DNA of 64,000 nucleotides. Origin: Eledone cirrhosa (taxonomy: Eukaryota). Location of the stretch: NCBI GenBank assembly GCA_964016885.1, contig OZ024749.1, positions 1,426,001-1,490,000 on the forward strand. Reading direction: 5' to 3'. Within the stretch, counting starts at the first letter, position 1. Every line of letters begins with the position of its first letter. Below the pieces are notes generated by a model. It saw only the letters and a list, made by a program, of their open reading frames with translations, did not search any database and was not told where the DNA came from. Shown one piece after another: positions 1-64,000 of this stretch. The position numbers were made by a program, and so were the translations under genes.

Positions 1-12029: not shown

Positions 12030-15000
12030 AAGCTACCAAATGCCCATGCAAAGCTTCAATCCAGAGACAGGTTGCATACACACACCCCCGCAAAAATTCA
12101 CCCCATCATACGAGTGATGGCAAATGCTCCGAGTTGGAACCATCAATGTAAGCACAATGAAAGGAAGAGCAGGAGAAATTGTAGAGATGCTAGAGTGAAA
12201 GGAAATTGATGGAGAGGAGAGTCTGCTAGAGTCCTCGTAGGCAAAAGTCAATGCTACAAATATTTCTGGGAGGGAAATGACAACGGGATGGGAGGGGTAG
12301 GTATACTACTAGCTGACAAGTGGGTAGATAAAGTAATCTCAGTGAACAGGGTGAATGCAAGAATCATTAAACTCAGACAAGTCCTGAATAAAACAAATAC
12401 CACAATAATATCAGCTTACGCACCCCAATCGGGGTTGCCAGATGAACTTAAGGATAGATTTTAACAGTCCCTAATGCACACTGCTGCCCTAACAAGCGAC
12501 AATGACTTCCTAATCATTGCAGGAGATTTCAACGGACACGTTGGTAAACACCATGACGGCTTCTATAGAGTCCATGGAGTTGGCACAAGAAATGAAGAAG
12601 GCTTCAGGCTTCTAGAATTATGTGACGCCAATGACATGTCGATATGTAACACAAACTTCAAAAAACCCAACAACCATCTGATCACCTATAGATCAGGGGA
12701 ACATTCTAGTCAGATAGATTTTATCCTTATCAGAGGGTGTGATAGATGGACAGTTGTAAACACAAGCCTTCCCTGGTGAGGAATGTACCTCCCAACATAA
12801 CTTAGTTGTTAGTGACCTCACTGTCAGAACTAGACGTACTTGGAAACAGAAGGCAACCTGGAGAAGAAAGATCTGGAAGCTGAAAGACCCCTCAGTCAGT
12901 AACAGATTTAAAGATATCCTACTTGACAGTATTACAGTACTTGACGCCTATGACAGTAAAGAAGATAGAGACATTCAATGTAGAACAGCACTGGGAGTTC
13001 CTAAAAAATAACTTACTAAAGGCGACGGACGAGATTTGTGGTTGGAGCAAGGCCACAGGGAGGAGGAGAGTGACTTGGTGGTGGAACAATAAGGTAGATG
13101 AGGCAGTTAAGGCCAAGAGACAGGCATGGAAAGAATGGAAGAATGGAGGAAACGGTACATTACATGGAGACCAGGAGGGAAGCTAGGCGACATGTATACT
13201 TAGTTAGAAGGGAAGTGGAGGATAGAAAATTCAAGCATGTTTGACAACATGAGGACCAGAAACAGGAGGTGTTCCAGATTGCGAGGCAGTGTGTCAGAAA
13301 GAATTGTGATGCCATTGGAGAGAAATGTATCCGGAATGATAATGGTGAGCTTGCCCTCACAAGTGCCTAGAAGAAAGATGCATCGAAGAGCCATTATGAA
13401 AGATTACTAAACGAGAAGAATGCATGGGAAGAAGAGACCCTACCCCAAGTGGACCCTATAGAGGGACCAGCAGTACAAGTCAGCAGCAGTGTAGTAAGTA
13501 AGGCAATTAAAGATATGAAAACAGGTAAGGCAACCGGTCCATCGGGTATAGCTGCCGAGATACTGAAGGCATCTGGGTCGGTAGGTCACACCATAACCAC
13601 ACATTATTAACCAGGTAATACGAGAGGGTGTCATACCAAAGGATTGGTGCAGCAGCATCATTTTCAACTGCTACAAGGGTAAAGGTGATGCACTAGATAG
13701 AGGAAACTATAGAGGTATAAAGCTGATGGACCAGGTCATGAAAGTAACAGAAAGAGTTATAGCACAGTTGAAACTAGATGAGATGCAATTTGGGTTTGTA
13801 CCAGGAAGAGGCACCACTGATGCCCTCTTCCTTGTGAGGCAGTTACAGGAAAAGTACCTAGCTAAAAGTAAGCTGCTCTACCTGGCATTCGTCGATCTCA
13901 AGAAAGCCTTTGACAGAGTTCCCTGTGCTATAATCTGGTGGGCTCTTAGAAAATTAGGAGTAGATGAATGGCTTGTGAAAGCTGTACAAGCCATGTATAG
14001 GGGAGCAGTCAGCAAAGTTAGGATTAGCAATAACTATAGCGAGGAATTTAGCATATAGGTCGGTGTCCACCAGGGCTCTGTTTTTAGCCCTCTCCTGTTC
14101 ATCATAGTCCTGCAGGCAATAACGGAGGAGTTTAAGACCGGATGCCCATGGGAACTCCTGTATGCAGATGACCTCACACTTATAGCTGAATCTATGGTAG
14201 AACTAGAGAAGAAATTCCAAACTTGGAAGCAGGGACTAGAAAGAAAGGGTCTCAAAGTCAACCTGACAAAGACTAAGGTCCTTGTAAGTAGACGAGAAAA
14301 CAGAATCCAGATCCCCTCAGGGAAATGGCCTTGCTCAGTATGTAGGAAAGGTGTAGGTAGGAACTCCATCCTCTGCCCCAAATGCAAATTATTGGTACAC
14401 AAGAGATGTAGTGGGATCTCAGGAAGCTTAACTAAGAATGTAGGCTTCACATGTAGCAGCTGCGCTGGGACAGCAAGCAGCAAACGACCACAGAAAACAA
14501 GCACCACCAAACTCTGGGAGGGCTCTGTAGAAACAGTAGACAGCTTCTACTACCTAAGTGACCGAATTAGCAGCGGAGGTGGGTGTTTGGAAAATACAAT
14601 AACTAGGGTAAGAATGGGATCGAAGAAGTTCAGGTAGCTACTGCCACTGCTAGCTGCAAAAGGCTTTTCCCTCAAAATGAAAGGCAGACTGTATGATGCG
14701 TGTACACGAACAGCAATGTTACATGGAAGTGAGACCTGGGCGCTGTCTGTGGAAGACTTGCATAGATTAGAAAGAAACGAAGCCTGCATGCTCTGATGGA
14801 TGAGTAATAGTAATATACGCGAACAGCAAAGTATAAATGAACTGAGAGAGAGAGACTGAGCATAAGAGGAATCCTGCTGTGTGCAGGAGAGGAGATTACG
14901 CTGGTATGGACATGTAATGCGTATGAAGGATGACAGCTGCATAAAAAGGTGCAGAGCACTAGAAGTCGATGGAAGCCATGGAGTGGGGAGACCCAAGAAG

Positions 15001-15375
15001 ACCTGGGATGAGGGGATAAAGGTCGACCTTACCCAATTGCACCTCTCAAGAGCAATGACACACGGCCGTGATCTGGCATCACGCAGTAATACAGAAGACT
15101 CGACTTCCCCACAGGAACAAGCCGAAGCTGAAGCATATAGACAATATGCTCCCACACCCTCCCACTGTACGGTGGTCGTGTAGGCGCCACGGAAAAAAAC
15201 ACCCAGCACACACTGTAAATGAGGTTGGTGTTAGGAAGGGCATCCAGCTGTAGAAATCAAGCCAGAATCAGTTCCCGTATGAGCAAGACAAGGTCAGCCG
15301 ACCGGACACTGCCCACAACAGGATAACCTGTCTAACCCATGCTAGCATGGAAGAACGGACGTAAAACAGTGATGA
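12030..15375 (+). mobile_element. Near-full-length RTE-clade LINE, inactivated
   Basis: APE motifs (IIAGDFNGHVG, SQIDFIL), RT motifs (AFVDLKKAFDRV, GVHQGSVFSP, YADD at 14161-14172), a Cys-rich insertion, the RRLRWYGHVMRM C-terminus and a GAT tail. Multiple stops and frameshifts. Confidence 0.92.
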
Positions 15376-15399
15376 TATGTATGTATATATATATATATA

Positions 15400-15850
15400 T
15401 ATCATCATCATCATCACCGTTTAACGTCCATATTTCACACTAGCATGGGTTAGTCAAGTTATCCTGTTGTGAGCAATTCCAAGTCAGGTGAGTATTGGCC
15501 ACTTTTTACCATGTCATCATCATGACAACTTTAGAGTAGGAGGGTGGGGTGGGGAATACTGTATATATGCTTCAGCTTCGGCCTGTCCCCGTACAAAGTC
15601 GGGTCTTCTGTATTACTGCTCAACACCACAGATATTGGCCCTGTGTCATTGCCTTAAAGAAGTGCAATTGGGCAAGGTCAGCTTTTATCACCTCCTCCCA
15701 AGTCTTCCTGGGTCTCCCCACTCCTCAGATTCCACCAACTTTGAGCACTCTGCACCTTTTTATACAGCTGTCATCCTTCATACACATCACATGTCCATAC
15801 CAACGCTATCTCCTCTCCTGCACAGTTAATCTGATTCCTCTTATACCTAG
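15400..15850 (-). mobile_element. RTE 3' fragment, tail-to-tail with the preceding LINE
   Basis: Reverse complement of the RTE C-terminus and 3' UTR, with a (CAT)n tail at about 15402-15416. Confidence 0.85.
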
Positions 15851-16456
15851 TTTGCTATCTGTTATGTAATTTTAAATGTTCAGATACAATTTCACCAAAG
15901 AGCTATCATCTGTATAAAGTAATATAATTTGTTGATATATCAACCCAGAAATTTTTGGTGTTGATTTTCCATTGCCTGGACTGTCTTTCTATTGTGCGAC
16001 CCCTATTTTGAATTCATATTCTAAAGACTTAGCCATGTGGACTTTATTTGAAACTATCATATAATAGATATCAACCACCTGGTCTGTCTTCCTCTATTCT
16101 CCCTTCTTACCTTTTCTAGACATCAGTGTCATGCCTCTTTGTCTGGACATTCGACTGTAGTCCTCTTCTATCTCACTATTTTCTTTCTATATATTTCTTT
16201 CTCAGTCCTCACACGCTGTTTTCTCCTTTATTTGTAGTTGATACACTTGCAACACTGTTTCATCTGTATTTGTGTATTTTACCATAACTTGTCTTTGTTG
16301 TGCCCCAATGTCTTTGTTGTGCCCCAATGTCCACTGGAATCAGCTGTATCTACCTTAATGCACTGAAACTAGTGATTTCCATTGTCTTTGTCCTGTGTAC
16401 AACAGGATAACTCGTCTAACCCATGCCAGTATGGAAACATGGTTGTTAAATGGTGA

Positions 16457-16509
<53 letters not shown>

Positions 16510-16575
16510 TAGATAGATATATATATTAATACTGAAATTTGTATTTTTATAGAATTTCTGTTTTGATATTTTCAG

Positions 16576-16708
16576 AGAAAAATTACTGAGGAACTTAAAC
16601 AGAATACCCCGAAAGCAGGGGAAGCTAAGGACTTGGCAGATGCAATCGAGAAGTATTGTAAATCCAAGTTAACTGCCATTGATTGGGAACAAATGAAACT
16701 TGATTCTG
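16576..16708 (+). CDS. CMSS1: CMSS1 exon 3 (RKITEELKQNTPKAGEAKDLADAIEKYCKSKLTAIDWEQMKLDS)
   Basis: Acceptor TTTTCAG and donor GTAAAT, phase 0 to 1. Matches the KKITD..PKPG...L region of CMSS1. Confidence 0.9.
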
Positions 16709-16739
16709 GTAAATACTTAGATAATTTTGGTCATCGTCA

Positions 16740-17260
16740 TCATTTTATATCTGCTCTTCTATGGGTTGGATGGTACAAATTCCTTCCATTTGCTACCATT
16801 TCCTCCATCAGGTTCAGCGTTTTGAGATCAGCTTGAACCACCTCTGCCCAGCTTTTTCTCAGTCTTCCTCTACTGCAGTTTTCTTCCACTGGCAATAGAG
16901 AAGGCTGCAAAAAATGGAAATGAGAATGGTCCAGTGGATAAGTGGAGTATCGCTGAGAGAAAGAGAAAGACAAACAATGAATTGCAGAAGATGATGGTAT
17001 AGAACTAGAGAGAAATGGAATGAGATGGTTAGATCATGTGTTGAGGAAGGATGAAAGTGACTGGGTGAGAGGAATTATGAAAATAAACATGGAAGAAAGA
17101 GGAAGGAGGAAGACCAAGAATGATATGGCTAAAGATGATGGAGGAGGAAATGAAAGCTTGTGTTGGAGAGGGGTGATGCACACAATTGGAAAAAATGGAG
17201 GAGCTTGTCATGGGGCTAAACCTTAGCTTTAACAGAGAAAGTGGCCTTAAAACACTTCTC
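16740..17260. mobile_element. Two short RTE 3' fragments in opposite orientations
   Basis: RGRLRKSWAEVVQADL on minus, and MRWLDHVLRK...RGRRK on plus. Confidence 0.65.
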
Positions 17261-17367
17261 TCTCTCTCTCTGTTTCTCTCAGCTATGCTGTACCATCAAC
17301 AAGGTCATAGGAGACCACTCACAATGTCTCTTCCTCTAGAAATTGAGAATGGTTAAGCAAGGAACTA

Positions 17368-18296
17368 TGGCTGATGGCTAAAAAGTTCACAGGCTGACCA
17401 AGATACTCTCATGGAATGTGACCAAATGAGGTTTATTTTTCAACATAGTCCCCCTTGTAGTCTCCACACTTCTTCCATCAGTGTTGCAGTGCTGGGATCT
17501 CATTGGTGAAGAAGCTTTCATCCTGGTGGTCAAAAAAGTCGTCAATAGCAGATATGACATCATCACGGTGATACCGGTTCCCAGCCAAGTGGTTTTTCAT
17601 GTTGGGGAACAAATGATAGTCAGATGGGGCCAAATCAGGAGAATAGGGAGAGTGATCAACCAATTCAAAGCCACAGTTACACACAGCAGCCATTGAAACC
17701 AAGGAGTTGTGTTCTGGAGCATTGTCCTCATGAAACAAGACCCCTTTCATCAGTTTTCCTGTGTGTTTTGTCTTGATAGTCCTCGTAACTGCCTCAGCAG
17801 ATGGGGTGGCCCTTTTGAAGATAGTCAATAAACACAATGCCTTTTGCATCCCCCAAAAAACTGAGACCAGAACATTCTCAACTCTTTCAAGAGAGATGTT
17901 AATAGCATTGGCTATTTGGTTTATAGTCAATTCCCTGTCACTCATCACCATTTGGTGAACATGATCAATATTTTCCTTGGTGCTGGCAATTGCAGGACAT
18001 CCAGACCGTGGGTCATCTTTAAAACTCTTCCTCCTAAATTCAGTTGCCCATCTTTGCACTGTTGATAAAGCTGGAGTGTAAAGCTCTAATGTAACAATGG
18101 ATGTCTTTGGGGACTAAACCCTTTTTCTGCAGGTACTTGATAACCCCACAATGTCTTCTCTGAACAGTCAAATGTCAGTTTACCTGGAAAGAAACAATGC
18201 AGATATTAATAGGAAGAATTGAAATTAATGCATGCAAGATTTCACAGCTCTAGCATCACTTCATAGGCAGCATATGAACTTTTCAAGCTACCCTTG
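17368..18296 (-). mobile_element. Mariner element, internally deleted
   Basis: DDPRSGCP, HEDNAPEH and YSPDLAPSDYHLF motifs. Degenerate TIRs (AAAAGTTCA) with TA flanks. Confidence 0.9.
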
Positions 18297-19384
18297 TAGT
18301 AAACCTATGTTACTGGAACAATCCAACTGAATGGCCTGATGTGTAGTACAACACAAAACAATAATGATAATTTCTAATTTAGGGGAAGGGGAAGTTGGTT
18401 ATTTCAACCAAAGTAATATTTGACCAGTATGTTAATTGTCATCAGACAGAAGAAAGATAATTGTTTCTACTTTTGGCACAAGGCCAGCAATTACCCAGTG
18501 TATTACTGGTACTTTATTTTATCGACCCCATAAGATAATGTTTACCCATCAGCTGAATCTGAGAACTTAACCCTTTCATTAACATATTTTAAATGACAGA
18601 CACTGCTTTAGCATTTTAATTTATTTTGAAAATAATCAGAGGAGGGATTTAATGATATAACTAACTTTCCTATTAAGCTGGTGTTTTGAATATAATAAAG
18701 GATCTTGAATAAAAGTATGTTGGAAAGTTTTTAGATAAATATAAACACTTCAACAATTTCATTACCATATTTCTAAGAAAAGAGTGCCTACGATTTTCAA
18801 AATGTTTTGAAAATAGGCAATAATTAGGAGAGATTTAGTAATATAACTAACTTTCTCATTATTAAACTTGTGTCTTTGATGATAACAAGAAAAAGTTCTT
18901 CGGTGAAAATATGAAGTTTTTTTAAGATTGTAGAATTAGGGTGGTTTTAGGTAGGTTTGTCTGAAATGGGTTAAAGTGTCATAATACAGCAAGTCACTGC
19001 CAAACAAAAGATGGAGAGAACTTTTTCATTGTGTTAAAGACATGACAACCTCCCATGATAAAAAAAAAGGCACCTGATGGCAGTCAGAAGTGTGGGGGAC
19101 ATGTAAGCGAGATATGGCATCTCCAGCCCAACTGAGAGGTCAGAGGAACTAATTAATCTTCAGTGCATTTTAGGCGCTTTATGCCGCTAATAGAGTAACC
19201 TCTCCTTAATACATAATGCAGTGTCAGGGAGGCAATTCATGAAACAAATTCAGCATGTTAAAGGTTAAGTACTGACTTAGTTGGTGATGTCCCGTATAGC
19301 CCTTGATAGCAGAGAGAAACCCATTAAATGATTATATCCAGTGCTCTGATTCTAATGCTTTTAATTTTTATTTTTTGTTCTCAG

Positions 19385-19550
19385 ACCACTTCTTTGACTC
19401 TAACACTGATTCATTGAGGTCCTCCATATATTTGAAGCTTATTCTTCCAAAATGGTCAAAAATGCTGAAGAAAAAGAAAAATCTTAAAGCAGGGTGTCCA
19501 CTTGTATTGATTATTGCCAGCTCTGCCATCCGTTCTGTTGAACTTATTAG
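19385..19550 (+). CDS. CMSS1: CMSS1 exon 4 (DHFFDSNTDSLRSSIYLKLILPKWSKMLKKKKNLKAGCPLVLIIASSAIRSVELIR)
   Basis: Acceptor TTCTCAG and donor GTAATA, phase 1 to 2. PKW and LIIxSSAxRxxELIR are conserved in CMSS1. Confidence 0.95.
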
Positions 19551-19669
19551 GTAATATATTATATTCATCATCATCATTTTATGTCCATTTTTCCACGTTA
19601 GCATGGGTTAGACCCTTATATATTTATCATCGTTTAACATCCATCTCCTACATATATCATCATCATTAT

Positions 19670-20215
19670 CACCGTTTTACGTCCATTCTTCCATGCTAGC
19701 ATGGGTTAGGCAGGTTATCCTGTTGTGGGCAATCCCAGGTCAGGTGACTATGTCTTGCTCGTACAGAACCGATTTTGGCTTAGTTTCTACATCTTCAGTT
19801 CATGCCAGACACCATGTTTAACAGTGTGAAGTTATGACCCTTTACATTCTGAGTTCATATCTCGCCGAGGTTAACTTTGCCTTTCATCCTTACGTGGTCA
19901 ATGAAATAAGCACCAGTAATGCACTGGGGTAATTGCTGGCCTTGTGCCAAAAGTAGAAACAATTATTACTATATATATATATATATATCACAGTCCACGC
20001 TGTAATGTGGCCGTGTAGGTAACACGTTAAAAGTTCCCAGTTCCACACTGTAAATGTGGTTGGTGTTAGGAAGGGCATCCAGCCGCAGAAAGCCTGCCAG
20101 ACAGTCCTATACGAGCGAGGCACGGTCACCTGACCAACCTTGCCTCAAGTGAGACAACTCCCGTCTAACCCATGCTAGCATGGAAGATGGACGTTAAATG
20201 ATGATGATGATGATA
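19670..20215. mobile_element. Cluster of RTE 3' UTR tails and a SINE family A fragment
   Basis: RTE tail on minus (about 19670-19790), SINE core (about 19795-19965) and RTE tail on plus (about 19990-20215). Confidence 0.7.
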
Positions 20216-20509
20216 TATATATATATATATATCATCACCATCACCATTTACTAGCCATTTGAATGATCAATTGTCTTGCTTTGAATTGTTAACTGTCCAA
20301 CATTTGAAAAGATGGTATTAGCCCTGAAATATGTTGAAATACACTGAGTAAAACATTACTTTGTTCTGTTTTATTTGTCATCATTTACCTTTTATATTTT
20401 TCTACCATGTTGCACTGATCTTTTGACAATTATTGCTCTTTCATTACATATTTCTGGCTGGAAGAAGTTTAGAGATCTATTACCGCTGTTAACAACAAAA
20501 TGATTTTCT

Positions 20510-22020
20510 CTCAGAGTGAAAGGTAGACTGTATGGTGCCTGTGTGTGAACTACAATGCTGGCAGTTAAACATGGGCCTTGATTGCAGAAGACCTACAGAG
20601 GCTAGAAAGAAATGAGTTGAGTATACTCCGATGGAGATGTCATGTTAGTGTGGTTGAGTGACATAGCATCAGCTAAGGCATCGGATGTAGTGTACAAGAG
20701 AGAAGACTGCGTTGGTATGAACATGTGATATGCATGGAAGATAGCAACTGCATAAAGAAAAGCAGAGAAACGCCAGTGGCTGGGATTCGTGGAAGAGGTA
20801 CACCCAGGAAGACATGGGATGAGGTTGTGAAGACTGACCTTAAGAAACTAAACCTCACAACAGAAATGACAAAAGATTGCGAGGGCTGACGCTATGCTGT
20901 GCTGAAAAAGACCTGACCTGTAGCATACAATGTGACCTAACCTACCCCCATGCCCTCCTAGCCCCCCCCCCCCCCCCCGGTTATTCTCAACATGGGTGCT
21001 CTGAAAGTACAGTAGCTAGAGTCAGAACTGGATGGAAAAAGTTCAGAGAGCTTATACCACTATTAGCCGCTAGAGGGTTCTCCCTAAAAATGAAAGGCAG
21101 GTTATACGATGCCTGCATTCGAACAGCAATGCTGCATGGCAGTGAGACCTGGGCATTGTGTGCAGAGGATATACGCAGACTAGAGAGGAACGAAGCTTGC
21201 ATGCTCCGCTGGATGTGCAATAGTAATATACGTGAACGGCAAAGCATAAACGAACTAAGGAAAAAATTAGAAATAAGAGGGATCAGATGTTGTTTACTCG
21301 ACAGAAGGCTACGTTGGTACGGTCACGTGATGCGCATGAAAGACGACAGCTGTATAACAAAGTGCAGGGCAATAAAGATAGACGGTAGCCACGGAGTAGG
21401 CAGACCCAGAAAAACATGGGACGAGCTGATAAATTCCGACCTCACACGCTTACACCTCTCCAAGACAATGTCACTGGACCGAGACCTTTGGCGGTACTCA
21501 GTAATAGAGAAGACCCGCCTTACCTAAATACAAAGTAAAAACCTACTACAGTCAGTAGGCACCTCTATCAAAACACACCCCCGTCCCTCCACACCGCCCC
21601 TTTCAATGTAAAGTTATGTTGGTCCCACAACATCCAGGCCGAAACAAATGAGATCGTGTAGGTGTCACGACAAAAAACACACAGTCCACGCTGTAAATGT
21701 GGCCGTGTAGGCAACACGGTAAAAACCTCCCAGCCCCACACTGTAAATGTGGTTGGTGTTAGGAAGGGCATCCAGCTGTAGAAAACCCGCCAGACAGTCC
21801 ACGCTGTAATGTGGCCGTGTAGGCAACACGGTAAAAACCTCCCAGCCCCACACTGTAAATGTGGTTGGTGTTAGGAAGGGCATCCAACTGTAGAAAACCC
21901 GCCAGACAGTCCTATGCGAGCAAGACAACCACTCTTGCCTCAAGTGGGAAAACCCCCGTCCAAACCCATGCAAGCGTGGAACACGGACGCTAAACCTGAT
22001 GATGATGATGATGATGATGA
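20510..22020 (+). mobile_element. Two tandem RTE 3' fragments, the second with a duplicated 3' UTR segment and (GAT)n tail
   Basis: ORF 20877-21527 (GWKKFRELIPLL...MLHGSETW...RRLRWYGHVMRM...GRPRKTW). Confidence 0.88.
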
Positions 22021-22101
22021 TTACTACTTCAACCCAACAGTGCATGCCCCCTCCTCATTCCTAGCTGCTCTTTCCCTGTGAAGTGGTTGGTAAATGTTTA
22101 A

Positions 22102-22137
<36 letters not shown>

Positions 22138-22672
22138 GTTGTGTTAGTGACATTACAAAAAGTACCCAGTCTACCCTGTTAGGTGGTTGAACTGATACCA
22201 TGAGGAAAAAGCATCCTGTCCATGCTGTTAGGTGGTCGTTTTGGTGCCATGATAAAAAGCACTCAGTCCATGCTGTAATGTAGTTGGCATTAGGAAGGGC
22301 ATCCAGACGTAGAAACCAAGCCAAAATACAGATCCATATGAGCAAGACATGGTCACTTGACCTGGCTAGTCTCATAATGTGACAAACCCATGCAAGCAAG
22401 GAAAATAAATGTTAAACAATGATGATTCTGTCTAGAGCTTGTGGAAATCTGAAAAAAAAAGCAAGGGAGAAAACTTCAATAGGTGTGTGGTCTGTCACAC
22501 CTGTTTTTTCTTCACCTCTTACTCTCTTCTATCTTTCTCTTTCTTCTTTTATCTCTCATTCTATCTTCTGATGAAGGACTTATGTCCAAAACATTAAGAC
22601 TATTGCTACTATAAAACGATATTATATCTTTATTGTTCTATATTTTTTGCTTTATTGTTTCCTGTTTATATA

Positions 22673-23336
22673 CGAGCGTAGGTTGAAAAGTTCATAGGCT
22701 GACTAAGAATAAGTGATGCTAGAGTTGTGAAATCTTGCATGCAATAATTTCAACAAAGAGACAATTCATGCAGTGGAAACACTTCTCACCTGCTCCAAAG
22801 AAGGCCAAGGTTGTTTCATCTGCAGGGAAGATGATGGCCTCAGTTTTTTGGGGGATGCAAAAGGCATTGTGTTTATTGACTATCTTCAAAAGGGCCACCC
22901 CATCTGCTGAGGCAGTTACGAGGACTATCAAGACAAAACACACAGGAAAACTGATGAAAGGGGTCTTGTTTCATCAAGACAATGCTCCAGCACACAGGTC
23001 CTTGGTTTCAATGGCTGCTGTGTGTAACTGTGGCTTTGAATTGGTTGATCACTCTCCCTATTCTCCTGATTTGGCCCCATCTGACTATCATTTGTTCCCC
23101 AACATGAAAAACCACTTGGCTGGGAACCGGTATCACCGTGATGATGTCATATCTGCTATTGACGACTTTTTTGACCACCAGGATGAAAGCTTCTTCACCA
23201 ATGAGATCCCAGCACTGCAACACTGATGGAAGAAGTGTGGAGACTACAAGGGGGACTATGTTGAAAAATAAACCTCATTTGGTCACATTCCATGAGAGTA
23301 TCTTGGTCAGCCTATGAACTGTTCAGTTGACCCTCA
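22673..23336 (+). mobile_element. Mariner element, internally deleted
   Basis: AGKMMASVFW, HQDNAPAH and YSPDLAPSDYHLF motifs. TIRs CGAGCGTAGGTTGAAAAGTTCATAGGCTGAC with TA flanks. Confidence 0.9.
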
Positions 23337-23402
23337 TATATATATATATATTTGTATATATATTCATTCATGTATTTTTCCCACCAATCTATTTACTTCC
23401 AG

Positions 23403-23466
23403 AGAAATTGCTCCATTCAAGGGAGAGGGGACTAAAACTGCAAAATTATTTGCTAAACATTTCAAG
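23403..23466 (+). CDS. CMSS1: CMSS1 exon 5 (EIAPFKGEGTKTAKLFAKHFK)
   Basis: Acceptor TTACTTCCAG and donor GTTTGT, phase 2 to 0. KLFAKH is a CMS1-family hallmark. Confidence 0.95.
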
Positions 23467-23556
23467 GTTTGTATATTTGATTTATTTCTGTTGTAGTTAT
23501 CCCACCTTGTCACTTCATATGTAACAAATCATTGCTTTTTATATTTACAAATGGTA

Positions 23557-24269
23557 TAGCAGCATATATAGATATACTAATACACAGCACATGTAGCTTA
23601 GCAGCATATATAGATATACTAATACACAGCACATGTAGCTTAGCAACATATATAGATATACTAATACACAGCACATGTAGCTTAGCAGCATATATAGATA
23701 TACTAATACACGGCACATGTAGCTTATCAACATATATAGATATACTAATACACGGCACATGTAGCTTAGCAACATATATAGATATACTAATACACAGCAC
23801 ATGTAGCTTAGCAACATATATAGATATACTAATACACAGCACATGTAGCTTAGCAGCATGTATAGATATACTAATACACGGCACATGTAGCTTATCAACA
23901 TATATAGATATACTAATACACGGCACATGTAGCTTAGCAACATATATAGATATACTAATACACAGCACATGTAGCTTAGCAGCATGTATAGATATACTAA
24001 TACACGGCACATGTAGCTTATCAACATATATAGATATACTAATACACGGCACATGTAGCTTATCAACATATATAGATATACTAATACACAGCACATGTAG
24101 CTTAGCAGCATATATAGATATACTAATACACGGCACATGTAGCTTATCAACATATATAGATATACTAATACACAGCACATGTAGCTTAGCAGCATGTATA
24201 GATATACTAAATACACGGCACATGTAGCTTAACATATATAGATATACTAATACACGGCACATGTAGCTT
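23557..24269. repeat. 42-bp minisatellite, about 17 copies
   Basis: Unit TAGCAGCATATATAGATATACTAATACACAGCACATGTAGCT. Confidence 0.95.
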
Positions 24270-24661
24270 CCTAGACATTCTCCATATTTATAATCTATCA
24301 TTCATCATCATTTTTATACCTCCTTTTCATGAAGCTTAGTGGTTAGTGTTGGTGATCTACATGATAAATACACCCTGTAGACTCTGCATCCAGCTGTAGA
24401 AATCTTGCTAAACAAAGGGTTGGGAGGACCCTCAGTTGTTTCAAAGACTTGACAACCTTTCTTGTGCATTTGGTAGAAGATGAGACTACGTAAGCGAGAT
24501 GTCGACCCCTTGACCTGTCTGGGGGATGGTAGTGGCCCCATATTAGTACTGACTTTGGCTATGAAAACCCGTCCAACCGTTGCTAGCAGAGAAAGCGGAC
24601 ATTAAAACGATGATGACGTCTTTCATAATTCTACTATAAGTTGTAGTTTATGATCTTATAA

Positions 24662-50114: not shown

Positions 50115-52434
50115 TCAAGTTCTTTCAACAATTAATTTTAACTGGTTCAATCCTATAGAAGAGTGAAGTAGTTGTTTCCTCATGGCATCAGAGAAGTCAT
50201 TTGAACACAGCCACAACACATTAAGACTACTACACTCCATCATCATCTTCTGTAATAAGGGACCACTCGCATCCCCTATAACGTTGCCACTTAGGTCAAG
50301 GTGTTCCAAGCGACCCGTGTCAATTATAGCTTGCAAGATGTGTTCTACCTGCTTGTCTCCGATTCTGTTCTGACATAAGACAAGTTCTGTCAGCAGAGGA
50401 AGGTTAAGGATCATCTGTTTGATTTTTTCGCAGGCTGCGTCATCAACTGCGACTTTAAATGCTGTAGAACGAATATCGATGCAGCTGAAGTTACGCAGTG
50501 GTGACAAAAGACTGAGGTTTAACTTACGAAGACCCTCACAAGCTAACAGTTCTTCTAGAAGACGGTTCACAGAAGTGACACTTATTACGCAGTTACTCAC
50601 CGAAAATGTTGAAAAGTTCTTGCCGTGCTTGATTTTGCCCACGAGATTCTCTGTGGCGCTTTCCAAGTCACACCTGGCTAGCTCAACTTTCTCAAAGATA
50701 TGAGGAAACACATTGATAATGTACGCCAAGCGATGGCGATTGTGGATGTTGTCTATGCAGAGCATTCGCAAGGCTATGTCGCTCGTAAAAACTGACCGCA
50801 CCTTTTTGTACATAATCGGTGTGAAATTGCCAGCCCTGTTCATCTCTCCACAAAATGACAAAGTTCGTATATACTTATTCTTTTTAAAAATTTCACATAC
50901 AATGTCGACAATGTACTGACTGTTAAACACACTTTCACAATGTATAAGTAAAGTGGTCAGATTTTCTAGTCGGTTTATAGCATGTGCCAGGGATATACAC
51001 AAGAAATATTGGTCCTCCATGCCATCTAAATGAAGTGTGATACCACGGATTCTTAATCGACAGAGCCTTGCAAGGCGACAGAAATTTTCAAGAACTTGAG
51101 ATGGACATCGCTGAATATGAAACTCTAAGACATCTGGGAAATGTTCTACAATACAGTTCATAAGAGAAGAAGGAAAATATATCTGACTAAGGCACTCTAA
51201 ACACAAGTCATAGTCATGCACATTGCCTCTCATTATTTTATCACAAATCCCAATACCTACACACTTTTTCTGACTCATGTTTGCCATGACATCGAGTAAA
51301 CAACGGACTCCATCCTCATCATAGCAAGACATGAGGGAACCAGTTAAGACAACCCAAAGGAAGCCCATTTCCCTACTCAACACCCACTCTAACAGATTAT
51401 CCCTCTCGTATCTGTCGGTGTGTTCTGCAATGTAAACAGACACAAAATATTCTTGAAAGTTTGTACTTGGAAACATGTAATATGCAGTGGAATTTTGCAA
51501 AGGAAGAAGATTGGCTTCGACAAAGAAACCAAGATGAGTGTTAGGGAGCTGCCAAAAATGGGGATCTATTTCTTTAGGACTGCAAAACGATCTCTCTGAT
51601 TTCCACATTTTAACAGATAATGTAGACAATTTCTTCAGAACAACAGATATCAAATGTCTTTCGGGAAGAATTTGGAATTTGGTATAGTACCTAGTTAGAG
51701 CACATTGCATAAGTTCTCTGTACAGATGATAAATACTATTAGTCTTTGGTTTAGCATGGTTGTCTATAATAAGCCATGCTAGCAGAACTAGTGTGTAGAC
51801 GTTCCGGAGGATTCTAGTCAGCACCAAATCTTTCCGTACCTTCTGAATCAAAAGTGACACCTCGAGTGCAGAGAAGTCCGACAGCAGCATTTCTTGGAGG
51901 AACACAAAACTACAATGGAACTGAAGTCCGACATTAAGAAACATTTGATCACAGAGTTGACGATTGGCAAATCTTGGACGGCAAGATATTAGCAGCTGGG
52001 CCTCAGGTAAACAAAGAGAACTGAGAATACCACGAAGGTCTTCTTTACCAGAATCATTTACATAGTCAAAATTATCAAGAATAACGAGTACATTGTTTTG
52101 GATGGAGACCAACCAATCAGATATATCCTTACAATTGCATTTCTTGTCTTGGATCAATGGATCAAACAAAATGCTCACCAACGAAACCAACCGCTCTCTC
52201 GCCTCAGACGGTTTTATGTCCGACAATGTTGTCACTTGGAGACAGTCTACATAAATAACTACGGTGAACTTATTCACATAAAAGGGAGATGACATCATTG
52301 TCTTGGTGGACCAATCATAGAGTAATTTCCAGCAGAGCAATCGTTGCTCATGGACATCACTCTCGACTAGAGTAATCTGGGTGACACTGTGTTGAATTGG
52401 TGAGAAGAGATCATAGATAGGTACTTCATGGCAC
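50115..52434 (-). CDS. Terminal exon of a NACHT-LRR (NLR-like) gene, about 772 aa, with degenerate ATPase motifs; upstream exons not located
   Basis: Uninterrupted 2.3-kb ORF with acceptor TTTTGTTTCAG|G (phase 2). NACHT landmarks in order: LCWKLLYDW, FTVVIYVDC, VLVILDNFD, LLISCRP, FLNVGL, RNVYTLVLLAW, LYRELM and winged-helix YMFPSTNFQEYF. RI-type LRRs: LTELVLCQNRIGD, LEHLDLSGNVIGD and LNVLWLCSNDFSD. Confidence 0.85.
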
Positions 52435-53317
52435 CTGAAACAAAACATAGAATAACATTAAAACATTTGTGTAGGAGAGAGAAAGAAATAAGGTAAAAAC
52501 AATAAAATTCTAATTCTCCCAGCAAAAAGTGAAAGAATTGGTTAATTCTACAACTTGGTTCAACAATAAAATTATCTAACCATAATTTCAGCCCTATCAA
52601 TAGAAACAATAAATATATATATTTAAGTTTGGTAGTTCACCACTGGATAGAACTGGTCATTCCATATGGTTAACCATGATGTAATAGGAAAAGCACTTGA
52701 CGTTATGTAACTCATCCATCTTTGATGTTGAATCCTGTTGGTTGTGCAGGAATGGAGTTAATTATTATTGAATAAAATGACAGGAGGCCAAACTCGTGAA
52801 ATTCCTTCAAAGTTTTATTTCTGCAGACACTATATATATTCCAGTGGCCAGATTATGTAGGTGGTCAGTCAAAATTTTTTTCTCTGCTTTCTCTCCTTGT
52901 AACCTCTAGGATTGTGTTTACCATTATTCCTTTATTGTGTAACTATTATGCATTATACACCTGATGAAATAACCTGACCACTGAAATGTACATAGTGTTT
53001 ACAGAAATAAAACTTGGAAGGAATTTCACCAGCCCGGCCTCCTGTCATTTTATTCAATCAATTAGCTTCATACCGATGTATAATAACACTCACACACACA
53101 CACACATATATAGCTCTATATAGAAAACTTTATTTTCCATTTCAGATAGACGTGCTCCATCATTCACTTTTCTATAAAAGTATAATATACACAAAACGCC
53201 AGCATCAACAGTTTTCCAAGAGATGGCAACATGAAAGGACCTGCTATTTTTATCTAAAAACTTTTTTTCCCGATTTTGCCCTGTCCATCCCTTCAATCTT
53301 TCTAATTTCTCATTCTT

Positions 53318-53353
53318 TCTTCTGATGAAGGACTAGTGTCCGAAACGTTAAGA
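53318..53353 (+). ncRNA. Minimal type I hammerhead ribozyme motif (Penelope-like element remnant)
   Basis: TCTT-CTGATGA-A-GGAC(TAGT)GTCC-GAAA-CGTT-AAGA: stem I TCTT/AAGA, 4-bp stem II, palindromic AACGTT stem III and a GUU cleavage triplet. Confidence 0.7.
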
Positions 53354-53474
53354 CACTATTCCTGCTATTTCAAGCATTAAACTAATATATTCCTGACATA
53401 TTCTGTACCATTTGTGTTGTTATTTCTGTTTACCTTTTACAAACATATATATACATATATATATACATATACAT

Positions 53475-55380
53475 GCAGTATGTTAGAGAAAATTGTGATG
53501 TCATTGGTGAGAATTGTGTCCAAGATGATAAAGGTACACTTGCCCTGACAGGTGCTGAGAAGAAAGAAGCATGGACGAGCCATTATGAAAGATTACTGAA
53601 TGAGGAGAATGCATGGGAGAAAGAGACCCTACCCCAAGTGGACCCTATAGAGGGCCCAGCAATACAAGTCAGCAGCAGTGGAGTAAGTAAGGCAATTAAA
53701 GATATGAAGACGGAAAGGCAACTGGTCCATTAGGAATAGTTCTGAGATGCTGACAGCATCTGGGTTGGTAGGTTACACCATAACCACACGTATTGTTAAC
53801 CAGGTAATACTAGAGGGTCTCATACCAAAGGATTGGTGCAGCAGCATCATTGTCAACTGCTACAAAGGTAAAGGAGATGCATAAAGCTGATGGACCAGAT
53901 CATGAAAGTAACAGAAAGAGTTATAGCACAGTTGATTAGGGACATGGTAAATCTGGATGAGATACAGTTTGGATTTGTACCAGGCAAAAGGCACCTCTGA
54001 TGCTCTCTTACCAGGCAAAAGGCACCTCTGATACTCTCTTCCTTGTGAGGCAGTTACAGGAAAAGTATGTAGCTGAAAGTAAGCTGCTCTACATGGCATT
54101 TGTTGATCTGGAGAAAGCTTTTGACAGAGTGCCCCGTGCTATAATCTGGTGGGCTCTTAGAAAACTAGGAGTAGATGAATGGCTTGTGAAGGCTGTACAA
54201 GTCATGTATAGGGGAGGAATCAGCAATGTTAGGGTTAGTAATGACTATAGTGAGGAATTTAGCATACAGGTCGGTGTCCACCAGGGCTCCGTCCTTAGTC
54301 CTCTCCTGTTTACAGACTATAACTGAGGAGTTTAAGACTGGCCTCCCATGGGAACTCCTGTACGTGGATGATGATGGTGGAACTAGAGAAGAAATTTTAA
54401 CATGGAAGCAGGGCCTAGAAAGATGGGATTTTAAAGTCAACCTGACAAAGACTAAGGTCCTAGTAGGTAGAAGAGAAAACAGAACCCTGATCCCTCCTTG
54501 CTCAGTATGTAGGAAAGGGATAGATAGAAATTCCATCCTCTGCCCCAAATATAAACTATGGGCACACAAGAGATGTAGGCTATACATGTAGCAGCTGTAC
54601 TGGGACAAGAAGCAGCAAACGGCCACAAGCGCTATCAAATTCTGGAAAGGCTTGGTAGAAACAGTAGACAGCTTCTGCTACCTGGGTGACCAAATTAGCA
54701 GTGGAGGTGTGTTCTGAAAGTACAGTAGGCAGAATAAGAACAGGATGGAAGAAGTTCAGGGAGCTACTACCACTGCTAGCTACAAAAGGCTTTTCCCTCA
54801 AAATGAAAGGCAGACTGTATGATGCATGCATATGAACAGAAATGTTGCATGGTAAGGTCTGGGTGCTGTGTGCAGGAGACTTGTGTAGATTGGAAAGAAA
54901 TGAAGCTTGCATGCTCCAATGAATGTGTAATAGTAATATATGTGAACCACAAAGCATAAACTGAGAGAAAAACTAGGTATAAGAGGAATCAGATTAAGTG
55001 TGCAGGAGAGGAGATAGCGTTGGTATGGACATGTGATGTGTATGAAGGATGACAGCTGTATAAAAAGGTGCAGAGTGCTCAAAGTTGGTGGAATCTGAGG
55101 AGTGGGGAGACCCAGGAAGACTTGGGAGGAGGTGATAAAAGCTGACCTTGCCCAATTGCACTTCTTTAAGGCAATGACACAGGGCCAATATCTGTGGTGT
55201 TGAGCAGTAATACAGAAGACCCGACTTTGTACGGGGACAGGCCGAAGCTGAAGCATATATACAGTATTCCCCACCCACTCACATGCATCCCCCATGAAGA
55301 CAGACTAAAGTATACATCCAGTGGAGCATCCAGTCCACACAGTAAAGTGGTCATGTAGGTGTAATTCCAGCCATGGAGAG
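53475..55380 (+). mobile_element. RTE LINE, 5'-truncated and decayed
   Basis: Collinear with 13290-15200 (AFVDLEKAFDRV, GVHQGSVLSP, Cys-rich region, C-terminus). Confidence 0.9.
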
Positions 55381-55974
55381 CTTGCCAAGCAAACAAACAA
55401 AGGGTCAGCAGGACCCTTCTGTCATGTCAAGTCATGACAACTTCCCTAGTGTTGGTGATCTACCATGATAAACACACACAGCACCCGCTGTAAAGTGGTT
55501 GGTGATAGGAAGGGCATCATCATAAAATCTTGCCAAACAAAGGGTTGGAAGGACCCTCAGTTGTGTCAAAGACGACAAGCTCTCCTCAACACTCAATGGA
55601 ATGTGAGACCATACATAAGTGAAACACAGATCCCTGGCTTGCTTGGGAGATCAGTGGCTCTGCTTCAGTATGGAATAAGTGTATGTAGGTAGACCTGTCC
55701 AACCCTTGATAGCAGGGATAGCTAATGTTAAAATGACAATGATCATGATGATATGCATATATGTGGGTATATATAATATATCTGTTATGGGCAAATCCTT
55801 TTGCAGTGGTGGTAGTAGCTCCCGGAACTTCTTTCCATCAGGAATCAACCATTATTTTAGACCTTCATACCAGTCCGTTCTTGCAACACCTATCTTTTCT
55901 CTTTATAGTAGTTGATGAGAATATAACTGCACCAGTTTTGGTGGATTGTGCTTTCTCAGACTATCTAATTAGCT

Positions 55975-56135
55975 GTCGGACGCCATGCTTTCCGGCATAG
56001 TTACGTCCCTTTATGATATGAGTTCAAATCCCGCCGAGGTTGACTTTGCCTTTCATCCTTATGGGGTCAATAAAATAAAGTACCAGTAATGCACTGGGGT
56101 AATTGCTGGCCTTGTGCCAAAAAGTAGAAACAATT
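55975..56135 (+). mobile_element. SINE family A, 5'-truncated
   Basis: B-box and core as in the 2858 copy. Confidence 0.85.
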
Positions 56136-57346
56136 ATATACATATATATATCATTGTTTAACATCCATCTTCCACACACGTCTGTTCTTCCACGCTAGCA
56201 TGGGTTAGATGGGTTGTCCTGTTGTGGGCAGTGTCCGGTCGGCTGACCTTGTCTTGCTCTATATATATATATATATATATATAAAGAGTTGTCTTTTTTC
56301 TGTCACACACTTCTTTGAAGGTGGCAAATTGGGATTAAAGAACTGGACTTGGTGGACTATTATGAATAAGCAACGAGATACATTGTCGGTGAGTTCGGTT
56401 GGAGTCTCATTTAAAAGTCTCACGTTTTGTAGTCAGAAGTTACACCTGAGATAAAATTGTTAGTACCCCTGCATCGTAGAAAATATAACCAGTGTAAAGG
56501 GTTATAAAAAATACCAGACTAAATACTGAGAGTTCAAATACTAAAACCCATCAGTCACAGCCTAAAGACTGAAACCAATGAATATTCATTACCTAAACTA
56601 GTTTATATATAACTAGTTATATGGTTGAGAATAGTTACACGATATCCCAGTGTGTTATAAGAAGCGACTTAAAGGCTTGGTGTCAGGTAGAGAATCCGGG
56701 TGTAAAACATTGCTGAAGTAAAAACTGATATCATGATATATATATATATCATCATCATCGTTTAACGTCCATGTTCCACGCTTGCATGGGTTTGGACGGG
56801 AGTTTTCCCACTTGAGGCAAGAGTGGTTGTCTTGCTCGCATAGGACTGTCTGGCGGGTTTTCTACAGCTGCATATATATGCACAAGTATAGACATATATA
56901 TGAGGGTGTCCGAAACTGCAGTAGGGACACTGAGTAAATCGATGAATATTTCTTTAACATATTTATGTTTCCCAAATTAATTTTTATATATATATATTAA
57001 TTTATATTAACTGAGGTGGAGTCAGGCAGTTATTACTTATATATTCGTAAAAAGTCAGAATAACTCAGGGCAAATTAAAATAGAGAAAATACAAATCTTG
57101 AGAAAAAACAAAATAAATCGTGGACTTGTTTAGAAAAGTTCTCCAGATGTAATATTTTCACAAGCAGGTTTCATAAGAAACTAAAGAATAGCTGAAAGTA
57201 ACTAATCCATACAGGTTTATATGAGGTAACATTGACCTACTTGAAACACAGTGTCAAATTGGGAACAAACTTATTTGTATTTTGCAGGTGAATCAAATAA
57301 CTATCATTATTGCACCTTAGTGGGCGGTGGATTGTTGCACCTTAGA

Positions 57347-57730
57347 GGGCGGTGGATTGGCAGTATCGGTAGAGGGTCGGACGCCATGCTTTCCAGCATA
57401 GTTACGTCTCTTTACGATCTGAGTTCAAATCCCGCCGAGGTTAACTTTGCTTTTCATCCTTACGGGGGTTGATAAAATAAAGTACCAGTAATGTACTGGG
57501 GTAATTGCTGGCCTTGTGCCTAAAGTAGAAACAATTATTGCACCTTAGTAGTTTGCTAGTATCGCTAGAGTGTCAGACACCATGCTTTGCAGCATAGAGT
57601 TATGGCCCTTTATGTTCTGAGTTCAAATCTAGCCGAGGTTAGCTTTGCCTTTCATCCTTACGGGGTCGATAGAATAAACCACCAGTAATGTACTGGGGTA
57701 ATTGCTGGCCTTGTGCCAAAAGTAGAAATA
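57347..57730 (+). mobile_element. Two tandem SINE family A copies
   Basis: The first copy is flanked by repeats of TTGCACCTTAG. A second, more diverged copy follows. Confidence 0.85.
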
Positions 57731-58127
57731 CTATTCTACCTTTAACCCTTTCGTTGTATGTATGGGGTCATAGGGGCAGTGTTGTGACATATAGACAGGA
57801 AACTGCTTGTGGGGTCGTCACAGTGGACACTGTTGTGAGATGTATGCACATGTAACTCCTTGTGGGGTCGTAGAGGAGCTGTTGTGGCATACAGCATTTC
57901 TTTTTTAAAAACCCAGAGGAGCCCATCTCCTGCCAAGGTCTGAAGACACCCTATCTTCCAAAGCAGGAGTGAGAAAGAAATATAAAAGAAGAATAAAACT
58001 TCAGTACTAGACTGGTGCTTTTTTTTATCAACCTCGAAAGGATGAAAAGCAAGGTTGACCTAGTTGGAATTTGAATTCAAGGCACAGAAAGCTGCAACAA
58101 ATGCTACAAAGCTATAAAGCTACATTG

Positions 58128-58915
58128 TCTATGTCATTAACCCTTTCATTACCATATATCTAATGAAAGACACTATGTCATTAACCCTTACATTACCATA
58201 TTTCTAATGAAAGACAGTCTATGTCATTAACTCTTTCATTACCATATTTCTAATGAAAGACACTGTCTATTTCATTAACCCTTTCCTTACCATATTTCTA
58301 ATGAAAGACACTGTCTACGTCATTAACCCCTTCATTACCATATTTCTAATGAAAGACACTATGTCATTAACCCTTCCATTACCATATTTCTAATGAAAGA
58401 CCCTGTCTATGTCATTAACCCTTCCATTACCATATTTCTAATGTAAGACACTGTCTATGTCATTAATCCTTTCATTACCATATTTCTAATGAAAGACACT
58501 GTCTATGTCATTAACCCTTTCATTACCATATTTCTAATGAAAGACACTGTCTATGTCATTAACCCTTTCATTACCATATATCTAATGAAAGACACTGTCT
58601 ATGTCATTAACCCTTTCATTACCATATTTCTAATGTAAGACACTGTCTATGTCATTAATCCTTTCATTACCATATTTCTAATGTAAGACACTGTCTATGT
58701 CATTAACCCTTTCATTACCATATTTCTAATGAAAGACACTGTCTATGTCATTAACCCTTTCATTACCATATATCTAATGAAAGACACTGTCTATGTCATT
58801 AACCCTTTCATTACCATATATCTAATGTAAGATACTGTCTATGTCATTAACCCTTTCATTACCATATTTCTAATGAAAGACACTATGTCAATATCCCTTT
58901 CATAACCATATTTCA
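58128..58915. repeat. 48/44-bp minisatellite (about 16 copies) derived from a TTAACCCTTT MITE terminus
   Basis: Unit TAACCCTTTCATTACCATATTTCTAATGAAAGACACTGTCTATGTCAT. Single copies lie at about 9558, 18568 and 28646. Confidence 0.92.
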
Positions 58916-59554
58916 AATGAAATACATTGCCTAGCATTTTAAATTAACTGCCCCAGCCCCCAAAAATTGTTTGTCATACATATGTTAGAAACAATTATTA
59001 TTATTATTGAGGGTGGTGGATTGGTAGAGTTGTTAGAGCATCAGACAAATGCTGAGCAGTATTTGTCCCACCTTTTTATGAGCAAAGTTCAAATCCTGCT
59101 GAGGTCAATAAAATAAAGTACCAGTCATGTACTAGGGTCTGTTTAATCACCTCTGCCCTTCCCCAAATTTATTAGCCTTGCATCTAAATTAGAAATCAAT
59201 ATTACTGTCTTTTTAAAAGGGTTGGGGATTGACAGTGTCGGTAGACACTGTGCTGTGTGGCATAGTTATGTCCTCTAAGTTCAAATCCTTCTGAAGTTAG
59301 CTTTGCCTTTCATCCTTATGTGGTTGATAAGGCACCGGGGTTGATTTAATAGACTTTCCCTTTCCCCTGTTGACCTTGTGCCTAAATCAGAAACTCTCAT
59401 TATGGAATAGGTAGCCTATATCCCTACGTGTTATAGGAGCAAACTAAATGGGGTGCCACCAAGAAAGGCATCAGGTTATGAAATGTATGATGAATATGAT
59501 TAAACCTACGTGGTTAACCCTCCCTTTAGCAGTGAAACCTTTCCTATTCATCAT

Positions 59555-59897
59555 TCATCATCATCATTTCATTTTACGTCTGCTTTTTCCCTGCTTGCAA
59601 GGGTGGGACAGGAACTGATTCTGGCTTGATTTCTACAGCTGGATGCCCTTCCTAACACCAACCTCATTTACAGTGAGTGCTGGATGCTTTTTTTCCATGG
59701 CACCTCCACAACCACTTTGCAGTGGAATGATATGGACCCCAGTCCCTATCATCTCATTTTTACAGCTGAGTAAACTGGAGCAATGTGAAATAAAGTGTCT
59801 AGTTCAAGGAAACAACACATCAACCGGTCTGAGAATTGAACTCACAACCTTTCGATTGCAAGGCCAATGCTCTAACCACTAAGCCATGTGTCTCCAT
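59555..59897 (-). mobile_element. SINE family B
   Basis: Reverse complement of the 33908 element with a (CAT)n tail. Confidence 0.85.
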
Positions 59898-60205
59898 TTG
59901 CCTCCTATTGTTTTTTTTTTATGTTTTCAATGAATATGGCCTTTAAAACTGTTGGGAATTGGTAAAAATTCATTACATAATGAAGTTATGAAACAAAAAT
60001 TATTCTAAACGACACTTAAAACATTTTAAATATCAAAATATAAAAACTTTATAAATATATTCTCCACTCATGACAATTTCTAAACCACACTATCTAAACA
60101 ATGTATTGATTATCTGCCTTGGTTTATAAATGGGGTCAGGAGTTTTGCCTATTTCTCAGACATAAAATAAGGGTCTGTTTATGTTTGACTATATCTGGTA
60201 ATTTA

Positions 60206-61939
60206 CACCGTGTAACATATTTTTTGTTCCCCGGTTCTAAGTGTCATTGCCTGGTTTGTTATATCCCATTATTATTTAAAAAAACACTATTATTTAATCA
60301 GAAGTTTGGGTTTGTGTTCAGGAGTTTGATATTTCGAAATTTTCATATTTTTCAAGAAAAAACATTTTTTTAAAATTTATCAGTTCATATAATTAAATCA
60401 ACAGAGTATATATTTATTTTATTACACAAGCGTATCAAAAGCAAACAAGTAAAAACAAATAACACTTATAAAGCAACTTATACACGTCAGAAATGACTGG
60501 ATTTCCTATATTTACGGTTGTAGTCCAGGTCGTATTCCCGCACTAGCCCCCAGATATAGTCCCCCATCATTTTTTCATTGTAGTGGCCCTGGTACCTCCG
60601 CTCTATCTCTTTCACATTGTGGTGGAATCGTTCGCCTTGTTCTTCTGAGTAGGCGCCCATATTGTCCTTGAATTTTTCCAGGTGAGCGTCCAGCATATGG
60701 AGTTTAAGCGACATCCTGCATCACATGCGCCAAAAGCCTTTATCAGATCCTGCACCAGTTGCTGGTAGTTTTCAGCTCTGTAGTTGCTCAGGAAGCCCTT
60801 AACAACTGCCTTGAAACAGTTCCATGTTGTTCTCTCAATCCTATTGAGCTTATTGGAGAACTCGGTAGACTCAAACACCTTCTTTATCTGAGGTCCAACA
60901 AAAATTCCACCTTTGATTTTGGCCTCAGATAACTTGGGGAAGAACTCAAGAAGGTACTTAAAAATGGCTGATTCTTGGTTGAGAGCCTTCCCAAACTTCT
61001 TCATCAACCCCAACTTAATGTGCAGTGGCGGCATGAGCACAATCCTGGGATCAACCAGTGGCTCCCACATGACGTTCCGGGTCCCAACTACAAATTCTGT
61101 TCGCTGCTCCCAGTTCTTTATTTTGTAGTGGTCAGAGGTGGCTCTGCTGTCCCAAAGGCAGAGGAAGCATTGGATAAAGCCTCCTTGGAGTCCAAGCAGA
61201 AAAGCCACCATTTTGAAGTCTCCAATGATTTCCCAATTGTACTGGTTGTATTGCAGAGCTTCCAAGAGGACTTTCACACTGTAGTAATCTTCCTTCAGGC
61301 AGACTGAATGAGCTGCGGGCAGTGTTGGTAACTTGTTTCCATTGTGGAGGAGGACAGCCTTCAAACTTGTGGTGGAGCTGTCTATAAATAGCCGCCACTC
61401 CTTGGGCACAAACTGCACCCCAATAACGTCAAACAGTCCAGGCACGTCATGGCATAAGTAGAGGCCATCCCTAAGAGTGTAAAAGCCTGAGAAAGGTTTG
61501 TGTTGACTTCTCTGACTTGTCACCTGCACTTCCTCCTTGACCAAGTTCCACTGCTTCATCCTGGAGACGAATGCTTAAAACACAACTTACCCTTTTTTCA
61601 GGGTGCAAAAATCCAGTATCAAAAATCTCTTTAATCCACTTTTTAACAATTTTATACTTTATTGCACTTTTATAATTTTCTTTAGGTATTACTCTTTATT
61701 TTATAATTTTAATTTAACCTGAAACATATATTAAAAAAATCATTTAACATAAGCAAATTAAACTTACATACAACGTAAAATCCAGCATACAAATAATTTA
61801 GTGAATCGCTTAGAATTTTTACAAACCCCAACTTTTAACTGTTTAATAGCACTTTTTAAAAAATTTATTTGGGACCTAAGCAACACAAAAAAAGTGATTA
61901 CAAGCCAGGAACAGAGAAAAATTTTTTTTTGTTACAGTG
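60206..61939 (-). mobile_element. Chapaev3-like (CMC) DNA transposon, internally deleted and frameshifted
   Basis: Transposase motifs WRLFIDSS..SLKAVLLHNGN, GDFKMVAFLLGLQGG, PPLHIKLGLMK and SEEQGERFH. Imperfect TIRs (CACCGTGTAACA...TGTTACAGTG) with TTA on both flanks (60203-60205, 61940-61942). Confidence 0.8.
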
Positions 61940-62232
61940 TTATCGACAATATTATCTCCAAGAAATCACATCTACTAATATCACTCTTTTTTGGTACCTC
62001 AACTTATCTACAAAACTCTGACATTAAATCTCAGTTTATATTTATCTAACAAAGTTATTTTTTTACCCCCCCCCCCTCCCTCATGCTACACGTGTTATTG
62101 AAATTTTGTAAGTTCAAATAACTTTGATAAAGAAGTAATAGCTGTGGTGTGAGTATTACATTCAACATATCGTTATCTTTCTAGTTCAGATATATTTGGA
62201 ACTCTTCCAATGCACTTGTTTAAACTGACCCC

Positions 62233-62620
62233 TTGGCAGTATCGGTAGAGGGTCGGACGCCATGCTTTCCAGCATAGTTACGTCCCTTTATGATATGAGT
62301 TCAAATCCCGCCGAGGTTAACTTTGCCTTTCATCCTTACGGGGTCGATAAAATAAAGTACCAGTAATGCACTGGGATAATTGCTGGCCTTGTGCCTAAAG
62401 TAGAAACAATTATTATTATTGGCAGAGGGCGGTGTATTGGCAGTATCGGTAGAGGGTTGGACGCCGTGCTTTCCAGCAAAGAGTTACGCCCCTTTATGGA
62501 CTGAGTTCAAATCCCACCAAGGTTAACTTTGCCTTTCATCCTTACGGGGTCGATAAAATAAAGTACCAGTAATGTACTGGGGTAATTGCTGGCCTTGTGC
62601 CAAAAAGTAGAAACAAATAT
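62233..62620 (+). mobile_element. Two tandem SINE family A copies
   Basis: Head-to-tail copies at about 62233-62420 and 62427-62620. Confidence 0.88.
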
Positions 62621-62802
62621 TATTGGTGTGATCAAACGTTTTGCTCGCTCCCGTAAGTCTCCTTATTTACCTGTCGTAAATCATTTATTGTTCATTTGTG
62701 TTGTCGTGTAAGGGACATAAGGCCTTGGACTTTGCTCTGTGAAGGGGAAAGTATAATGGACTTTATTTAAAATATAATAAAAAAAAAAAAAAAATTAAAA
62801 AA

Positions 62803-64000
62803 ATGGCGGAGCCACGCCCCCAAATTCGGCTGACAACGGTTTAAACGTTGAGGCGAATAACGCTGCCCCTCCCACAACAAATATGAAAACCAGCATCCCA
62901 CTAGGCAGTATCGCCGACAGCAGCACCAACGACAACAACAAGGACAACAACAATGACATCAACAGCACCAACGCAAACAACAAGAACACTTTTGCTGCAG
63001 CAGCAGCCTGAGAGAGGCCATGCTTCAGCATGAACCTCTCAAACAAAGATGAAAAGTTGGCCCAGGTCTGGAAGCTCATCAAGCAAGAGTGAACCTGGGC
63101 CAACTTAACTGCACCGGTAGAAGCTACTGAAGCAGTGGAGCGCAGAACGGTGCATTACAGGTGCATCTCAGCAGAAACCAAGAGAGCAGCTTTAATTGCA
63201 CAAGCAGATGTTGAAGTCGCGCTGAGGTGCATCAGGGATGACACTGAATACATAGCGAGGGGCAGACAGTACGGCACCATTTTGGTGCTGTTTAAGTCAG
63301 AAGCCCTCGCTATGAAACATGCTATGACACCTTGCAAAACCAGCAAGGTCATAATGTACCCCTCCCACATGGGAAAAAGAACAGCTCATCTCCACATTCC
63401 CAGGATCCCACCAGGACTTGACATGTGGTGGCTTCTGGGATGTGTGATTGTGGAGGTGACACATCTCAGAAGCCACCACATGTGATAGAAGTTACAAGGA
63501 CTGCTAGAAAGGACTAGTCCGGGGTTGACTTGGAAATACTTCTCCAGATCAGGATAGAGAATATAAACACAATCCCAGACCACATCCGTCTTCAAAACAG
63601 GACGGTAATTCACATTATGACTGAGGGTAAAGGCTGCATTGTTTCGTTTGCAGAGAAAAAACCCATTTGCGAGCCTTCTGCCCTCAACTACTGAAAGATG
63701 CAAGGGGTCGAAGGGCTCCACTGCTCCCGACACCGGGGCGAGAACCACCACCAACACCAGCATCGGCAAAACCACCAGCAACAACACCAATAGAAACACC
63801 ACCACCAACATTAACCACCCAGGGGGGAAACGAGGAAAGTTGCCGAATCCCCCCCCCCCCCCCAAAATACACATCAATAAAAACTTAAACACACACAGAC
63901 CCCCTCATTTTCCAGTAGTGAAGATGAGGCAAAACCCAAATCGCAAAAAATACAAAAATGAAAACAGAAAAAGAAAAAAACTCCACAAAGCACAATAAAA
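62803..64000 (+). mobile_element. Decayed gag-like ORF1 of a non-LTR retrotransposon (L1/Tx1-like), running off the window end
   Basis: CX2CX4HX4C zinc knuckle CFVCREKTHLRAFC at 63640-63681, preceded by an ORF1-like region with stops and frameshifts. Confidence 0.65.

Follow-up and report, generated by a model that had tools for sequence, protein, structure and literature searches.

The gene described here encodes an NLR-type protein of the octopus Eledone cirrhosa in which the P-loop has been replaced, and it is very probably a selected, transcribed pseudo-ATPase NLR. It lies on the minus strand of a 64,000 nt stretch of contig OZ024749.1 (the window). Its domains and fold class the protein with the NLRs; it is not a tripartite NLR and, judged by its motifs, it is not an active STAND ATPase.

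There is a run of 772 open codons followed by a stop at 50115-52433 on the minus strand, and the chance of an open frame of this length, estimated from the base composition, is approximately 5e-22. The sequence-only reading took this frame to be an intact gene. The frame is indeed open, but the gene has three exons, which together encode 860 aa, and the frame covers just the last of them; two further coding exons lie upstream beyond the window. The orthologous proteins are 860-863 aa long, with an N-terminus that extends about 90 residues beyond the 772-codon frame; the missing part lies in these two exons. Exon 3, the terminal coding exon (50115..52434, minus strand, 2320 nt), contains the NBD, HD1, WHD, HD2, about 12 LRR strands and the stop codon, and there is a canonical acceptor directly before its start at 52434. 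Intron 2 (17,288 nt) runs on the minus strand from 52435 to 64000 and on past the window end. Exon 2 (205 nt; G000:C9:1495723-1495927, minus strand) is 17 kb upstream of exon 3, and the ATG-bearing coding segment of exon 1 (58 nt; G000:C9:1553987-1554044, minus strand) is 75 kb upstream of exon 3, with intron 1 (58,059 nt, minus strand) between them; all three features lie outside the window. Both introns are GT-AG and the joined exons give 860 aa with no internal stops. The 3' UTR occupies 49978..50114 (minus strand) as far as the spliced contig goes.

This contig (2928 nt, run X2) is free of intron sequence; it spans exon 3 and exon 2 and reaches exon 1, and at both junctions its loose ends agree with the adjacent exons. 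It comes from one run of one study; contigs from the other three public runs extend into the intron. Because run X2 has zero cover across the unique flanks of the gene and only one copy of the gene was found in the genome, we read the contig as a spliced transcript, and for the same two reasons a retrocopy is unlikely to be its origin. A search for sequencing runs that carry the gene listed none of RNA, a blank that has no bearing on expression. The protein encoded by exon 3 is 94% identical to that of O. vulgaris (in a cluster with O. sinensis and O. bimaculoides), 86% identical to that of Argonauta and 78% identical to another cluster. In the latter, 93 contigs of at most 3.7 kb give one full-length protein, which suggests that the record consists of many cDNA assemblies.

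Intron 2 contains LINE fragments and a transposase-like one. There is a 320-codon transposase-like frame at 60487-61574 (minus strand) that is continued in another frame. The ESM Atlas puts it with arthropod clusters at 0.96; weaker matches to RAG1 RNase H clusters, at 0.88-0.90, hint at a Transib/RAG1-like element, and no convincing terminal inverted repeats were found for it. LINE reverse-transcriptase fragments are present at 36826-37863 (RVT_1, E 7e-19), 48160-48726 and 53386-54972, and a helix-turn-helix transposase-like fragment at 17478-18113. Minisatellite arrays with periods of 21-52 lie at 1-2486, 24662-25760, 31130-32278, 42788-46773, 47163-47848 and 58122-58933, and strong local GC skews in the window coincide with the long arrays. 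Transposon-like frames reach at most 345 codons in the window and 1062 in the flanks, which makes the contrast originally drawn between the NLR frame and the broken frames of neighbouring transposons a weak one. About 108 kb upstream of the gene, on the opposite strand, there is a 1240-codon acidic coiled-coil exon (L022:1685-5404; G000:C9:1661685-1665404, plus strand), for which no Pfam family scored above cut-off.

The nucleotide site is altered at four motifs, all on the minus strand and all where the sequence-only reading had placed them. The replaced Walker A motif, VESDVHEQRLLC, is at 52332..52367, three bases from the earlier estimate; both glycines are gone, GKT has become EQR and one residue is deleted. 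The Walker B motif VLVILDNFDY (52062..52091) retains the first Asp and the Asp at +3, while Gly is replaced by Asn and the Glu is lost, so that LDNFDY has neither the small residue nor the Glu of the extended pattern hhhhD[GAS]hDE. The HD1 motif RNVY (51795..51806) has lost the adenine-contacting Pro, with NVY in place of the NPL found in gastropods, and the WHD motif MFPSTNFQEY (51447..51476) has FPS in place of FxH, the His being lost across the mollusc clade. Sensor 1, LLISCRP (51975..51995, minus strand), keeps the Arg of STAND/NACHT ATPases, which is absent from the gastropod orthologues. The claim that the nucleotide-binding motifs have been lost therefore stands for Walker A, NPL, FxH and the Walker B Glu, but not for the two Walker B aspartates or the sensor-1 Arg. 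There is no GK[S/T] anywhere in the 860 aa spliced protein or in 5/5 orthologues checked; this rules out a P-loop contributed by an upstream exon, and the canonical GxxxxGK[ST] that might have been supplied elsewhere in the protein is absent.

In NLRs, Walker A contacts the phosphates and the HD1 Pro contacts adenine, and the WHD His helps in nucleotide coordination (PMC7583971; PMC2323615). Because all three are missing, the ADP/ATP switch is likely gone. Motifs and predicted structure together suggest that the octopus protein has likely lost the usual binding of ATP or ADP, and we infer that it is a nucleotide-independent NLR that would have no nucleotide switch. The premise from which nucleotide independence was first argued, that NLR oligomerization needs the Walker A lysine, is not universal, since P-loop mutants of NLRP1b and NLRC4 are published exceptions (PMC7583971, PMC3478704).

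Pfam NACHT (PF05729) matches the protein with 30.5 bits against a cut-off of 26.7, at profile positions 33-143 only, and the Walker A part is unmatched because the match begins at position 33. Our own canonical NACHT profile gives 105 bits. Pfam LRR matches to the protein from the window are weak and under cut-off. A ribonuclease-inhibitor-like LRR region is located at 50118..51137 (minus strand), and nowhere is the protein more conserved than in the first five of these repeats. The LRR region also holds the family signature loops G-x2-N-x3-N and H-R-x2-Y-x5-P (50703..50852, minus strand), which are common to the cephalopod clade, the gastropods and the basal members. The orthologue proteins have no Pfam match to CARD, Death or PYD.

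The predicted structure agrees with the NACHT fold that had been proposed from the order of the motifs. The AlphaFold2 model of the O. bimaculoides orthologue has a pLDDT of 83.6 and a pTM of 0.77 (39 sequences); the structure models were built on 34-39 sequences and are read as secondary structure and fold matches. The best Foldseek matches of this model are NOD2, NLRP14, NLRC4 and NLRP3 (E approximately 1e-22), and VIA-align superposes its residues 25-862 on PYD-deleted NLRP3 (7vtp) with a Z of 27.4 and an rmsd of 5.8 over 699 residues. This suggests that the full NLR fold, NBD-HD1-WHD-HD2 followed by C-terminal LRRs, has been kept. Because the superposition covers residues 25-862 there is no space for a head domain; the 860 aa spliced protein has about 20 residues ahead of the stretch aligning to PYD-deleted NLRP3, and the prediction is that the octopus protein is a naturally headless NLR. 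In the O. bimaculoides model a loop of one residue separates strand 1, whose last residue is 115, from helix 1, which starts at 117. The Haliotis orthologue, modelled by the same procedure, has a five-residue loop, with the helix starting at the lysine, and helix 1 is predicted to start three residues earlier in the cephalopod than in the abalone orthologue. Given a loop of one residue against five, the cephalopod protein would have an extra helical turn, which is predicted to fill the phosphate-binding place.

A search of 1.84 billion representatives gave full-length relatives at 23-31% identity. Named relatives are Haliotis XP_071085098, Patella XP_050417790, Babylonia XP_076435888, Littorina XP_070213285 and Batillaria KAK7480581, and the gastropod orthologues are annotated as uncharacterized or NACHT-domain proteins. 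Two profile searches of a large protein set, which were crowded by repeats, added Batillaria only and missed known members. In whole-core trees the family forms one clade (support 100/99, or 99/98 once P0219 is added). In the basal members, P0031 and P0219, GKT and NPL are still present, as are the WHD His and the Walker B Glu; P0219 (1567 aa) has an acidic N-terminus of about 600 residues and its loop reads A-x4-GKT. Above them is a 12-row mollusc clade, supported at 100/99 in the whole-core tree and weakly (89/71), with a long-branch warning, in the NACHT-only tree; we take the branching within it to follow mollusc phylogeny broadly.

The WHD His and the last-position Walker B Glu are absent from 18/18 mollusc-clade rows aligned. 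The named gastropods keep GxxxxGKT and NPL (8/8 rows, and Littorina) and lack the sensor-1 Arg. GK[S/T] is absent from 7/7 cephalopod-clade rows aligned (Octopus, Argonauta and two further, 77-94% identical), and all seven have lost both P-loop glycines, the Lys, the Thr, one residue and the HD1 Pro, with the Arg kept. As a control, GK[S/T] is kept in 22/22 canonical rows, and three rows dropped from the table carry it too. Two of the seven cephalopod-clade rows are placed by the tree as sister to the octopods, and our guess is that they come from squid or cuttlefish. P0024 starts after the loop and was left out of P-loop scoring. In P0027 (1215 aa), from the gastropod clade, the P-loop region is replaced by low-complexity sequence, possibly a second and independent loss of the P-loop. 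Taken together, the data suggest an old and apparently single-copy mollusc lineage that has decayed in steps, from members with all motifs, through members that keep Walker A, to members that have lost the P-loop. The gastropod orthologues may bind nucleotide without hydrolysing it. Those scanned score under the Pfam NACHT cut-off and would be missed by domain-count surveys.

Selection was tested at the protein level; a metagenome scan for orthologous DNA gave 150 pattern matches, none of which was confirmed. When the exon was mutated neutrally to 94, 86 and 78% identity it remained free of stops in 5, 1 and 0 of 100 runs, respectively. Additionally, the observed substitutions are more conservative than neutral ones, with none of 200 simulations reaching the observed mean in 4/4 whole-exon and 4/4 NBD comparisons. 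For the LRRs, 4, 6, 0 and 0 of 200 simulations reached the observed value, and for HD1-WHD-HD2 68, 3, 0 and 0 did so, the first of these, against O. bimaculoides, not being significant. Both coding differences found in the public runs (2/2) are synonymous. Among five cephalopod-clade proteins the invariant columns number 136/160 in the first five LRRs, 48/58 in HD1, 19/24 in the replaced Walker A region and 108/182 in the distal LRRs. In the comparison with eight non-cephalopod members, too, conservation is highest in the first LRRs (0.33, compared with 0.16-0.24 in the NACHT parts), and G619, N622, N626, Y661 and P667 are identical in 10/10. At the protein level the orthologues are under purifying selection. 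Together with the predicted NACHT fold, the absence of GK[S/T] and the spliced contig, this supports the proposal of a protein of NLR fold that is under selection and has no usable P-loop. Conservation of the first LRRs is best read as unlike that of a pathogen sensor.

We see an even chance that the octopus protein is a static scaffold or inhibitor, free of nucleotide, whose binding partner is a conserved host protein. A P-loop-less NACHT-LRR protein with the full NLR fold, as predicted, and no effector domain would act as a fixed binding scaffold in place of an on/off switch. Its first LRRs and HD2 would hold the host protein and, in the absence of an effector domain, caspases and adaptors would not be recruited in the usual way. 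The protein itself would not carry out inflammasome-type signalling and its partner would be endogenous. An arms race with pathogens fits less well than a fixed contact with a host protein, given that the gene is single-copy and slow to change and that its proximal LRR surface is conserved. The working analogies are rice Pb1 and mammalian NLRP14, both of which work by attaching to host proteins and shielding them, although the octopus protein is a member of neither family: Pb1, which has no P-loop, binds OsWRKY45 and shields it from degradation (PMC3782705, PMC3478704), and in NLRP14 the LRR binds KDM2A and the NBD binds UHRF1, with an E3 ligase being blocked (PMC13237083). Several points count against a scaffold. 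The HD1-WHD-HD2 comparison with O. bimaculoides is not significant; the models were built from few sequences, and the spliced contig is from a single run; the searches for a partner could miss an intron-rich NLR, and there are at least 17 CARD matches in the genome; and the pocket may have been rebuilt, given the retained sensor-1 Arg and two Walker B aspartates and an EQR that does not vary within the clade.

In a rebuilt pocket the Walker B aspartates, the sensor-1 Arg and the new Arg would contact a nucleotide or some other phosphorylated ligand, and the protein would be a non-hydrolysing sensor. Across the cephalopod clade EQR, LDNFD and the sensor-1 Arg are conserved apart from a single D-to-N substitution in Argonauta, and the high proportion of invariant columns in the replaced Walker A region points the same way. 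CED-4 and NLRP1 bind ATP without hydrolysis (PMC7583971), but they do still bind it, and Walker A is deemed essential there in the same source. The octopus protein has lost the glycine-rich loop with its Lys and Thr as well as the WHD His and the HD1 Pro, and the extra helical turn is predicted to occupy the place of the loop. On balance we consider a rebuilt pocket unlikely.

The absence of an effector domain would mean that any signalling requires a partner, and the sequence-only reading had suggested a sensor, decoy or regulator of a partner NLR. On this view the protein would supply the sensor or decoy side of a paired NLR system, as in NAIP/NLRC4 or the plant RRS1/RPS4, signalling via a helper NLR. 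CARD-NACHT-LRR proteins are present in oyster and abalone (PMC11508797), and an 'NLRC3', known here by name and not by sequence, is listed for bobtail squid (PMC10844198). However, no second NACHT-LRR was found nearby: the canonical NACHT profile matches only the octopus gene among 8046 frames in 464 kb. Across the whole genome, three different NLR protein queries matched this gene only, at 24-28% identity, and because they reached it at that level, any canonical NLR whose NACHT exon is long ought to have been picked up. A genome search with Pfam NACHT gave two matches, this gene and an NWD1-like protein. These genome searches are lower bounds, with 1-122 candidates scored exon by exon, and an intron-rich NLR could escape them. 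Moreover, the gene is single-copy and its LRRs are conserved, not diversified. Within the reach of these searches the suggestion of a partner NLR is not supported, and we regard one half of an NLR pair as improbable.

The NWD1-like NACHT protein (L004:1114-3513; G000:C8:40.72 Mb) is encoded by a 1329-codon frame with an intact P-loop. In the genome NOD2_WH gave no matches among 12 candidates, and NPHP3_N gave two, the NWD1-like gene and another frame that, from its motifs, is presumably a PIF1/Helitron helicase. HEPN_DZIP3 gave none, but its control likewise matched nowhere, so that this blank carries no information. The CARD matches, at least 17 in number, mean that adaptors for death-fold signalling may exist in the genome. 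They include five matches within 140 kb at G000:C2:233.69-233.83 Mb and five on C17, and of the 17 CARD loci 12 were read, none of which has GxxxxGK[S/T] nearby (frames of at least 200 aa within 1.5 kb). For comparison, published counts give 45 NLRs for Pinctada and a single NLR for each of Lottia, Crassostrea and Aplysia (PMC3879445, PMC9334734).

Loss of an ADP lock could also leave the protein permanently open, so that it would self-assemble without nucleotide into a ring or lattice serving as a platform. In NLRC4 the WHD stabilizes the closed form, and NLRP1b with a mutated Walker A is constitutively active (PMC7583971); HD1 and the NBD core of the octopus protein are strongly conserved. 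There is, however, no head domain for such a platform to display, and the model is closer to closed NLRP3 (rmsd approximately 5-6) than to the active disk (rmsd 14.7), a weak argument given that models may lean towards the closed form. A platform of this kind seems quite improbable to us. Finally, a decaying pseudogene or relaxed selection, which the alterations to Walker A, the Walker B Glu, the HD1 Pro and the WHD His might suggest, is rejected as extremely improbable, since the frame is open where neutral simulation makes that unlikely, the clade is 77-94% identical, the transcript is spliced and substitutions are conservative even in the NBD.

The octopus protein resembles other animal NLRs (NLRP3, NOD2, NLRC4 and the invertebrate NLRC/NLRD) in its whole-length NBD-HD1-WHD-HD2-LRR fold, its Pfam NACHT match and its sensor-1 Arg. 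What sets it apart from them is that it lacks Walker A, the Glu of the extended Walker B, the WHD His and the HD1 Pro, and that it carries no effector at the N-terminus. Human NLRs are reported to have GKS or GKT and all to keep ATP-binding features, with a few lacking only the His or the Pro (PMC2323615). The gastropod orthologues belong to the same clade, are of near length, headless and carry the same LRR signatures, and they too have lost the WHD His and the Walker B Glu; unlike the octopus protein they keep GxxxxGKT and NPL and have lost the sensor-1 Arg. Paired sensor NLRs of the NAIP/NLRC4 or RRS1/RPS4 type have a linked helper NLR, whereas none was found in the 464 kb around the octopus gene. 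NLRP14, NLRP5, NLRP2 and NLRP7 use the NLR fold as a binding scaffold and are among the top fold matches of the octopus orthologue model. These reproductive NLRPs keep GKS or GKT and a PYD (PMC2323615), whereas the octopus protein has neither, and no orthology is implied.

Natural NLRs without a P-loop have been described in plants (PMC3782705, PMC3478704). Plant NLRs that lack or do not need the P-loop (rice Pb1, ADR1-L2 and degenerate Arabidopsis NLRs) are a parallel, in that the loop can disappear naturally from an NLR that still works. Pb1, however, is an NB-ARC protein with coiled-coil heads from a large plant family, in contrast with a headless, single-copy NACHT protein, and the losses are independent. 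In the literature searched, in which subscription journals are mostly uncovered, we found no account of a naturally P-loop-less animal NLR or of this family, and five LOC identifiers of the family were named in no paper found.

NLRs are treated as nucleotide-driven switches, and the mollusc family provides a natural series for testing the role of the nucleotide, with relatives that have the motifs, gastropod forms with the binding loop only and cephalopod forms without the loop. A wider reading, which we hold as doubtful but possible, is that coleoids gave up NLR inflammasome-type sensing and kept as their sole NACHT-LRR a headless, nucleotide-free pseudo-ATPase, an essential scaffold for a conserved host protein at the end of a stepwise mollusc decay from full motifs, through bind-only forms, to no P-loop. 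If this is the only NACHT-LRR in the octopus, it bears on how cephalopods sense intracellular infection.
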